Shown: positions 1 to 64,000 of the stretch, piece after piece
How the letters are laid out: every line of letters starts with the position of its first letter
Numbering within the stretch: position 1 is the stretch's first letter
Assembly: GCA_965242525.1 (NCBI GenBank)
Contig: OZ251459.1
Location: 1,280,001-1,344,000 of the forward strand
DNA: 64,000 bases
DNA from: an uncultured Candidatus Binatia bacterium
GTDB taxonomy: Bacteria; Desulfobacterota; Binatia; UBA9968; JAJDTQ01
Direction of reading: 5' to 3'
Program-made: the position numbers and the translations under genes
Notes under the pieces: model-generated
Seen by the model: the letters and a program-made list of their open reading frames with translations, nothing else
Database searches by the model: none
What the model was told of the DNA's origin: nothing

Positions 1-80
1 GTCCGTCCTTCATGAGTTTTCCTCTCTCTGCCCTTTCTCGTCAGGATCCCGGTCCCGCGGCCATGACCCGGGCGGCCGCG

Positions 81-1031
81 TCACCGTCCCGTCTCCAGCG
101 CCTCCAGGTCGGCGGCGTAGTCGCGCAGCGCCGAGCCCAGTGTGAACCGGGGCTCCCAGCCCAGGTACCGCCTGGCCCGGGTGATGTCGAGGGGTTGCTT
201 CGCCCCTTCGCGCGGAGACCCGTCCGGCGCCACCTCGACCTCCAGCCCCGGGTAGATGGCCCTTGCCTCGGCCAGCAACTCGTCGAAGGTGGTCACCACA
301 CCGACGCCCACGTTGAACACGTTCACCGGGGGCACGGGCGCGGTGGCCGCCAGGTCCACCGCCCGACCCGCGTCCTTGGCGTAGATGCGCTCCAGCGGCC
401 TCGTCTGGCGCCGGGCGATGCGGGCCACTTTTCCCTGCCGGCCGCAGGTGAGCAACTCATGGGTGACGGCGCCGCTCTCGGCCCCTCCCTGGAAATGGCC
501 CAGGCCGAACACGTGGGCCAGCCGCACCACCATGAGCTCGAAGCCGTGGATCCCCTGGTAGGCCTCCAGCACCAGTTCCTGGACCGCCTTGGAGTTGCCG
601 TAGGCGGTGCTGTCGCCCCGCTGGAGGGTCTCGGCCACCGGCCCCGGCCCTTCCCGCGCACGGTCATAGACGCTCAGGGTGCTCACGTGCACCACCCGCC
701 GGACCCCGGTCAACCGCGCGGCCTCGGCCACGTTGACGGTCCCCTGGACGTTGACGTGGAAGGCCCAGTAGCCCTCCCGGGCCACGCGCCCGGCAATGAT
801 GGCCGCGGTGTGGAGCACCGTATCCACGCCGTAGGCCCGGATGGCGCCGACGAGCGCCGGCAGGTCCAGCACGTCTCCCCGGAGCGACACGTGGCCCGCG
901 GACCCGAGCTTGCGCTCCAGGAAGTCGTCCCTGGGGGCGTAGTCGAAGAACACCAGGCGCTCGCCCCGCGCCGCGGCGAAGGCCCCGAACGAAGCGCCGA
1001 TGAGTCCGCTGCCGGTGATGAGGGTCGTCAT
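81..1031 (-). CDS. NAD-dependent epimerase/dehydratase (extended SDR)
   Basis: N-terminal TGSGLIG Rossmann motif, HTAA, VST and catalytic YGNSK (YxxxK). Confidence 0.9.
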   Translation of the reverse strand: MTTLITGSGLIGASFGAFAAARGERLVFFDYAPRDDFLERKLGSAGHVSLRGDVLDLPALVGAIRAYGVDTVLHTAAIIAGRVAREGYWAFHVNVQGTVNVAEAARLTGVRRVVHVSTLSVYDRAREGPGPVAETLQRGDSTAYGNSKAVQELVLEAYQGIHGFELMVVRLAHVFGLGHFQGGAESGAVTHELLTCGRQGKVARIARRQTRPLERIYAKDAGRAVDLAATAPVPPVNVFNVGVGVVTTFDELLAEARAIYPGLEVEVAPDGSPREGAKQPLDITRARRYLGWEPRFTLGSALRDYAADLEALETGR

Positions 1032-1186
1032 GGCGGCAATCTAGCACGGACGCCGCGGGGTTGGGAACATGCGGAGGCCGCCCGGAATCACCGACGAGGC
1101 GCAAGCAGTTTGTTCATGGAGGTTGCCATGCTACGTTTGGCCACATGCACGGAGCGGTTTCCGGAAGAACGAGCCGCCCGGGCGTT

Positions 1187-3352
1187 ATGGGGTCCGCTCC
1201 CCCCGGACCCGGGACCGGGCGCAGGCCTGAACGCCTCACCCTGTCGTTGCTGCTTCTCGCACTGTCCATGTTGTTCCTGTGCGGCATGGACAAGGGATAT
1301 TTCTACCATCTCCGCGAGCATAACTCGAATACGGGGGGGAACCTTGCCATAGCCGAGAACCTGTCGCCGGACCACCATTTCCGGTTGTTCCGGGCGCGGC
1401 ACCAGGGATCGGGCGACGCTCCGGTCTACCAGATGTACAGCCGCTTTCCCGTCGGCGGTTACGCGCTCATCAAGCTCGCTATCCTCCCCTTCGGAAACGA
1501 CCTGTCCGCCAGGATGCTCGCCGCCCGCATGCTCATGTTGCTGTTGTTCAGCGGCGCTGCGGTCCTGGCCTTCCACTCCCTCGCACGGATCACCTCCCAC
1601 CGATGGGTGGCGCTGGCCGCCACCCTCACGGCCTTCTCCTCCTGTTACATGCTGTTCTACAGCGACGGGGTTTCCGTGGAGTACAGCGTGGACCTGTTCG
1701 CGGTCCTGCTGGTGTTCCACGGCATGGTGGTGTTCGTGCAGGAGGGACGGTTCCGGCAGTTGCTGGCCAGGACCTGCGTTGCGCTGCTGCTGGGGTGGCA
1801 TGCGTATGCCTTCCTGCTGCCGTTCTTCATCCTGGGCCTGGGGAGCGAGGCGGTCCGGGCGTGGAAGGACGGGACCGTGCCGTGGCCGCGTGTGCGCTCG
1901 GTGGGGGCGGCGGTGCTGCGCAGTCGCTACGCGGCCCTTGGCTTGGCCGCGCTGCTGTTCGGCATGGCCGTCCTGGGCTTCAACTTCGCCAACGAGTATG
2001 CCGCGTTCGGAGGCGAGATCGCGGTGGCCGAACTGCCGTCAGTCCAGGCCATGCTCAGGCGGACCGGACTGAACCGGGCCTTCGAAGCCCATGAGTGGTG
2101 GCTGCGCTTCCTGCGACAGCAGTTCTTCCGTGTCTGCCTGGCGTCCGTTCCATTGGCGCTGACCGACTGGGGAGCCGGTTTGCTGGAGCCGTTTCTCTCG
2201 GTCCACCTTTCGGCGTCAGGCATTTCGGGGCCGAAATCGTCGGTTTACCTCCTGTTCCTCCTGTTGTTGCTGATGGCGGTGCTCGCCTCCACGGTCGTGG
2301 TTCGGCTTGCGAGGTCGCTGTTGTCGGGGCGGTCCCGTATGCTGCTGGCCACCCTTGCCCTGTCGGGGTTCTTCTGGACCCTTCCCATGCGCCATAACGC
2401 ATACCACGCCCACGAGGCCCTGTACTACGTGGGCGTCCCGCTGGTGTTCTACTCAATGCTCCTGCTGTACGTGCACAAGCGATGGGGTCGTGGACCCGTA
2501 GTCGGCCTTGCCGTTGCGGCGGTGCTCGCCTTCGCGGTCTCCGCCTTCCAGATGGATCAACGATGGCGCCCTCGCCCCCGAGCGGTCGAATTCCTGCAGG
2601 CCGCCATGTCCGAACTCGGGGCCATTCGCGAAACCACCCGGGGAAAGGTGGTCCTGCTCCTTGGCTCCGTCAAGCCGGAATGGTCCTGGCAGCTCACACA
2701 CGAGAGACACGAATGGAAATACCTTCTCGCCGGAAGCGTCTTGGCCTACCCCTTCCACACGGAAGTCCCCATGAGATACTATCCCCCCGGATATCTCCCC
2801 AGAAGCCTGTTGACGCACTTCCCGGACATGGAAGACGCCGCCCGCGCCGCGGACTTCCTCCTCACCTTCGACCGCGTCGAGAGCGACGCCCTGCTCACGC
2901 CCGGGAACGAACGGGTGTTCCTGTATGATTCGGCCGGTATGGACGATTTGACAGGGTTCTACCGGGCCGCGTACCAACGGGTGGTGTCGGGAGACCCTGC
3001 GGCCCGCTCCGACTTCGACGTTTATCTCGATGACGGCGCGCTGTTCCACGTCAAGGCTCCCTGCGTCCAGGAGGATGCGGGATATGTGACCTCCGTGCAT
3101 GTGGTCCCGGAAGACCGGAAGGACCTGCCCGGATGGCGCAGGCGGTACGGCTTCGAGAAACTTCTCACCCTCTTCCAACACAGTAGCGTGCTGTTCGAGG
3201 GGAAGTGCATGGTTGTTCTCTCGCTTCCCGATTATCCCATCTCCGGCATCAGGACGGGACAGGAGCCATCCCGAAACCCCGGCTGGAAAGGACACCGAGG
3301 CTGGAAAGTCGAGATCGGCAGTCTCCGCCGGCCGGGGGCGCCGCCTCCCTGA
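1187..3352 (+). CDS. Polytopic membrane protein, GT-C (ArnT/PMT-like) glycosyltransferase-like, with C-terminal extracytoplasmic two-Cys domain
   Basis: Many hydrophobic segments; aligns along its length with paralog 10645-12687. Start chosen at ATG 1187 by alignment with the paralog N-terminus (ORF track starts 1061). Function is inferred. Confidence 0.7.
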   Translation: MGSAPPGPGTGRRPERLTLSLLLLALSMLFLCGMDKGYFYHLREHNSNTGGNLAIAENLSPDHHFRLFRARHQGSGDAPVYQMYSRFPVGGYALIKLAILPFGNDLSARMLAARMLMLLLFSGAAVLAFHSLARITSHRWVALAATLTAFSSCYMLFYSDGVSVEYSVDLFAVLLVFHGMVVFVQEGRFRQLLARTCVALLLGWHAYAFLLPFFILGLGSEAVRAWKDGTVPWPRVRSVGAAVLRSRYAALGLAALLFGMAVLGFNFANEYAAFGGEIAVAELPSVQAMLRRTGLNRAFEAHEWWLRFLRQQFFRVCLASVPLALTDWGAGLLEPFLSVHLSASGISGPKSSVYLLFLLLLLMAVLASTVVVRLARSLLSGRSRMLLATLALSGFFWTLPMRHNAYHAHEALYYVGVPLVFYSMLLLYVHKRWGRGPVVGLAVAAVLAFAVSAFQMDQRWRPRPRAVEFLQAAMSELGAIRETTRGKVVLLLGSVKPEWSWQLTHERHEWKYLLAGSVLAYPFHTEVPMRYYPPGYLPRSLLTHFPDMEDAARAADFLLTFDRVESDALLTPGNERVFLYDSAGMDDLTGFYRAAYQRVVSGDPAARSDFDVYLDDGALFHVKAPCVQEDAGYVTSVHVVPEDRKDLPGWRRRYGFEKLLTLFQHSSVLFEGKCMVVLSLPDYPISGIRTGQEPSRNPGWKGHRGWKVEIGSLRRPGAPPP

Positions 3353-3422
3353 CGGATTGGATTGCTTCCCTCCCGCGGGGGCCGGCGTGCGGGAGTCGGA
3401 ACAGGGGCGGCGCAAGCCCGGT

Positions 3423-4538
3423 TCAACCGACGCCGTAGAGCCTCGCGCAGTTGTCCCACAGGATCTTCCTGAGGGAGCCCTCGGCCAGCCCCGGAGTCGC
3501 CATGAACTCCTCCACCGCATGGGGGTAGTGGGCGTCGATGTGCGGATAGTCGGTGGAGATGACGATGTTGTCGTCTCCCAGCCGCGAGATGACGTCGGTG
3601 ACCAAGTACTCGTCCACGTCCACGGATATGTAGCACTGGTCCAGGAAGTACTGGCTGGGTTTCCGGGACAGGGGTACGTCCGTGAGGGCGCCGTGGAGCT
3701 CCGCCCTTTCGTCCAGGCGGTACAGCAGCCAGGGGAGCCATGCGCAGTTCCCCTCGAGGAAGGCCACTTTCAGGGTGGGGAACTTCTCCAGCACGCCGCC
3801 CCCGCAGAACGCGGACACCGCCAGTTGCAACTCGATGGGGTTGCGCAGCGCCATGGCGATGACGCCGGAGTTGGGATGGCCGTGGAACTCCCGCGCCACC
3901 TGCCGCTGCCTGGGGTTTGCCGGGGGGTGGAAGCACAACGGCACCTTCAGCCGGTCGATCTCCGCCCATAGAGGGTCGAAGCAGCGGTCGTGGACGCGCT
4001 GTCCGTTGACCGGTTCCGGGCATACGGAGAGGCCCACCACCCCCAACTCCGTCACCGCCCGCCGGGCCTCGTCCACGGCCAAGTCCACGTCGTGCAGCGT
4101 CAGCAACCCCGACGCCTTCATGCGCTCGGGCCGCTCCTTGCAGAAGTCCGCGATCCAGTCGTTCCACGCCCGGCACAGGTCGTTGGCGTACTCGGGCTCG
4201 AAGCCGTCGTCGCAATGGAGCGGGGAGGTGCGGAACATGACGGCCACGTCCAGCCCCTCGTCGTCCATGGCCACCACCTGCGACGGCGCGTCGTAGCCGT
4301 GCTCCAGGGCATAGGCATAGCGGTCCGCCACCTGGTCCTCGCCGTGCTCCAGCAGCTTCTCCCGCGGCCGCAGCACTTGGCCGTTGCCCAGGTTGAACTC
4401 GATGCGCCCATGCTTGGTGCGAGCCCTGCCCACGGGGATGCGCTCCCCCCACCTGGGGTTCATGTATTTCTGGTAGAGGTCCTGGGCGTCATACACGTGC
4501 ATGTCGCTGTCGAACACCCGATACCCGTTCCTGGCCAT
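3423..4538 (-). CDS. Amidohydrolase family (Amidohydro_2) metal-dependent hydrolase/decarboxylase
   Basis: DSDMHV metal motif, FHP, FLEGNCAW, STDYPH; purine-rich RBS upstream of ATG 4538. Confidence 0.9.
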   Translation of the reverse strand: MARNGYRVFDSDMHVYDAQDLYQKYMNPRWGERIPVGRARTKHGRIEFNLGNGQVLRPREKLLEHGEDQVADRYAYALEHGYDAPSQVVAMDDEGLDVAVMFRTSPLHCDDGFEPEYANDLCRAWNDWIADFCKERPERMKASGLLTLHDVDLAVDEARRAVTELGVVGLSVCPEPVNGQRVHDRCFDPLWAEIDRLKVPLCFHPPANPRQRQVAREFHGHPNSGVIAMALRNPIELQLAVSAFCGGGVLEKFPTLKVAFLEGNCAWLPWLLYRLDERAELHGALTDVPLSRKPSQYFLDQCYISVDVDEYLVTDVISRLGDDNIVISTDYPHIDAHYPHAVEEFMATPGLAEGSLRKILWDNCARLYGVG

Positions 4539-4572
4539 GCTGCCCTCCCCTTTCCGACGGCGCTCGCGGCCC

Positions 4573-5271
4573 TCAACCGGCCTGCGCCAGACCTGCAAGT
4601 TTCTCGAGTCGCCGGAGCCACTCCCTGAAGTGCGGACACCTGGACCGGATACGCTCCAGGCCGATGGCCTCCGCCATCTGCGAGCCGACCGTCACCTTTG
4701 CGTATTTGTATTCGGGAAGTTGCTCGATGATCCTCTTCGACGGAGCCGTATGTGGCCCGTCATTGATCTCTTCCGGAGACTGTACGCCATCGACTATCTT
4801 CTGCAAGGCAGTAATTCCGGAGTTTGCGTTGTCGAAAAACAAAGCGAACTGGGATACGTCCGTCAACAGGTATGCCTCGAATTCATGTAGCTGAATGAAC
4901 GGGATGAAGCGTCGATCCCCTGTCTTGTCGAACCACGATTTCTCCAGTGCATCCGCCCGTTTGTACGGATCGTTTCGCAATTTTTCAGCCTCTTCGTATC
5001 CCGGAAACTTCCTGGGCAGGGCATAAAGATCGATCATCGTGGTGAAAAACACATCTGTCCCCTTCTCCTATTCGAGAAGGCGGTTGATGTCGTTCTGCAT
5101 CGCCACGGGGTTTCTTCCGCCCCCTCGGTGAATTCTTCCTTTCTTCCGGGTATGTGCAATCAATGTCGGCTTCTGCATGTAGACGCCCAAATGAGCCAAG
5201 TGTCGCTTCAGGACGACATCGGCGAAAGTCCGTTCTGTCAGACCTTCGACGAAGAGATACAGACGAGCCAT
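4573..5271 (-). pseudogene. DUF4276 (TOPRIM-like) protein interrupted by an in-frame TAG at 5068-5070
   Basis: MARLYLFVEGLTE...INRLLE-TAG-EKGTDVFFTTMIDLYALP...HEFEAYLL...PEEINDG..TAPSKRI...CPHF is a single frame; ATG overlaps the ATPase stop (TGATG). Confidence 0.8.
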
Positions 5272-6371
5272 CAGTGAGGTCCAGCCCCGATGATGTTCTT
5301 CTCCCAGATCTCCCCGAGCGAATAGTCCGCCAGCCATTCGTTGAGCTTTCCGGCATCCGGTCTGCCGAACTCCGTAGCTTCATCGTCATTTCGTTCTACG
5401 ACGACGATGTCCTCCGGCTCGCAGCTATCGACGAAAGCAGTGGATTGGGTGCCGAGCAGAACCTGCGTGTGTTGACTCGCGACGCGAAACAGCGAGGCGA
5501 CGACTTCGAGGGCATAGGGATGCAGTCCGAGTTCCGGTTCGTCCACAACGATCAGGCTGGGCAACCGGTGGCTGGGCAGCAACAGCAGCGAGATCAGGCA
5601 GATGGCCCGTAGCGTGCCGTCCGAAAGCTGATGCGGACCGAGTACGAGGTCCGACCCGCGATGCCGCCAATTGAGGATGATGTCTCTGGAGTCCGGCTCC
5701 AGGACGAAGTCCTCGAAGAACGGCGCCACCTGCCTTACCGTGGCGACGATGCGCCGATAGGCTGGTTGTCCGGAGGATTTCAGATCGTACAGGATGGGCG
5801 CCAAGTTCGCCGCGTCGGGCATGAGCCAAGAGTTGTGATCGACGTAGCAATATTGAAGGAGCCGCGCGGACGGCGACGTGTCGTGAAAATGGTAAACGCG
5901 GCAGTTGTTCAGCAGGTACGTCAGGTTCTTGGCCGTGACGTCGCCTTCTTCGACCTTGTCCTTGATCCGTGTTTCCTCATGACCGGCCCCCAACTGTACG
6001 ACTTTCGGCGTCGTGTAGCCTGTCTGGTGGAAGGAGATTTTTTCTTCAGCGAAAACCAGCGAATCCCCAGCGGCGTGGAAGAGTCTCATCCGATAGGTGT
6101 TGGTCCCGTTGTCGACGTCGAATTCCAGTTTCGCTTCCAACTGAGGGGTCTTCTTGGGACCGAAGTGCAGGTTCGCGGCGGCCCGACCGGTAGCGGCGAC
6201 GTATTGCTGAAGGCGTCCGCCCATCAGCTCGTTCATCAGCTTGAAGAACGCGATGAGATTACTCTTGCCGGCCCCGTTGGCGCCGATCAGGACGTTCAAC
6301 GGTCGGATCTCCAAGGCCGTCTCCCTGATGGAGCGGAAGCCCCTGATCGTAACCTTCCTCAGCCTCGACAT
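5271..6371 (-). CDS. ABC-type ATPase (AAA_21/AAA_15, COG4637-like), partner of DUF4276; predicted conflict/defence module
   Basis: Walker A GANGAGKS, signature LSDGT, Walker B IVVDEPELGLHP; visibly lower GC than flanks. Confidence 0.88.
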   Translation of the reverse strand: MSRLRKVTIRGFRSIRETALEIRPLNVLIGANGAGKSNLIAFFKLMNELMGGRLQQYVAATGRAAANLHFGPKKTPQLEAKLEFDVDNGTNTYRMRLFHAAGDSLVFAEEKISFHQTGYTTPKVVQLGAGHEETRIKDKVEEGDVTAKNLTYLLNNCRVYHFHDTSPSARLLQYCYVDHNSWLMPDAANLAPILYDLKSSGQPAYRRIVATVRQVAPFFEDFVLEPDSRDIILNWRHRGSDLVLGPHQLSDGTLRAICLISLLLLPSHRLPSLIVVDEPELGLHPYALEVVASLFRVASQHTQVLLGTQSTAFVDSCEPEDIVVVERNDDEATEFGRPDAGKLNEWLADYSLGEIWEKNIIGAGPH

Positions 6372-6442
6372 ACCGACCCCGTATCCCGTTTCGTCAGCGC
6401 CATGCCGGGTCCCTTGCCGTCATGCGCCTGTGCGGCTCCTCC

Positions 6443-7816
6443 TCAGCCGTTCTCCGTCAAAAAATAGCCGCCCGTGACCGCGTCATGCCAGGTCTTGGCC
6501 GCGACCGGGGCGACGCCCAGGGGCAGGTCGGCCTCCGGTTTCCAGTAGGAGTGGACGCCGGCCTGGAAGTGGACCAGGGCGGTCCTGGGCGGCGGGTCCA
6601 TGCGGGCGTACATGGGCATCACCAGGCTCCGGTAGGTGGCGGCGTCGTGGTCCCGGCTGTCCTTGGTGACGCAGAAGAGGACCGGCGGCACCGGCTTGAC
6701 GCCGGGGCCTCGAAGCTCGCGTCCGTAACCGAGGTAACGCTGCACCAGCGCCCGGGTCTCCTCCGGGTCCAGGCCCATGCGCCGGGCCGAGACCCGGGCG
6801 GCTTCTTCCAGGGACGGCTCGATGTTGGTGCTGACCACGTACTCGCACTTGAACTGGGGCCGGGCCCGGGCCGCCTCCCACGCCTCCATCACCTCCTCGA
6901 TGACCAGCGGCAGCCGCATCAGCGCCACCGGCCCCTCCTGGCCCAGCTTCTCCGGTCCGATGTAGCGCGCCTTGTCGCGCCAAGTGCGGATGTAGAGCTC
7001 GTGGAACGGGTCCACCCGCCGGGTCTCGGTCACCTTCCGGGCGTAGTCGCCGATGGCCCCCAGGGAGCCGATCTCCGCCAGCTTGGCCTCGTTGACGTAG
7101 CCGAAGGCCGAGTTCTCGATGGCCACCACGCCCGCGACGTTGGGCACGCGCTGGGACAGCATGAAGACGAAGGGGCCGCCGGTGGAGTGGCCGTGGACGT
7201 AGATGGAATACTCCCCTTCCGGCAGGTTGCGCGCCATCACCTGCTTGCCGCCCTCCTCGAAGGCCGCGGGCCAGCCCGCCATGCGATGCCAGAACGTGGT
7301 GTCCGGTTTGGCGTGGAGCACCGTGCGGGTGCCGTAGCGTTCGCGGATGGAGTGGTCCTCCACCGCCTCGTACTGGTCCGGGGTGATGTGCTCGCCGCTG
7401 AGCCAGATGGGGGTGCGGACGGCGCCGTCCGGGCCGATGGTGTCCCCGGGCCAGTCCCGCGACGGATGGTCCAGGTAGAGCCGGCCCGGATAGGTCATGG
7501 TGGCCACCTTGAAGCCGAACTTGCCGGCCAGGAGCCGCGCCATGGGCGCCATGGTCTTGAAGTCGCCGTCGCCGCCGGAAAGGAGATAGACGCCCGCCTT
7601 GCGCCCGTCCGCGCCCACGGCCGCCCTTCCGGGGTCCTCGGGCTCGTAGATCTGCGCGCCGATGTCCCAGTCCAGGTCCACCGCGCGGATGCGGAACAGG
7701 TCCTCGTGCTCCCTGAGGGGAACGTCCGGCATGGCCAGCACCGCGCCGGACTCCGCCAGGCACTGCTCGCGCGACACTTCCTCCGGGGGGCTCCATCCTG
7801 CAGTGCGTGTGGTCAT
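6443..7816 (-). CDS. Hypothetical protein, probable alpha/beta-hydrolase fold
   Basis: 457-aa ORF with host-like codon usage; nucleophile-elbow motif GHSTGG; candidate C-terminal Asp/His (DSRDH, GVHSY); GAGGAGG RBS. Confidence 0.65.
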   Translation of the reverse strand: MTTRTAGWSPPEEVSREQCLAESGAVLAMPDVPLREHEDLFRIRAVDLDWDIGAQIYEPEDPGRAAVGADGRKAGVYLLSGGDGDFKTMAPMARLLAGKFGFKVATMTYPGRLYLDHPSRDWPGDTIGPDGAVRTPIWLSGEHITPDQYEAVEDHSIRERYGTRTVLHAKPDTTFWHRMAGWPAAFEEGGKQVMARNLPEGEYSIYVHGHSTGGPFVFMLSQRVPNVAGVVAIENSAFGYVNEAKLAEIGSLGAIGDYARKVTETRRVDPFHELYIRTWRDKARYIGPEKLGQEGPVALMRLPLVIEEVMEAWEAARARPQFKCEYVVSTNIEPSLEEAARVSARRMGLDPEETRALVQRYLGYGRELRGPGVKPVPPVLFCVTKDSRDHDAATYRSLVMPMYARMDPPPRTALVHFQAGVHSYWKPEADLPLGVAPVAAKTWHDAVTGGYFLTENG

Positions 7817-7843
7817 CGTCGCCTCCTCCGTTCGATCCGTGCG

Positions 7844-8347
7844 TCAGCCGCCGTAGAAGGTCTTCTCCCCCAGGTCCTTGAGCAGGAGCGTGGCGTCGTC
7901 GGGACGGCCGGAGATCTCGGCTCGGACCCCGGCCTCCACCACCTCGCCGACGAAGACGGAATGGTCGCCCTTCTCCACGGTGTCCACGAGCTTGCACTCG
8001 ACGAACGCAGGCGCGTCCGTCAGCACCGGAGCTCCCGTGACCCCGGCCGAGAACGACTGTCCGCCGATGGTGTCCCCTTCCCGCTCCAGCGACTTGAAGA
8101 AGGTGAAGGCCAAACCCTGCTGGTCCTTGCCCAGGACGTTCAGGGCGAAGTTCCCCGATCCCTTGATGATGTCGTGGGCGCCGGAGTCGGCCTTGACTCC
8201 CACCGCCACCAGCGGGGGCGCAAAGGACGCCTGGGTGGCCCAGTTGACGGTGGCCGCGGCCACGCGGCCATCCTTTGCTTCACCGGTCAAGACGTACAAA
8301 CCGTAGGGGATCATGCGAAGCGCGGTCTTCTTGGCGTCTGCGTCCAT
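7844..8347 (-). CDS. Flavin reductase family protein (Flavin_Reduct)
   Basis: IPYGLYVLT, QASFAPPLVAV, FALNVL, GDHSVFVGEV; GAGGAGG RBS before ATG 8347. Confidence 0.92.
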   Translation of the reverse strand: MDADAKKTALRMIPYGLYVLTGEAKDGRVAAATVNWATQASFAPPLVAVGVKADSGAHDIIKGSGNFALNVLGKDQQGLAFTFFKSLEREGDTIGGQSFSAGVTGAPVLTDAPAFVECKLVDTVEKGDHSVFVGEVVEAGVRAEISGRPDDATLLLKDLGEKTFYGG

Positions 8348-8460
8348 TCCGTTCCTCCTCCAGTGGCTGTAGTGGCCGCGCTGCGCCATGCGAACGCGGC
8401 CGTGAGCGGGTGATGAAATGTGAGGGCCAAACTAGCAATTCCGGCATGAACCGTAAAGCC

Positions 8461-8482
8461 GTACGCCAATCGTATGCCAATA
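8461..8482. promoter_or_regulatory. 11-bp-period direct repeat (GTACGCCAATC/GTATGCCAATA) in a divergent promoter region; possible tandem regulator box
   Basis: Seen between the divergent flavin reductase and argC genes; the minus strand also gives a GG-N10-GC sigma54-like spacing (TTGGCATACGATTGGC). Confidence 0.3.
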
Positions 8483-8538
8483 TCGAAAGGAATCTGTTAG
8501 GTTCGAGGGAGGCGCGGAACCACCGCCGCCGGACTGCC

Positions 8539-9498
8539 ATGACGCCCCCCAAAGTCCATATCGACGGCCACGCGGGCACCACGGGACTGCGCATACGCGA
8601 ATGGCTCGCGGGGCGCCGCGACATCGAGACGTCCCTGCTGGACGAGGGCCGGCGCAAGGACCACGCGGCCCGGCGCGGGGCCATGGAGGACTCGGACCTG
8701 ACCATCCTGTGCCTGCCGGACGACGCGGCCCGGGAAGCCGCCGAGTGGGCCCGGGCCTGCGGGACCCGCCTCATCGACGCCAGCACCGCCCACCGGGTCG
8801 CCCGCGGGTGGACCTATGGTCTCCCGGAGCTGGACGCGGCCCGGCGCGATGCCATCCGCGAGGCGCGCTTCGTGGCCAACCCGGGATGTTACCCGTCGGC
8901 GTTCCTCCTCCTGGTCCGGCCGCTGGTGGACGCGGGGCTGCTGCCCCGGGACGCCCCGGTCTCCATCCACGCCCTCTCGGGCTACTCGGGCGGCGGGCGG
9001 GGGCTGATCGAGAAGTGGGAGGGCGCGGACGCGGGCCTGAGCTCCCTGCCCTACGAGGCGCCCTACGCCCTGGGCGCGCGGCACAAGCACATGTCCGAGA
9101 TGACCGCCTACAGCGGCCTCGCCAGCGAACCGCTGTTCGTGCCCGCGGTGGGGCCGTTCCGCTGCGGCATGCGGGTGGAGGTGCCGCTCCATCTCGGCAT
9201 GACGTCCGCGGGGTGCAACGGCGCGGCGGTCCTGGACTGCCTCCGGGAGCGCTACCACGGCGAGCCCTTCGTGCGCGTGCTCCACCACCCGGACCCGCGC
9301 GAGGCCCACGAGCGCAGTTTCGACCCCCGGGCCTGCAACGACACCAACGCCATGGACCTCCACGTGGCGCCCCACCCTTCCGGGCACACGCTGCTGGTGG
9401 CCATCCTCGACAACCTGGGCAAGGGCGCCTGCGGGGCAGCCATACAGAACATGAACCTGATGCTCGGATTCCCCGAGACCGCGCACCTGCCCGGCTGA
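8539..9498 (+). CDS. argC: N-acetyl-gamma-glutamyl-phosphate reductase (type 2 ArgC)
   Basis: IDGHAGTTGLRI, IDASTAHRV, ANPGCY, SGYSGGG, DNLGKGA. Confidence 0.95.
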   Translation: MTPPKVHIDGHAGTTGLRIREWLAGRRDIETSLLDEGRRKDHAARRGAMEDSDLTILCLPDDAAREAAEWARACGTRLIDASTAHRVARGWTYGLPELDAARRDAIREARFVANPGCYPSAFLLLVRPLVDAGLLPRDAPVSIHALSGYSGGGRGLIEKWEGADAGLSSLPYEAPYALGARHKHMSEMTAYSGLASEPLFVPAVGPFRCGMRVEVPLHLGMTSAGCNGAAVLDCLRERYHGEPFVRVLHHPDPREAHERSFDPRACNDTNAMDLHVAPHPSGHTLLVAILDNLGKGACGAAIQNMNLMLGFPETAHLPG

Positions 9499-9532
9499 CC
9501 CGCGGGAGCCCGCGCGGCGCGGACCCGCGGCG

Positions 9533-10288
9533 TCAGGGCTTCCAGTAGGCCGCGGCCCCCTGCCACAGGAGCTTGACCTCCATCACCACGATCAGGCCCA
9601 CGATGACGCGGTTGAACCACTCCTTGCCGATGTAGCGGGTCACCCGCATGCCCAGGGGGAGGAACAGCGCGATGGGAACGAGCGCGAGCACGCCCTGGCC
9701 GAGACGCTGCGCGTCGAACAGCCCCGCGGCCGCCACGAAGAGGAAGTGCATGACGGTCAGGCCCAGGAACATGGCCGATACCGCGAAGATGTAGCCTTCC
9801 TTCTCCAGCCGGAACGCGTGCACCCACGCCGCCACCACCGCGCTGGACATGCCCGCGGCGCCCTGGGAGACCCCCGCCGCCGCGGCGATGAGGGGCGAGA
9901 GCACCCGGCCCAGCCTGCCGGTGAAGCGGATCTCGATGCGGAAGGCCAGGAGCGCCAAGTAGGAACCCACGCACGCCGCCAGCACGAGGTTCAGCACGCG
10001 CTCGTCCGAGGTGGCCAGGAACCACGTGCCCGCGGCGACCCCCACCGCCCCGGACAGGATCGCCCACATGAGGCCGGGAACGCCGTGGACCCCGGAGCGG
10101 TAGGACCACGCCACCCAGAAGTTGCTCACCATGTTGGGGATGGTGATGACGATGACCGCCTGCTGGGCGCCCAGGAAACCCGCCATGATGGGAACCGCGA
10201 TGAGCGGCAGGCCCATGCCCGTGGCTCCCTTGGAGAAGGCGCCCGCGGCCAGCGCGACGAATATGATGGACAGGGTCTCCAGGTGCAT
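9533..10288 (-). CDS. Sulfite exporter TauE/SafE family membrane protein
   Basis: AFSKGATGMGLP motif repeated internally (GVSQGAAGMS); about 8 TM helices. Confidence 0.85.
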   Translation of the reverse strand: MHLETLSIIFVALAAGAFSKGATGMGLPLIAVPIMAGFLGAQQAVIVITIPNMVSNFWVAWSYRSGVHGVPGLMWAILSGAVGVAAGTWFLATSDERVLNLVLAACVGSYLALLAFRIEIRFTGRLGRVLSPLIAAAAGVSQGAAGMSSAVVAAWVHAFRLEKEGYIFAVSAMFLGLTVMHFLFVAAAGLFDAQRLGQGVLALVPIALFLPLGMRVTRYIGKEWFNRVIVGLIVVMEVKLLWQGAAAYWKP

Positions 10289-10404
10289 GTGGGAAGCCTT
10301 GGTCGAAGCCCACGATTCTTGGTCGGAGTGGATGCGTTCCTCGGACCGGTTCCGCTTGGCCCCTACGTAGCCGACATTGCCACCCCGAGTCAAAACCCGC
10401 GGGG

Positions 10405-10626
10405 CCCGTCAAGGTCGATATCGTGGTGTTCGGAGGCGTTCCGCTGAACCTGTCGCTGGGCTACGACGGACTCGAGGAGACCATGCGCAAGACCGAGGAC
10501 GAGATCGGCGTTCCGGTCACCTCCAGCATCACCGCGCAGGTGAACGCGCTGAGGGCCCTGGGAGCCGGAAAGCTCATACTCGTCCACCCCTTCTCCGACC
10601 CCGAGGGGTTCCACGCGGAATACGTG
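10405..10626 (+). pseudogene. Internal fragment of a maleate cis-trans isomerase / Asp-Glu racemase family gene
   Basis: VDIVVFGGVP...EIGVPVTSSITAQVNALRALGAGKLILVHPF resembles the family core; no N-terminus, and similarity stops at the 3' end of the opposing gene. Confidence 0.6.
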
Positions 10627-10644
10627 ATTCCATGCCCCGTTCGT

Positions 10645-12687
10645 TCAGAGGTCTATTTCTACTGTCCAGGGGCGCAAGGGTCGGCGGTTCTGTCCCGTCC
10701 TGATGCGGGAGATGGGATAATCGGGGAGTGGAAGGACAGCGATACACTTGCCTTCGAACAGCATGGAGTACGCATAGGTATAGACGCTGGGATCGTCCGA
10801 GGATGCGTACCGTTTGTGCTGTGCGAGCGAGCCCTCCGGGTCTTCCGGGGTCACGTACGCGAAGATCCCGCGCGGTCTCATGTCTTCCCGGCCGCAGGGA
10901 TCCTTGACGAAGACCAGCGCGTCGTCACCGAGATAGACGTCGAAGTAGGAGCGTGCTACGGGGTCTCCGGCGGACACCACCCGTCGGTACACGGTCCGAT
11001 ACAACTCCATCAGGTCGTCGATGCCTGCGGAATCATACAGGAACACCTGCCGGTTCCCGGGCGTGAGCAGGGCGTCGCTCTCCACGCGGTCGTAGGTGAC
11101 GATGAAATCCGCGGCGCGGGCGATGGCTTCCATGTCGGGGTCGCGCATCAGGATGCTCCCGGTCAGGTAGTATGTCCATCCGTGGGACACGTGGGGCACC
11201 CATGTGGCCTGCGCGAACGGTTCCGGGTTCACGGACTCGAGGATCATGACCGCCTTTCCCCGAGTGGTTTCGCGGATGGCCCCGAGTTCGGCCATGGCGC
11301 TCTGTTGGAGCTCGGCCGCATGGGCATCGGGACCCCATTGTCGATCCATCCGGAAGGCGGAGACGGCGAAGGCAAGCAGGGCCGCAGCGGCAAAGGCGGC
11401 TACCGGACCATGTCCCCATCGCTCGTGGACGTACAGCAGGAGCAGTGAGTAGAACACCAGCGGGACGCCCAGGTAGAACAGGGCCTCGTGGTTGAACCCG
11501 GCGTTGTGGCGCATGGGCAGGGCCCAGCAGAACCCGGACAGGGCAAGGGCGGCCAGCAGGAGGCGTTGCCGCCCTTCCAGCAACGGCCCCGCAAGCCGAA
11601 CGAGGGCCGCGGCTGCTCCCACGGCCGTCAGCAAGGCCAGGATGTATGCCAACGCTCGCGGCCCGGAGACCTCCGGGGCCGCGAAGTAGAGAGAGGGAAA
11701 CCACTCCAGCAGACCGGCTCCCCAGTCGCTCAGCACGAAGGGAACGGAGGCCACGCAGACGCGAAAGAACTGCTGTTGCAGGAAGCGCAGCCACCACCCG
11801 AAAGAGGCGGAGTCCTGGTCCAGTCCGGTGCGCCTGAGCATGGACTGGAACGACTGCAGTTCGGTCACCGGGGTCTCGCCCCGGGAGGCGGCGTACTCGT
11901 TGGCGAAGTTGAAGCTCAGGAGGGCCGCGCCGAACAGCAGCGCGGCCAAGCCAAGGACCGTGTAGCGGCTGCGCAGCACTGCGGCTGCGGCGGAGCGCAG
12001 CCGCGGCGCAGTTCCCTGCTTCCATGTCCGGACCGTCTCGCGGGCCAGCCCGAGGATGAGGAAGGGCAGCAGGAAGGCGTACACGTGCCAACCCAGGAGC
12101 AGCGCCACGCCGGTCTTGGCGAGCAACTGGGGGAAGCGTCCCTCCTGTACGAATACGGTCATGCCGTGGAAGGCCAGCATGACCGCGAACAGGTCCACGC
12201 TGCCCTCGGTGGTGACTGCGTCGCCGTAGAACAGCATGTAGTAGGAGGAGAAGGCCATGAGGGTGGCGGCCAGTGCGACCCAGGGGCGGGAGGTGATGCG
12301 CGCGAGGGAGCGGAAGGCGAGGACCGCGGCGGCGCTGAACAGGAGGAGCATGAGGATGCGGGCGGCGAGGATCTTTGCGGAGAGGTCGTTTCCGAAGGGG
12401 AGGATGGCGAGTTTGACGAGAGCGTAACCGCCGACGGGAAAGCGGCTGTACGTCTGGTACGTGGGAGCGCCGTCCAATCCCTGGTACCGCGCCCGGAACA
12501 ATCGGAAATGGTGGTCGGGCGACAGGTTCTCGGCCATCCCCATGTTCTTCAGGGTATCCAGGTCATGGGCGCCGGGACGATAGAAGGATCCCTTGTCCGC
12601 GCTGTACAGGAACAACGTGGACAGTGCGAGCAACAGCAACAGCAGGGGGAGGCGTTGGGGCTGGAAATCCGGGGGAGGGGGGGGCAT
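10645..12687 (-). CDS. Polytopic GT-C-like membrane protein, paralog of 1187-3352
   Basis: Shared blocks AENLSPDHHFRLFRAR, YSRFPVGGYAL, ELGAIRETTRGK, DRVESDALLTPGN, FEGKC...LPDYPIS.IRTGQ. Confidence 0.75.
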   Translation of the reverse strand: MPPPPPDFQPQRLPLLLLLLALSTLFLYSADKGSFYRPGAHDLDTLKNMGMAENLSPDHHFRLFRARYQGLDGAPTYQTYSRFPVGGYALVKLAILPFGNDLSAKILAARILMLLLFSAAAVLAFRSLARITSRPWVALAATLMAFSSYYMLFYGDAVTTEGSVDLFAVMLAFHGMTVFVQEGRFPQLLAKTGVALLLGWHVYAFLLPFLILGLARETVRTWKQGTAPRLRSAAAAVLRSRYTVLGLAALLFGAALLSFNFANEYAASRGETPVTELQSFQSMLRRTGLDQDSASFGWWLRFLQQQFFRVCVASVPFVLSDWGAGLLEWFPSLYFAAPEVSGPRALAYILALLTAVGAAAALVRLAGPLLEGRQRLLLAALALSGFCWALPMRHNAGFNHEALFYLGVPLVFYSLLLLYVHERWGHGPVAAFAAAALLAFAVSAFRMDRQWGPDAHAAELQQSAMAELGAIRETTRGKAVMILESVNPEPFAQATWVPHVSHGWTYYLTGSILMRDPDMEAIARAADFIVTYDRVESDALLTPGNRQVFLYDSAGIDDLMELYRTVYRRVVSAGDPVARSYFDVYLGDDALVFVKDPCGREDMRPRGIFAYVTPEDPEGSLAQHKRYASSDDPSVYTYAYSMLFEGKCIAVLPLPDYPISRIRTGQNRRPLRPWTVEIDL

Positions 12688-12765
12688 GTTTCTTCGGACA
12701 GGGATGCAGGAAGGGCCGGAGCGCCAAGCCCCGGCCCTTCCTCTGCTGCTACCGGCGTCGAAGCG

Positions 12766-14253
12766 CTATGCTTCGATCACGTGCCGCCACTTGGAGAAGA
12801 CCTTCTCCTTCAACTCGGGCGTGGACTCGGCCACCGGCGGAAAGTCCTTCATCCACTCGAAGGGCCGGGTGGCGTCGATGATGGCGCGGGAGTTGAAGCC
12901 CTTCTTGCCCGGGGGGATGCGCGGGTCCAGGGGTCCGCTCCAGCAGCGCCGCAGGATGTCGATGGAGTCCACGGGGTCGGAGCGCGTGGCCAGGGCCCAG
13001 AGCACGTCGAAGGTCTTGGTGGGGTCGATGTCGTCGTCCACCACGATGACGTAGCGTCCCAGGTACGCCCCGGCGTGCACCTGCGAGGCAACCATGCCGG
13101 CCTGGCGCGCGTGGCCGGGGTAGCGCTGCTTGATGGAGATGATGTTCAGCAGCCGTCCGCCCCCGGCCTCGTGGCACCAGACCCCCTTCACGTCCGGCAC
13201 CCCGGCCTTCTCCACCTGGTCCCAGATGAGGGACGCCTTCACCATGCACTTGGCGATGGAGTAGTCCGAAGGAGGCCGTCCGGGCCGGGCCGCGGTGAGG
13301 ATCGGGGCGTTGCGGTGGTAGATCCGCTGCACCCGGATCAGCGGCTCCGGGCGGGTGTTGCTGGCGTAGTACCCGGTCCATTCGCCGAACGGCCCTTCCG
13401 TGGCCCGTTCGTCCGGGTCCATGTAACCCTCGATGACGATCTCCGCATGGGCGGGGAACGGCAGCCCGGTCACCTGCCCCTGGATGACGTCGATGGGGCA
13501 GCCCTTGAGCCCGCCCGCGTAGTCGTATTCCGACACGCCGTAGTCCACCTCGTTGCCGGACACCATGAAGAGCACCGGGTCCTGGCCCACGCAGACGATG
13601 ACCGGACACTTCTCGCCCCGGTCGAACCACTTGTCGCGCTGGATGCGGCCGTGCTTGCCGGGCGAGATATAGACGTTCATGCTCTTCTCGTCCTGGACCA
13701 TGCCGCGGTACGTGCCGAAGTTGACCCATCCCTCGTCCGGGTCCCGGGTCACCACGAGACAGCCGGTGCCGATGTAGCGCCCGCCGTCCATCTCGTGGAC
13801 GAAGGGCACCGGGAACTTCAGCAGGTTGATGTCGTCGCCGGTCAGCACGTTCTCCATCACCGGCCCGGTCTCCACCACCCGGTGCGGGATCGGCTTGTGG
13901 ACCGAGATCTTTTCGCGGGTGGCCCGCACCAGGTCCAGGTCGGTGAGGTCGAGGGGCAGGCCCAGGGCCAGCGCCATGCGCTTGAACGACGCGTTCTGCG
14001 CGAACAACACCCGGTACCCCTCGGGGTAGTCCTTGATGTTGTCGTAGAGCACCGCGGGCACGGGACCCTTGCTGCCCTGGGCGATGAGCTCGGACAGGGT
14101 CCCCATCTCCAGGTTCCAGTCCACCCCATCGACTTTCTTCAGTTGCCCGAAGCTCTCCACGATCTCCAGCCATTCCCGCAGGTCGGTGTAGCTCGGGGTC
14201 CCGGCGGCCCCGGCCTCCTTCTCGACAATCCTGGTTGCTTCTAGTGCGGCCAT
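12766..14253 (-). CDS. UbiD family prFMN-dependent decarboxylase
   Basis: DGGRYIGT, NFGTYR, AEIVIEG, EGPFGEWTGYY, IVVDDDIDP, WALATRSDP; start approximate. Confidence 0.92.
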   Translation of the reverse strand: MAALEATRIVEKEAGAAGTPSYTDLREWLEIVESFGQLKKVDGVDWNLEMGTLSELIAQGSKGPVPAVLYDNIKDYPEGYRVLFAQNASFKRMALALGLPLDLTDLDLVRATREKISVHKPIPHRVVETGPVMENVLTGDDINLLKFPVPFVHEMDGGRYIGTGCLVVTRDPDEGWVNFGTYRGMVQDEKSMNVYISPGKHGRIQRDKWFDRGEKCPVIVCVGQDPVLFMVSGNEVDYGVSEYDYAGGLKGCPIDVIQGQVTGLPFPAHAEIVIEGYMDPDERATEGPFGEWTGYYASNTRPEPLIRVQRIYHRNAPILTAARPGRPPSDYSIAKCMVKASLIWDQVEKAGVPDVKGVWCHEAGGGRLLNIISIKQRYPGHARQAGMVASQVHAGAYLGRYVIVVDDDIDPTKTFDVLWALATRSDPVDSIDILRRCWSGPLDPRIPPGKKGFNSRAIIDATRPFEWMKDFPPVAESTPELKEKVFSKWRHVIEA

Positions 14254-14425
14254 ACGATACCGGCTCCTTCCTTGGATGTTGGTTCTCGTTCCGGGGCGCT
14301 CTCCCCTGCCCTGCCTATAATATCTTTCCACACGGCCCTTTTCCAGTGCATGGCCCCTCTGCCTCGGGAAGGGCGCGTCCGGGCCGCAGCCCCGGACCGG
14401 GTGGAGGGACCGCGGGGCCGGTCCG

Positions 14426-15574
14426 CTAGTCCCCCAGCATGGTGTCGTCCATGCCTTCGGTGTCGTCCGCGGGCAGGCCGTTGCAGCTTTCCGGGTCGAG
14501 CCTCAGGTAGACGTTGGCGCCCACGGGCACGGCGTTCGCGGGATGGGTGTGCACGCGGATCAGTTGCTCCCGGACACGCACCTGGCAATGGTAGGCGTCG
14601 CCCATGAACACCGCGTCGTGGAGCGTCCCCTTGAGCACGTTCTCCGTTTCCGCGGGCGCCTCGGACGCCACCGAGATGTTCTCGGGGCGCACAGAGATCA
14701 CCGCCTGGGCGCCCTTCTCCATGGGCACCGCGGGCGCGAACGCGAGCATGCCGAACTCGGTGTCGAGCCGGCTGGGATGGGAGTTGGCGCCGGCCTCCGC
14801 CACCCGTCCGTTGATGAGGTTGGTGAGGCCCAGGAACGTGGCGGTGAACTTGCGCTTGGGTTTGGCGTAGAGCTGGTGGGGGTCGCCCACCTCGATCAGC
14901 CTGCCGCCGTGCATGACCGCGATCTGGTCCGAGATGGCCAGGGCCTCGGCCTGGTCGTGGGTGACGTAGATGGTGGTGATGTTGACCCGCCGTTGCAGCG
15001 CCTTGATCTCGAAGCGCATCTGTTCCCGCAGCTTGGCGTCCAGGTTGCTGAGGGGCTCGTCCAGCAGCATGACCTTGGGTTCGTTGATGAGGGCCCTGGC
15101 GAACGCCACCCGCTGTTGCTGTCCGCCGGACAGCTTGGGGGCCGGCCGCTCTTCGAGCCCGGCTAGGCCCACGATCTTGAGGACGTCTTCCACCCGGCTG
15201 CGGATCTCCGACTTGGGGCGCCGCCGGATGGTCAGCGGATAGCCCACGTTCTCGGCCACCGTCATGTGCGGCCAGATGGCGTAGGACTGGAACACCATGC
15301 CGATGGGCCGATGGTTGGGCGGCACGTAGGCCCCGCCGCCGGAGTGGAACACGGCCTTCTCGTCGATCTCGATGACGCCGCTCTCCGGCCGCTCCAGTCC
15401 GGCCACGCAGCGGAGCGTGGTGGTCTTGCCGCAGCCGCTGGGACCCAGGAAGGTATAGAGGGAGCCCTCGGGGATGCTGAGGGACACGCCCTTGAGCACG
15501 TGGACCCGTTCGGCGCCCTCCCCGAAGTACTTCTCCAGGCTGCTGATATCGACCATGACCCTGTCTTCGCTCAC
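14426..15574 (-). CDS. ABC transporter ATP-binding protein (FbpC/PotA-like, C-terminal TOBE)
   Basis: GPSGCGKTT, LSGGQQQR, LLDEPLSNLD, THDQ; GTG start with GGGAGG RBS. Confidence 0.92.
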   Translation of the reverse strand: MSEDRVMVDISSLEKYFGEGAERVHVLKGVSLSIPEGSLYTFLGPSGCGKTTTLRCVAGLERPESGVIEIDEKAVFHSGGGAYVPPNHRPIGMVFQSYAIWPHMTVAENVGYPLTIRRRPKSEIRSRVEDVLKIVGLAGLEERPAPKLSGGQQQRVAFARALINEPKVMLLDEPLSNLDAKLREQMRFEIKALQRRVNITTIYVTHDQAEALAISDQIAVMHGGRLIEVGDPHQLYAKPKRKFTATFLGLTNLINGRVAEAGANSHPSRLDTEFGMLAFAPAVPMEKGAQAVISVRPENISVASEAPAETENVLKGTLHDAVFMGDAYHCQVRVREQLIRVHTHPANAVPVGANVYLRLDPESCNGLPADDTEGMDDTMLGD

Positions 15575-15672
15575 CGGTAACCTCCCTCGCAGACCGCGCC
15601 TGCGGGCGGGACCCTGCGGATCACGCTCGCCCGGAACCGCCGCGTCGCGCCGACATGGGAACGAGCTACCTA

Positions 15673-15682
15673 TTGCATACAA
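15673..15682. promoter_or_regulatory. Near-palindrome TTGCATACAA, candidate GntR (FadR/VanR-type) operator
   Basis: AT-rich near-palindrome, one mismatch to TTGTATACAA, in the divergent region between the ABC ATPase and the amidohydrolase/Mo-hydroxylase operon. Confidence 0.35.
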
Positions 15683-15818
15683 ACCGCGGCATTTCAACTT
15701 GGAACCCACGGACCCCCAGGGTTGATTTCGAGGCGGTTTTTTCATAACAACGGCAGTGGCGCCGGCGTTCGGGACACGGCGCCCGGACCTCGGTCCACGA
15801 ACCCGGAAGGGAGGATCC

Positions 15819-17192
15819 ATGAAGGCAGACCTGGTGATCAGGAACGGCACGGTCGTCACCCCCGAGTCCACCTTCGATGGCGGCGTGGCCATCCACGACG
15901 AGAAGTTCGTGGCCATCGGCGCCAACCATGCGCTCCCGGAGGGAGTCGAGGAGATGGACGCAAGCGGCAAGCACATCCTGCCCGGACTGATCGACGGCCA
16001 CGTCCATTTCCGCGAGCCCGGCATGACTCACAAGGAAGACTTCGGCACGGGTTCCCGCGCGGCCATTGCCGGCGGCGTCACCTTCGTGGTGGATATGCCC
16101 AACACCATCCCGCCGGTGACCCATCCGGAACAGGTGGAGGAGAAGAAGCGGCTGGCCGAGGAGAAATCGCTGGTGGACTTCGCGCTCCTGGGGGTGGTGG
16201 TGCAGACCAACGCGGACCAGATCCTGCCCATGGCCCGGGCCGGCGCGGTGGGCTACAAGATCTTCTTCGGCGAGACCATCGGCAACCTGCCCTTCCCCGA
16301 CGACGGGGTGTGCCAGGACGTGTTCCGGAACATCACCGAGTCCCGCCTGCCCCTGTGCATCCACGCCGAGAACCGGCAGATCATGTACCACCACCTGAAC
16401 CGCATCAAGGAGGAAGGCAAGACCGCTCCGGTGAACTGGGAAGCCACCCGCCCCTACCTGTGCGAGGCGGAATCGGTGCACCACGCCCTCTTCTTCGCCG
16501 AGGTCTTCGGCACCAAGCTCCACGTGCTGCACATGAGCTCCAAGCAGGCCGCGGCCCTGGTCCGGGACGCCAAGGCCCGGGGCATGAGGGTCACCGCGGA
16601 GACCGGCCCCCACTACCTGCTGCGCGAGCCCGGGGACATGGACACGGTGGGGCCGCTGCTCAAGATGAACCCGCCGGTGCGCACCCGGGACCACGGCGAA
16701 GCCCTGTGGGACGGCCTGCGCAACGGATACGTGGACATGATCGCCACCGACCACTCGCCCCACACCCTGGAGGAGAAAGGCGCCGACATCCACGGCAACA
16801 TGCTGAAGCCCGCCATCTGGGACTGCATCTCCGGGTTCTGCGGCGTGGAGACCGGGGTTCCCCTGATGCTCACGGAGGTCAACAAGGGGCGCATGAGCCT
16901 CAACCACTACGTCAGGGTGGCCTCGGAGAACCCCGCCAGGGTCTGGCAACTCTACCCCCGGAAAGGCGCCCTCCGGGTCGGCGCCGACGGCGACGTGACC
17001 GTCGTGGACATGGACAAGGAGGGGGCCATCGACATCACGAAGCTGCACAGCAAGAACAACCCCTCGCCGTGGCACGGCTGGAAGGTCAAGGGGATGCCCG
17101 TGGCGGCCGTGGTGCGGGGCCGCGTACAGATGCGGGACGGGGAGCCCGTGGGCCAACCCATCGGCCGCATGGTGACGCCCACGCCGGACTGA
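15819..17192 (+). CDS. Cyclic amidohydrolase (allantoinase/dihydroorotase/dihydropyrimidinase family)
   Basis: PGLIDGHVHFREPG, DMPNT, YKIF (carbamylated Lys), HAEN, KMNPPVR, ATDHSPH; GGGAGG RBS. Confidence 0.9.
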   Translation: MKADLVIRNGTVVTPESTFDGGVAIHDEKFVAIGANHALPEGVEEMDASGKHILPGLIDGHVHFREPGMTHKEDFGTGSRAAIAGGVTFVVDMPNTIPPVTHPEQVEEKKRLAEEKSLVDFALLGVVVQTNADQILPMARAGAVGYKIFFGETIGNLPFPDDGVCQDVFRNITESRLPLCIHAENRQIMYHHLNRIKEEGKTAPVNWEATRPYLCEAESVHHALFFAEVFGTKLHVLHMSSKQAAALVRDAKARGMRVTAETGPHYLLREPGDMDTVGPLLKMNPPVRTRDHGEALWDGLRNGYVDMIATDHSPHTLEEKGADIHGNMLKPAIWDCISGFCGVETGVPLMLTEVNKGRMSLNHYVRVASENPARVWQLYPRKGALRVGADGDVTVVDMDKEGAIDITKLHSKNNPSPWHGWKVKGMPVAAVVRGRVQMRDGEPVGQPIGRMVTPTPD

Positions 17193-17195
17193 CGC

Positions 17196-18128
17196 ATGAA
17201 ACGCACCGAGCCGCTGGAATTCCATCGACCCGCGAGCCTCGCGGAAGCCACCCGGATCATGCTGGAGCGCGGACCCGGGGGCCATTTCCTCGCCGGGGGC
17301 ACCGATCTGGTCATCGCCATGAAGGAAAAGGGGCTGACGCCCCGGTACGTGGTGGACCTCAAGGGGATACCGTCGCTGTCGGGGATCCGCGAAGAGGCCG
17401 ACGGCAGCGTCGCCATCGGCGCCCTGACCACGCTGCGGGAAGTGGAGACCTCGTCCCTGGTGGCGGGACGTTACCCGTTCCTGGCCCGGAGCGCCGCGGA
17501 AGTGGGCTCCATCCAGATCCGCAACCGCGCCACCATCGGCGGCAACATGGCCAACGCCACCCCTTCCGCGGACGTGGCGCCGGCCCTGCTGGTGCTGGAC
17601 GCAAGGGCCCGGTTGGCGGGCGCGGACGGGGAGCGGGTGGTGGACCTCGGGGACTTCTTCCGCGGTCCGGGACAGACCGTGGCCGGGCCCGGCGAGGTCC
17701 TGACCGAGCTTTCGATCCCGCCCCAAGCCCCGCGCCTTGCAGGAGAGTACATCAAGTTCTCGCCCCGGGAGATGATGGACCTAGCCTACGTGGGCGTGGC
17801 GGTGGCCCTGACCCTGACGGAAACGGAGCGCAGGTGCGAGTCCGCGGCCATCGCCCTGGGGGCGGTTGCGCCCACGCCCATGCGCGCCCCCGGGGCCGAA
17901 GCGCTGCTCCGGGGCCAAGTGCTGACCGAGGATCTCGCGGAGCAGGCCGGCCGGAAAGCGGCCGAGGAATGCAGCCCCATCAGCGATGTGCGGTCGTCCG
18001 CGGAGTACCGCAGGGCCATGGTGCGGGTGAACACCCGGCGGGCGCTCCTGAACGCCGCCCTGGCCGACGGTCCGGTGGATTGGACCAGCCGGAGGGACCG
18101 GCGCTACGGACGGCCGGAGCGGGCGTGA
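17196..18128 (+). CDS. Xanthine dehydrogenase/CoxM-family FAD-binding subunit
   Basis: [30 protein letters not shown]. Confidence 0.93.
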
Positions 18129-18189
18129 GGGTCCCTTTCCCCCGCGCCGCCGCCCTGCCCGCCCATCCCATGGAAGGAGCCTTTGGAGC

Positions 18190-18687
18190 ATGACGCAGAC
18201 CATCGAGTTCACCCTGAACGGAAAGGCCACCTCCGTGGCCGCTCCCGCGCACCGGCTGTTGCTCGACCTCTTGCGGGACGAGATCGGCCTCACCGGGACC
18301 AAGGAGGGCTGCGGCACCGGAGACTGCGGCGCCTGCACCGTCTATCTCGACGGGAAGCCGGTGAACTCGTGCCTGGTGCTGGCCGGGGAGCTCCCGGAGG
18401 CGGAGGTGGTCACGGTGGAGGGGATCGGGGAAGGCGGCGCCTACCACCCGGTCCAGGCCGCCTTCATGGCCGCGGGCGGCGCCCAGTGCGGCTACTGCAC
18501 CCCCGGCATGCTGATGATGGCCAAGGCGTTCCTGGAGGAGAACCCCGACCCCACGGACGACGAGATCCGCTTCGCCCTGTCGGGGAACCTGTGCCGCTGC
18601 ACCGGGTACGTGAAGATCGTCGAAGCGGTGCGGGACGCGGCCGCGGAGCTTCGCCGCCAGGCCGGCAAGGGACGGGGCCATGAGTGA
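18190..18687 (+). CDS. Xanthine dehydrogenase/CoxS-family 2x[2Fe-2S] subunit
   Basis: [11 protein letters not shown]...[19 protein letters not shown]. Confidence 0.95.
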
Positions 18688-20971
18688 CCTCAAGGTGGTG
18701 GGCCATCCGGTGACGCGGGTGGACGTGGACGACAAGGTCACCGGCGCGGCCATCTACGGGTACGACCTGGCGCTGCCGGACATGCTCCACGGCAAGGTCC
18801 TGTTCAGCACCCGGCCCCATGCGCGCATCGTCAGGCTGGACCTGGAGAAGGCGCGCCGGCACCCGGGGGTGGCGGCCGCCATCTCCGGCGCCGACGCCCC
18901 GTGGACCCACGGCGAGTCCGTCAAGGACAAACCCTTCCTGGCCCAGGGCAAGGTCCGCTACGTGGGCGAGCCGGTGGCCGCGGTGGCCGCGGTGGACGAG
19001 GACACGGCCCAGGCGGCCCTGAAACTCATCGAGGTGGAGTACGAGGACTTGCCCGCCTATTTCACCCCCGAGGAGGCGTGCCGACCCGGCGCCGCGGCCA
19101 TCCACGAGGAGTTCGAGAGCTACCGCAAGGCCGATTTCATCGTGGGCGCGCCCATGCCCAACGTGTGCGAGCACTTCAAGCTGCGCACCGGGGACACGGA
19201 CGAGGGGTTCCGCAAGTCCGACTTGGTGCTGGAGGAGACCTACTACGTGCCGGTGATCCAGCACGCGGCCATGGAGCCCCATTCGGCCCACGCCCGGGTG
19301 GATCCCGAGACCGGACGGGTGACCGTGTGGGTGGCCAACGACGCGCCGTTCCGGGCCCTGACCGAGGTGGCCGAGGCCCTGGGGCTGCCGCAGGAGAAGA
19401 TCCGGCTCATCAACCCGTTGCAAGGGGGCGGCTTCGGCTCCAAGGGCGGTCTCAAGCTGGAGCCCATCGCCATGGGGCTGGCGTTCCACACCCGAGGCCG
19501 CCCGGTGCGGGTGAAGTTCAACCGGGAGGAGACCTTCGTCTCGACCCTGGTGCGCCACGAGGCCACGGTGCGGGTCAAGAGCGGGGTGCGGAAGGACGGC
19601 GCGCTGGTGGCCCGCCGCATGACCCTCTACTGGGGCGGCGGCGCCTACGCCGAGAAGAGCCCCACCGTGTGCATACGCGGCAGCCTGCCGGCCCCGGGCC
19701 CCTACCGCATCCCCCACGTCCGGGTGGACGGCTACGCGGTCTATACCAACAAGCCCGTGGCCGGGGCCTTCCGCGGCTACGGCATCCCCCAGGGGGCCTG
19801 GGCCACGGAGCAGCACATGGACGAGATCGCCCGGAGGCTCGGCATGGACCCCCTGGAGCTCCGGCTGAAGAACGTCTTCGTGGACGGCGACACCGCCTAC
19901 TGGGGCGAGCAGCTCCACAGCGTGGGGCTCACCGAGACCCTCACCCGGGCCGCGGCCGCCATCGACTGGGGCAAGCCCCGGGCCGCCGGAGTGGGACGGG
20001 GGCTGGCCTGCATCTCCAAGCCCACCCGCTCCCCCACCACTTCCCGGGCCGGGGTGCTGCTGGACGCCAACAGCCGGGTGACGGTGCTGGCGGGCACGGT
20101 GGAGATCGGCCAGGGGAGCAGCACGATCCTTTCGCAGGTGGCCGCGGAAGAGTTGCGCATACCCATCGAGCAGGTGCGGGTGGCGCCGCTGGACACCGAC
20201 GTCATCCCCTTCGACGCCTCCACCACTTCCAGCCGCAGCACCTACCACATGGGCAACGCCGTGCGCAGGGCCGCGGTCCACGCCCGGGACCGGCTCCTGG
20301 AGATGGCGGGGCCGGTGCTCGAAGGACGCAAGGAAGAGCTGGTGCTGGCCGACGGCAAGGTGCACCTACGGGACCACGAGGAGATGGCCCTGACCTTCGG
20401 CGAGGTCGTCCGGCGCACCCTCGGGGGCGGCGAGGTCCTGCGCGGAGACGGCTCCTACACCTACGAGATCGGCAAGGACCTGGACCTGGAGACCGGCCAC
20501 AGCGACCACGCGTCGGCCTTCTACATGTACGCCACCCAGGCCGCGGAGGCGTCGGTGGACCAGGAGACCGGCAGGGTCCGGCTGCACCGGGTGTCAGCGG
20601 CCCACGACGTGGGCAAGGCCATCAACCCCCTCAACTGCGCCGCCCAGATCGAAGGAGGAGTGGCCATGGGCATCGGGGCGGCGCTCCACGAGAACCTGGT
20701 CATCGACCAGGACGGCAAGGTGCGGAACCCCTCGTTCCTGGACTACCACCTGGTGACGTCCCTGGACATGCCCGAGGTCATCCCCATCGTGGTGGAGTGC
20801 GCCGAGCCCGAAGGCCCCTACGGCGCCAAGGGGCTGGGCGAGCCCGGGCTCGCCCCCACCCCCGCGGCCATCGGCAACGCGGTGGCGGACGCCATCGGGT
20901 CGCGCATCCGCGACCTGCCGCTGACCCCGGAACGGGTGTTCCGGGCGTTGGAGGACCGGGGCGGGAAGTAG
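18680..20971 (+). CDS. Xanthine dehydrogenase-family molybdopterin-binding large subunit
   Basis: [36 protein letters not shown]. Confidence 0.93.
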
Positions 20972-21114
20972 GCCCGGGGCGTCGGACACGGAGGACCCGC
21001 ACGAGACCGGGCCGGCCGTAGCGCGTCTCGACGGGGCAACGCCGAGTCCGGCCCGCCCATGGAGACGATGGCGGCCCTCCCCGGCCCCAAGGGGGACCCG
21101 CTCGGAAGCAGCGC

Positions 21115-22350
21115 ATGGAAAAGGTCCCCGTCTTCATCCTCACGGGCTTCCTCGGCGCCGGCAAGACCACCCTGCTGAACCGCATGCTCACCGCGCCCCA
21201 CGGGCGCCGCATCGCCGTCGTCATCAACGAGTTCGGCGAGGTGGGCATCGACCACCATCTCGTGATCGCCTCGGAGGAAGAGATCCTCCAGATGAACAAC
21301 GGCTGCATCTGCTGCACGGTCCAGGGGGACCTGCTGCGGGTGCTGCTCCGGCTCCTGGAACGCCGCGGCGCCTTCGACTACCTGGTGGTGGAGACCTCCG
21401 GCCTCGCGGACCCCACGGTCCTGGTGCAGACCCTGCTGCTGGACGAACGGGTCCGCAGGGACTTCGAGCTCCAGGCGGTGGTGACGGTGGTGGACGGAAT
21501 GCACGTCGAGCAACAGCTCGCGGCCCACCACGAGGCCCGGGAGCAGGTCGCCTGCGCGGACGCGCTCCTGCTGAACAAGACGGACCTGATCACGCCGGAG
21601 GAAGCGGACTCCCTGGCGGCCAGGCTCGCGGACCTGAACCCCGCGGCCCGGGTGACCCCCACGCGGAACGCGGAAGTGGATATGGGCGAGCTGCTGGAGA
21701 TGCGCGCCTTCGACCTGGAGGCCAAGCGCCGCGCGGTGGAAGGCTGCGACCACCGGGACCACACCTCGGTCCAGACCGTCTCCTTCGTGCAGCCCGGGGA
21801 CCTGGACAAGGCCCGCCTGAGCCGCTGGTTCCGATCCGTGTTGGCCGAGAGGGGAGCCGACCTCCTGCGCATGAAGGGCATACTCAACATGTACGGCGAC
21901 TCCCACCAGTTCGTGTTCCACGGGGTCCACAGCATGTTCGAGGGTCGTCTGGGACGGGAATGGGAGGACGGCGAGGATCGGTTGAACCGCTTGGTCTTCA
22001 TCGGCCGGGACCTGGACGGCGACGAGCTGCGCCGCGGCCTCGGGGGCTGCCTCCGGTCCGGGGACGAGGACGCAACGGACGGCGAGCCGGACATCTACCG
22101 GGAGGTCTCGCCCTTCACCCTGGACCAGATCCGCGTCTGGGTCCGGCAGGCGCTGGAGTTCCCTTCCCGCACCCCGGTCACCATCAAGGAGGTGCCTTGC
22201 GTCAAGCCCGGCTGCCCTCCCATCGAGACCGCCATCATGGTGTTCCTGGAAGCGGAACCCCCGCGTTTCTACAAGATCCAGAAGACCATCAACGAGGTCA
22301 ACTTCGACAGCGTCTACAACCTGATCGAGAACCCCATGCCGTGTTGCTGA
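21115..22350 (+). CDS. COG0523/CobW-family metallochaperone GTPase with fused C-terminal Cys-rich domain
   Basis: GFLGAGKTT, NEFGE, GCICC, ETSGLA, LNKTD, CobW_C (LRMKG, LVFIGR); extra ~85 aa with CVKPGCPPIET and terminal CC. Confidence 0.9.
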   Translation: MEKVPVFILTGFLGAGKTTLLNRMLTAPHGRRIAVVINEFGEVGIDHHLVIASEEEILQMNNGCICCTVQGDLLRVLLRLLERRGAFDYLVVETSGLADPTVLVQTLLLDERVRRDFELQAVVTVVDGMHVEQQLAAHHEAREQVACADALLLNKTDLITPEEADSLAARLADLNPAARVTPTRNAEVDMGELLEMRAFDLEAKRRAVEGCDHRDHTSVQTVSFVQPGDLDKARLSRWFRSVLAERGADLLRMKGILNMYGDSHQFVFHGVHSMFEGRLGREWEDGEDRLNRLVFIGRDLDGDELRRGLGGCLRSGDEDATDGEPDIYREVSPFTLDQIRVWVRQALEFPSRTPVTIKEVPCVKPGCPPIETAIMVFLEAEPPRFYKIQKTINEVNFDSVYNLIENPMPCC

Positions 22351-22467
22351 CCCCGTATGGGTTCCCGCTTCCCTCACCCTGACACTTGTACGATCGTCCT
22401 CGTCGTTGTCCCTGTCGTTGCCGGACCCGCACGGATTCCTGCTTCCCCCACCCTGACACCCCTGTCC

Positions 22468-22565
22468 CCGTTCGTCTCCTGAGCGTGGAGGAGCTACTCC
22501 CCGTTCGTCCTGAGCGTAGCGAAGCGAAGTCGAAGGACGCGCTTCACGCCCTCTGTCCCGTTCGT
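22468..22565 (+). repeat. REP-like family A cluster (CCGTTCGTCCTGAGCGTAGCGAAGCGAAGTCGAAGG): one full copy 22501-22536 and two degenerate copies
   Basis: Identical 36-mer at 25955 and, inverted, at 29849. Confidence 0.85.
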
Positions 22566-22634
22566 TCGGAGGTTCCTTGGCAAGCACCGACGTTTGCACG
22601 GATGGCAGGGGGCTTCCGGCTTGCGGACGCAGGG

Positions 22635-23255
22635 CTACAGCGCTCGCCGCCCTTCGATGGCTTCGCCCAGGGTGCCGGCGTCTGTGTACTCGATCTCCCC
22701 TCCCAGGGGCAGGCCCCGGGCGATGCGGGTGATGCGGATGCCCAGGGGCTTGAGCATCTTGGCGAGGTAGAGGGCGGTGGCGTCTCCTGCCCGGGTGGCG
22801 TTGGTGGCGACGATGACCTCCGCGGGAGGGACGTCGCGGACCCGCGCCATGAGCTCCTCGATCTTCAGGGCGTCGGGTCCCACGCCGTTGAGCGGGAAGA
22901 TGGCGCCGTGGAGCACGTGGTAGAGGCCCTTGTACTCCCCGGAACGTTCGAGCGCCATGAGGTCCGAGGGCTCTTCGACCACGCAGATGGTGGCGTCGTC
23001 CCGTTCGGGGTCGCGGCAGACCCTGCACGGCGCGACTTCCTCGGACCCCGCGGGTATCTCGCTCAGGCCGAAGCACCGGGGACAGAGTCCCATCTCCCGC
23101 TTCAGCTTCTCCATGCTTCCGGCCAGCGCCAACACCGACTCCTTCCGGTCCTTGAGCAGGTGGAAGGCCAAGCGGCCCGCGGTCTTCTCGCCGATGCCGG
23201 GAAGCCTGGACAGTTGCTCGATGACCCGGGCCAGGGGCGCCGGATATCCGGTCAT
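22635..23255 (-). CDS. recR: Recombination mediator RecR
   Basis: LPGIGEKTA HhH, C4 zinc finger, ICVVEE, YHVLHG TOPRIM, RIARGLPLGG. Confidence 0.97.
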   Translation of the reverse strand: MTGYPAPLARVIEQLSRLPGIGEKTAGRLAFHLLKDRKESVLALAGSMEKLKREMGLCPRCFGLSEIPAGSEEVAPCRVCRDPERDDATICVVEEPSDLMALERSGEYKGLYHVLHGAIFPLNGVGPDALKIEELMARVRDVPPAEVIVATNATRAGDATALYLAKMLKPLGIRITRIARGLPLGGEIEYTDAGTLGEAIEGRRAL

Positions 23256-23578
23256 GGCATCAACCCGGGGATCTTGACCCCTCCCGTCAGCTTGCTCATC
23301 TCCTCGGTGGCCATTTCCCTGGCCCGCCTCAACCCCTCGTTGACCGCGGCCCGGACCAGGTCTTCGAGCATCTCCACCTCTTCCGGGTCGATGACGCTCG
23401 GGTCCACCTTGATCGAAGCGAGGGTGAACTGCCCGTTGACCGTCACCCGGACCATGCCGCCGCCGGCAGTGGCTTCCACGGTCTTCTTCGCCAACTCTTC
23501 CTGGACCTTCGCAAGCTTCGACTGCATCTCCCGAGCCTGCTTCAAGAGGCCGCCCATGCCGCCCAGACCCTCGCTCAT
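23252..23578 (-). CDS. ybaB: YbaB/EbfC nucleoid-associated protein
   Basis: LLKQAREMQ, AGGGMVRV, MLEDLVRAAVNE; dnaX-ybaB-recR synteny. Confidence 0.95.
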   Translation of the reverse strand: MSEGLGGMGGLLKQAREMQSKLAKVQEELAKKTVEATAGGGMVRVTVNGQFTLASIKVDPSVIDPEEVEMLEDLVRAAVNEGLRRAREMATEEMSKLTGGVKIPGLMP

Positions 23579-23603
23579 GTGACCGCTCCCTTCCCCGGAG
23601 GCG

Positions 23604-25259
23604 CTACTTGACCGTACCCCCGAAAATCCGCAACGCTTCGTCCACGATGTCCTCCGGACCCTCCCGGTCCGGGGTCGGCGGAGCCTCGGGGCCGTCGGGG
23701 TTCGGCGGCGCTTCGGCCCCTCGCTCTTGGCCAGCCGCGGGCACGACGGTGACGGCCATCTCCCGCTCGAAGAAGTCGTCGAGAAGCCCCTTGAGGACTT
23801 CCGTGTTGCCGTTTCCCCGGAGGTAGTCCAGGTGCATCCGGTCCTCCATGCCCAGCTTCAGTCCCGCGGCCGACAGCTCCAGGACCCTGCCCTGCTTCAG
23901 GATGGCGGCAAGGGTGGGTTTCTCCCCGGAGACCGCGTCCACGAAACGGTCCCAGTCGTCGGCCCCGGGCTCCGGGCGCACGGGCCGCTTTTCGGTTCCG
24001 TGCGCGGCCGGTGCAAGTTTCGCGTGGCCCGGGTCCATCCCCTCCCCGTGGAGCGGTCCGGCTTCCTCCAGCTTCCGCTCCAGACGCCGCAACTGCTCGA
24101 TGGCGTCCACCACGTTCACGGTCCGGGGCAGGGTCGCCGCCCGGACCAGCGACGCTTCCATGTCGAAGCGCGGGTACGGCGAGCGGGACACGGCCTCGTC
24201 GCCCTGGACGATGAACCGATAGTACCCCATGAGGGTCTCGGGGTCCACGGACGCAACCTGTTCCCGGAGCCGGGCCATCTCCTCGTCGGTCAGGTCCATC
24301 AGCCGCCGGGAGCCGTCGCCGGCGTCGGAGGCCGCCCCCGCCTTTCCTTCCGTCAACCGTGTCACCAGCAGGTTGCGGAAGTGCTCCACCAACTCCCGGG
24401 ACAGGGCGGCGAGGTCCACCCCGGAAGCGGCCGCCTCCGCCACCCGTTGCAGGCACCCGGCAGGGTCCCCAGCGATGACCGCGGCGGAGATCTCGTGGAG
24501 CACCCGCCGCTCGGCCACCCCGAGGACGTCCCGCAGCAGCGGCTCGTCCACCGCCCCGCCCTCCCCCGCAGGCTCCACGAACGAGAGCACCTGCTCCAGC
24601 AGCGACTGGGCGTCGCGCATGCTGCCCTGGGCCGCCCGGCTCAGGAGCGTCAAGGCCCCGTCGGTGATGTCCAAGTCTTCCGCGTCCGCGATCCGCCGCA
24701 GCCGCTCGTGGATGTCCCGGACCTCGATACGCCGGAAGTCGAAGCGCTGGCAGCGCGAAAGGATGGTTTCCGGCAGCCGGTGGACCTCGGTGGTGGCGAG
24801 TATGAACTTGGCGAACGCCGGCGGCTCTTCCAGGGTCTTGAGCAGCGCGTTGAAGGCGTCCTTGGTGACCTGGTGGACTTCGTCGATGATATAGACCTTG
24901 AAGCGCGCCGCGGCCGGCTGGTAACGCACGTTCTCGATGATCTGCCGCACCTCGTCGATGCCGCGGTTGGAGGCCCCGTCGATCTCGTACACGTCGATGG
25001 AGCGGGCCTCGTTGATCTCCCGGCAGCGGACGCACTCGTTGCAGGGAGTGGGCGTGGGACCCTCGGTGCAGTTCAGGGACTTGGCCAGGATGCGCGCGGC
25101 GCTGGTCTTGCCCACCCCCCGGACCCCGGTGAACAGGTAGCAATGGGCGATGCGGCCTCGGTGGATGGCGTTGGCGAGGACCTGGGCGATGTGGGGCTGC
25201 CCCACCATGTCCGCAAAGCTCTGCGGACGCCACTTGCGGGCCAACACGAGATAGGACAT
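23604..25259 (-). CDS. dnaX: DNA polymerase III subunit gamma/tau
   Basis: YLVLARKWRPQ, GVRGVGKTS, EIDGASN, IIDEVH, SRCQ, GSMRDA. Confidence 0.97.
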   Translation of the reverse strand: MSYLVLARKWRPQSFADMVGQPHIAQVLANAIHRGRIAHCYLFTGVRGVGKTSAARILAKSLNCTEGPTPTPCNECVRCREINEARSIDVYEIDGASNRGIDEVRQIIENVRYQPAAARFKVYIIDEVHQVTKDAFNALLKTLEEPPAFAKFILATTEVHRLPETILSRCQRFDFRRIEVRDIHERLRRIADAEDLDITDGALTLLSRAAQGSMRDAQSLLEQVLSFVEPAGEGGAVDEPLLRDVLGVAERRVLHEISAAVIAGDPAGCLQRVAEAAASGVDLAALSRELVEHFRNLLVTRLTEGKAGAASDAGDGSRRLMDLTDEEMARLREQVASVDPETLMGYYRFIVQGDEAVSRSPYPRFDMEASLVRAATLPRTVNVVDAIEQLRRLERKLEEAGPLHGEGMDPGHAKLAPAAHGTEKRPVRPEPGADDWDRFVDAVSGEKPTLAAILKQGRVLELSAAGLKLGMEDRMHLDYLRGNGNTEVLKGLLDDFFEREMAVTVVPAAGQERGAEAPPNPDGPEAPPTPDREGPEDIVDEALRIFGGTVK

Positions 25260-25316
25260 GACGTATGGGGGCCGCTTCGAGGGCCGTTGCGCCCGGCCGC
25301 GCGCGGCGGGATGCTC

Positions 25317-25429
<113 letters not shown>

Positions 25430-25450
25430 CAACATCCCGGCCGCACGCGC

Positions 25451-25540
25451 TGGCGGAGAGGGAGGGATTCGAACCCCCGTTACCCGTGGGTAAACCTGAT
25501 TTCGAGTCAGGCGCCTTCAACCGGACTCGGCCACCTCTCC
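25451..25540 (-). tRNA. tRNA-Ser(CGA)
   Basis: GGAGAGG acceptor, anticodon arm CCTGA-CTCGAAA-TCAGG, long variable arm, GGTTCGAATCC T-loop, encoded CCA. Confidence 0.97.
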
Positions 25541-25660
25541 GCAATCCTACAGCCTAGCACGACCGGGGCCGCTTGGAAATGGCGAGGGTTGTCCAGGGTT
25601 CATGCAAGGAGGAGGCGCTTTTTCCATCCTTCCGAGCAAACCCCATGGCGCCGTGCATGA

Positions 25661-26117
25661 TGGATTCCCGCTTTCGCGGGAATGACGGCTCACCTTCCAT
25701 CGCGGCCGCTACCGCACGTGGCGCGTGCATGATGGATTCCCGCCCCCGCTTCCGCGAGGGCATGCTTTGCGGGAATGACGGAGGTGAGACTTTCGGGGGA
25801 ATGACGTCCTCGCCCCTGTCGCTCCCCTTCCCCTCCTGCCTTGCCCACACGAATTCCCGAAGAGCCACCCTGGACAACCCTCCCGTTCGTCCTGAGCGTA
25901 CCGAAGCGGAGTCGAAGGGAGGATTTTGATGAACGTCAAACTTCACATGAACACCCGTTCGTCCTGAGCGTAGCGAAGCGAAGTCGAAGGACGCGCTTTC
26001 CCATAGGGAGATGCGCCTCAAGCCAGGATTGATCAGAGGTTCCCATCCCGTCATTCCCTCTCATCCCGTCATTCCCGCGAAAGCCCACACCGTCATTCCC
26101 GCGAAAGCGGGAATCCA
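25661..26117. repeat. Mixed REP-like cluster: family B (GTCATTCCCGCGAAAGCGGGAATCCA) at 25661, 25733 (expanded), 26050/26068 (partial), 26092; family A at 25883 and 25955
   Basis: Directly visible palindromic copies in both orientations. Confidence 0.9.
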
Positions 26118-29100
26118 CTTTTCAGTAGAATCGCCGCGACACGTCTTGCGGTATCGGTGAAGCGCTGGACTTCCTCCGGCCGCAGCGGGCGGTCGAGGAT
26201 GCCGCGTTCACGGTAGGAAAGCCATTTCTTGAGGACCTGGTAGCCGCCGAGCTTGTAGTTCCAGACCGCGGCGGGGAGGTTGCGCCAGAAGGCGCGGTCG
26301 TTGAGGTGAACGTCGAAGGTGGTCTTGCCGAAGGTGGGGAGCGCAGCGCTCAGGGCGGTGCGTTCGTCCGGGGCGAAGGCGCGTTCGAGGCTCCGGCCTT
26401 GGCCCGGCATGACCGCCCCGCCCGCTCCGACGTGGCCCCAGCCCGCGGTGAGGGCGAAGTCGTCGCCGGTCATGTTGCGCCCGTCCGTGGTGGCGGGAAC
26501 GGCAATGGCGGCGAACTCCGGGCGCAACGCGCCCGTGGTGACGCCGGGGACTGGCGTGTCAGGGTCGAGCAGGGCCGCGAGTTCACGGCCCCGGGCGGCC
26601 GACCGGGCGAGGGCGTCCGCCGCTTCATTGGTCTCCCTGTCCGAGGATGCGGAGCCTTGTTCGGATGCGGGCGGGACGCCCGCGTTCCCAGGAAAGGCGC
26701 TTTCCACGGCTGGCTCATGGCCCTCATAAGCGGGGGACCCCCCTGGGAGCGCGGGCGTCCCGCCCGCAGGGGTGGGGGGCAAGGCAGAGCGAGTGGAATC
26801 CGGGGAGACCTCTGCGGTCCCGGTAGCAGGCCAGCCGGGAAGCGGGATGCGCGGCCACTCCATGCGGAGCGCCCCGGCGTTGGCCTCCCGGTAGGCGGGA
26901 TCGTGAAGCACGGCGAGTACGTGGTGGAACAGGTCCTCGACGCTCAAGCCGAGGCGGTCCAGGTAGCGCCGGGCCGCGGCCGAGAGGTTGGGGCGATTGC
27001 GGGGGCCGCCGGTGTCGCTTCCGATACCGTGCGCCGCGGGAGCGGGCGGCCACGCTCGGAGGTTGCCGTGGGCGCCGTCGTCCTCGCTCCCGATGTTCTC
27101 GTCGTGGAGCCAAGTAGGAAACATCATGGCGCCCCGCTCGATCAAATGCAGGGATGCGAGATGTTCCGTGGAGCAGGCCTGAGGTTCCGACGCATCCTTT
27201 CGTAGATGCTGAGCGGTGGAGAGCCACAGGTTCCCTTCGAACACGTGCGGTTTATAGTCGGCGCGCTTCTCGTCGAGCAGCTTCGTCTCGGCTTCCCAAT
27301 ACAGCCATCGGTTGTCGAACGGACGATAGGCGAAACGAACGAAACCGGCTTCGTCCGGCCCGCCGCGGGCAAGCAGCGCCTCGCGCACCTTGCGGGCGTC
27401 GAAGCGCGCCGTCGTCTTCATCGCCGCCGGGTATCGCCGTGCGATCTCCTCATGGCTCAAGCCCGGATCGAAATAGTCCCCGACCCGCGCTTTCAACAGG
27501 TCGAGATCCACATCGACGAGGAATGGGTCCCGGCTGGTCTTGACCCCAGGGAACGACACCGGGAACAGGTCCGGCAATGCTGGCCAGTCGAACCAATCCT
27601 TGCTCACCGCCATCGGCTTGAACGGCAAACCCAGCCGAAGCGCGGGTTCCAGCGTCGCATAATCGGAATCCATGTCGGGAGCGTCAAGGCTCTCCAACAT
27701 TGCCTGCCGTCTTTCCGCAGCACGCGCCTGATGGAAATCCCGGTACAGGATGCGTCCCCGAGCGGACGCGCCGCTTCCCGATCGTGACAACAATGCGATG
27801 CTGGCCCCGACCTTGATCCCCGGCGATTGTCCTTGCAGGGCAAACACCGTTTCGCTGGTCCGTCCGTCGGGAGCGTATTCCGAGACGATGCGGTCGCCAT
27901 GCAGGTTGTCGATGCGCACCGCGTCGAAGGCTTCCAGGTACCGTTCCCGCATCCCCGTAAACGACAGCCCGTCCAGCCACGAGTAGTTGGAAATGAAGCA
28001 CACCACGCCCCGGCCCGTCTTCTCCGCAATGCGCCGTTCCGCCATGCGGAAGAAGCGCACGTACAGGTCGTTCAACCCCTGTCCTTCCGGTCGCCGCACC
28101 CTCCTGGTCCTTCGGTAGGACTCCGACAACTCCCGCTCCTCGTCCACCGCCATGCCGGCAAAGCCGTTGTAGGGCGGATTGCCCAGGATCACCAGGATGG
28201 GCGTGTCCTGCTTCACCCGCTCCGCACGGTCCCGCTCCTCCTCCAGTTCCGGGAAGGGCAAGGGCTTGATCGTGTGGGGTTCCCACCCGGTCAGGGCGTT
28301 GGTGAGGAAGACGCCGGGCCGTTCATCCCCGTCGTCCTTCAGCGGCGCGTCCAGGTCCTGCATGGTCAGCCCCACCTGAAGGTGAGCCACCACGAAAGGC
28401 GCGGGCATGATCTCGAAGCCGAACACCCGCTCGGTGGCGGCCTGCTTCACCCGCACCCCGGCCAGCGCCCCCAGGCCGCTCCCTTCCAGGTTGACGGCGA
28501 TGCGACGCAAGACCTCCGCCAGATAGGCCCCGGTGCCGCAGCACGGGTCCAGCACATAGACGTTCTCCGCAGCCAGCCCCTCCGGGATGCCCAGGTCGTC
28601 CTTCAGGGCCCGGTCCACCCGCGCCACCATGTAGCGCACCACTTCGGAAGGGGTGTACCAGACCCCCAGTTGCTTGCGCAGTTCGGGGTCGAAGGCTTCG
28701 AGGAAGGGTTCGTAGAAGTAGGGCACGGCCTCGCCTTCGTGGAAGCGGGCGAAGAAGGCCGCGTGGTCCACCCGGTCCAGAGCGGCCGCGGTCCAGTCCA
28801 GGACTTCGACGAGACCCAGCGGTTGCAGGCGGCCGGGGTCGGATAGTTGCTGGAACAACGCTCGGAGCACCGGCGCGCGCAGGTGCCAAACCGCTTCGCG
28901 CCAGTGGAAGGAAGCGGGCGGGACGCCCGCGTTCCCAGGGGGGACGTTGGCGGGGACGTTCGGACTGCCGGCCCGCGCCCACAGCACCCAGGCGGAGAAG
29001 ACGCCGTAGAACAGCGTCTGCACCAGGGTCGAACGGAAGAAGCGCGCGCCTTTCTCTCCCTCGAAACGGACGCCCAACGCCTCTTCCAGCGCCTTGCGCA

Positions 29101-29758
29101 CCGCCTCCAACGAGGGCGCGTCGCCCGCGGCCTCGACACGGGCCAAGCCGTCCCGGGCATAGGAGGCCAGCAGCCACGCCAAGTCCCTGGGTTCGGCCAA
29201 CGCCGCCCGGTGCGACAGCGCCCGGCACAGGTACTCGCCCAAGCCCGCGCCGACTTCGCGGGCGAAAGTGCGCGGCTTCTCCAGCTTGCGCCGGAAGTCG
29301 TCCGCGCCATCCGCCAGCCGGAAGGTTTCGAGCTTCGCCGCACGGCCCGCGGCGTCCTCTCCCACCAACACGAAATCGCGGGTGTTGGTCACAAGCACCA
29401 GACGGTAGCGGTCCCAATAGCGGCTTACCTGGTCCCCCGCCGCGGTAAGCCATGCGTCATCGTCCGCGGTCTTCACTTCCACCACGCCACGCTCCGGCGT
29501 CTGGCCCTCACGCGGTTGGCCCCGCTGGACCTGCTTCGCTACGTAGAAGCCGAAGTCGGGATGGCCCGCGCCCTGGTCAGCCAACTCCTGGACGCAGAAG
29601 ACCTTGGGCTTGAGGGCTGTGCCCACGGCGTTGAGCAGTTGCGCCAGAGGTCCGTAACTCGACCGCTCCCCGGTGGCGCCGCCCGAAGCCCGCACCCGAC
29701 CCAAGTCGGCAAAATAGGTCTCTACCGCCGCGGTCAGGTTCACGTTCGCTGCCGTCAT
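26093..29758 (-). CDS. Type ISP/IIG-like restriction-modification enzyme (nuclease-like N-terminus + N6-adenine MTase + Type_ISP_C-like target recognition domain), no helicase
   Basis: PD...EVK..Q..RY N-terminus, motif I DPCCGTG, motif IV GNPPY, PGVKTSRD, YRPFD, GGYQVLKKWLSYR; ATG 29758 with AAGGAG RBS (the ORF-track 5' extension is spurious). Confidence 0.88.
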   Translation of the reverse strand: MTAANVNLTAAVETYFADLGRVRASGGATGERSSYGPLAQLLNAVGTALKPKVFCVQELADQGAGHPDFGFYVAKQVQRGQPREGQTPERGVVEVKTADDDAWLTAAGDQVSRYWDRYRLVLVTNTRDFVLVGEDAAGRAAKLETFRLADGADDFRRKLEKPRTFAREVGAGLGEYLCRALSHRAALAEPRDLAWLLASYARDGLARVEAAGDAPSLEAVRKALEEALGVRFEGEKGARFFRSTLVQTLFYGVFSAWVLWARAGSPNVPANVPPGNAGVPPASFHWREAVWHLRAPVLRALFQQLSDPGRLQPLGLVEVLDWTAAALDRVDHAAFFARFHEGEAVPYFYEPFLEAFDPELRKQLGVWYTPSEVVRYMVARVDRALKDDLGIPEGLAAENVYVLDPCCGTGAYLAEVLRRIAVNLEGSGLGALAGVRVKQAATERVFGFEIMPAPFVVAHLQVGLTMQDLDAPLKDDGDERPGVFLTNALTGWEPHTIKPLPFPELEEERDRAERVKQDTPILVILGNPPYNGFAGMAVDEERELSESYRRTRRVRRPEGQGLNDLYVRFFRMAERRIAEKTGRGVVCFISNYSWLDGLSFTGMRERYLEAFDAVRIDNLHGDRIVSEYAPDGRTSETVFALQGQSPGIKVGASIALLSRSGSGASARGRILYRDFHQARAAERRQAMLESLDAPDMDSDYATLEPALRLGLPFKPMAVSKDWFDWPALPDLFPVSFPGVKTSRDPFLVDVDLDLLKARVGDYFDPGLSHEEIARRYPAAMKTTARFDARKVREALLARGGPDEAGFVRFAYRPFDNRWLYWEAETKLLDEKRADYKPHVFEGNLWLSTAQHLRKDASEPQACSTEHLASLHLIERGAMMFPTWLHDENIGSEDDGAHGNLRAWPPAPAAHGIGSDTGGPRNRPNLSAAARRYLDRLGLSVEDLFHHVLAVLHDPAYREANAGALRMEWPRIPLPGWPATGTAEVSPDSTRSALPPTPAGGTPALPGGSPAYEGHEPAVESAFPGNAGVPPASEQGSASSDRETNEAADALARSAARGRELAALLDPDTPVPGVTTGALRPEFAAIAVPATTDGRNMTGDDFALTAGWGHVGAGGAVMPGQGRSLERAFAPDERTALSAALPTFGKTTFDVHLNDRAFWRNLPAAVWNYKLGGYQVLKKWLSYRERGILDRPLRPEEVQRFTDTARRVAAILLKSGFPLSRE
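26667..26767. repeat. Inverted doublet of REP-like family C (CCTGGGAR CGCGGGCGTCCCGCCCGC, R = A/G) inside the RM coding sequence
   Basis: Copies at 26667-26692 and 26742-26767 in opposite orientation; third copy 28914-28939; degenerate copy 27038-27058. Confidence 0.85.
28914..28939 (-). repeat. REP-like family C copy inside the RM coding sequence (encodes PGNAGVPPA)
   Basis: Identical 26-mer to 26667-26692. Confidence 0.85.
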
Positions 29759-29848
29759 GGTCTCCTTTGTTGCCGAGCGCGGCCTGACATGCAAGCACTG
29801 CACACGACTGCACCCTCTCCCCAACCCTGTTCCAGAAGGAGAGCGCGC

Positions 29849-30009
29849 CCTTCGACTTCGCTTCGCTACGCTCAGGACGAACGGAGGGTCATTCCCGCGA
29901 AAGCCTGTCCTCGCGGAAGCGGGGCGGGAATCCATTTTCAGAACCCCTGAAGAATCGAGGGAGGGGGCATGAGTGCGTCCTTCGACTTCGCTTCGCTCAG
30001 GATGAACGG
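29849..30009. repeat. REP-like cluster: family A (29849-29884, 29979-30009, minus orientation) and expanded family B (29888-29934)
   Basis: Directly visible; same units as 25661-26117. Confidence 0.9.
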
Positions 30010-30030
30010 GGATGGGATCAGGGCTGCGGG

Positions 30031-30903
30031 TCACACCACCCGGCGCCGCAGGTAGGCGCTCAGGTAGTCCACCCCGGTGACCAGGACGTAGAGGACCATG
30101 AGCAGCGTCAGGAGCTGCTGCTCCAGGAACAGGCTGATGGCGATGTGGATCCGCTGGCCCAGGCCGCCGGCCCCCACGAACCCCAGCACCGCGGCCACGC
30201 GGATGTTCACCTCCCAGCGGTAGAGGGTGTAGGAGACGAACTGCGGGAGCGCCTGCGGGAGTATGCCGTAGAACAGGATCTGGAGCTTGCCGGCGCCGGT
30301 GGACTGCAAGGACTCCACGGGTTGGAGGTCCACGTCCTCCAGCACCTCGGCAAACAGCTTGCCCAGGACGCCGCCGGTGTGCACCCCCAGGGCCAACACG
30401 CCGGGGAAGGGGCCCAGGCCCACCAGGAAGACGAAGACCAGCGCCCACAGCATCTCCGGGACGGTCCGCAGGAGGTTCAGCACGGCCCGGGCCGCGAGGT
30501 ACGGGACGCGCCGCAGCAGGACGAGGCCGCGCCGGGTCTCCATCTCGTACAGCAGGCCGGCATAGGCCAAGTTGCGCGAACCGAAGAACACCAGGGACAG
30601 GGCGATGACCGAGGCCAGCAGGGTCCCCATCAACGAGATGGCGAAGGTCTCCCATGCACCGGATGCGGCGTCGGCCAGCGTCTTGCGGGACAGGTCCGGG
30701 GGAAAGAGCCGCGCCGCGTACTCGAAGAGGGCGCCGCCCCCTTCGGCGCTGAAGAGCAGCCCCATATCGACTTCGGAGCCCCGGTAGCTCCAGAGCCACA
30801 GGGCGGCCAGGGACCCCAACAGGACCAGGGCGGACGCGCGCGAGGTCTCGCGGGCCTTCTCCCGGAGCGCGGCCGGATCATGCGGAGCCGCGGGCCGGTT
30901 CAT
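30031..30903 (-). CDS. phnE: PhnE/PtxC-family ABC permease
   Basis: FPPD, ETFAIS, RTVPEMLWA, VGLGPFPGVLAL, YRWEVNIRVAAVLGFVGAGGLG. Confidence 0.9.
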   Translation of the reverse strand: MNRPAAPHDPAALREKARETSRASALVLLGSLAALWLWSYRGSEVDMGLLFSAEGGGALFEYAARLFPPDLSRKTLADAASGAWETFAISLMGTLLASVIALSLVFFGSRNLAYAGLLYEMETRRGLVLLRRVPYLAARAVLNLLRTVPEMLWALVFVFLVGLGPFPGVLALGVHTGGVLGKLFAEVLEDVDLQPVESLQSTGAGKLQILFYGILPQALPQFVSYTLYRWEVNIRVAAVLGFVGAGGLGQRIHIAISLFLEQQLLTLLMVLYVLVTGVDYLSAYLRRRVV

Positions 30904-31754
30904 AACAGGGAACGCACCTTCGCGCTGAGGTAGTCGGCCGCCGCCACCAGCGAGAAGAGGATGAGCAGCAGCGTGGTCACTTCGTGGAAGTGGAACATCC
31001 GGATGGAGATCTCGATCTGCTGGCCGATGCCGCCGGCGCCCACCAGCCCCAGGATGGCCGAGGTCCGCACCGCGCATTCCCAACGGTAGAGTGTATAGGA
31101 CGCCACGTTGGGAAGCACCTGGGGCAGCCAGCCGTAGAAGAATATCTGGAGCCGCCCGGCGCCGGTGGACTGGATGGCCTCCAGCGGCCGGTCGTCCACC
31201 GACTCGAATATCTCGGAATAGACCTTGCCCAGCATCCCGCCGTAGGCCACCCCGATGGCCAGCACTCCCGGAAACGGTCCCAGGCCCACCGCGCGCACGA
31301 ACATGAAGGCCCAGACGAACTCCGGGATGCAGCGGAACAGGCTCAGCAACCCCCGGGAAAGGCAGTAGAGGCAGACCTTGGAGCCACGTCTCCAGCCGGC
31401 GCCCTGGCCCTCGACCTCGTGGAGGACGCCCCTGAAGCTGAAGGTGCTGGTGGCCAGCAACCCGAGGGGGAAGCCGATGAGCACCGCGATGGTCGTTCCC
31501 ATCACGGAGATCTGGACGGTCTCCATGGTGGGGCCCACCATGAGCTCCAGGAACTCCCAGGACAGCTCCGGGGGGTACATCCCGGTGACGAACTTCCACA
31601 GGTGTTCCCTGCCCCGGGGCTCGAAGAAGAGTCCCGGGTCCACCTCGGCCCGGCGCCAACTGTCCGCCAGCAGGAAGAGGAACAGGCCGCTGAAGACGTA
31701 GGGGAAGACGGAACGCGGAAGAGCGCTAGAGGGCGGCCCGTTGCTCCGGTTCAT
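30900..31754 (-). CDS. phnE: PhnE/PtxC-family ABC permease
   Basis: YPPE, ETVQIS, IPEFVWA, GLGPFPGVLAI, YRWECAVRTSAILGLVGAGGIG. Confidence 0.9.
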   Translation of the reverse strand: MNRSNGPPSSALPRSVFPYVFSGLFLFLLADSWRRAEVDPGLFFEPRGREHLWKFVTGMYPPELSWEFLELMVGPTMETVQISVMGTTIAVLIGFPLGLLATSTFSFRGVLHEVEGQGAGWRRGSKVCLYCLSRGLLSLFRCIPEFVWAFMFVRAVGLGPFPGVLAIGVAYGGMLGKVYSEIFESVDDRPLEAIQSTGAGRLQIFFYGWLPQVLPNVASYTLYRWECAVRTSAILGLVGAGGIGQQIEISIRMFHFHEVTTLLLILFSLVAAADYLSAKVRSLL

Positions 31755-32535
31755 GGACAGGCTCTCGGCCGGGGCCTTCGGGGGCGGCGCCGGAATAGAG
31801 GCGCCCCAGGAGCTGCGGCGTCACCCGGTCCGCGGCGGTATCGAACAGCTTGACCCCCTCCTTCATGCCGATGACCCTGGGGAAGTGCGCCAGCGCCAGG
31901 TCGACGCTGTGGAGGTTCACCATCAGGGTCTTGCGGGTCTCGGCGCTGATGGCCACCAGCAGCCGGATGATGGCTTCGGCCAGTGAGGGGTCCACGGACG
32001 AGACCGGCTCGTCCGCCAGTATCACGTCGGGGTCCTGGACCAGCACCCGGGCGATGGCCACGCGCTGTTGCTGGCCCCCCGAGAGCTGGTCCGTGCGGCT
32101 GAAGAGCTTCTCGCCGATGCCCACGTCGGCCAGGGCCCGGTAGGCCACGTCCAGCCGGGACGGCCGCGCCAGCGAGACCAGGGACCCCGGCAGGGACCAC
32201 CTCCCCAGCATGCCCGACAGCACGTTGTGGACCACCCGCAGGCGCGGCACCAGGTTGTGCTGCTGGTAGATGGTGCCGATGCGCCGCCGGACCTCGCGCA
32301 ACCGCCGTCCGTACAGCCCCCCCACCTCCCGGCCGCGGATGGAGAGCCGTCCCGAGGTGGGGCGAACCGTGCAGTTGAGCATGCGGAAGAGCGTGGTCTT
32401 GCCCGCGCCGCTGGGTCCGATGAGGGCCACGCGCTCCCCCCTGGCCACCTCCAGGTCGAATCCTTCCAGCGCCGCCTGCCCCTGCCCGAACACCTTGCGG
32501 ACGTCCTCCAGGCGGTATTGCGGCGAGGCGGTCAA
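31726..32535 (-). CDS. phnC: PhnC-family ABC ATP-binding protein
   Basis: GPSGAGKTT, NVLSG.LG, LSGGQQQRVAIAR, ADEPVSSVDP; TTG start overlapping the SBP stop. Confidence 0.9.
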   Translation of the reverse strand: MTASPQYRLEDVRKVFGQGQAALEGFDLEVARGERVALIGPSGAGKTTLFRMLNCTVRPTSGRLSIRGREVGGLYGRRLREVRRRIGTIYQQHNLVPRLRVVHNVLSGMLGRWSLPGSLVSLARPSRLDVAYRALADVGIGEKLFSRTDQLSGGQQQRVAIARVLVQDPDVILADEPVSSVDPSLAEAIIRLLVAISAETRKTLMVNLHSVDLALAHFPRVIGMKEGVKLFDTAADRVTPQLLGRLYSGAAPEGPGREPVHEPEQRAAL

Positions 32536-33395
32536 TTGACCTTGAGCATCCCCGCGGCCACGGCCGCGTCCCTGATGCCGTCCCAGTCCGAGTCCCTGGC
32601 GGGGACGAACTTCCGGGTGCGCTGCAGGTCCATGATTTCCTTGTGCCGCGGGTCGGCGTAGTCGAGTTTCAGGAGCGCCTGCTTGAACTTTTCCCGGACC
32701 TCCTCGGGCACGCCGCCCCGGGCCACCCACACGTAATCCACGTAGGGCGGCGTGGTCCAGAACACGTGGACCTTCCCGACATCGACCCTGCCCTTCTCCA
32801 CCAGCTTGGCCCACACCAGGAAATTGAGCACGCCGGCATCCACCCGCCCGGCCGCCACCCACGCCGCGGTGGCGTCATGGGCGCCGCTGAAGCCGAACTT
32901 GCGGAAGTCCCGCTCGGGATCCAGTCCCGCGGCCACGAGGAAATGGCGCGGCATCAGGTGTCCGGAGGTGGAGCTCACGCTGCCGAAGGCAAAGGTCTTG
33001 CCCTTGAGGTCCGCCAGCGTCCGGATGCCGGAATCCGTGCGCGTCACGAAGACGCTCTTGAAGGCCCGGTCCTCCACGCGCATGACCAGCCTTGTGGCGC
33101 CCTTGGCTCGATGGACCGCCTGGACCGAGGTGAAGCCGCCGTACCAGGCGATATCCAGCCGCCCCGCGGCCAGCCCTTCCACCGTCGCGGCATAGTCCAC
33201 CACCGGGACGAACTTGACCTTCATCCCCACTTCCTCGGCCAGGTAGTCGGTGAAAGGCTCGTACTTGCGCAACAGTTCCTGGGGGTCCTCGTCGGGTATG
33301 GCGGAGATCCGCAAGGTGTCGGCCCCGGCGCTTCCCAGGGCCGCGAAAGTGAACAGCATCCAGAGGCACAGCCACCGGCCCGGTCGTCGTTTCAT
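32532..33395 (-). CDS. PhnD-like periplasmic binding protein, resembling the 'putative selenate ABC transporter' clade
   Basis: Signal peptide; SAIPDE, DYAATVE, AWYGGFTSVQA, SSTSGHLMPR, SGAHDAT, TPPYVDYVW. Confidence 0.85.
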   Translation of the reverse strand: MKRRPGRWLCLWMLFTFAALGSAGADTLRISAIPDEDPQELLRKYEPFTDYLAEEVGMKVKFVPVVDYAATVEGLAAGRLDIAWYGGFTSVQAVHRAKGATRLVMRVEDRAFKSVFVTRTDSGIRTLADLKGKTFAFGSVSSTSGHLMPRHFLVAAGLDPERDFRKFGFSGAHDATAAWVAAGRVDAGVLNFLVWAKLVEKGRVDVGKVHVFWTTPPYVDYVWVARGGVPEEVREKFKQALLKLDYADPRHKEIMDLQRTRKFVPARDSDWDGIRDAAVAAGMLKVN

Positions 33396-33514
33396 CCAAA
33401 CCTCCCTCGATCGCATGGCCCAATTGGACAGGAAAGCCGCCCATATGTCAAATATACGGGCGGTGACGGTGGGTTGCCGGAAGGAGTTGTGGTAGATTCC
33501 GCGCATCCTCGGCC

Positions 33515-34594
33515 ATGAAAGAATCGCCCCTCCAGGACCTCCACGAGCGCAACGGCGCGGTCTTCCTCCAACGGGAAGGGTGGCGCCTGCCCGCCCATTT
33601 CCGGGACCCCGCGGCGGAATACGACGCGGTGCGTTCCGGCGCGGGCTGGCTCGACTTGGCGGACCGGGCCCTGGTCTCGGTCACAGGCCCGGACGGCGCC
33701 GAGTGGCTCCAGGGCATGCTTTCCAACGACGTCAAGGCCTTGGGCACGGGCGAAGGAGCGCCGGCCGCGGTCCTGAACGTACAGGGGAAGATCCTGGCGG
33801 ACGTGCGGGTGTTCCGTACCGACGATTCCTTCCTCCTGGAACTGGACGAGCCCCTGCTGCCGGGCGTGCTCGCCCACCTGCACGGCTACCTGATCGCCGA
33901 CGAAGTGGATCTCGACGACCTCTCCCGGCGGCTCGCCCTGGTCTCGGTCCAGGGGCCCGAGGCGGAAGCCGTCCTCGCCCGCTTCCTGCCCGCGGACTCG
34001 CTGCCCGGGTCCGACCTGTCCCACCGGGAGTCGGAGTGGGCGGGCGGGCGAATCCGGGTCATCCGGGCCACGCATACGGGGGAGCCCGGCTTCGACCTCG
34101 CGGCGCCGGCGGAAGCCCTCGCGGCCCTGGCGGCGCTCCCCGCGGTCCGGGGCGTCCCGTGGATCGGGGGCCACGCCCGGGAGGTCCTGCGCATCGAGGC
34201 GGGCATCCCCCGGTACGGGGTCGATATGGACGCCGAGACGCTGCTGCTGGAGACCTGCCTCGACAACGCCGTCAGCTTCACCAAGGGATGCTATCTCGGA
34301 CAGGAAACGGTGGAGCGCATCCACTCCCGCGGCCACGTGAACCGCAAGCTGGTGGGCCTCAAGGCCGAAGGCCACTTGGCGCCCGGCCGGGACGACCCGG
34401 TGCTGCGCGACGGCCGCCCCGTGGGCCGGGTCACCAGCGCCACCGTGTCGCCCCGGCTCCAATGCCCCATCGCCCTGGGCTACGTCCACCGGGACTGCGC
34501 CGAGCCCGGAAGCGCCGTCACCATCGCGCACGGACCCCGGAAGATCGCCGCCGCGGTCCATGCGCTGCCCTTCCGACCCCCTCCCGGCCCGTAG
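33515..34594 (+). CDS. YgfZ/GcvT-family folate-binding aminomethyltransferase-like protein
   Basis: SFTKGCYLGQE signature, LRIEAGIP, GRVTS...IALGYV. Confidence 0.92.
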   Translation: MKESPLQDLHERNGAVFLQREGWRLPAHFRDPAAEYDAVRSGAGWLDLADRALVSVTGPDGAEWLQGMLSNDVKALGTGEGAPAAVLNVQGKILADVRVFRTDDSFLLELDEPLLPGVLAHLHGYLIADEVDLDDLSRRLALVSVQGPEAEAVLARFLPADSLPGSDLSHRESEWAGGRIRVIRATHTGEPGFDLAAPAEALAALAALPAVRGVPWIGGHAREVLRIEAGIPRYGVDMDAETLLLETCLDNAVSFTKGCYLGQETVERIHSRGHVNRKLVGLKAEGHLAPGRDDPVLRDGRPVGRVTSATVSPRLQCPIALGYVHRDCAEPGSAVTIAHGPRKIAAAVHALPFRPPPGP

Positions 34595-34618
34595 TCCGGC
34601 AGGCCCGGAGGCGGGACC

Positions 34619-35077
34619 CTACAGCTTGTCGAGCTCGGCCAGCAGGTCCTGGTTCTCCGGAATGCCGCTCTCGTAGAGCTTGGCGAACCGCACGGTCCCC
34701 TGCTTGTCGATGATGAAGACGGCCCTCTTGGGAAAGCCCTGGGGACGCAGGCAGTCGTACTGCTCGCACACCGCCCCGTGGGGATAGAAATCGGACAACA
34801 TGGGAAAGGTGATCCCGCCCATCTTTTCCGCAAACGCCTTGTGGGCGAAAACCGAGTCCACACTCACGCTCAGGACCTGAGCGTCTCTGGCCTCGAAGCC
34901 GGACTTGTCGGCCTCGAAGTTGCTCAGTTCCTGCTGTCAACCGCCGGTGAAGTCCAGTGGATAGAACGCCAGCACCACGTTCTTTTTGCCGGCGTAGTCA
35001 CCCAGGGAAACCTTCTCGTCCCGGGAAACCGGCAGGCTGAATTGGGGAGCCTTCTCCCCTACGTTGGGCATTGCCAT
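34619..35077 (-). CDS. Peroxiredoxin (AhpC/TSA, AhpE/BCP-like), predicted selenoprotein with UGA-Sec at 34937-34939
   Basis: One frame: MAMPNVGEKAPQFSLP...VVLAFYPLDFTGG-UGA-QQELSNF...VSVDS..AHKAF...FPMLSDF...RAVFIIDKQG; UGA sits at the Cys of PxxxTxxC; AAGGAG RBS. Confidence 0.9.
34871..34933 (-). promoter_or_regulatory. Candidate bacterial SECIS hairpin immediately 3' of the Sec UGA
   Basis: CAGGA/TCCTG, CTGAGC/GCTCAG and TTCGAGGCCG/CGGCTTCGAG stems around an ACAAGTC loop, starting 3 nt after UGA. Confidence 0.65.
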
Positions 35078-35140
35078 TGCGCGTCTCCTTTCCGCTTGCT
35101 TTCCTCGGTTCCTTTCGAACGTCCGCTCCCACGCTGTCTA

Positions 35141-35689
35141 TCACACTCCGCCGCGGCGATAAAGGCGGCGGAAGTCCTTCAGGGCCTCCACCGTGCTGGG
35201 AAAGGCGAGGTCGTCCCAGGGGATCCGGGACGGGGCGAAGGTGCCGGCCTCGGTGCTCTCGTCTCCGGCCGCAAGGGTCCCTCCCACCACGTCCGCCACA
35301 TAGACGATGATGACGTTGGGGGATCCGGGGTAGGAGTAAACGCCCAGGAGCGACCGGGTGGCCACCTCCAGGTTGCTTTCCTCCCGGGTCTCCCGGACCG
35401 CGGCTTCGGCCGTGCTTTCGCCCCTGTCCACGTAACCGCCGGGGAAGACCCACTTGCCCAGGGCCGGCTCGATGCCCCGGCGCAGCAGCACCACGCCCCG
35501 GTGGAGCATGCAAACGGCGCCGGCCACCACCTTGGGGTCCTGGTAGAATATGAACGAGCACTCCCCGCAGACCAGGCGCTCGGGCTCGTGGTCCTTGAGC
35601 ACGCGCCGCGCCAGCGGCCCGGCGCAACGGGGGCAGAAGCGGTAACCGCCGGCCCCGTGGTGGTGCGCGTGATGGTCGTGGTTCGCCAT
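35141..35689 (-). CDS. NUDIX hydrolase with N-terminal zinc ribbon
   Basis: FCPRCA...CGEC, Nudix box GGYVDRGESTAEAAVRETREESNL. Confidence 0.9.
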   Translation of the reverse strand: MANHDHHAHHHGAGGYRFCPRCAGPLARRVLKDHEPERLVCGECSFIFYQDPKVVAGAVCMLHRGVVLLRRGIEPALGKWVFPGGYVDRGESTAEAAVRETREESNLEVATRSLLGVYSYPGSPNVIIVYVADVVGGTLAAGDESTEAGTFAPSRIPWDDLAFPSTVEALKDFRRLYRRGGV

Positions 35690-35736
35690 GGACGGCTCTT
35701 TCGTCGTCGGGTCCGTGCGAGGGACCCCCGGCCTCC

Positions 35737-36483
35737 CTACCGCGCCGCGGGCGCCCGCGGGAGGGCCGCGGCGCGCCGGAGGGCCGCCACCTCCTCCCCG
35801 GACAGGGGGCGCAAGGCCCCCGGGGCCAGGGCCCCCAGCGCGATGGGGCCGAAGCGGCTCCTCACGAGCCTCTCCACCGTGTGGCCCACCGCTTCCACCA
35901 TCCTCCGCACCTGCCGGTTGCGCCCCTCCCGGAGTTCGATGCACAGCCACGCCTTCCGCTTCAGGCGCTTCCGCACCCGCACCCGGGCCGGCGCGGTCAT
36001 GCCGTCGTCGAGCCTGACGCCGCGGCGCAGCCGCTCCAGTTGCGCTTCCGTCGGGGTCCCGCTCAACTTGACCTCATAGGCCTTGCGGACGCCGTGGCTC
36101 GGATGGGTCAGGCGGTGGACCAGGTCTCCGTCGTTGCTGAGCAGCAACAGGCCCGAAGTGCCGTAGTCCAGCCGCCCCGCGGGAACGACTCCGGGCGGAT
36201 GGCCCCCGCCGCGCAAGTAGTCGGCCACGGTGGGCCGCCCTTCGGTGTCCCGCATGGTAGTGAGGACCCCGCCGGGCTTGTGGAACGCCAGATAGACAAT
36301 GGACGCCGCGGGGCGCAGCAGCCGGCCGTCCACGCGGATGCTGTCCCGGGCCGCGTCGGCCTGCGTCCCCAGCTCCCGGACCCGATGCCCGTTGACCGAG
36401 ACGCGGCCCTGGACGATCCACTGTTCCGACTGGCGCCTGGAGGCGAGTCCCGCCCGGGCCATGATCCTCTGGAGCCGTTCCAT
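35737..36483 (-). CDS. rluB: RsuA/RluB-family pseudouridine synthase
   Basis: S4 domain RLQRIMARAGLASRR, GRLD, EGRNRQVRRM; follows scpB. Confidence 0.9.
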   Translation of the reverse strand: MERLQRIMARAGLASRRQSEQWIVQGRVSVNGHRVRELGTQADAARDSIRVDGRLLRPAASIVYLAFHKPGGVLTTMRDTEGRPTVADYLRGGGHPPGVVPAGRLDYGTSGLLLLSNDGDLVHRLTHPSHGVRKAYEVKLSGTPTEAQLERLRRGVRLDDGMTAPARVRVRKRLKRKAWLCIELREGRNRQVRRMVEAVGHTVERLVRSRFGPIALGALAPGALRPLSGEEVAALRRAAALPRAPAAR

Positions 36484-36492
36484 GGGTCCGTG

Positions 36493-37203
36493 TCAACCGG
36501 GGACTTTCCCGTTCCCGAAAGGGTCCGCTCCGGGGTCTTCCGGGGCAGTCCGGTCCGCGGGACCCTCCTCCTCGCTTTCGGTCTCCGGGTCGGGGCGCTC
36601 CATGACCGTATCCCCGGCGCCTGCCGGAGGCAACGGATCGCCCGAAGGGGGCGCCGGCTCGCGCGGTTCGCCCTCCGCGCGGGTCATGTCCTCCATCTCC
36701 TGCAGGGTCGGCAGGCTCGCCAGGTCCTTGAGGTTGAAGGCCTCCAGGAACTCGCGGGTGGTGCCGTAGAGGAAAGGCTTGCCGGCCACGTCCTTCCGCC
36801 CCACGATCCGCACCAGGCGGCGCTCCAGCAGCGTCGATACCACGCCGTCCACGTTGACCCCGCGGATCTCCTCCATCTCCGCCCGGGTCACGGGTTGCCG
36901 GTAGGCGATGATGGCCAGGGTCTCCAGGTTCGCCCGGCTCATGCGCGCGGGCTTCACCGCGGTGAGCTTCCGCACGAAGTCCGCGTGCTCCCTGGGAGTC
37001 CGCAACTGGAAGCTGTTGGCCACCTCCACCAGACGCAGCCCCCGGCCGGCGTCCTCGTACTCGCGCTGCAACCCCCGGAGGGCATCGAGGACCTCCCCCC
37101 GCGGGACCTCCCCCACCACGCCCTTCAGGCGATCGACGGACAGGGGCTCGTCCGCGGCCAGCAACAGGCTTTCGAGTATGGACTTGAGCCGGTCAGTCTC
37201 CAT
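36493..37203 (-). CDS. scpB: SMC-Scp complex subunit ScpB
   Basis: LETLAIIAYRQPVTRAEMEEIRGV, LYGTTREFL. Confidence 0.96.
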   Translation of the reverse strand: METDRLKSILESLLLAADEPLSVDRLKGVVGEVPRGEVLDALRGLQREYEDAGRGLRLVEVANSFQLRTPREHADFVRKLTAVKPARMSRANLETLAIIAYRQPVTRAEMEEIRGVNVDGVVSTLLERRLVRIVGRKDVAGKPFLYGTTREFLEAFNLKDLASLPTLQEMEDMTRAEGEPREPAPPSGDPLPPAGAGDTVMERPDPETESEEEGPADRTAPEDPGADPFGNGKVPG

Positions 37204-37957
37204 AGCCGTCCTCCGGCGCCTCCGCGTCCAGGGCCGCGCCGGCCTCGGACAGCGCGAGGGTCAGGACGATGGGACCCAGGCGCTCTTCCTGCACCGCGTC
37301 CACCGCGCGGATGCGGATGAGCTCCAGCAGCGCGAGGAACGTCACCACCACCTCCATGCGCGAACCCGCGGCGTCGAACAGCTCGTGGAAGAGCAGCGGC
37401 GCGCGGCCCCGGAGCTCGTCGAGGATGCCGGTCATGCGCTCGCGCACGGACACGGTCTCCTGCACCACCGTGTGGACGGACGGTTCCGGGAACCTTTCCA
37501 GCACCCGCTGGAGCGCGGACATGAGGTCGAACACGGAAAGCTGCTCGAAACGGACCTCCCTGACCGGCGCGGACCGGCCCTGCCGCGCGAACACGTCCCG
37601 GTTGAGGATCTCCCGCCCCTCCAGGTCCCGGGCCGCGTTCTTGAAGCGTTCGTACTCCAGCAGCCGGCGCACCAGCTCCTCCCGGCCGTCGCCGGCCTCG
37701 TCGTCGTCATCCTCCTCGCCCTCTTCCTCCGGCGGGAGCAGGGTCTTCGACTTGATGTGCAGGAGGGTGGCCGCCATGACCAGGTACTCCCCGGACACGT
37801 CGAGGTTGAGGCCCTGCATCAACTCCAGCGCGGCCAGGTACTGCTCGGTGATGGACGCGATGGGGACGTCCACGATGCTGAGGTCGTTCTTCCGGATCAG
37901 ATGGAGCAGCAGGTCCAGCGGACCTTCGTAGATGGGCAGTTGCACGCGGAGGGACAT
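37193..37957 (-). CDS. scpA: Segregation/condensation protein ScpA
   Basis: YEGPLDLLLHLI, EYLVMAATLLHIKSKTLLP, VVTFLALLEL. Confidence 0.96.
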   Translation of the reverse strand: MSLRVQLPIYEGPLDLLLHLIRKNDLSIVDVPIASITEQYLAALELMQGLNLDVSGEYLVMAATLLHIKSKTLLPPEEEGEEDDDDEAGDGREELVRRLLEYERFKNAARDLEGREILNRDVFARQGRSAPVREVRFEQLSVFDLMSALQRVLERFPEPSVHTVVQETVSVRERMTGILDELRGRAPLLFHELFDAAGSRMEVVVTFLALLELIRIRAVDAVQEERLGPIVLTLALSEAGAALDAEAPEDGYGD

Positions 37958-37960
37958 GGC

Positions 37961-38938
37961 CTACAGGGTCAGCGCGGACCGCACCTCGCCCATGGTGGCC
38001 GCGGCCTCCCGGCCGGCCACGCGGTTGCCCTGGGCGATGACGTCGCGGATGTCGTCCGGCCGTTTTTCGTAGCGGACCAGGTTTTCCCGGAACGGCGCAA
38101 GGTCGTCGATGACGTGGCGGATCATCACTTTCTTGCAGTCCAGGCAGCCGATGCCCGCGCTCCGGCACCCTTCGGAGACCTCCCGGATCTCCTCGGGGGT
38201 GCTGTAGATCCTGTGCAGTTGGAAGGCCGGGCACTTTTCCGGCTCGCCCGGGTCCGTGCGTCGGACCCGGGCGGTGTCGGTCACCATCCGGCTCAGCTTC
38301 CGGTCGATGGCCTCGGGGGGGTCCGACAGCAGCACCGAGTTGCCGTAGCTCTTGCTCATCTTGCGCCCGTCCAGTCCCGGCACCCGCCGGGCTTCCGCGA
38401 GCAGCACCTCCGGCTCGGGGAAGACCGGGCCGTAGAGGCCGTTGAAGCGCCGGACGATCTCCCGCGTCAGCTCCACGTGGGGGGCCTGGTCCGCCCCCAC
38501 CGGCACCCGGTGGGCCTTGTACATGATGATGTCGGCCGCCTGCAGCACCGGGTAGCCCAGGAACCCGTAGGTGGACAGGTCGCGCCCGCTGAGCTCCTGC
38601 ACCTGCTCCTTGTAGGTGGGGTTCCGTTCCAGCCAGGGGACCGGAGTCAACATGGAGAGGAGCAGGTGGAGCTCCGCGTGCTCCTTCACGTCGGACTGCC
38701 GGAAGATCGTGCACTTGGCCGGGTCCAGGCCCACGCTGAGCCATTCCGCCACCATGGCATGGGAGCTTTCCCGGATCCGGTCGGGGGACTGGTAGTCTGT
38801 GGTCAGCGCGTGCCAGTCGGCCACGAAGAAGAAACAGCGGTAGTCCTCCTGCAAGCCCACCCAGTTGCGCAGGGCTCCGTGCAGGTGGCCCAGGTGGAGG
38901 AGTCCGGTGGGGCGCGCCCCGCTTACGATGGTCTGCAT
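37961..38938 (-). CDS. trpS: Tryptophan--tRNA ligase
   Basis: SGARPTGLLHLGH, YPVLQAADI, VPVGADQ, KMSKS. Confidence 0.97.
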   Translation of the reverse strand: MQTIVSGARPTGLLHLGHLHGALRNWVGLQEDYRCFFFVADWHALTTDYQSPDRIRESSHAMVAEWLSVGLDPAKCTIFRQSDVKEHAELHLLLSMLTPVPWLERNPTYKEQVQELSGRDLSTYGFLGYPVLQAADIIMYKAHRVPVGADQAPHVELTREIVRRFNGLYGPVFPEPEVLLAEARRVPGLDGRKMSKSYGNSVLLSDPPEAIDRKLSRMVTDTARVRRTDPGEPEKCPAFQLHRIYSTPEEIREVSEGCRSAGIGCLDCKKVMIRHVIDDLAPFRENLVRYEKRPDDIRDVIAQGNRVAGREAAATMGEVRSALTL

Positions 38939-38947
38939 GGCTCCAGC

Positions 38948-39604
38948 TTACACGACTCCGACGATGACGGCCAGAAACCAGATCACCGAGTCCCCCAGGG
39001 GCGCCAGCGTGTAGCTCAAGACCCCGGTCATCAGCAGGGCCACGACGATGAGTATCCCGAAAGGCTCCACGCGGGCCACCTGCATGGCCTGGGGTTCGGG
39101 CAGGAGTCCCACCAGTACCCGGCCGCCGTCCAGGGGCGGCACCGGAAGGACGTTGAACAGGGCCAGCATGACGTTGATGCGGACGCCGGCCACGCCCATG
39201 TACCACAGGTACGACGCCAGGGAGCCGGTGGCGGCGCTTTCGGTCACTAGGATGAGTTTCAGCAGCACCAGGCTCAGCAGGGCGAGGACCAGGTTGGCGC
39301 CGGGACCCGCCAGGGCCACCCGGACCATGTCGCGCCGGGGGTCCTTCAGGTTGTGGTAGTCCACCGGCACCGGCTTGGCGTAACCGAACACCGGGGCCCC
39401 GGCCCAGAGCAGCACCGCGGGCAGCAGCACGGTCCCCACCAAGTCGATGTGGGACAGAGGGTTCAGGGTCAGCCGGCCCATGGCCGCGGCCGTGGGGTCC
39501 CCCAGCCGGTAGGCCACCCAACCGTGCGCCACTTCGTGGAACACGATGGCCGCGAGGACCGGGAACGCCCAGATGGACAACTGCCAGAGGAACTCCTGGG
39601 GCAT
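38948..39604 (-). CDS. Site-2 protease family (M50) membrane metalloprotease
   Basis: HEVAH, AGPGAN, FNVLPVPPLDGG. Confidence 0.93.
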   Translation of the reverse strand: MPQEFLWQLSIWAFPVLAAIVFHEVAHGWVAYRLGDPTAAAMGRLTLNPLSHIDLVGTVLLPAVLLWAGAPVFGYAKPVPVDYHNLKDPRRDMVRVALAGPGANLVLALLSLVLLKLILVTESAATGSLASYLWYMGVAGVRINVMLALFNVLPVPPLDGGRVLVGLLPEPQAMQVARVEPFGILIVVALLMTGVLSYTLAPLGDSVIWFLAVIVGVV

Positions 39605-39639
39605 GGGAACTTCCTTGAGCGGCGCGCCGGGCGGGCGCG

Positions 39640-40557
39640 TCAGCGCTTGCCCTCCTGCTTCTCGCGAGGATGGTAGCGCCGGTGGACCTGTTTGATGCGG
39701 GTGCGGCTCACGTGCGTATAGATCTGGGTGGTGGCGATGTCCGAGTGCCCCAGCATCGACTGGACCGCGCGCAGGTCCGCGCCCCCCTCCAGCAGGTGGG
39801 TGGCGAAAGAGTGGCGCAGGGTATGGGGCGTGACCCGGTGCTGCAACCCGGCCCGCCGGGCGTACCCCCGGATCAGCTTCCAGAACCCCTGGCGCGTGAG
39901 CGGCCGGCCCGAACGGTTGAGGAACAGGTAGTCGCTGTGCCCCCGGGCAAGGAAGCGCGGGCGGACGTCCCTCAGGTAACGCAGCATGCAGTCCCGGGCC
40001 CAGCGGCCGAAGGGGACCAGCCGCACCTTGGCCCCTTTCCCCTTGACGGTCAAGTAGTTGCCCTCCAGGTTGACCTGCTGCAGGGTGAGGGAGACCAGCT
40101 CCGAGACCCTGAGCCCGCTGCCGTAGAGCAGCTCCAGCATGGCGCGGTCCCGGGCCCCCAGGGGCTTGGCCTCGTCGGGTTGCTCCAGCAGCGTGCGCAT
40201 GTCCTCGCTGCCCAGGGTCTCCGGCAGGCGGCCCGAGGCCCCCCGGGACGAGAACTCGGGTACGGGGTCGGCGGCCACCGCCTCCTCCTCGATCAGGAAA
40301 CGGTAGAACCGCTGCATGGTGCCCAGGAGCCGCGTGACCGACCGGTCGCCCAGGCCGCACGCCCTGAGGTCGGCTGCGTAGGCGCGCAGGTCCGACCGGG
40401 TGGCGTCGCCCCAGGAGCGGACCCCCCGTTCCGAGAGGAACTCCGCCAGCCGGTTCAGGTCCCGGCTGTAGGCCTCCAGGGTATTGGCCGCCAGTCCCCG
40501 CTCCACCGCCGCCGCCTCCAGGAACCTGTCAACCTGTTGCGTGAGCTCGTCGTGCAT
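39640..40557 (-). CDS. xerD: Site-specific tyrosine recombinase XerD
   Basis: RDRAMLELLYGSGLRVSEL, TRQGFW, PHTLRHSFATHLL, LGHSDIATTQIYTHV. Confidence 0.95.
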   Translation of the reverse strand: MHDELTQQVDRFLEAAAVERGLAANTLEAYSRDLNRLAEFLSERGVRSWGDATRSDLRAYAADLRACGLGDRSVTRLLGTMQRFYRFLIEEEAVAADPVPEFSSRGASGRLPETLGSEDMRTLLEQPDEAKPLGARDRAMLELLYGSGLRVSELVSLTLQQVNLEGNYLTVKGKGAKVRLVPFGRWARDCMLRYLRDVRPRFLARGHSDYLFLNRSGRPLTRQGFWKLIRGYARRAGLQHRVTPHTLRHSFATHLLEGGADLRAVQSMLGHSDIATTQIYTHVSRTRIKQVHRRYHPREKQEGKR

Positions 40558-43228
40558 GCTCCGGCTCCAGCTCCCTGTAGAGCGTCTCGCGCAGGGCTTC
40601 CAGCCGCGCCCGGTCGCGGACCTTCCCCCCTTCCCCGTCCGTGACGTAGAACACGTCGGCCACCCGGTCCACGTCGGTGGAGATCTTGGCCAGGTGGATG
40701 GAGAAGTCCAACCGCGACAGCCAGTAGGTGATGGTGAACAGGACCCCCGCCCGGTCCTGGGTATAGACCTCGACGATGGTGAAGTCGTCGGAGGCGCGGT
40801 TGTCCCACTGCACCAGGGTCGGACGTTTCCCCCGGGGCCTCTGCGGCAGCGAGGGCAGCGACCTGCCCACCAGCTCCGCCACATCGACACGGCCCTTCAG
40901 CACCCGTTCCAGGGTCCGCTCCATGCGCGGCCACTTGTCGGGATCCATCACGACTTCGGCCTTGCCCTGATGCGAGATGCGGAAGACGTCGAGTATGCGC
41001 CCGTCCCGGCGCGTGTGGATGCGGGCGCTCAGGACGTTCAGCCCCATGGCGGCGAAGACCCCCGCAATGGAGGCGAACAGGCCCGGCTGGTCGTGGGCGC
41101 AGACCGCCACCTCGCTATGGCCGCGGGCGGGGTGGTGGAGCACCGCGGCCAGGAACGGCTCGTCCCCGAGACGCCGCAGCAGCCGGTAGTGGAGCGGCAT
41201 GGCTTCCTCGGGGGTGTTGAGGAAGTAGCGCACGGGCATGGCGTCGATGAACTCCCGCCGCACTTCCTCCGGGGGATGGTCCGTCCCCAGGCGCTCCATG
41301 AGCCGCTCCTGTATCCGCCGCGCCTTCCGTTCCCGGTCCGGCTGCGCGGACTCGCCCTTCTCGCGCTCCTCCAGCACCTCCAGGGTGCGGTGGAAGAGTT
41401 CCTCCAGCAGCGCCCCCTTCCAGTCGTTCCACACCTCCGGCCCCACCGCCTTCATGTCCGAATAGGTGAGCAGGTACAGGGCCTCGAGGTTCTCCGCGGA
41501 GCCCACCACGTCGGCCAGGTCCCGCACGGTCTTCTCGTCCCGGATGTCCCGGCGAAAGGCCGTGCCGGTGAGGGTCAGGTGGTGGAGCACCAGGAAGGCC
41601 AGGGTCTCCTGCTCGTCCACGTCGAGCCCCATGCGCGCGGCCGCTTCCAGGGCCATGTCGCGGCCCAACTCCGAGTGGCCGCCGCCCTGCCCCTTGCCGA
41701 TGTCGTGGAACAGGATGCCCAGGATCAGGATCTCCGGCTTCCGGACCTCCCGGGCGAGTTGCGACAACCGCGGCAGCGAGTCCTCGAACTCCCCCGACCG
41801 CAGGCGCTCGAACTCCTTGACCGCGCGCATGAGGTGCTGGTCCACCGTATAGATGTGGTACAGGTCGTGGAGCGCCATGCAGCGGACCCGTGCGAACTCC
41901 GGGACCAGGGCGTCCAGCACGCCTGTTCGGTGCAGCTCCAGCAGGGTTTCGTAGATCCGGTCGTTGCCGCGCAGGATGTCCAGGAACCTGCGGTTGGGCG
42001 CCTCCAGGCCCCACAGGGTCCCTCCCAGGGCTTCCACCCGGGCCCGGACCACCTCCCGCGAATCCTGTCCCAGGCTCAGCCCGTGCCTTTGCAGGTCGGC
42101 GAAGACGTCCAGCAACTCCTCGGGGCCGACGTTCCCGGGCGTCACCGCCAGGGTCCCCCCTGCGATCCGCACTCCGGGACGCAACTCCCGCCCCGGCCGG
42201 GGCCTCCTGCGTTGGGAGGGGTCGTGGTCCACCGCCCGGTGGATGACCAGGGACGACAGGCGGCTGACCTCCTCGGCGTGCAGGTAGTAGGAGCGCATGA
42301 AGGTCTCCACCTCGCTCGACTTCCCGGCCTCGTGGAACCCCAGCCCCCGGGCGGCCTGCTCCTGGGACTCGAAGGTCAGCCGGTCCTGTCGCCGTCCCGC
42401 CAGGAAATGCAGTTCGTTCCGGGTGCGCCAGAGGAAGTCCCGGGACCGGGCCAGGGTCTCCGCGTCCCTGGGGTCCAGCAGGCCCGCCCCCGGCAGGTCA
42501 TGGATCTCCGCCGCGCCGCATTTGACCCGGGCGATCCACATGGCGGCGTGGATGTCGCGCAAGCCCCCCTGCCCCTCCTTCACGTCGGGCTCCAGCAGGA
42601 ACACGGACTCGCCGTGCCGCCGGCGCCGCCGGCCGTGTTCGCAGACCTTGGTCTCCACGAACCTGTCGCCGGCGCCTCCGCCGAGCTGCCGCCGCACCGT
42701 CCGCTCCAGGTCCCGGTACAACCCCGGGTCGCCGCAGACGTAACGCGCGTCCACCAGGGCCGTCCGGACCACGTGGTCGCGCCGGGCGTGGCGCGCGCAC
42801 TCGGCCACCGTCCGGGTGGCGTGGCCCACGGTCAAACCCGCGTCCCACAGGGGGTAGAGGATCCTTTCGGCGACGGGTTCCACGGAGGCCGCGGCGCGCC
42901 AGCCGTACAGGAAGAGGATGTCGATGTCCGAGTACGGGTTCAACTCGCCCCTGCCGTAGCCGCCCTGGGCCGCCACCCCGAAACGCCCTCTGGACGCCGC
43001 GCCGCGGTCCGCCTCCGCCGTCTCCAGGAGACGCCGCAGCAGGCAGTCGATCATGGCTCCGTGCGCCCGCACCACGTCCGCGCCCGAGGCCCCGGCGCGA
43101 TGGGACTCCAGCAGCAGCCGCCGCCCCCGGTCCACGTAGGCCCGGACCCCGGCGCCGGACACGGGGTCCGTGACCGACTCGTCCAGGAGCCGACGCCAGG
43201 CCTCCACGGGCGCTTCCGAATTCTCCAT
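40529..43228 (-). CDS. glnD: [Protein-PII] uridylyltransferase/uridylyl-removing enzyme
   Basis: GGYGRGELNPYSDID, EPDVKEGQGGLRD, YTVDQH, HDIGKG, two C-terminal ACT domains. Confidence 0.96.
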   Translation of the reverse strand: MENSEAPVEAWRRLLDESVTDPVSGAGVRAYVDRGRRLLLESHRAGASGADVVRAHGAMIDCLLRRLLETAEADRGAASRGRFGVAAQGGYGRGELNPYSDIDILFLYGWRAAASVEPVAERILYPLWDAGLTVGHATRTVAECARHARRDHVVRTALVDARYVCGDPGLYRDLERTVRRQLGGGAGDRFVETKVCEHGRRRRRHGESVFLLEPDVKEGQGGLRDIHAAMWIARVKCGAAEIHDLPGAGLLDPRDAETLARSRDFLWRTRNELHFLAGRRQDRLTFESQEQAARGLGFHEAGKSSEVETFMRSYYLHAEEVSRLSSLVIHRAVDHDPSQRRRPRPGRELRPGVRIAGGTLAVTPGNVGPEELLDVFADLQRHGLSLGQDSREVVRARVEALGGTLWGLEAPNRRFLDILRGNDRIYETLLELHRTGVLDALVPEFARVRCMALHDLYHIYTVDQHLMRAVKEFERLRSGEFEDSLPRLSQLAREVRKPEILILGILFHDIGKGQGGGHSELGRDMALEAAARMGLDVDEQETLAFLVLHHLTLTGTAFRRDIRDEKTVRDLADVVGSAENLEALYLLTYSDMKAVGPEVWNDWKGALLEELFHRTLEVLEEREKGESAQPDRERKARRIQERLMERLGTDHPPEEVRREFIDAMPVRYFLNTPEEAMPLHYRLLRRLGDEPFLAAVLHHPARGHSEVAVCAHDQPGLFASIAGVFAAMGLNVLSARIHTRRDGRILDVFRISHQGKAEVVMDPDKWPRMERTLERVLKGRVDVAELVGRSLPSLPQRPRGKRPTLVQWDNRASDDFTIVEVYTQDRAGVLFTITYWLSRLDFSIHLAKISTDVDRVADVFYVTDGEGGKVRDRARLEALRETLYRELEPEHARRAHATG

Positions 43229-43237
43229 TGCGCGGCT

Positions 43238-44386
43238 TCACTCCTCTCCGGGGCAGCGGATGTTCCGCAGCTTGTCGGCGTACTGCCGGACGCCGTGGGA
43301 CAGCCCTTCGACGATGGCGGACTTGACCGCTTTCTTGCGCAACGCGCCGGCGTCGCGGGGATTGCTCACGAAGAGCAACTCCACCAGCGCCGCCGGCATC
43401 TCGCCCACGGTCAGGACGTAGAAAGGGCCTTTCTTGACCCCGAGGTTGCGGGCCTTGCCATAATGGGGCCGGACCTTGCGGACCAGCGATGACTGCAACT
43501 TGTCGGCGAGGACCGGCGTGTAGCAGGCGAAGCTGCTCAGCTTCAGGTCGCTGAGGATGTACTGGAGGTCCTCCACCTTCCTGAGTGAAGTGCCGTTTTC
43601 CCGGGCCGCCAGCTTGAGGATGGCCCTGTCCTTGATCCGGTGGTCCAGGTAGTAGGTTTCGAGGCCCGCGGCCTTGCGGTTCGCGCTGGCGTTGGAGTGG
43701 ATGGAGACGAACAGGTCGGCAGCCGCCCTGGTGGCGATGTTGGTCCGTTCCTTCAGCGAAACGGAGACGTCCCGGTCCCTGGTGAGGACCACGTCGACCC
43801 CCATTTCCCGTCGAAGCCTTCCCGCCAGCCCCTTGGCAACGGCCAGCGTGACGTCCTTTTCCCTGAGGCCGTTCAGGCCCACCGCGCCCGGGTCCTTTCC
43901 TCCGTGTCCCGGGTCCAGCACGACCTTCCGGAGCGACCTTCGGACCGCCTCGTCCTCGGGCTTCCTGCCCGCCGGAACTCGCCCCTTCCGCTCCACGTCC
44001 ACCAGGATCCGGTGCGGGTCGGCGAGCAGCGCCGCGTCGTGGACGCCGGGATGTTTCAGGTCGAGCACCACCCGCGCCACGTCCTTCCTGTACTGGTTCA
44101 TCCGGACCCGCCGCACCAGCCGGTCGTTTACGTCCACGCGGCGCCGCGGGACCGCCAGACGGGTCCCGGACAGGTCCAGGTAGATCCTCGGCGGAAGCCC
44201 TTTCCCGGGAGCCGCATCGAGTCTGTGGACGGCGTATTCCACCGGAGCGGCCAGGTCGAGGATGACCCGCGTGTAGTTGGCCGACGACAGGTGGCGCACT
44301 CCGGTCAGCCGCCCGGCGGCCGCGTCGCCCGCGGCCGCCAGGACTGCGGCGCACAGGGCGAGCCACAGTGGAAGGAAACGCGCCAA
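43238..44386 (-). CDS. N-acetylmuramoyl-L-alanine amidase (AmiC-like, AMIN + Amidase_3)
   Basis: Signal peptide, LDPGHGGKDPGA, LREKD, FVSIHSNA, LVELLFVSN. Confidence 0.92.
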   Translation of the reverse strand: MARFLPLWLALCAAVLAAAGDAAAGRLTGVRHLSSANYTRVILDLAAPVEYAVHRLDAAPGKGLPPRIYLDLSGTRLAVPRRRVDVNDRLVRRVRMNQYRKDVARVVLDLKHPGVHDAALLADPHRILVDVERKGRVPAGRKPEDEAVRRSLRKVVLDPGHGGKDPGAVGLNGLREKDVTLAVAKGLAGRLRREMGVDVVLTRDRDVSVSLKERTNIATRAAADLFVSIHSNASANRKAAGLETYYLDHRIKDRAILKLAARENGTSLRKVEDLQYILSDLKLSSFACYTPVLADKLQSSLVRKVRPHYGKARNLGVKKGPFYVLTVGEMPAALVELLFVSNPRDAGALRKKAVKSAIVEGLSHGVRQYADKLRNIRCPGEE

Positions 44387-46981
44387 TCAGCCGTCCCCCC
44401 TCGCCTCGGTCACCAGTTCCGTCAACACGTTCAACGCCTCCAGGGGCGTGAGGACGTTGGTGTCCATGACCCGGAGCCTCTCCCGCAGCCTGTCGCCGCG
44501 GGGTTCGTACAACATCAACTGGACCCCTTTCGACGGCGTCTCGTCCCCGGCCAGCCGGGGTTGCCCCCAGGAGTTCAACTCCCCGCCTTCGAGGTTCTTC
44601 AGGATCTCCCTGGCCCGGTCGATGAGGGCGCGGGGCAATCCGGCGAGACCGGCCACCTGTATGCCGTAGCTGCGGCTGGCGGGACCTTCCTTCAGGGTGC
44701 GCAGGAAGATCACCTCCCCCTGCCATTCCTTGACCGCGAAGTTGAAGTTCTTCACCCGCTCCCGGGTGCGGGCCAGGGCGGTGAGCTCGTGGTAGTGGGT
44801 GGCGAACAGCGTCCGCGGCCGGTACGGCGACTCGTGCAGGAACTCGGCCAAGGCCCAGGCGATGGAGATGCCGTCGAAGGTGCTGGTGCCGCGCCCCACC
44901 TCGTCCAGCAGGATCAGGCTGCGGGGGGTGGCCAAGCGCAGGATGCGGGCGGTCTCCTTCATCTCCACCATGAAGGTGGATTCCCCCAACGCCAGCGCGT
45001 CGGTGGCGCCGAAACGGGTGAACAGGCGGTCCACGAGTCCCACGTGGGCCGTGTCCGCGGGCACGAAGCTGCCCATCTGGGCGAGCACCACCACCAGCGC
45101 CACCTGCCTCATGTAGGTGGATTTGCCCGCCATGTTGGGGCCGGTCAGGAGCTTGATCTGGGTGGTCTCGGAATCCAGCCGGCAATCGTTGGGCACGAAC
45201 CCGCCGCGGCCCAGCGCCGCCTCCACCGCGGGGTGGCGCGCGCCGGTCATGGCCAGGGTCAGGCCGGAATCCACCCGCGGGCGGACGAAACGGCGGGACT
45301 CCGCGGTCTCCGCAAGGGCGAGCAGCGCGTCCAGCCTGGCCAGGGCGAGGCTCGATTCCCTGAGGATCCGGTAGTGCGCGGCGATCCGGTCGAGCAGGTC
45401 GGCGAAGAGCCGGGTCTCGAGCTTCAGTATCTCCTCGCCCGAGCCCAGCACCCTGGCTTCGTACTCCTTGAGCTCCGGGGTGATGAAACGTTCGCCGTTG
45501 ACCAGGGTCTGCTTGCGCAGGTAGTCGTCGGGGACGCTGGCGAGGTTGGCCCTGGTGACCTCGATGTAGTAGCCGAACACCTTGTTGTAGCGCACCTTCA
45601 GGGATTGGATGCCGGTGCGCTGCCGTTCCCTGTGCTGGAGCTCGGCGATCCAGCCCGTGGCGTTGCTGCGGACGGCCGACAGTTCGTCGAGCTCGTTGTC
45701 GAAACCGGGCCGCATGACCCCCCCGCCCCGGAGCGACGCCGGGGGCTCGTCCACGAGGGCCCGCTCCACGAGATCCACCACCTCCGGAGCGGCGTGCAGC
45801 CCCGAACGGATCTCCACGAGCATCTCGCTGTCGCACCGCCCCATCTCCTCCCGCACCCCGTCCAACGCGCGCAGGGTGTCCTTGATGGCCGCCGCGTCCC
45901 TGGGCGTGGCGCTCCGGGAGGCGATGCGCCCCGACAGGCGCTCCAGGTCCTGCACGCGGTGGAGCGCGTCCCGCAGCCTGCCCCGGGTCTCGGAATCGTT
46001 CAGGAGCTGCTCCACCGCGTCCTGCCGATGCCGGATCCGACGCTCGTCCAGCAACGGATAGAGTATCCATTTCCGAAGCTCCCGCGCTCCCATGGCGGTG
46101 CGGGGGGGTTCCAGGACCCCGAGCAGGGAACCGCGCCTGCCGCCGTCGAAGCTCTGCAGCAGTTCGAGGTTGGCCTGGGTGGTCTCGTCGAGCATGAGGA
46201 ACTGGGAGGCGCGGTAGGGTTCCAGCGCGGTCAGCACGGGCACGGCCCCGGGGGAGCGGTCCTCCAGGTAGGCGAGGATGGCGCCCGCGGCCCGGACCCC
46301 CAAGGGCCACTCGTCCCGGGGGCCGTCGTAGGCGCCGGCGCTGCGCAGCCGCTGGACCGCGGCGTCGGAGAACCACGTTTCGGGGCCCTGCGTGCAATGC
46401 ACGTGGGCGTAGTCCCGGCGCAGGTTCGAGAGCGCCTCCGAACCGGCCTCGGGAAGCAGCAGCTCCCGGGGCTGGATGCGCCCGAGCTCGCTGGTGAAGG
46501 CGGCGTAGCCCTTCACCTGGGTGAAGCGGAACTCCCCGGTGGTGACGTCCACGAACGAGAGGCCGTAGGAGTCGTGGGCCCCGGTGACGGCCACCAGGAA
46601 GTTGTTCACGTCGGCGTCCAGCCCCTCGCCTTCTGTGAGGGTGCCCGGGCTGACGACCTTGACCACCTGGCGCTGGACCACGCCCTTGGCCGCGGCGGGG
46701 TCCTCCACCTGTTCGCACACCGCCACCTTGAACCCCGCGGACAGCAGCTTGCCGATGTAGGGGGCGGCCGCATGGTGGGGCACGCCGCACAGGGGCACCG
46801 GGGCCCCGTCGCTGCGGTTGCGGCTGGTGAGGGCGATGTCGAGCACCTTCGCGGCCTTTTCCGCATCCTCGAAGAACATCTCGTAGAAGTCCCCGAGCCG
46901 GAAGAACAGGATGGCGTCCCGGTGCCGATCCTTGATCTCCAGGTACTGATGCATCATGGGCGTGAGCCGCGTGCGCTCCAT
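44387..46981 (-). CDS. mutS: DNA mismatch repair protein MutS
   Basis: TPMMHQY, GDFYEMF, TGPNMAGKSTY, STFMVEM, DEVGRGTST, FATHYHEL, SYGIQVA. Confidence 0.97.
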   Translation of the reverse strand: MERTRLTPMMHQYLEIKDRHRDAILFFRLGDFYEMFFEDAEKAAKVLDIALTSRNRSDGAPVPLCGVPHHAAAPYIGKLLSAGFKVAVCEQVEDPAAAKGVVQRQVVKVVSPGTLTEGEGLDADVNNFLVAVTGAHDSYGLSFVDVTTGEFRFTQVKGYAAFTSELGRIQPRELLLPEAGSEALSNLRRDYAHVHCTQGPETWFSDAAVQRLRSAGAYDGPRDEWPLGVRAAGAILAYLEDRSPGAVPVLTALEPYRASQFLMLDETTQANLELLQSFDGGRRGSLLGVLEPPRTAMGARELRKWILYPLLDERRIRHRQDAVEQLLNDSETRGRLRDALHRVQDLERLSGRIASRSATPRDAAAIKDTLRALDGVREEMGRCDSEMLVEIRSGLHAAPEVVDLVERALVDEPPASLRGGGVMRPGFDNELDELSAVRSNATGWIAELQHRERQRTGIQSLKVRYNKVFGYYIEVTRANLASVPDDYLRKQTLVNGERFITPELKEYEARVLGSGEEILKLETRLFADLLDRIAAHYRILRESSLALARLDALLALAETAESRRFVRPRVDSGLTLAMTGARHPAVEAALGRGGFVPNDCRLDSETTQIKLLTGPNMAGKSTYMRQVALVVVLAQMGSFVPADTAHVGLVDRLFTRFGATDALALGESTFMVEMKETARILRLATPRSLILLDEVGRGTSTFDGISIAWALAEFLHESPYRPRTLFATHYHELTALARTRERVKNFNFAVKEWQGEVIFLRTLKEGPASRSYGIQVAGLAGLPRALIDRAREILKNLEGGELNSWGQPRLAGDETPSKGVQLMLYEPRGDRLRERLRVMDTNVLTPLEALNVLTELVTEARGDG

Positions 46982-47112
46982 CACATCACCCCGCGTCCTC
47001 CACCGCCGGGGTCCGGGAGGTTCCCGCGCATCCCCGCGTCCCGGTCGCCAGCCGCCGAACCTCGCCGTTCCACTCGTCCACCACGTTGCCGGTCCCCAGC
47101 GAGAAGACGAAC

Positions 47113-48705
47113 CTAGACCTTGCGCCGCTGGCCCAGCAGGTAGTCCACCAGGAGGTACTGTCCGAGACGGTCGGGACGGGTGTAGAAGGCGCGCCCCTTG
47201 TTGAGGCGGGTCATCTCGTCCACGAACCCCTTCAACACCGGGCTGTCGTCGAGCATGAACGTGTTGATGGTGATGCCCCGCCGGGTGACCCGTCTCGCCT
47301 CCTTCAGGGTCTCTTCCGCGGCGCGCTGGCTGATGCCGCCGAAGCTGAGGGGCCATTCGCAGTAGAGCCGTCCCTGGCGGCAGTACGCGGTGGGCTGGCC
47401 GTCGGTGATCACGATGATCTGCTGGTTCTGGGTCGAGCTCCGCTTCTTCAACAGGTCGATGGCGAGCCGGAGTCCGTCCTGGAGGTTGGTGAAGGGGTCC
47501 CCCATGTTCCAGGTGGCTTCGGGCAGGTCCCTGGCCTTCAACTCCACCGCCCGGGTGAAGAAGCCGACGATGCCGAAATAGTCCTGGGGGTAGCGGGAGC
47601 GGCACAGGGACTCCATGGCCAGGGCCACCTTCTTGGCCGCGGCGAACCTCCCGTCCCAGCTCATGGACCAGCTCATGTCCAGCAACAGCACCGTCGCCGC
47701 CCGGGTCGAGTACCGGGAATCGAGGACCATGAAGTCCCGGGGGTCCAGGTCCAGGGGCGTCCGCGGGTTGCGCCGCAGGGCGCTCCGGAGGGTCTCGTTG
47801 AGGTTCAGGTTCAGCGCGTCGCCGGACACGTAGGGCTTGCTCGATTCGGGCACCGGCTCCTGGCTCCCGCGCCGGGCGATGGCGTGCCGGCCCGCGGCGT
47901 CCCGGTCCAGTTGCTTGTGGATGTCCCTCAGGGCCATCTGGCCGATGCGCCGGACGCCGCGGGGGGTCAACTCGAAGCGGTCGCCCTTGTCCACCAAGTA
48001 GCCGCCGTCCTCCAGGGACGACTCCAGCCGCATGACCCCCTCGTAGTCCTCCCGGGCCTGGTTCCCGAGCAGGCTGTTGAGCAGGTCCGTCTCCACGTCC
48101 CTGGGGTGGCTGCCGGAGAGCTGGCCCTCCAGTTTCTGCAAGCCCTCCATGCGCTCCTGGATCTCCTCGGCTTCTTCGAAGTTCAACGATTCCCTGCCCC
48201 TGAAGAGGTTTCCCTCGCGTCGGATGTAGTTTTCCAGGCGGCGGATCCTGTCCAGTTGGGAAAGGATCTCCCGGAACTCTTCCCCGGCCCGGGCGTTCTC
48301 GAAGTCGTAGCCGGCCAGGCGCTCGATGGCGTCGCTCAGCTTCGGCGGCAGGTGCTGGAGGAACTGGTCCTTCTTCTCCGCCTCGGCCCGGTCGTCCTGC
48401 TGCTCGAGGGTCTTGCGCTCGTTGGCGACGATGTCCTGCAGCCGCTCCTGGATCTCGTCCAGGGCCGAGCGGATCTGGTACTGCTCGTACATGCGGCGCT
48501 TTTCCCGGGCCACACGCGAAAGCAGGTCGTCGAGACCGGACACCCGCTCCTCTTCCTCGCCCATGCCGCGCTGCATCAGGCGGCGCATGGACTGCTGCAG
48601 GTCGCCGGTGTCGTCCAGGTGCTCGTTGAGCTGGTCGAACACCTCGTCCGGCCGGAAGGAGCTGTCCCGGCCCCGGTCCCAGCGGCTGTAGCGAGCGTGG
48701 ATCAT
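47113..48705 (-). CDS. VWA domain protein
   Basis: MIDAS DMSWSM, TNLQDGL, ITDGQPTA; N-terminal RYSRWD. Confidence 0.88.
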   Translation of the reverse strand: MIHARYSRWDRGRDSSFRPDEVFDQLNEHLDDTGDLQQSMRRLMQRGMGEEEERVSGLDDLLSRVAREKRRMYEQYQIRSALDEIQERLQDIVANERKTLEQQDDRAEAEKKDQFLQHLPPKLSDAIERLAGYDFENARAGEEFREILSQLDRIRRLENYIRREGNLFRGRESLNFEEAEEIQERMEGLQKLEGQLSGSHPRDVETDLLNSLLGNQAREDYEGVMRLESSLEDGGYLVDKGDRFELTPRGVRRIGQMALRDIHKQLDRDAAGRHAIARRGSQEPVPESSKPYVSGDALNLNLNETLRSALRRNPRTPLDLDPRDFMVLDSRYSTRAATVLLLDMSWSMSWDGRFAAAKKVALAMESLCRSRYPQDYFGIVGFFTRAVELKARDLPEATWNMGDPFTNLQDGLRLAIDLLKKRSSTQNQQIIVITDGQPTAYCRQGRLYCEWPLSFGGISQRAAEETLKEARRVTRRGITINTFMLDDSPVLKGFVDEMTRLNKGRAFYTRPDRLGQYLLVDYLLGQRRKV

Positions 48706-48777
48706 GAGGCGTCGAACGCGGCCCGAGGCGGCCGCCGGCCCGGGGCCCGGCCGTCAGGGAGGCGCGCGGCCGGGCGG

Positions 48778-50175
48778 TCACTTGCCATACTTGACGCGGC
48801 CGCCCGCGGCCTCCTTGTTGAGCTTCTGGTGCAGGTGCAGGCCTTCCAGCACCAGTTCGGTGGCCGAAGCGACGAACGCCGGCGAGTCGGCCTCCCCCAG
48901 GGCGCCGATGGTCTCCTTCAGCCCCGGTATCTCCTCGATGCCCTCCAGGTAGTCCTCCGAGCGCATCTCGTCGGAGACCTCCGCCCCCCCGCCGGAGTTG
49001 AAGTACTCGATGACGCTCTGCAGCGAGTCCACATCGAGCCGGGTGTCGAAGGTCTTGAGGATCGCCCGGTTCAGGAGCCGCTCGATGAGCTCCTCCTCGT
49101 TCTTTTCCTCGCCCACGTACTCCACCTCGATCTTCCCGCAGGTGGAGGGAAGCACCGCGTGGAGGTCGCTCACCCGCGGCACGATGGCGGTCTCGCCGAG
49201 CCGCAGGGCGCGCTTCTCTGCGTTGCTGACCATGCTCTCGTAGTTGTTGATGCTGACCCGGACGCTGACCCCGGAGGACTGGTTGATCTCGCTCGAATTG
49301 CGCGCCTCGAAGGTCAGGTGGCCCAGGACCTCCTTCATGAAGTCCGGGATGAGCACCGCATGGCTGCGGTCGTGGAGCGGCGCGGACTCCTGCTCCATGA
49401 TGTCGATCTCGTGCTCCACCCGGCGAGGGTAGTGGGTCCGTATCTGGACGTCGAAGCGGTCCTTCAGCGGGGTGATGATGCGGCCCCGGCTGGTGTAGTC
49501 CTCCGGGTTGGCGCTGGCCACGATGACCACGTCTAGGGGAAGGCGGATCTTGTAGCCCTTGATCTGGACGTCCTTCTCCTCCATCAGGTTGAACAGCCCC
49601 ACCTGCACCTTCTCGGTCAAGTCCGGGAGCTCGTTGACCGCGAACACGCCCCGGTTCGTGCGCGGGATCAGGCCGTAGTGGATGGTCTCCTCGTCCGCGA
49701 GGTAGCGCCCTTCCGCCACCTTGATGGGGTCGATCTCGCCGATGAGGTCGGCGATGGACACGTCCGGGGTCGCCAGCTTCTCCCCGTAGCGGTGGGTCCG
49801 GTCGATCCATTCCACCTCCAGGTCGTCGCCTTTCTCGGCCCACCGGCGCCGACAGGGGGCGCAGATGACGTGGAAGGGGTCGCAGTTGATCTCGCAGTCC
49901 CTGACCCTGGGGATCTCCTCGTCCAGCAACTGCGTGAGGCCGCGAATGATCCGCGACTTGGCCTGTCCCCTCTCCCCCAGGAAGACCATGTGGTGGCCCG
50001 ACAGGATGGCGTTCTCGATCTCCGGGATCACGGTCTCTTCGTAGCCCACGATCCCCGGCAGGAGGCGCTTCCCGGACTTGAGAAGGCCCATCAGGTTGCG
50101 GCGCATCTCGTCGCGCACCGGCCGGACCGCGGCTCCGCTGCGTTTCAGGTCGCCCAGGGTCTTGATGGATTCCAC
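48778..50175 (-). CDS. Magnesium chelatase ChlI/MoxR-like AAA+ ATPase
   Basis: GERGQAKSR, ADLIGEIDPIKVAEGR, NELPDL, ANPEDYT.RGRIITPLKDRF. Confidence 0.88.
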   Translation of the reverse strand: MESIKTLGDLKRSGAAVRPVRDEMRRNLMGLLKSGKRLLPGIVGYEETVIPEIENAILSGHHMVFLGERGQAKSRIIRGLTQLLDEEIPRVRDCEINCDPFHVICAPCRRRWAEKGDDLEVEWIDRTHRYGEKLATPDVSIADLIGEIDPIKVAEGRYLADEETIHYGLIPRTNRGVFAVNELPDLTEKVQVGLFNLMEEKDVQIKGYKIRLPLDVVIVASANPEDYTSRGRIITPLKDRFDVQIRTHYPRRVEHEIDIMEQESAPLHDRSHAVLIPDFMKEVLGHLTFEARNSSEINQSSGVSVRVSINNYESMVSNAEKRALRLGETAIVPRVSDLHAVLPSTCGKIEVEYVGEEKNEEELIERLLNRAILKTFDTRLDVDSLQSVIEYFNSGGGAEVSDEMRSEDYLEGIEEIPGLKETIGALGEADSPAFVASATELVLEGLHLHQKLNKEAAGGRVKYGK

Positions 50176-50207
50176 GCCCCTACCTCCTGCCAGGCTCTCC
50201 CGCCAGG

Positions 50208-50510
50208 CTAACCGTCATCCTCCGCGGCAGGCGTCCGGTTGACCCGCAGGCGAAGCTCCTTGCCGACCTTGAAGAACGGCACCCTCTTGGAGGACACGGA
50301 CACGACCTCCCCGGTCTTGGGGTTCCGCCCGTCCCTGGCCCTCCGATGCTTGACCACGAAACTGCCGAAACCGCGTATCTCGATTCGTTCCTCGCGCCGC
50401 AATGCGACGATCAGGGAGTCGAAGACGGTGTTGACGATCACCTCCGCATCGAACCGCGACAGGTGGGGAAACCTGTCGTTGATTTCCTGGATCAGGTCTC
50501 GCTTCGTCAT
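50208..50510 (-). CDS. ihfB: Integration host factor subunit beta
   Basis: MTKRDLI, IEIRGFGSF, GRNPKTGE, VPFFKVGKELR; follows rpsA. Confidence 0.93.
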   Translation of the reverse strand: MTKRDLIQEINDRFPHLSRFDAEVIVNTVFDSLIVALRREERIEIRGFGSFVVKHRRARDGRNPKTGEVVSVSSKRVPFFKVGKELRLRVNRTPAAEDDG

Positions 50511-50541
50511 GCAGTTCTCCGAAAACCGCCCCCTGCGCAGC

Positions 50542-52326
50542 TCAACCCTTTTCCTTGTCGTCCTCTTCCGTTTCGGGCTGGCCCACCCGGTCCAGCTTCA
50601 ACTCCTCGTTCAATATGGTCTCGAACGAGAACCGCCCGGCCTCCTTCTCCCGCTGCAAGTAGGTCTCCAGCTCCTCCCTCTCCGCGGACTTCTCCAGCGC
50701 ACGGATGCTGAGGCCGATCTTCCGTTCCTGCAGGTCCACGTTGACCACCTCCGCCTCCACCGTATCGCCCACGTGGTAGAGGCTGGAGGGTTTCTCCACG
50801 TGCTCCGTGCTGAGCTGCGAGACGTGGATCAACCCCTCCACGCCTTCGGCCAGGCGCACGAACACGCCGAAGTCGAGCACCCGGACCACCTCGCCGGTGA
50901 CCCGGGAACCCGTCGGATGCTCCTTGACCACCTGTTCCCATGGGTCCATGGTCAACTGCTTCACACCGAGGGAGAACCGCTCCACCTGGGGGTCCACCCC
51001 GAGCACCTTGGCTTCCACCATGTCACCCTTCTTGTAGAGCTCGGAGGGGTGCTTGACCTTCCGGGTCCACTCCAGGTCGGAGATGTGGATCAGGCCGTCG
51101 ATGCCCTCCTCGACCCCCACGAACACGCCGAAGTCCGTGATGTTCCGCACCGGCCCCTTGACGACGCTGCCCTCGGGGTACTTCTCCTTGGCCTGGAACC
51201 ACGGGTTCGGCAAAACCTGGCGCAGCCCCAGCGAGATGCGCCGGCGCCCGGGGTCCGCCTTCAGCACCATGGCCTCCACGGTCTCCCCCACCTGGACCAC
51301 CTTGGAGGGATGCGAGAGCTTCTTCGCCCAGGACATCTCCGAGACGTGGATCAACCCCTCCACCCCCTTCTCCAACTCCACGAAAGCGCCGTAGTCCGTC
51401 AACCCCACCACCTTGCCGTGGATCTTCGAGTCCACGGGGTACCGCTCCGCCACCGACTCCCACGGGTCCGGCGTGATCTGCTTCATGCCCAGGGAGATGC
51501 GCTCCTTCTCCTTGTCGAACTTGAGCACCACCACCTTGACGGTCTCGCCCAGGCCCAGCAGGTCGCTGGGATGGTTGACGCGGCCCCAGGACATGTCGGT
51601 GATGTGCAGGATGCCGTCGATCCCCCCCACGTCCACGAAAGCGCCGTAGTCCGTGATGTTCTTGACCACGCCTTCCAGGATCACGCCCTCGTCGAGAACG
51701 GCGAGGGTCTCTTTCTTGAGCACCTCCCGCTCCTTCTCGAGCAGGACCTTGCGCGACACCACCACGTTGTCGCGCATCCGGTTGTACTTGAGGATGGTGA
51801 ACCGCTCCCGTTTCCCCACGAACTGCTCGAGGTGCCGGGTGGGTCGAATGTCCACGTGGGAGCCCGGCAGGAAACCGTCCACGCCCACATCGACCTTGAA
51901 CCCGCCCTTCACCCGGGAGACGATGACGCCTTCGACCGGGGAGTTCTCCTCGTAGGCCTTCTCGATCCTGTCCCAGACCTTGATGCTCTCGGCCTTCTGG
52001 CGGGAGAGCACGATCTCGCCCCGGTCCCCTTCGGGGGACTCGAAGAAGACGTCCACGTCGTCGTCCACCTCCACCAGCAGCTTGCCCTCGCGGTCCTGGA
52101 ACTCCTGGACCGGGATGCGCCCTTCGGTCTTGTAGCCTACGTCCACCACCACGTGGGTCGGGTTGATATCCACCACCTTGCCGGTCACCACCCCGCCCGG
52201 CTTCACCGCCTGCAGGCTCTCCTGGAACAAAGACTCGAAGTCGTCTTCCGCAACCGGGGTTTCCTGGCCCTGCGGGACCTGGCCCTGCGGTATTTCCCGG
52301 TTCTTGTTTGCCTCGCCGTCCATCAT
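50542..52326 (-). CDS. rpsA: 30S ribosomal protein S1
   Basis: Repeated S1 domains (DYGAFV, GLIHVSEMSW); follows cmk. Confidence 0.97.
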   Translation of the reverse strand: MMDGEANKNREIPQGQVPQGQETPVAEDDFESLFQESLQAVKPGGVVTGKVVDINPTHVVVDVGYKTEGRIPVQEFQDREGKLLVEVDDDVDVFFESPEGDRGEIVLSRQKAESIKVWDRIEKAYEENSPVEGVIVSRVKGGFKVDVGVDGFLPGSHVDIRPTRHLEQFVGKRERFTILKYNRMRDNVVVSRKVLLEKEREVLKKETLAVLDEGVILEGVVKNITDYGAFVDVGGIDGILHITDMSWGRVNHPSDLLGLGETVKVVVLKFDKEKERISLGMKQITPDPWESVAERYPVDSKIHGKVVGLTDYGAFVELEKGVEGLIHVSEMSWAKKLSHPSKVVQVGETVEAMVLKADPGRRRISLGLRQVLPNPWFQAKEKYPEGSVVKGPVRNITDFGVFVGVEEGIDGLIHISDLEWTRKVKHPSELYKKGDMVEAKVLGVDPQVERFSLGVKQLTMDPWEQVVKEHPTGSRVTGEVVRVLDFGVFVRLAEGVEGLIHVSQLSTEHVEKPSSLYHVGDTVEAEVVNVDLQERKIGLSIRALEKSAEREELETYLQREKEAGRFSFETILNEELKLDRVGQPETEEDDKEKG

Positions 52327-53015
52327 GAAACGATTCTCCCACTTTCTTTTGATTTCGCGCCCTTCTTGCTTACTTGCTCAAGCACCTTCTCGATTACGGC
52401 CGCCACCGACAGGCCGGTGGAGTCGATCAGCACCGCGTCGTCCGCCCGGCGCAGCGGCGCCACGGTCCGCTCCCTGTCCCGCCGGTCCCTGCGCATGACG
52501 TCCGCCAAGGTCTGCTCCAGGGTCAGCCCCGAACCCCGGCCGGCCAACTCCCGGAACCGCCGGCGGGCCCGGGTCTCCGGCGAGGCGTCCAGGTAGATCT
52601 TCACCTCGGCGTCGGGAAACACCACCGTGCCCATGTCGCGGCCCTCGGCCACCACGCCGCCGCTCCGGCCCATGGAGCGCTGCAGGTCCGCCATCCGTTT
52701 CCTTACCACGCCCAGGCCGGAGACCCGGGAGGCCATCTGCCCCACCTCGGGGGTGCGGATGGCTCCGCTCACGTCCGCGCCGTCCAGCATCACCGCGGGG
52801 GAGTCCTCGTCCGCGCCCAGGTCCACCGACGTGCCTTCCAGTATCCGGCCCAAGGCGCTCTCGTCGTCCGGGTCCGTCCCGTGGCGCATGACCTTCCACG
52901 CCACCGCGCGGTACATGGCCCCCGTATCCATATAACGGTATCCCAGACGCTTCGCCACGGCCCGGGCCACGGTGCTCTTGCCCGCCCCCGCGGGGCCGTC
53001 GATGGCCACGATCAA
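52323..53015 (-). CDS. cmk: Cytidylate kinase
   Basis: IDGPAGAGKST, DTGAMYR, EGRDMGTVVFPDA. Confidence 0.97.
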   Translation of the reverse strand: MIVAIDGPAGAGKSTVARAVAKRLGYRYMDTGAMYRAVAWKVMRHGTDPDDESALGRILEGTSVDLGADEDSPAVMLDGADVSGAIRTPEVGQMASRVSGLGVVRKRMADLQRSMGRSGGVVAEGRDMGTVVFPDAEVKIYLDASPETRARRRFRELAGRGSGLTLEQTLADVMRRDRRDRERTVAPLRRADDAVLIDSTGLSVAAVIEKVLEQVSKKGAKSKESGRIVS

Positions 53016-53063
53016 CTATCCTATCCCCACTCGGCCACATGCACAACTCACGGGAACCACCCG

Positions 53064-54344
53064 TCAACCGCCGATTTTCCCGAGACTTTCGAAGAAGCCC
53101 GGAAACGACACCCCGACGCACTCCTCGCCGGACAGCAGGACGCCGCCCTCCGCGGACAGGCCCGCCACCGCCAGGGCCATGGCCACCCGATGGTCCCCGT
53201 GGCTCTCCACCGACGCGCTCCGGAGCCGGTCCGCGCCCTCGACCGCCACGTCGTCGCCGCGCTCTTCCACCTTCACCCCCAGCTTGGCGAGCTCCCGGCC
53301 CATGACGGCGATGCGGTCGGACTCCTTGAAACGCAGCTCGCCCACGTATCGGAACAGGGTGGAACCCCGGGCCAGGGCCGCGGCCACGAAGAGCACCGGG
53401 TACTCGTCGATGGTCCGGGGCGCGAGGTCGGCCGGGACCTCCGTGCCCTCCAGGCGCCCGCCCCGGATGCGCAGGTCCGCCACCGGCTCGCCGTTCTCCT
53501 CCCGGACCCGGGTCATCTCGATGTCCGCGCCCATGGACCGCAGCACTTCCACCGCCCCGCTGCGCGTGGGGTTGCAGCCCACCCCCCTGACGCACAGGTC
53601 CGAGCCGGGCACGGCGGCCGCGGCCACGGCCAGGAACGCCGCCGAAGACATGTCTCCCGGCACCTTGAGCCGCGTCCCCGACAGTTCCTGCCCGCCCCGG
53701 ACGACCACCTCCGGGCCGGCGCTCTCCACCGCGGCGCCGAACTCCCGGGCCATGATCTCCGTGTGGTCCCGGGAGCGGCAGGGCTCCTCGAACCGGGTCT
53801 CCCCCCGGGCCTGCAACCCGGCCAGGAGGACCGCGGACTTGACCTGCGCGCTGGCCACCGGCGAGGCGTAGGCGATGCCGTGGAGACCGCCGCCCTCGAT
53901 CTCCAGGGGCGCGCGGCCGCCGCGGCCGGCCACCCGGGCGCCCATGCGCGTGAGCGGGTCGATGACGCGCTCCATGGGACGGCTGCGCAACGAGCCGTCG
54001 CCGTCGAGGGTGGCGGTGAAGGGGCGGCCCGCCAGCAACCCCGTCAACAGCCGCATGGTGGTGCCGGAGTTGCCGCAGTCGATGGTCTCCTGCGGCGGGC
54101 GCAACCCGTCCCAACCCCTGCCCTCGATGCACAGGGCGCCGTCCTCGCGCCGGAACTCCACTCCCATGCGCCGGAACGCCGCCACCGTGCTGGAGTTGTC
54201 GGCCCCCCGGGAGAGGTTCTCGATGCGGGTCTCGCCCCGGGCCACCGCCCCCAGCATCACCGCCCGGTGTCCGATGGACTTGTCGCCCGGCACTTCCAGT
54301 TCGCCCCGCAGCGGGCGCGACGCCTGTGGGACCCTGACGGCCAT
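53064..54344 (-). CDS. aroA: 3-phosphoshikimate 1-carboxyvinyltransferase
   Basis: PGDKSI, GNSGTT, SAQVKS, SRDHTE, KESDRI, DHRVAM. Confidence 0.97.
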   Translation of the reverse strand: MAVRVPQASRPLRGELEVPGDKSIGHRAVMLGAVARGETRIENLSRGADNSSTVAAFRRMGVEFRREDGALCIEGRGWDGLRPPQETIDCGNSGTTMRLLTGLLAGRPFTATLDGDGSLRSRPMERVIDPLTRMGARVAGRGGRAPLEIEGGGLHGIAYASPVASAQVKSAVLLAGLQARGETRFEEPCRSRDHTEIMAREFGAAVESAGPEVVVRGGQELSGTRLKVPGDMSSAAFLAVAAAAVPGSDLCVRGVGCNPTRSGAVEVLRSMGADIEMTRVREENGEPVADLRIRGGRLEGTEVPADLAPRTIDEYPVLFVAAALARGSTLFRYVGELRFKESDRIAVMGRELAKLGVKVEERGDDVAVEGADRLRSASVESHGDHRVAMALAVAGLSAEGGVLLSGEECVGVSFPGFFESLGKIGG

Positions 54345-54347
54345 CGG

Positions 54348-55202
54348 CTACTTCATCCTCTTCCGGGTGGTCAAGGCCCGCTCGAACTCCCGTTCCAACC
54401 CCTCCCCGTCGTTCCGGCGGATGCAGTCGGCCATCCTCTCGATCCCCCGCGCGTGTTCCCCCAGCCCCTTCAGCACCGCCTCGCGGTTGAGGAGGCAGAT
54501 GTCGCGCCACAACTCGGGACGGCTGGCGGCGATGCGGGTGGTGTCCTTGAACCCTGCGCCGCAGTACGCGGCCAAGTCCAGCGACCCCACCTTGGAGCGT
54601 TCCAGGGCGTTGACCAGCGCATACGCCACCACGTGGGGAAGGTGGCTGACCACCCCCATGATCCGGTCGTGGACGGCCGCGTCCATCAACTCCACCCTGG
54701 CCCCCAACCGGCGCCAGAACGCCCGCAGCTTCTTCACCGCGGCCGGGTCGCTCTTCTTCGTGGGCGTGAGTATGCAGCGGCGGCGGACGAACAGGTCCGG
54801 CCGGGCCGGGTCGGGTCCCCACTGCTCCCCGCCGGAGATCGGATGCCCCCCCACGAAGGGCGGTCCGCCCTTCAACAGCCGCTCCATGTCCGCCACCACC
54901 CGGCGTTTCACGCTGCCCGCGTCGCTGACCAGGCACGCAGGGTCGAGCCTCGGCAGGAACGACCGCGCCACCGGAACGATGGCGCTCACGGGCGTGGCCA
55001 GAAGCAGGAAGTCGGCGTCCTCGGGAAAATCCCCGGCCTCCAGGAACCAGGAGTCCAGGATCCCCATCCTCTTCGCCCGGCCCAGGGTCTTCCGGTTGCG
55101 TCCGTACCCCACCACGCGCCGGACCAGTCCGTGCTTCCTGGCGGCCAACGCAATGGACCCGCCGATGAGGCCCACGCCGGCCACCACCATGGTGCGGAAC
55201 AT
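54348..55202 (-). CDS. tyrA: Prephenate/arogenate dehydrogenase
   Basis: GVGLIGGS, DAGSVK, GGHP, HD...SHLPH, GFKDTTRIA. Confidence 0.93.
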   Translation of the reverse strand: MFRTMVVAGVGLIGGSIALAARKHGLVRRVVGYGRNRKTLGRAKRMGILDSWFLEAGDFPEDADFLLLATPVSAIVPVARSFLPRLDPACLVSDAGSVKRRVVADMERLLKGGPPFVGGHPISGGEQWGPDPARPDLFVRRRCILTPTKKSDPAAVKKLRAFWRRLGARVELMDAAVHDRIMGVVSHLPHVVAYALVNALERSKVGSLDLAAYCGAGFKDTTRIAASRPELWRDICLLNREAVLKGLGEHARGIERMADCIRRNDGEGLEREFERALTTRKRMK

Positions 55203-56323
55203 CAGCGGCCCCCTCCCCCCTCGCCCGGCCCACCGTCTCCCGGCAGCTCGGCAAGGGCGGCCAGGAGCTTCCGGTTCTCGTCCCCGGTCCCCACGGTCAC
55301 GCGCACGTGCTCGGGAAAATCGGGACCCACGGGCCTCACGATGACCCCCTTCCGCAACAACTCCTCGTAGCAGCGCCCCACTTGGCCGGTCCGCACCAGC
55401 AGGAAGTTGGCCTGGCTCGGGACCCATTCGAGCCCCAGGGCGGTGAGGCCCTCGGCGAGACGCGCCCGACCCTGCCGGTTGGCCTCGACGCTCCGGCGCA
55501 GGTGCTCCCGGTCGTCCAGGGCCGCGGCCGCGGCCCACTGGGCCGCGGCGTTGACGTTGAAGGGTTGCCGCACTTGGTTCATGGGCGCGATGATCTCGGG
55601 ACGGGCGACGCCGTACCCGATGCGCAGGCCCGCCAGTCCATAGACCTTGGAGAAGGTGCGCAGGGTCAGCACCGAGCGGTCTTCCCGGTGGTGCTCCAGG
55701 GAGTCCGGAAAGTCCGGGTCGTCCGCGTACTCGAAGTACGCCTCGTCCGCCACCACCAGGACGTCGGGACCCACCCGTTCGAGGAACCCCTCCCACTCCC
55801 GCCGACGGTAGATGGCGCCGGTGGGGTTGTTGGGGTTGGCCAGGAAGACGCAGCGGGTGTCCCGGGTCAGGGCCCGGGCCATGCCCTCCAGGTCGTAGGC
55901 GTAGTCCTTCAACGGCGCGGTCCGCACCGCGGCGCCCACCGCGTCCAGCGAGAGGCGATAGGCCACGAAAGTGCCCTGGGCCAGCAGGGCTTCGTCTCCC
56001 GGACGCAGGAACGTCCGCACCGCGAGGTCGATGAGCTCGTTGGAGCCGTTGCCGAAGATCAGCCCTTCCGGCTGGACCCCGAGCCTCCCGGCCAGCGCGC
56101 GCCTGAGATGGAAGCAGTCCCCGTCCGGATAGAGGTGGAGGTCCTCCAACCGCTCCCGCAGCGCCTTCACCGCCCTGGGGGACGGACCCAGGGGGTTCTC
56201 GTTGGACGCCAGCTTGGCCGACCCCCGGATGCCGTACTCCCGCTCCACCTCGTCGATGGGCTTGCCCGGCACGTACGGCACGATGCGGCGGATATGCTCC
56301 GGAACCTTGTCGGCGATGCTCAT
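55202..56323 (-). CDS. hisC: Histidinol-phosphate aminotransferase
   Basis: KLASNENPLG, NPNNPTG, DEAYFEY, RTFSKVYGLAGLRIGY. Confidence 0.95.
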   Translation of the reverse strand: MSIADKVPEHIRRIVPYVPGKPIDEVEREYGIRGSAKLASNENPLGPSPRAVKALRERLEDLHLYPDGDCFHLRRALAGRLGVQPEGLIFGNGSNELIDLAVRTFLRPGDEALLAQGTFVAYRLSLDAVGAAVRTAPLKDYAYDLEGMARALTRDTRCVFLANPNNPTGAIYRRREWEGFLERVGPDVLVVADEAYFEYADDPDFPDSLEHHREDRSVLTLRTFSKVYGLAGLRIGYGVARPEIIAPMNQVRQPFNVNAAAQWAAAAALDDREHLRRSVEANRQGRARLAEGLTALGLEWVPSQANFLLVRTGQVGRCYEELLRKGVIVRPVGPDFPEHVRVTVGTGDENRKLLAALAELPGDGGPGEGGGGR

Positions 56324-57396
56324 AGGCTGCACGGGTAGGAGCCGAGGACCTTGAGGAAGACGCAGCTCCCGGCGAGCTGCTTCAGCGCCTTCCCCACCCG
56401 GGCCTCCTGCTCATGTCCTTCGAAGTCGATGAAGAAATAGTACTCCCACGCCTTCTGGCGCGAGGGGCGCGACTCGATCTTGGTGAGGCTGATGCCGTGC
56501 TTCGAGAACGGCGCCAGCATCTCGTGCAGCACCCCCACCCGGTCCTGGACCGCAAAGACGATGCTGGTCTTGTCCTCGCTCGTGGCCGCGGGCGGGTCGT
56601 TGCCGATGACGAAGAACCGGGTGATGTTGTCGCGGACGTCGGCGATGTTGTCCCGGACCACCTTGAGGCCGTACACCTCCCCGGCCAACCGGCTGGAGAC
56701 CGCGGCCGCCTCCCGGTCCGAGCGGGCCTCCTTGGCGGCTTGCGCCGTGCTGGCCGCCTCCCCGACCGCGGCGTCGGGGTAATGCGCGGCGATCCATCGG
56801 CGGCACTGGGCCAGGGCGTGGGGATGGGAAAGGATTCGGCGGACGTCCCGGTCCCGGCCCGACCGGGACAGCAGGCAGAGCTCGATCTCGACGCTCACCT
56901 CCCCGCAGATGCGGACGTCCGACTCCTGCAGCAGGTCCAGGGTGTGGGTCACCACTCCTTCGGTGGAGTTCTCGATGGGCACGACGCCGTAGTCCACGTT
57001 GCCCGCGGCCACCTCTCGAAACACGTCGTCGGTGGTGGGCTCGGGGGAGTACCGCACGGCGCTGCCGAACTGCCGCTGGGCGGCCACGTGGGTGAAGGTG
57101 GCCTGCGGCCCGAGGAACGCCACCCTCATGCGGGCCTCGATCCCGCGGCAGGCCGACAACACCTCCCGATAGACGGCGCGGACGGAGGCCGCGGGCAACG
57201 GCCCCGCGTTGGCCGCGGAAACCTGCCGGAACACGGCCCGTTCGCGGCTGGCCACATAGACCGGCCTTCCCGTGCGGCTCTTGTGATGCCCGATCTTCAG
57301 GGCGAGGGAAGCTCTCTCGTTGAGAAGCGCTACAATCCTGGAATCAACTCGGTCGATCTTCTTGCGGAGGGCATCTACCGGTTCTCTACGGCTCAA
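56320..57396 (-). CDS. pheA: Bifunctional chorismate mutase/prephenate dehydratase
   Basis: N-terminal CM domain, PIENSTEG, SHPHALAQC, NITRF, TKIESRPS. Confidence 0.96.
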   Translation of the reverse strand: MSRREPVDALRKKIDRVDSRIVALLNERASLALKIGHHKSRTGRPVYVASRERAVFRQVSAANAGPLPAASVRAVYREVLSACRGIEARMRVAFLGPQATFTHVAAQRQFGSAVRYSPEPTTDDVFREVAAGNVDYGVVPIENSTEGVVTHTLDLLQESDVRICGEVSVEIELCLLSRSGRDRDVRRILSHPHALAQCRRWIAAHYPDAAVGEAASTAQAAKEARSDREAAAVSSRLAGEVYGLKVVRDNIADVRDNITRFFVIGNDPPAATSEDKTSIVFAVQDRVGVLHEMLAPFSKHGISLTKIESRPSRQKAWEYYFFIDFEGHEQEARVGKALKQLAGSCVFLKVLGSYPCSL

Positions 57397-57567
57397 TGAA
57401 AAACCTCGAGGGGATGGATTGCGACCAGACGGCTACGTTAGCCGAACTCCTGCGGAATTGCAAATACGATCCCCGTCGTTCCCAACCTTCTCCCACATTG
57501 CGCTTGGCCCCTGCCTCCCCTTTGGGGCGCTTCCGAAATTCGTGTGGATTGCGACACTCCCCATCCC

Positions 57568-57661
57568 GTCATTCCCGCGAAAGCGGGAATCCATCCGGTT
57601 TGCTCGCAGGGTCTGGATTCCCGTCCCCGCTTCCGCGAGGACATGCTTTCGCGGGACTGAC
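57568..57661. repeat. Inverted doublet of REP-like family B (57568-57593 plus; expanded copy 57614-57661 minus)
   Basis: Same unit as 26092-26117 and 29888-29934. Confidence 0.88.
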
Positions 57662-57881
57662 GACGGGTGGGCGTCTGCGGAGCAATGACTGCGTGACTCC
57701 TATCGCTCCCCTTTCCCCCTACCTTGACCACACGAAAGCCGGAAGAGCCCCAGCCCCCTTCGGTAACGTTCCCGGATGGGAATATGCTATACGCTCGATG
57801 AATCGAGTCCACCGCTTGGCAGGGTCGAATCCCGTTCCCCCGGGAGGGTCCGGGAACGCTTTTCGGGCGTGAAGAAGCTCC

Positions 57882-60800
57882 ATGAACAACCACGTGTCCA
57901 TCCACGGGGCGCTGCAAGACTTGGCCGCTGCGGTGACGGAGAAGACGACGCAACCCACCGCGGGGGAGCCCGAAGACCAGCTCCGCGCCCCGTTCGAAAC
58001 CTTCATGGCGGACGTCGCCGCGGCCTTGGGCCGGCGCGTCACCTGCACCGGCGAGACGCCGCTGCCGGACCGGCTCGGCCGGCCCGACTACGCGGTTCAC
58101 GGCAACGGCCTGCTCGTCGGCTACGTGGAGATCAAGGCCCCGGGCACGGGCGCTGACGCAGCCCGTTTCAAGGGCCGCAACCGCCAACAGTTCCAGCGCT
58201 TTTCGGCGATCCCCAACCTCCTCTACACCGACGGCAACCAATGGGCGCTGTACCGGGGCGGCGAACGGGCGGGAGGCGTGGTCCGGCTTTCGGGGGATGT
58301 GGCCCGTGACGGCCGGCACGCCGCGGCGGTGGAGGACGCTCCCGGCGTCGAGCGCCTGGTGCGGGACTTCCTGTCGTGGGAGCCGCTCCTGCCCCTGGAC
58401 GGCAAGGGCCGCATGGACCTCCGGCGCTTCGCCGACCTGCTGGCCCCCCTGTGCCGGATGCTGCGGGACGACGTGGCCGACGCCCTCGCCGACCCGGCCT
58501 CCCCTCTCGTTCACTTGGCCGGGGACTGGCGGCAACTGCTGTTCCCTCACGCCTCGGACGTCCAGTTCGCCGACGCCTACGCCCAGACCGTCGCCTTCGC
58601 CCTGCTGCTGGGGCGCAGCGAGGGGGCGGACCCGTTGACGCTGGAAGGGGCCCAGGCCGCCCTCGCCGCACAGCACGGCCTGCTCTCCCGCGCCCTGCAA
58701 GTCCTGACCGACCCGGGCGTGCGGGCGGAGATGAGCGCGTCCCTGGACCTGCTGCTGCGGGTCCTCGCAGTCGTGCCGCCCGCGGCGCTGGCCGGACCGC
58801 AGGACCCGTGGCTCTACTTCTACGAAGACTTCCTGGCGGCCTACGACCCCAAGCTGCGCAAGGACGCCGGGGCCTACTACACTCCGGTGGAAGTGGTCCG
58901 CGCTCAGGTGCGTCTGGTGGACGACCTGCTGGTCCATCGCCTGAACAGACGGCTGGGCTTTACGGAACCCGGCGTGGTCACGCTGGATCCGGCTGCAGGC
59001 ACGGGCACGTACCTGCTGGGGGTGGTCGAACACGCCCTGGGGCGGGTGGAAGCGGAACAGGGGACGGGCGCGGTGGCGGGACAAGCCGCGGAGTTGGCCA
59101 ACAACCTCTACGGCTTCGAATTGATGGCGGGGCCGTATGCGGTGAGCGAGTTGCGCGTCAGCCGCGCCTTGCGCGACCGGGGGGCATCGTCGGCCGACGC
59201 GGCGCGGGTCTATCTGACCGACACCCTGGAGAGCCCCCACGCGGAGCCGCCGCAACTGCCGCTGTTCCTCCGGCCCATCTCGGAGCAGCGCCGCAAGGCG
59301 CTTGCAGTGAAGCGTGAGACGCCGGTGCTGGTGTGTATCGGCAACCCGCCCTACGACCGGCACGAGGCCGCCACCCCGCACAACGGGGACCACACCGGCT
59401 CCTGGGTGCGATGGGGCGAGAACGGGGCGCTGCCGGCAAAGGCTTCTTCCTCGCGCGCCGCGGGCGCGGACGCCATCTTCCGGGACTTCCTCGATCCGGT
59501 GGTGGCAGCGGGCCGCGGCGTCCACCTCAAGAACCTGTACAACCTCTACGTCTATTTCTGGCGCTGGGCGCTGTGGAAGGTGTTCGAGCACGACACCGCC
59601 CGCGGGCCGGGCGTGGTGAGCTTCATCACCGCGTCGAGCTACCTCGACGGCGACGCCTTCCGGGGCATGCGCGAACACATGCGGCGGGTGTGCGATGAAG
59701 TGTGGATCCTGGACTTGGGCGGCGAGGGCCGTGGCACGCGCAAGAGCGACAACGTCTTCGCCATCCAGACGCCGGTGGCCATTGCGGTTGCGGCGCGCAC
59801 GGGCAAGGCGAAGGAGGACGAGCCCGCGAAGGTCCGCTACGCGCGCATCGACGGCACGCGCAGACAGAAGCTGGCTGCCCTCGACGCCATCGACGGTTTC
59901 CGGAAGGTGGCTTGGCAGGACTGCCCCAACGAGTGGCAGGCGGCGTTCCGTCCCGCGGGCAAAGGGGATTACTTCGCTTGGCCGCTGCTCACCGACCTGA
60001 TGCCGTGGCAGCATTCGGGCGTCCAGTTGAAACGCACTTGGCCCATCGCGCCGGATGCGGACACGCTGGAACGCCGTTGGCGAGCGCTGCTCGCAGCTTC
60101 GGGCGCGAACCGGACCGCGGCGTTCAGGGAAACACGCGACCGCAAGGTCTCGTCGGAATGCCCCCCGCTGTTATCGGGAGACGAGACGACGCCTATCGCC
60201 AGCCTGGGCCGTGACGCACCGACCCCGCGCATGGAACGCTATGCCTACCGGTCGTTCGACCGGCAGCGCCTCTTTCTGGATACGCGGCTGGCAGATTACC
60301 TGCGCCCCGCGCTGTGGCGCGCCCATGGCGAACGGCAAGTTTACGTGACCAGCCTCCTCAGCCAAGTCCTCGGCAACGGCCCGGCGCTCACCGCCTGTGC
60401 GCTGCTTCCCGACCTTCATCATTTCCCCGGCGGAAGCGGAAAGAGCATCGTTCCTCTCTACCGGACCGCAGACGCTTCGGAGGCCAACCTCCTGCCCGGC
60501 CTACAGGACCTCCTCGGCAAGACCCTTGGGCGCAAGGTCACTCCCGAACACTTCCTGGCCTACGTCTATGGCGTGCTGGCCCACCCGGCCTTTACGGCGC
60601 GGTTTTCCGAGGAACTGGAAACGCGCGATCTGCGGGTCCCGCTCACCAGGGACGCCGGGTTGTTCGAGCGGGTCCGCAGGACGGGCGCCCGCCTGTTGCG
60701 GTTGCACACCTACGGCGAACGCTTCGCCGGCGGGAGGCAACGCGGCCGGGTTCCCCGCGGCGCGGCCCGATGCGTCAGGGCCGTGCCCGGCGACCCTGCC

Positions 60801-61196
60801 AGCTATCCCGAAGCGTTCCGCTACGACGACGCGACACAGACGCTTCACGTGGGCGCGGGCGAGTTCGCGCCAGTCACGCCCGAGGTCCATGGGTTCGAGG
60901 TCTCCGGCCTCAAGGTGGTCCAATCCTGGCTCAAGTACCGCATGAAGGACCGGGGCGGCAAGAAGTCCTCGCCCCTGGACGCCATCCGCCCGGAGCGATG
61001 GACGCCGGGGTTCACCACCGAATTGCTGGAGTTGCTCTGGGTGCTGGAGGCCACCCTCGATAGCTACCCGGAACAGGCGCGCCTGCTCGACGCGGTGGTC
61101 GAAGGCCCCTGCTTCCGGGCCGACGAGTCGCCGCCCGTCCACGAGGCCATGAGGAAGCCGCCGGGCTCGGCCGAGGTTCCGGAGAGGCTGCTCTGA
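57882..61196 (+). CDS. Type ISP/IIG-like restriction-modification enzyme (nuclease-like N-terminus + N6 MTase + Type_ISP_C-like domain)
   Basis: RPDY...YVEIK..Q..RF, GAYYTP, DPAAGTG, GNPPY, YRSFD, SGLKVVQSWLKYR. Confidence 0.88.
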   Translation: MNNHVSIHGALQDLAAAVTEKTTQPTAGEPEDQLRAPFETFMADVAAALGRRVTCTGETPLPDRLGRPDYAVHGNGLLVGYVEIKAPGTGADAARFKGRNRQQFQRFSAIPNLLYTDGNQWALYRGGERAGGVVRLSGDVARDGRHAAAVEDAPGVERLVRDFLSWEPLLPLDGKGRMDLRRFADLLAPLCRMLRDDVADALADPASPLVHLAGDWRQLLFPHASDVQFADAYAQTVAFALLLGRSEGADPLTLEGAQAALAAQHGLLSRALQVLTDPGVRAEMSASLDLLLRVLAVVPPAALAGPQDPWLYFYEDFLAAYDPKLRKDAGAYYTPVEVVRAQVRLVDDLLVHRLNRRLGFTEPGVVTLDPAAGTGTYLLGVVEHALGRVEAEQGTGAVAGQAAELANNLYGFELMAGPYAVSELRVSRALRDRGASSADAARVYLTDTLESPHAEPPQLPLFLRPISEQRRKALAVKRETPVLVCIGNPPYDRHEAATPHNGDHTGSWVRWGENGALPAKASSSRAAGADAIFRDFLDPVVAAGRGVHLKNLYNLYVYFWRWALWKVFEHDTARGPGVVSFITASSYLDGDAFRGMREHMRRVCDEVWILDLGGEGRGTRKSDNVFAIQTPVAIAVAARTGKAKEDEPAKVRYARIDGTRRQKLAALDAIDGFRKVAWQDCPNEWQAAFRPAGKGDYFAWPLLTDLMPWQHSGVQLKRTWPIAPDADTLERRWRALLAASGANRTAAFRETRDRKVSSECPPLLSGDETTPIASLGRDAPTPRMERYAYRSFDRQRLFLDTRLADYLRPALWRAHGERQVYVTSLLSQVLGNGPALTACALLPDLHHFPGGSGKSIVPLYRTADASEANLLPGLQDLLGKTLGRKVTPEHFLAYVYGVLAHPAFTARFSEELETRDLRVPLTRDAGLFERVRRTGARLLRLHTYGERFAGGRQRGRVPRGAARCVRAVPGDPASYPEAFRYDDATQTLHVGAGEFAPVTPEVHGFEVSGLKVVQSWLKYRMKDRGGKKSSPLDAIRPERWTPGFTTELLELLWVLEATLDSYPEQARLLDAVVEGPCFRADESPPVHEAMRKPPGSAEVPERLL

Positions 61197-61308
61197 GCGG
61201 GCTTTCCCGGTCTGTGGGACCCCGCACCCGCCTGGTTGGCGACATGTCATCCACGTCCCATGCCGGCCTCCTTCCACCGGGAAGTCTGCCGGCGTCCTGA
61301 TTTGCCGC

Positions 61309-62187
61309 ATGTTGCGGGCCGCTCGACAGACCCGGGCCTATCTCTACGCGGGCCTCACGGTGCTCTTCTGGTCCACGTGCGCCACCGCGTTCAAGCTCTC
61401 GTTGCGCCACGTGGGCGCGGACGTGCTGGTGTTCTACTCCTCCGCGGCGTCCACGGCCGTGCTGCTCGGGGTCACCGCGGCCACCGGTCGCCTGGGACGG
61501 CTCCGGGAGTGGCGCCTCGCCGACTACCGCGCCTCCCTCTGCCTGGGTTTCCTGAACCCTTTCCTCTACTACCTCATGGTCTTCCGGGCCTACGACCTCC
61601 TGCCGGCCCAGGAAGCCCAGGCGCTGAACTTCATCTGGCCCATGGTGCTGACCCTGGCTTCCATCATCCTCCTGCGGCAGCCCGTCAGCCTGCGCTCGAT
61701 GGCGGCCATGGCCGTCGGCTTCTCCGGCGCGGCGACCGTGGCCACCCGGGGACGGTTCCTGCGTCCGGCAAACCCCCAGGGAGCCGTACTTGCCCTGGGA
61801 AGTACCGTCGTATGGGCCCTCTACTGGATCTACGGGATCAAGGACGTCCGGGACCCGGTGACTCGCCTGCTGGTGAACTTCGGGTTCGGATGCGCGTTCA
61901 CCGGCGGTTACCTGTGGCTCACCGGCGCGCTGGTCCTGCCCGGGACCCCGGGACTGGCCGGCGCCGCCTACATCGGCGCGTTCGAGATGGGCGTCACCTT
62001 CGTCACGTGGCTCCAGGCCCTCAGGCTCTCCCGCACCACAGCCCAGGTGAGCCAACTGATCTACCTCACGCCCTTCCTCTCGCTCTTCGTGATCCGGTGG
62101 TTCGTGGGAGAGGCCATTTCCGCGAGCACGGTGGCGGGACTCGCCCTGATCGCGGGCGGCATCGCGCTACAGCGGCGCGGGGCCTGA
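61309..62187 (+). CDS. EamA/DMT family transporter
   Basis: About 10 TM helices in two EamA repeats; LGFLNPFLYY, LIYLTPFLS. Confidence 0.9.
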   Translation: MLRAARQTRAYLYAGLTVLFWSTCATAFKLSLRHVGADVLVFYSSAASTAVLLGVTAATGRLGRLREWRLADYRASLCLGFLNPFLYYLMVFRAYDLLPAQEAQALNFIWPMVLTLASIILLRQPVSLRSMAAMAVGFSGAATVATRGRFLRPANPQGAVLALGSTVVWALYWIYGIKDVRDPVTRLLVNFGFGCAFTGGYLWLTGALVLPGTPGLAGAAYIGAFEMGVTFVTWLQALRLSRTTAQVSQLIYLTPFLSLFVIRWFVGEAISASTVAGLALIAGGIALQRRGA

Positions 62188-62200
62188 AGCGCACGGCCTC

Positions 62201-63193
62201 TCAGTCCGCTTTCTCGCCGAAGGGAAGCTCCGTCCCCAGGCCCTTCTCCCGCGCCAACCCGTAGATCCAGCTCGCGATCCCCACGTCCAGTATGCCCATG
62301 CCCGGGGACTCGTAGAGGATGACCTCGCGGTCGCTCCGGCGTCCGGGCTCCTTCCCCGCCACCACGTCGCAGAGCTCCGCGGCCACGTCCTCCCGGCTGA
62401 ACCGGCCGCTTGCCATGAGCGAGGGGAAAGGTTTCCGGGGCGGGGTGTCGCCCAGCACCTGGTCCGTGCCGGAGAGGAACACCCGCGACCGTTCCACGGT
62501 GGATTCGTCGAACTCCCCGGGGGCCAGGGACATGAGCAGCGCCCCGGGCTCCAGCCAGTCGCCCTCGAACACCACGGTGTTCCCGGAGGTGGCCAGCAGC
62601 ATGATGTCGGCGCCGGCAACGGCTTCCCGGCCGGACTCCGCCGCCGCGACCTCCACTTCCAGCACCGCGGCCATCTCTTCGCAGAAACGCCTGCGGTTCT
62701 CGGCGCTTCGGCTGTACGCCTTGACGCGCCGGATGGGGCGAACCGAGCAGCACGCCCGGACGAAACCCCGGGCGTAGCGTCCCGTCCCGATGACCCCCAG
62801 GGTCTGCGCGTCCGCCCGGGCCAGGTGCTTCGCGGCCACGCCGTAAGGGGACGCGGTGCGGATGGCGTGCAGGTGGTAGTCGGAGATGATGGCGGTCATC
62901 TCCATGTCCTTCCAGTCGAAGAGGCAGATGACCTCCGAGCGGTTGGTTCCCCGGTACCCGGAATAGACCCGCACGGCCGCGGCCCCCAGCTCCGGCGCCA
63001 TGCCCGGCAGGATGCGGATGTTGTGCCAGAGGTGCCCCGGGTGGTCCGGATGCTCCATGGTCAGGCGCTTGAGGTGGTGGGTGCTGCCCGCGGACTGCTG
63101 GCGCAGCACCTCCTCGATGACCGCCACCGCTTCGCCGTAGGCGTCCCGGCCCTCCATGGCCCGGAGGACGTCCCGTTCCGTGAGGAAGAGCAT
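62201..63193 (-). CDS. Ornithine cyclodeaminase/mu-crystallin family protein
   Basis: IRTAS, IGTGRYA, LATS, GRRSDREVILYESPGMGILD; GGAGG RBS. Confidence 0.88.
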   Translation of the reverse strand: MLFLTERDVLRAMEGRDAYGEAVAVIEEVLRQQSAGSTHHLKRLTMEHPDHPGHLWHNIRILPGMAPELGAAAVRVYSGYRGTNRSEVICLFDWKDMEMTAIISDYHLHAIRTASPYGVAAKHLARADAQTLGVIGTGRYARGFVRACCSVRPIRRVKAYSRSAENRRRFCEEMAAVLEVEVAAAESGREAVAGADIMLLATSGNTVVFEGDWLEPGALLMSLAPGEFDESTVERSRVFLSGTDQVLGDTPPRKPFPSLMASGRFSREDVAAELCDVVAGKEPGRRSDREVILYESPGMGILDVGIASWIYGLAREKGLGTELPFGEKAD

Positions 63194-63204
63194 GGCGCCT
63201 CCCC

Positions 63205-64000
63205 CTACCGCGCCGACCCGCGGGCTCCCGGCCGCGGGCCTCCGGCCCCCGGCTTCGCCAAGTTTCGGACCAGGCGCCGGGCCCGTTCCACCGCCCCGGG
63301 CTCGATGGACAGGGACGAGGCGAACCCGTCCAGGGGCCGGGTGGCGTCGATGCCCATCTTGGCGGTGACGGCGTCGGTGGCCGAGGGGTCGAGCAGCGTG
63401 CCCATGGCGGCATCCACGATGAACACGTCCCGGTTGGCCTGCATCCGCGTGGCCACGGCCCAGAGCACCGCTTCCTCGTCGAACACGTCGATGTCGTCGT
63501 CCACCACCACCACCAGCTTCACGTAGTGGTCGGCGCCCATCACGCTGAAGATGGCCTGTTTCCCCTGTCCCTCCGCGGTCTTGCGCAGCGACACGTAGCA
63601 GTGGAAGCTGCCGATGCCGGAGCGCACCGGCACGTGCACGGCCTTGAGGTTCGGGATGGTCTTCTCCAGCACGTTGGTGAACTCCACCTCCCGCGGCATG
63701 GACAGGCAGCGGCAATGCTCCATGCTGTCGCCGCCGTTGATGTCCTGGTAGAGGGCGTCCTTCCGGTAGTGCAGCGCGGTGGCCTCGAAGACGTTCTCGG
63801 TGCTCCGATTCGAGGCGTACCCCGTGAACTCGCCGAAGGGCCCCTCCTTCTCCCGCACCCCGTTCAGGATCCGCCCCTCGACGACGATCTCCGACCACCG
63901 GGGCACGTTGACTTCCACCGTGGCGCAGGGCGCGAGCTCCAGCGGTTCGCCCAGGAGACCCCCCTGCAAGGCGAACTTCTCCACCCCCGCGGGCGGCAGC
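63205..64000 (-). CDS. UbiD family decarboxylase (C-terminal part; start lies beyond the window)
   Basis: EIVVEG, EGPFGEFTGY, VVVDDDIDVF, WAVATR, KMGIDAT. Confidence 0.9.
   Translation of the reverse strand, partial: LPPAGVEKFALQGGLLGEPLELAPCATVEVNVPRWSEIVVEGRILNGVREKEGPFGEFTGYASNRSTENVFEATALHYRKDALYQDINGGDSMEHCRCLSMPREVEFTNVLEKTIPNLKAVHVPVRSGIGSFHCYVSLRKTAEGQGKQAIFSVMGADHYVKLVVVVDDDIDVFDEEAVLWAVATRMQANRDVFIVDAAMGTLLDPSATDAVTAKMGIDATRPLDGFASSLSIEPGAVERARRLVRNLAKPGAGGPRPGARGSAR

Follow-up and report, generated by a model that had tools for sequence, protein, structure and literature searches.

In-frame hairpin repeats in the loops of a DrdV-like restriction-modification enzyme, probable passengers of RAYT origin

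Palindromic DNA that is translated as part of its host protein is known from more than one setting, among them the Rickettsia palindromic elements (RPEs), reportedly the subject of Ogata 2000 and Abergel 2006, as reviewed. RPEs are 105–146 bp long and genus-specific, and they add in-frame peptides to conserved proteins; the case tested kept its enzyme activity, and no transposase is named for them in the available part of the source (PMC2229807). Intragenic GTAG/CGTC REPs, described by Di Nocera, De Gregorio and Rocco in 2013, are 20–40-bp hairpins that occur as singles and dimers, are translated in frame, sometimes twice per gene, and often lie in DNA-handling genes, with flexible loops suggested as their seat (PMC3733652, available sections). 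In-frame REPs are therefore already in print, including one in an N-6 methylase, a GTAG-19 dimer inside the Opitutus terrae enzyme (PMC3733652, file 3); the words ‘restriction’ and ‘methyl’ are absent from the main text of that paper. In the REPtrons and TIRtrons covered by the accessible parts of three papers, a stand-alone RAYT (TnpA-REP) gene is flanked by hairpins, and the REPs are extragenic (PMC3733652, PMC5581495, PMC6006769). Among restriction enzymes, the relevant structure is that of the Type IIL enzyme DrdV (PDB 7LO5/7LVV), whose nuclease residues are D64/E79/K81, whose base contacts are N448, Q485, K486, K488, N548, R554, D564, N673, R721, Y764, D803 and K807, and whose connector forms the dimer interface (bioRxiv 10.1101/2021.01.06.425610, in the part available).

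Here we describe a gene in a 64-kb window (the whole stretch of DNA that was analysed) that carries hairpin repeats in frame. By sequence and structure model, its product would share with DrdV the one-chain arrangement of nuclease, helical connector, N6 methylase and recognition domain, but it is only ~19% identical, has three lengthened loops and has nine close paralogs in one genome. It has a homologous methylase and specificity domain in LlaGI and LlaBIII, two enzymes of Type ISP (PDB 5FFJ, 4XQK), but, in contrast to these, no helicase/ATPase domain (SF2). A sequence-only reading of the window had named RPEs as the precedent, and the likeness holds in that palindromic DNA would add in-frame peptides here too; the unit here, however, measures 26 bp, occurs in several phyla and is linked to a clade of RAYTs. 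With GTAG/CGTC REPs the hairpins share predicted translation in frame and occurrence as singles and dimers, but they lack the GTAG tag and are biased towards anti-phage methylase systems rather than repair genes. As in REPtrons and TIRtrons, a HUH/tyrosine transposase is bracketed by hairpins and non-autonomous singles and inverted doublets lie elsewhere; in contrast to those elements, the cognate RAYT sits in frame inside methylases, and the window holds hairpins alone. We consider it likely that the hairpins are non-autonomous end hairpins of a RAYT (HUH tyrosine) system, near-neutral passengers in loops predicted to be disordered, where only frame-keeping insertions would have lasted and where duplication and conversion would have raised their number. 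They are a well-documented footprint of an under-described RAYT habit, by which an old puzzle, that of peptide-coding palindromes, is now linked to a specific transposase clade.

The host enzyme and its lengthened loops

The host protein comprises a nuclease, a helical connector, an N6-adenine methylase and a target-recognition domain in one chain. It matches Type_ISP_C, N6_Mtase and Eco57I in Pfam and REase_MTase_IIG in PADLOC (E 3e-83), and DrdV 7LO5 comes first in PDB searches both by sequence (E 2.9e-42) and by fold (E 1.4e-36). No helicase family was found by Pfam scan or in the structure model. Its features are as follows.

26093..29758, minus strand: single-chain DrdV-like Type IIL/IIG restriction-modification gene, an open frame of 1221 aa
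29471..29560, minus strand: nuclease motif PD...EVK (aa 67–96), intact
28910..28972, minus strand: site 1 loop (aa 263–283), between two connector helices
28529..28549, minus strand: DPCCGTG motif (aa 404–410), found in the sequence, which we take to be the methylase cofactor-binding motif
28169..28180, minus strand: methylase catalytic motif NPPY (aa 527–530), aligned to DrdV N448–Y451, intact
27131..28090, minus strand: segment aa 557–876, with the positions aligned to DrdV’s other base contacts
26993..27097, minus strand: site 2 loop (~aa 888–922), at a hairpin tip, predicted disordered
26630..26830, minus strand: site 3 loop (aa 977–1043), predicted disordered

In an AlphaFold model of the protein (pTM 0.88, mean pLDDT 88; positions converted as model numbering + 21), pLDDT falls below 50 at aa 890–916 and 983–1035, the sole long low-confidence stretches. 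The loops at sites 2 and 3 are accordingly predicted to be disordered, and the site 1 coil has a pLDDT of 60–66. The 12 DrdV base contacts map to aa ~527–875 of the host protein in an HMM alignment read by hand, which is approximate at 19% identity, and thus none falls inside any loop. Segment aa 557–876 is mosaic among paralogs and holds no repeat copy. Site 1 lies in the connector, and no alignment of it to DrdV was obtained. The predicted enzyme would go on methylating and cutting, and its normal recognition residues would dictate where.

We compared the loops across a set of 193 family rows (120 protein matches, GTDB loci and the genome’s own paralogs); the family has members in Latescibacterota, Chloroflexota, Acidobacteriota, Proteobacteria, Binatota and other groups, with identities of 61–79%. 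The site 1 loop has 8 residues in 119 of 191 relatives and 21 here; at site 3 the measured segment comes to 14 residues in 96 of 187 relatives, as against 76 in the present gene (of the 79 GTDB loci, 72 gave a site 3 length; 2 mis-anchored). When homologs were checked for the same peptides, their loops proved mostly empty, including those of seven of the eight same-genus genomes with a match; in six of these eight the examined loci are empty, one genome has a worn unit at site 3 and one has no more than a fragment. The hairpins are therefore insertions; the doublet loop is also much shorter in most close relatives. The sequence-only reading had also seen no counterpart of the doublet loop in a paralog at 57882, which is correct, although that gene is distant (32% identity over the shared part).

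Lengthening of the loops is recurrent. Long alleles occur at site 3 in 62 of 180 rows and at site 1 in 64 of 184, and a FastTree phylogeny of 186 rows, blurred by recombination, requires no fewer than 18 changes at site 1, 9 at site 2 and 10 at site 3. Inserts of at least six residues cluster at the three loops rather than being spread along the gene, and loop content ranges from 0 to more than 130 residues of unrelated sequence. Among the GTDB loci, all 15 lengthened site 3 loops differ by multiples of three, a count biased upward because the GTDB search keeps best matches and so favours intact genes; ten of the 15, in different phyla, hold palindromes that by eye are of four unrelated kinds (the hairpin unit, family C, one of GTAG type and one of CCCTCTCCC type). 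Site 1 additionally contains a 15-bp unit in tandem, present in different numbers in different paralogs. The first part of site 3 (~aa 980–989) is probably an older, worn unit, as judged from relatives’ alleles only, and is not above chance when taken alone. Site 2 was lengthened through a local tandem duplication. A degenerate repeat copy had been proposed there, at 27038–27058; the local duplication is real, but 72 of 1135 random GC-rich 100-bp windows score equally well as a copy, the folding z of +0.48 is no better than that of shuffles, and the same loop of relatives shows 22–24-codon tandem duplications, not the hairpin unit. No clear target-site duplication was seen by eye in the paralog alignments of sites 1 and 3, where the loops have been reworked since insertion. 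In practical terms, these comparisons mark out three or four loops at which large inserts are tolerated by enzymes like DrdV.

A hairpin unit linked to nested RAYTs

The three in-frame 26-bp copies noticed in the sequence-only reading hold in coordinates and in peptides within the open 1221-aa frame.

28914..28939, plus strand: hairpin unit, single copy at site 1, read as PGNAGVPPA (aa 274–282)
26667..26692, plus strand: hairpin unit of the doublet, read as PGNAGVPPA (aa 1023–1031)
26742..26767, minus strand: inverted hairpin unit of the doublet, read as AGGTPALPG (aa 998–1006)
26667..26767, no strand assigned: REPIN-like inverted doublet, its two units 49 bp apart

The 26-mers at 28914–28939 and 26667–26692 are identical, and 26742–26767 is an inverted copy with one mismatch; at up to four mismatches the window has these three matches and no others, in agreement with the earlier observation that the unit occurs nowhere else in it. 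The genome holds 41 copies at up to four mismatches and 37 at up to three, with none in the reversed-genome control at either threshold. By a home-made gene caller (3140 genes), 21 of the 37 are internal to predicted genes and in frame, unlike canonical extragenic REPs; it is the multicopy state of the host gene that makes most copies intragenic.

The unit (26 bp) and the doublet (101 bp) behave as structured DNA. The doublet folds better than shuffles (z = −6.4). Across 16 hand-picked, related copies, and for a structure drawn from those sequences themselves, a 7-bp stem has 98% of its cells paired and double-sided changes in 8 cells, a value that none of 500 shuffles attained. Elsewhere in the genome, a related doublet with the same spacer sits in the intergenic region between rnpB and a gene that we take to be mraZ, which shows that the doublet has moved separately from the gene at least once. 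The unit is also found in several other phyla. No GTAG/GTGG tetranucleotide is present at the hairpin foot in the 16 aligned copies, and the conserved tail bears a mere resemblance to the GGGGWSAS TIR motif given in the available part of PMC3733652.

The genome itself, 99% complete, yielded no RAYT by PF01797 or by tblastn with three nested RAYT domains. The close inverted pair at C1:3753636–3753673 proved to be a doublet within a DUF1156 gene and no RAYT locus. A same-genus genome, G012, has a DUF1156 methylase with an in-frame hairpin-RAYT-hairpin cassette, and the DUF1156 gene of the present genome has the doublet alone at that site; another genome, G010, has a similar hairpin-RAYT cassette that is frameshifted. 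DUF1156 occurs in 100 of the best 120 of 1294 RAYT-bearing long proteins and, with a second query, in 95 of the best 120 of 1008 (both hand counts), the second list also containing nine PF01555 proteins, two N6_Mtase/Eco57I proteins and four housekeeping hosts; as both searches were limited in length and seeded with methylase queries, the nested share of the clade cannot be read from them. We identified 192 nested RAYT domains in 185 proteins, with HxH kept in 191 and the Y..NP motif in 185, and unit-type peptides adjoin 179 of the 192 as against 16 control windows. The RAYTs occupy at least three DUF1156 sites. Two members of the present enzyme family, P0150 (56% identical) and P0270, carry an in-frame cassette at a loop matching aa ~660–672. 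In P0150, peptides of the unit type also occur at site 1; no family member was seen to hold a complete RAYT there or at site 3.

Units of this type thus bracket RAYT domains that sit in frame inside methylases, two of them from this very enzyme family, and the hairpin unit is, as judged from these sequences, the end hairpin of a RAYT transposase clade. Several hallmarks of RAYT-associated REPs and REPINs are present: dispersed multicopy occurrence, inverted doublets, a compensatory stem and, in relatives, a flanking RAYT. Full cassette, doublet, single and empty alleles coexist in one enzyme family, which could serve as a test bed for the origin of REPINs and the maintenance of RAYTs.

Paralogs and the spread of the hairpins

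Nine loci in the genome match the gene at 73–93% identity: six are full-length frames, one has lost the nuclease in frame, one is internally deleted and one is interrupted in its site 1 loop by an IS-like insert and carries frameshifts in addition. The six full-length paralogs keep the nuclease and NPPY motifs. Together, the nine hold 19 of the 37 genome copies of the unit, so most copies were inherited along with gene duplication rather than inserted separately. At site 3, the hairpins show 0 of 54 differences in each of three paralog pairs, compared with 24–41% at adjacent four-fold sites; hairpins more conserved than neighbouring silent sites suggest recent spread by conversion or constraint at the DNA level. 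Pure neutrality without either of these does not explain the likeness of the hairpins among paralogs.

The unit is free of stops in all six frames, leaving insert length alone to matter, and five of the six are in use among intact genes of this genome. In paralog F the doublet, and in paralog H a single unit, is read in another frame, with compensating indels that leave both genes intact. Uncompensated shifts at site 3 occur in two paralog copies, both already broken elsewhere. REP/REPIN-type insertion with preservation of the frame, as the sequence-only reading had it, is therefore borne out for intact copies, but not ‘each time’.

On our preferred account of passengers of RAYT origin, a RAYT acting on single-stranded hairpin DNA would have placed singles and doublets into two or three permissive loops. 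Because no RAYT was found in this genome, insertion would have happened in an ancestor or a former host, and the case for the mobilizing step is indirect. As long as the enzyme is useful, which purifying selection on the core suggests, only frame-keeping events would survive. Gene duplication and block exchange among the nine paralogs, in part directly visible, would then have multiplied the copies, and a long floppy loop, once formed, may accept repeats of any family and grow by slippage.

Repeats of two other families, B and C, surround the gene.

26090..26117, plus strand: family C palindrome copy, unrelated to the hairpin unit, which supplies the gene’s last codons (GFPLSRE) and stop
25947..26001, plus strand: family B copy downstream of the gene, from the repeat search
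29838..29892, plus strand: family B copy upstream of the gene, in inverted orientation to that at 25947–26001

Inverted family B copies flank several paralogs, and we considered whether the gene is a repeat-flanked mobile cassette. This is not supported, because family B has 819 copies genome-wide and is mostly absent from relatives’ loci. The 4-kb flanks of 12 loci contain no long target duplication around the paralogs, only repeat matches.

Defence genes, target recognition and decay

Internal in-frame copies number 12 of 819 in family B and 4 of 236 in family C by the same gene caller, with 20 copies classed as ‘gene end’ and left unannotated. Across the three repeat families the internal copies fall in 14 genes, 13 of which are defence genes: seven paralogs, five DUF1156 methylases and one HmaA-type helicase, the remaining host being a periplasmic binding protein. 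A Type IIG gene and pglZ account for two further copies, both worn. The 40 methylase-hit genes of the genome make up 4.2% of its internal coding DNA and include 12 of the 14 hosts; collapsed into host groups, this becomes six of seven, for which the binomial p is about 1e-7 if the share is set to 5% and 6e-6 if it is set to 10% (independence being assumed). An unbiased 16-mer screen, which misses the low-copy family A, flagged ten genes, namely four DUF1156 genes, a molybdate-binding gene and five others; the five were judged by eye to be start-site or low-complexity artefacts. Such a strong, measurable defence-gene bias of intragenic repeats in one near-complete genome was not found in print: no report of it, or of RAYTs nested in methylases, was met in mostly open-access literature, and the available main text of PMC5581495, PMC6006769, PMC12839542 and PMC12306157 has no passage on either.

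Tolerance alone does not account for defence genes making up 13 of the 14 hosts. One alternative, which would extend our preferred account without excluding it, makes defence methylase genes the working niche of the RAYT clade, with spread still active: the transposase would ride unspliced in genes that are costly to lose and often transferred, would seed hairpins there and, through nicks at hairpins, would drive gene conversion that spreads filled alleles among paralogs. The bias and the concentration in methylase-hit genes speak for it, as do the predominance of DUF1156 among the listed RAYT-bearing proteins, the several DUF1156 sites occupied by RAYTs, and filled alleles that reassort across paralogs and look younger than their flanks. 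We nevertheless regard it as unlikely. The RAYT searches covered long proteins with two queries that both came from methylases, and four of the RAYT hosts are housekeeping enzymes. In G012 the bias was not replicated: of 29 copies of a unit variant, 27 failed every internal in-frame test, and 10 of 11 aligned copies lie in one MITE-like element. Families B and C share the bias though not linked to RAYTs as far as tested, which points to tolerance, and block exchange is also seen in relatives with empty loops. A broader conjecture, in which the RAYT/hairpin system resides mainly in anti-phage methylase genes and travels with them, with unspliced residence in RM and BREX-related methylases, unrelated families converging on few loops, and homing-like, nick-promoted conversion through multicopy, cross-phylum enzyme families, is put forward tentatively, as something we would not expect but take seriously.

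The earlier proposal that the repeats diversify target recognition, with inserted peptides that alter recognition or add a function to the defence enzyme, fares much worse, and we consider it very improbable. Its placement of the repeats in the target-recognition region stands to the extent that the doublet lies within the Pfam specificity domain Type_ISP_C, and it can also draw on the conservation of hairpin codons among paralogs and on site 2 starting ~13 residues past the last aligned contact residue. All 12 aligned contacts, however, lie at or before aa 875, whereas the loops, which start at aa 263, ~888 and 977 and contain no aligned contact residue, are largely predicted to be disordered and vary widely in unrelated content among relatives. 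The intact paralogs F and H, moreover, read the same DNA as different peptides, which makes it unlikely that the peptides diversify recognition. The paralogs are mosaic over aa 600–900, where contact-equivalent positions differ by ordinary substitution and block exchange, and contact-equivalent motifs vary independently of the inserts: paralogs that share recognition-type motifs can carry different inserts, and vice versa. The case reveals no new means of varying restriction specificity.

Decay of a redundant or silent gene, with repeats accumulating under relaxed selection, could be read from the three damaged loci of the nine and the roughly 40 methylase-hit genes of the genome, but is highly unlikely given that the gene is intact, that six frames are full-length with both motifs kept, that dN/dS is 0.11–0.16 in the core (0.27 in the C-terminal part), that the longer inserts (at least six residues) cluster at the three loops and that loop frameshifts are compensated in intact copies.

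No RNA run holding the gene was found among the sequencing runs searched. Contigs from four sequencing runs are short and paralog-mixed, and alleles are not resolved in them. Three DNA runs labelled sponge metagenome hold 0.22–0.28 of the gene’s words.

Paralogs and neighbourhood of the DrdV-like gene

The DrdV-like restriction-modification gene (window 26093-29758) is one of nine close paralogs scattered over its own genome. The recognition region of the nine is a mosaic, and eight of them have in common roughly 130 bp of upstream sequence that includes a family B repeat. The paralog at G000:C1:2660279-2663125 (the host genome's own contig) has lost its entire nuclease domain in frame while keeping its start codon and upstream region, and is possibly a methylase-only derivative.

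G000:C1 176102, 919900, 1031106, 1726347, 2011451, 2131126, 2660280 and 3787750: the other eight DrdV-like paralogs
Window 25451-25540: tRNA-Ser(CGA), just downstream of the DrdV-like gene

In genomes of the same genus, dnaX and this tRNA gene lie a variable distance apart, from about 0.2 to 5 kb. A more remote paralog, at window 57882-61196, is 32% identical in its methylase part and has a close copy at G000:C1:2860352-2863711; the hairpin unit is absent from both genes. At four loci in other genomes (L008, L072, L027 and L080), two or three genes of the DrdV-like family stand in tandem, and at L018, L049, L050 and L074 a partial copy of the 3' part of the gene lies downstream.

Repeats and RAYT domains within other genes

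In-frame arrays of family A, B or C repeats occur in five of the eight DUF1156 matches of the same genome (L136, L137, L138, L127 and L120), some with repeats nested within one another. The sole non-defence gene there with an internal repeat, L139 (G000:C1:2913122-2914003), encodes a periplasmic solute-binding protein and carries an in-frame family C copy. Two small GIY-YIG matches were also seen (L001 and L002), one of them with two stops; inverted family C copies lie on either side of L002.

Nested RAYT domains occur in housekeeping enzymes (P0271, P0389, P0398, P0406 and P0427), namely IspG, alanyl- and class I tRNA ligases and a cobalamin-binding enzyme, with two such domains each in P0271 and P0389.

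Doublets in a MITE-like element and between genes

In the same-genus genome G012, a doublet of the RAYT hairpin variant is carried on a MITE-like element of about 170 bp (L151-L174), whose inverted ends are short and which shows apparent duplications of the target. The alignment of this element covers at least ten near-identical copies, one of which adjoins a truncated paralog of the DrdV-like enzyme (L121).

Relative to its flanks, the spacer of the intergenic doublet (L178:1010-1135) runs the opposite way from that of the doublet within the gene (window 26655-26780), the outcome expected from recombination between the arms.

Follow-up and report, generated by a model that had tools for sequence, protein, structure and literature searches.

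The peroxiredoxin gene and its product

The window, by which we mean the whole stretch of 64,000 nucleotides analysed here, carries on its minus strand a run of genes made up of scpB, an rluB-like pseudouridine synthase gene and a NUDIX hydrolase gene, and this run ends with a predicted selenocysteine (Sec) peroxiredoxin gene located at 34619..35077 (minus strand). On its other side, a convergent plus-strand gene of the GCV_T family terminates at 34594. The coding sequence has 152 codons, with the ATG at 35075-35077 and a TAG stop at 34619-34621, and a Shine-Dalgarno-like AAGGAG (35085..35090, minus strand) is found 7 nt 5' of the ATG. The list of open reading frames contained two minus-strand entries, one of 82 aa (34619-34867) and the other of 46 aa (34937-35077), which are in a common frame with a TGA alone between them. 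When this TGA (34937..34939, minus strand) is translated as U, a single 152-residue protein is obtained (...FYPLDFTGG-U-QQEL...), which has one in-frame TGA, at codon 47, the peroxidatic position. The full-length orthologs begin with MAMPNVGEKAP. The codons of P40 to T44 of the PxxxTxxU motif are at 34946..34960 and the codon of the conserved catalytic Arg, R118, is at 34724..34726, both on the minus strand. The sole Cys residues, C104 (34766-34768) and C109 (34751-34753), lie within 34751..34768 (minus strand) and are candidate resolving residues.

A sequence-only reading of this DNA had described a frame from 35077 preceded by a ribosome binding site and with an internal UGA at the catalytic Cys of PxxxTxxC, had named the two downstream Cys of AVCEQYDC as its only ones and had placed the gene at the end of a housekeeping run. 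The frame is borne out by the AAGGAG and the single TGA, the spacing P40-x3-T44-x2-U47 fits the motif, the two Cys are C104 and C109 of the translated frame, and both the minus-strand gene order and the convergent GCV_T-family gene agree with the position at the end of the run. A promoter and terminator scan of 34300-35400 gave 0 promoter-like and 2 terminator-like sites, and shuffled sequences give as many. Searching Rfam with 34600-35100 produced 5 matches at chance level (E 2.2-4.8), far under the gathering scores.

Regarding the protein family, Pfam AhpC-TSA (PF00578) matched at 1e-36, with 126 bits against a cut-off of 26, over profile positions 1-123 of 124. The nearest solved relative by sequence was M. 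tuberculosis AhpE (E 1.3e-30), and the top seven PDB sequences were all AhpE. In the alignment to this protein U47 is opposite the peroxidatic Cys45, and R118 is opposite R116, a residue that is named in the PDB title of 4xih. We obtained an AlphaFold2 model with a pLDDT of 95.2 from a 27-row alignment (A4) in which U47 was entered as C. The model puts residue 47 at the beginning of helix 47-56, and its top Foldseek matches were AhpE structures with TM 0.91-0.93, the best being 4x1u (TM 0.93, 40% identity). P40, U47 (as C) and R118 are invariant in A4, and position 44 is Thr or Ser. The length of around 150 aa, without a C-terminal extension, is that of the AhpE-like subfamily. Among the 14 NCBIfam matches listed no equivalog reached its cut-off, and the best one was PrxU (NF040737) with 77 bits against 270. 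The product is an AhpC/TSA peroxiredoxin, probably of the AhpE-like type, and, judging from these matches, a predicted peroxidase.

The UGA codon and its decoding

The genome, with a completeness of 98.96%, holds the four components of Sec insertion on which the proposal of a selenoprotein depended, all of them over their cut-offs. With a cut-off of 47, the tRNA-Sec scored 78 bits; ARAGORN, too, identifies it as a tRNA-SeC, the anticodon being TCA. The selA (577 bits), selB (371) and selD (383) genes are adjacent on the chromosome, and selD has one in-frame TGA of its own. As for the alternative that positions 34937-34939 might really be TGC or TGT, contigs of 4 public runs from 4 studies span these positions and show no difference from TGA; one of the runs, X1, shows no difference anywhere in the stretch and could be the source of the window itself.

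Orthologs with 71-99% identity were found in 36 of 41 related genomes, and all the hits of this kind (37/37) carry exactly one TGA. The remaining 5 genomes gave weaker matches alone, with 36-46% identity. In a public scan with one genome per species we found 79 loci, 48 of which read FYPLDFTGGU. The records of these close orthologs are mostly metagenome-assembled genomes labelled 'Candidatus Binatia bacterium'. Another 29 loci were of the Cys type, with FYPLD[FW]SP[VIL]C or similar, around 50% identical and mostly from Acidobacteriota records, and the last 2 had no motif match, one being cut (L078) and the other non-matching (L089). This is the exchange of Cys and Sec that had been anticipated, with Sec in the close orthologs and Cys at the same column in the homologs of around 50% identity. 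We found no literature that joins Binatia or Binatota with selenocysteine or selenoproteins.

Two explanations that do without Sec have to be weighed. The first takes the TGA for an assembly error or a nonsense mutation, and the locus for a pseudogene or a pair of fragments. Actually, gene callers do split the frame, and in public protein collections the orthologs are mostly C-terminal pieces of 83-105 aa stored alone, which is the sense in which the sequence-only reading had called the selenoprotein hidden. Nevertheless, the TGA occupies the same codon, exactly that of the catalytic residue, in 47 of the 47 distinct ortholog coding sequences, whose protein is strongly conserved on both flanks; it is present in the 36 related genomes as well as in the contigs of the 4 runs, and a Sec-specific RNA structure follows it. 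Furthermore, the 71-96% identities of the orthologs rule out assembly duplicates of one source. A defect of the gene or of the assembly is therefore extremely improbable.

The second explanation is that the UGA has been reassigned to a standard residue, either Trp or Gly (compare codes 4 and 25), and that residue 47 is consequently not Sec. Four 'full-length' database entries (JGI) give W for the TGA. However, the upstream NUDIX gene uses TGA (at 35141) as its own stop, genes throughout the genome give ordinary open frames with table 11, the full Sec system is present and in-frame TGAs were observed in known selenoprotein families alone. In addition, a Trp at the peroxidatic position, where the homologs carry Cys, would kill the enzyme, and we give hardly any credit to a reassigned codon. 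Assembly error, pseudogene and reassigned UGA being all very unlikely, 34619-35077 (minus strand) very probably encodes one 152-residue AhpE-like peroxiredoxin, with Sec predicted to be inserted at the UGA by the genome's own SelA, SelB, SelD and tRNA-Sec. With its UGA properly read, this gene gives the Binatia lineage a predicted selenoprotein whose public copies are almost all truncated fragments or have Trp at the active site.

If the family is a guide, Thr44 and Arg118 would share the PxxxTxxU pocket with Sec47, which would attack the hydroperoxide, yielding a selenenic acid. Regeneration may then involve a selenenylsulfide formed with either Cys109 or Cys104, or depend on an outside thiol or redoxin. 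Among the Sec orthologs C109 is present in 47/47 and C104 in 44/47, and the model places C104 in helix 102-106 and C109 in the following loop. The Cys-type homologs in A4 have no equivalents of C104 and C109, and most of them have a second Cys six residues past the peroxidatic one (e.g. CTNEHAC). This different Cys pattern suggests that the resolving step of the Sec enzymes is a different one, and from the conservation we infer that it goes via C109 or C104.

Two hairpins downstream of the UGA

The sequence-only reading had proposed a SECIS-like hairpin immediately after the UGA, in the form of a long stem-loop at 34871-34933. This stem-loop coincides exactly with the minimum free energy (MFE) structure of the 78 nt that run from the UGA to +75 (-33.8 kcal/mol, z -3.51, 0/200 shuffles as good), and in a slightly wider stretch the z-score was -2.42, with 3/200 shuffles as good. 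Its outer helix, whose 5' arm at 34922..34933 (minus strand) pairs with 34871-34882, competes with a smaller hairpin that we call H2. Across 45 distinct orthologs the outer helix was 83.0% paired, three of its pairs being broken in 16-22 of the 45, and it is thus less supported than H2. So the stem-loop stands as the predicted fold of this segment, but its outer helix is not what the orthologs preserve; likewise, conserved hairpins are present after the UGA, but the loop of SECIS type is 60 nt away from it.

The first of these hairpins, H1 (34891..34919, minus strand), has 11 bp in the window (-17.2 kcal/mol, z -4.22) and its stem begins 17 nt past the UGA. A 7-bp core is found in all the orthologs, and the loop is variable in sequence, with 7-15 nt and no conserved letters. 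In the window it reads ACAAGUC, at 28 nt from the UGA, without a G at either of its two leading positions. The second hairpin, H2 (34866..34884, minus strand), consists of an 8-bp stem and a GUC triloop (-10.8 kcal/mol, z -3.73). The G of its loop is 60 nt past the UGA, and there is a single copy of its core motif in the whole genome.

RNAalifold, applied to 45 distinct ortholog segments (93-nt alignment), returned H1 at columns 27-33/49-55 and H2 at columns 62-69/73-80. Taken together, the two hairpins were paired in 99.7% of 675 cells, and three pairs showed compensatory changes; for instance, the H1 pair 28-54 is CG in 19 sequences, UA in 14 and UG in 11. None of 500 shuffles reached the covariation score, and slid controls were 17-44% paired. 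In a 159-nt alignment that added 30 nt upstream and 42 nt downstream (40 of the 48 sequences), H1 and H2 were again the sole helices with compensatory change. The outer helices that RNAalifold proposed in the wide flanks were scattered, of 3 bp and without compensatory change, and were not counted. We also discarded a three-way junction whose closing part would be formed by the nucleotides right behind the UGA, since it is present in the MFE fold of the window's own sequence alone.

The synonymous variation was examined in the 47 distinct orthologs. Its relative entropy was 0.7-0.8 over most of the gene and 0.32-0.5 across codons 43-75, with the minimum (0.32) at codons 64-72; all the sequences (47/47) use GCT for Ala66 and AGC for Ser70. 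The comparison therefore supports two separate hairpins, H1 and H2, in preference to the long stem-loop, as far as aligned sequences can tell.

We also looked for the same arrangement outside the ortholog group. Five Sec paralogs of around 45% identity, reading FYPLDWTPTU and belonging to the same taxonomic order, have a variable first hairpin followed by ACACCCAR-GUN-YUGGGUGU, with the GUN loop 60 nt past the UGA. Of 201 Desulfobacterota genomes sampled, a homolog with an E of 1e-20 or better was found in 64, and we examined fifteen TGA-bearing sequences from this sample and two other genomes. Ten of the fifteen have H1 and a GUN-triloop hairpin at exactly +60, of 8-9 bp (5 bp in L135), two have a hairpin at +60 with another loop (L127 and L163) and three have no hairpin there (L160, L166 and L167). 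When 23 H2 regions were aligned, 12 from the 45 orthologs and 11 from the other families (paralogs and Desulfobacterota), 97.8% of the cells were paired, 5 of the 8 pairs were compensatory and 0/500 shuffles scored as high.

The Cys forms provide the control. The peptide, DAQVLG[LI]SVDS, is likewise encoded in the 29 distinct Cys homologs, yet none of them (0/29) has all 8 H2 pairs, and each has 3-7. Against mononucleotide shuffles, the stretch from the UGA to H2 gave mean z-scores of -2.66 (n=11) and -2.87 (n=11) in Sec forms, and of +0.05 (n=28) in Cys forms. H1 and H2 are thus shown, in the sequences compared, to be conserved and specific to the Sec forms.

Taking all the distinct Sec sequences, 71 in number and not independent, since 47 come from one ortholog clade, H2 is present in 64, of which 59 are free of any proximal hairpin with a G[G/U] loop and 5 have one. 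The 7 sequences without H2 comprise 5 that instead have such a proximal hairpin, with a canonical loop (at +18 to +23), and 2 without it. L165, for example, has a proximal 9-bp stem with a GUGA loop beside H2. With 5 of 64 carrying both under this loose loop rule, the two solutions are not strictly exclusive.

Role of the hairpins and comparison with known systems

The bacterial SECIS consensus, according to PMC13188914, has an apical loop of 3-9 nt, a stem of 4-16 bp, a G among the two leading loop nucleotides with, as a rule, G or U after it, a distance of 16-37 nt between UGA and loop and a fold of -7.5 kcal/mol or better. Compared with this model, which is that of bSECISearch, H2 agrees in loop size, stem, loop G-U and energy, but its spacing is 60 nt; H1 agrees in spacing (28 nt) but not in its loop. 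The window's gene also differs from the model in having a second conserved hairpin, H1, in the gap between the UGA and H2. In E. coli fdhF, according to PMC8659212, the minimal element is 11 nt from the UGA, and the H2 loop is at 60 nt. PMC13188914 and PMC12013277 do mention some bacterial elements outside the SECIS model, and according to the latter the tools built on the 16-37 nt rule miss at least 40 (13.0%) of the known selenoprotein genes.

Five other predicted selenoprotein genes of the same genome served for comparison. Past the UGA, selD has a GUC loop on a 9-bp stem at +33, a PrxQ-type Sec-peroxiredoxin gene a GUU loop on 6 bp at +16, a UGSC-family gene (family match below its cut-off, 107.7 against 125) a GUG loop on 9 bp at +19, an OsmC-related selenoprotein gene a GUA loop on 7 bp at +20 and a rhodanese-type gene a GUC loop on 5 bp at +27. 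The hairpins of the last three come from a scan that demanded a GUN triloop; as background, a GUN-triloop hairpin of at least 5 bp is found 10-40 nt past 0.87% of 83,546 TGA triplets of any kind. The triloops of the five genes are in different reading frames and are therefore not by-products of one codon. A second GUN-triloop scan with a coding filter gave 5 sites, one of which (C1:3612032) was dropped because its frame is non-coding. A Sec formate dehydrogenase, sought as a further SECIS comparator, was not found, as 0/8 matches had an in-frame stop.

In related genomes, selD carries a conserved small hairpin after the UGA and before the GUN hairpin; leaving aside a wobble base in the loop, 27 of the 29 distinct sequences share it unchanged. 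In the window's gene, once H1 is folded, around 23 unpaired nt are left between the UGA and H2, and the spacers of selD and the rhodanese-type gene have 22-24 nt.

On this comparison we consider that H2 is probably the SelB-binding element and H1 a folded spacer. H1 (34891-34919) would fold away 29 nt, leaving the around 23 unpaired nt just mentioned, and H2, with its GUN triloop and 8-bp stem, would recruit SelB 60 nt beyond the UGA. We note that the MFE fold of the window's own sequence here, the long stem-loop, excludes H2, which is a point against this model. In the openly available papers we found none on a two-hairpin, remote or 60-nt bacterial SECIS. An engineered SECIS in the 3'-UTR reportedly works in E. 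coli. Furthermore, a SECIS grafted onto helix h16 of the 16S rRNA, and not in the mRNA, supports Sec insertion according to PMC10945757, which suggests that placement near the mRNA entrance can outweigh position along the chain.

The other candidate is H1. The gene would still encode a selenoprotein, but H1 would be the functional SECIS and H2 an accessory element that slows the ribosome, guards H1 or stabilises the mRNA. The H1 stem, which is stable and specific to the Sec forms, begins 17 nt past the UGA here; for the Desulfobacterota genes and the paralogs the distance is 11 nt, which is the classical E. coli spacing (PMC8659212). Some ortholog loops open with G, L165 has its GUGA on 9 bp, and the GU of the H2 loop would be a by-product of a Val codon. 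Nevertheless, the H1 loop, of 7-15 nt and beginning with A, C in the window, has no conserved letters, 59 of the 64 H2-bearing sequences lack a proximal G[G/U]-loop hairpin, and the minimum of synonymous variation is at H2, not at H1. Moreover, it is H2 whose stem and GUN triloop are common to the five other selenoprotein genes of the genome. We regard H1 as the acting SECIS as rather unlikely, and what probability remains beyond these two models belongs to both hairpins acting or to something else.

Returning to H2 as the predicted SelB-binding element, we lean slightly towards a general form of this model, in which AhpE-like Sec-peroxiredoxins of at least two phyla (the Binatia lineage and Desulfobacterota) would have a distinct two-part SECIS, with the SelB hairpin at exactly +60 and, in front of it, a variable spacer hairpin that would carry it close enough to the ribosome. 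On this two-part arrangement, H2 is located in the near-palindromic codons of the strand peptide [D/N]-[A/T]-Q-V-L-[G/S]-[V/I].

In the window H2 encodes a strand-forming D-A-Q-V-L-S-V, the codons of which can almost fully pair with one another on the two sides of the Val codon GUN, GAY pairing with RUN, GCU with AGC and CAR with YUG. The G-U of the loop is dictated by this Val codon, which is shared with the Cys homologs, and therefore the loop letters alone are uninformative. Since some Cys homologs already have up to 7 of the 8 pairs, a hairpin of SECIS type could arise mainly by synonymous change. A Cys-type ancestor might thus have gained H2 through mostly synonymous changes, after which the intervening sequence would have been selected to fold, and such a passage from Cys to Sec is the origin that we infer for H2.

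The RNA architecture is well supported by the comparison of sequences, and its function is a prediction. It provides a well-conserved, covarying case in which the hairpin with the canonical loop is set 60 nt from the UGA, beyond a second hairpin. If true, the two-part SECIS would be a concrete case of those 'atypical' bacterial elements that escape current search models. If SelB does bind H2, the spacing rule would be one of spatial rather than sequence distance, the search models could be widened, and the origin of Sec enzymes from Cys enzymes would be easier to explain.

Regarding the known Sec-peroxiredoxins, those with PxxxTxxU are an established and experimentally supported selenoprotein family according to PMC13188914 and PMC1794560. 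The sequence-only reading had stated that such families exist, in agreement with PMC13188914. The window's gene shares with this family (PF00578, TxxU) the AhpC/TSA domain, the peroxidatic Sec in PxxxTxxU and a bacterial host with selABD. However, its score against NF040737 means that it is no PrxU equivalog. For PrxU we examined 17 distinct Bacillota genes from 20 loci, taken from the 36 of 301 genomes that were over the cut-off. A canonical proximal SECIS, in which a 10-nt spacer leads to a 6-8-bp stem whose loop, at +17, is GGUC or AGUU, was present in 15 of the 17, and a hairpin was also found at +60 in 2 of the 17; the window's gene has no such proximal loop.

M. tuberculosis AhpE (Rv2238c), a 1-Cys enzyme, has the same length as the window's protein and has the Pro, the Thr, the peroxidatic position and the Arg in common with it. 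It differs in having Cys instead of Sec, and Ser and Val at the positions of Cys104 and Cys109. Its reductant system is mycothiol/mycoredoxin, as named in PDB titles and in the JGI names. This system is not expected outside actinobacteria. The gene itself is a further member of the known Sec-peroxiredoxin family, and the unexpected part is the RNA.

Selenocysteine machinery and other candidate selenoprotein genes

The selA, selB and selD genes adjoin one another on the minus strand of the chromosome contig, outside the window (G000:C1:3604834-3609122; loci L009, L010 and L017). We found one in-frame TGA in selD (motif GUAAK), which is a selenoprotein gene in its own right. The tRNA-Sec model also gave a weak match on the minus strand at window 25455-25540 (G000:C1:1305455-1305540; 35.5 bits, cut-off 47), and this is probably an ordinary long-arm tRNA.

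Four further selenoprotein candidates were located in the same contig (loci L123-L126): a PrxQ-type peroxiredoxin (871236-871697, plus strand; NF006960, 173 bits), a UGSC-family protein (466954-467550, plus strand; 107.7 bits, under the cut-off of 125), an OsmC-related selenoprotein (2197920-2198405, minus strand; 178 bits) and a rhodanese/3-mercaptopyruvate-sulfurtransferase-like protein (1678428-1679267, plus strand) in which U occupies the position of the active-site Cys. No Sec formate dehydrogenase was found in the genome, an in-frame stop codon being present in 0 of the 8 matches.

The peroxiredoxin UGA and the putative resolving cysteine

Near-identical contigs to window 34600-35100 occur in public runs labelled sponge metagenome and metagenome (X6, X9 and others), whose studies are not that of the probable source. 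Over 501 nt they differ from the window at 3 and 9 places, and none of these differences falls in the UGA or in the hairpins H1 (34891-34919, minus strand) and H2 (34866-34884, minus strand). Four JGI entries on contigs of about 1 kb, P0002-P0005, which carry the name "mycoredoxin-dependent peroxiredoxin", owe their full length solely to a reading of the TGA as Trp (...FTGGW...); they are annotation artefacts.

In the 27-row alignment, the Sec forms had C104 and C109 (window 34766-34768 and 34751-34753) and no Cys near residue 47, whereas the Cys forms lacked both C104 and C109, and 7 out of 9 had a second Cys six residues past the peroxidatic one (CTNEHAC). The Cys/Sec exchange and the shift of the resolving residue seem to have gone together.

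Hairpins downstream of the UGA

The minimum free energy structure in this sequence is a long stem-loop (window 34871-34933, minus strand) that excludes H2, because some nucleotides are common to both. Across the orthologs its outer helix was 83% paired, without compensatory support. This stem-loop may be an alternative conformer, melted by the ribosome once the UGA is at the A site.

In selD, a 5-bp mini-hairpin (UCGGC-CCN-GCCGA) lies between the UGA and the GUN-triloop hairpin (loop at +33, in nt past the UGA). Comparing selD from 30 related genomes (L017 and L191-L219), its synonymous sites were fixed in 27 of the 29 distinct sequences, and only the wobble base of the loop varied.

Other Sec-peroxiredoxins, from genomes of the same order, Desulfobacterota and Bacillota (L116-L119, L160 and L167), have a classical proximal SECIS. 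The complete H2 is missing from them all; L118 retains 7 of the 8 pairs and was therefore scored as H2-bearing in the tally of 71 sequences. Their proximal SECIS consists of a 6-7-bp stem whose loop, AGUCG, GGA or GGC, lies between +18 and +23, and in L116-L119 the spacer between the UGA and the SECIS is 11 nt.
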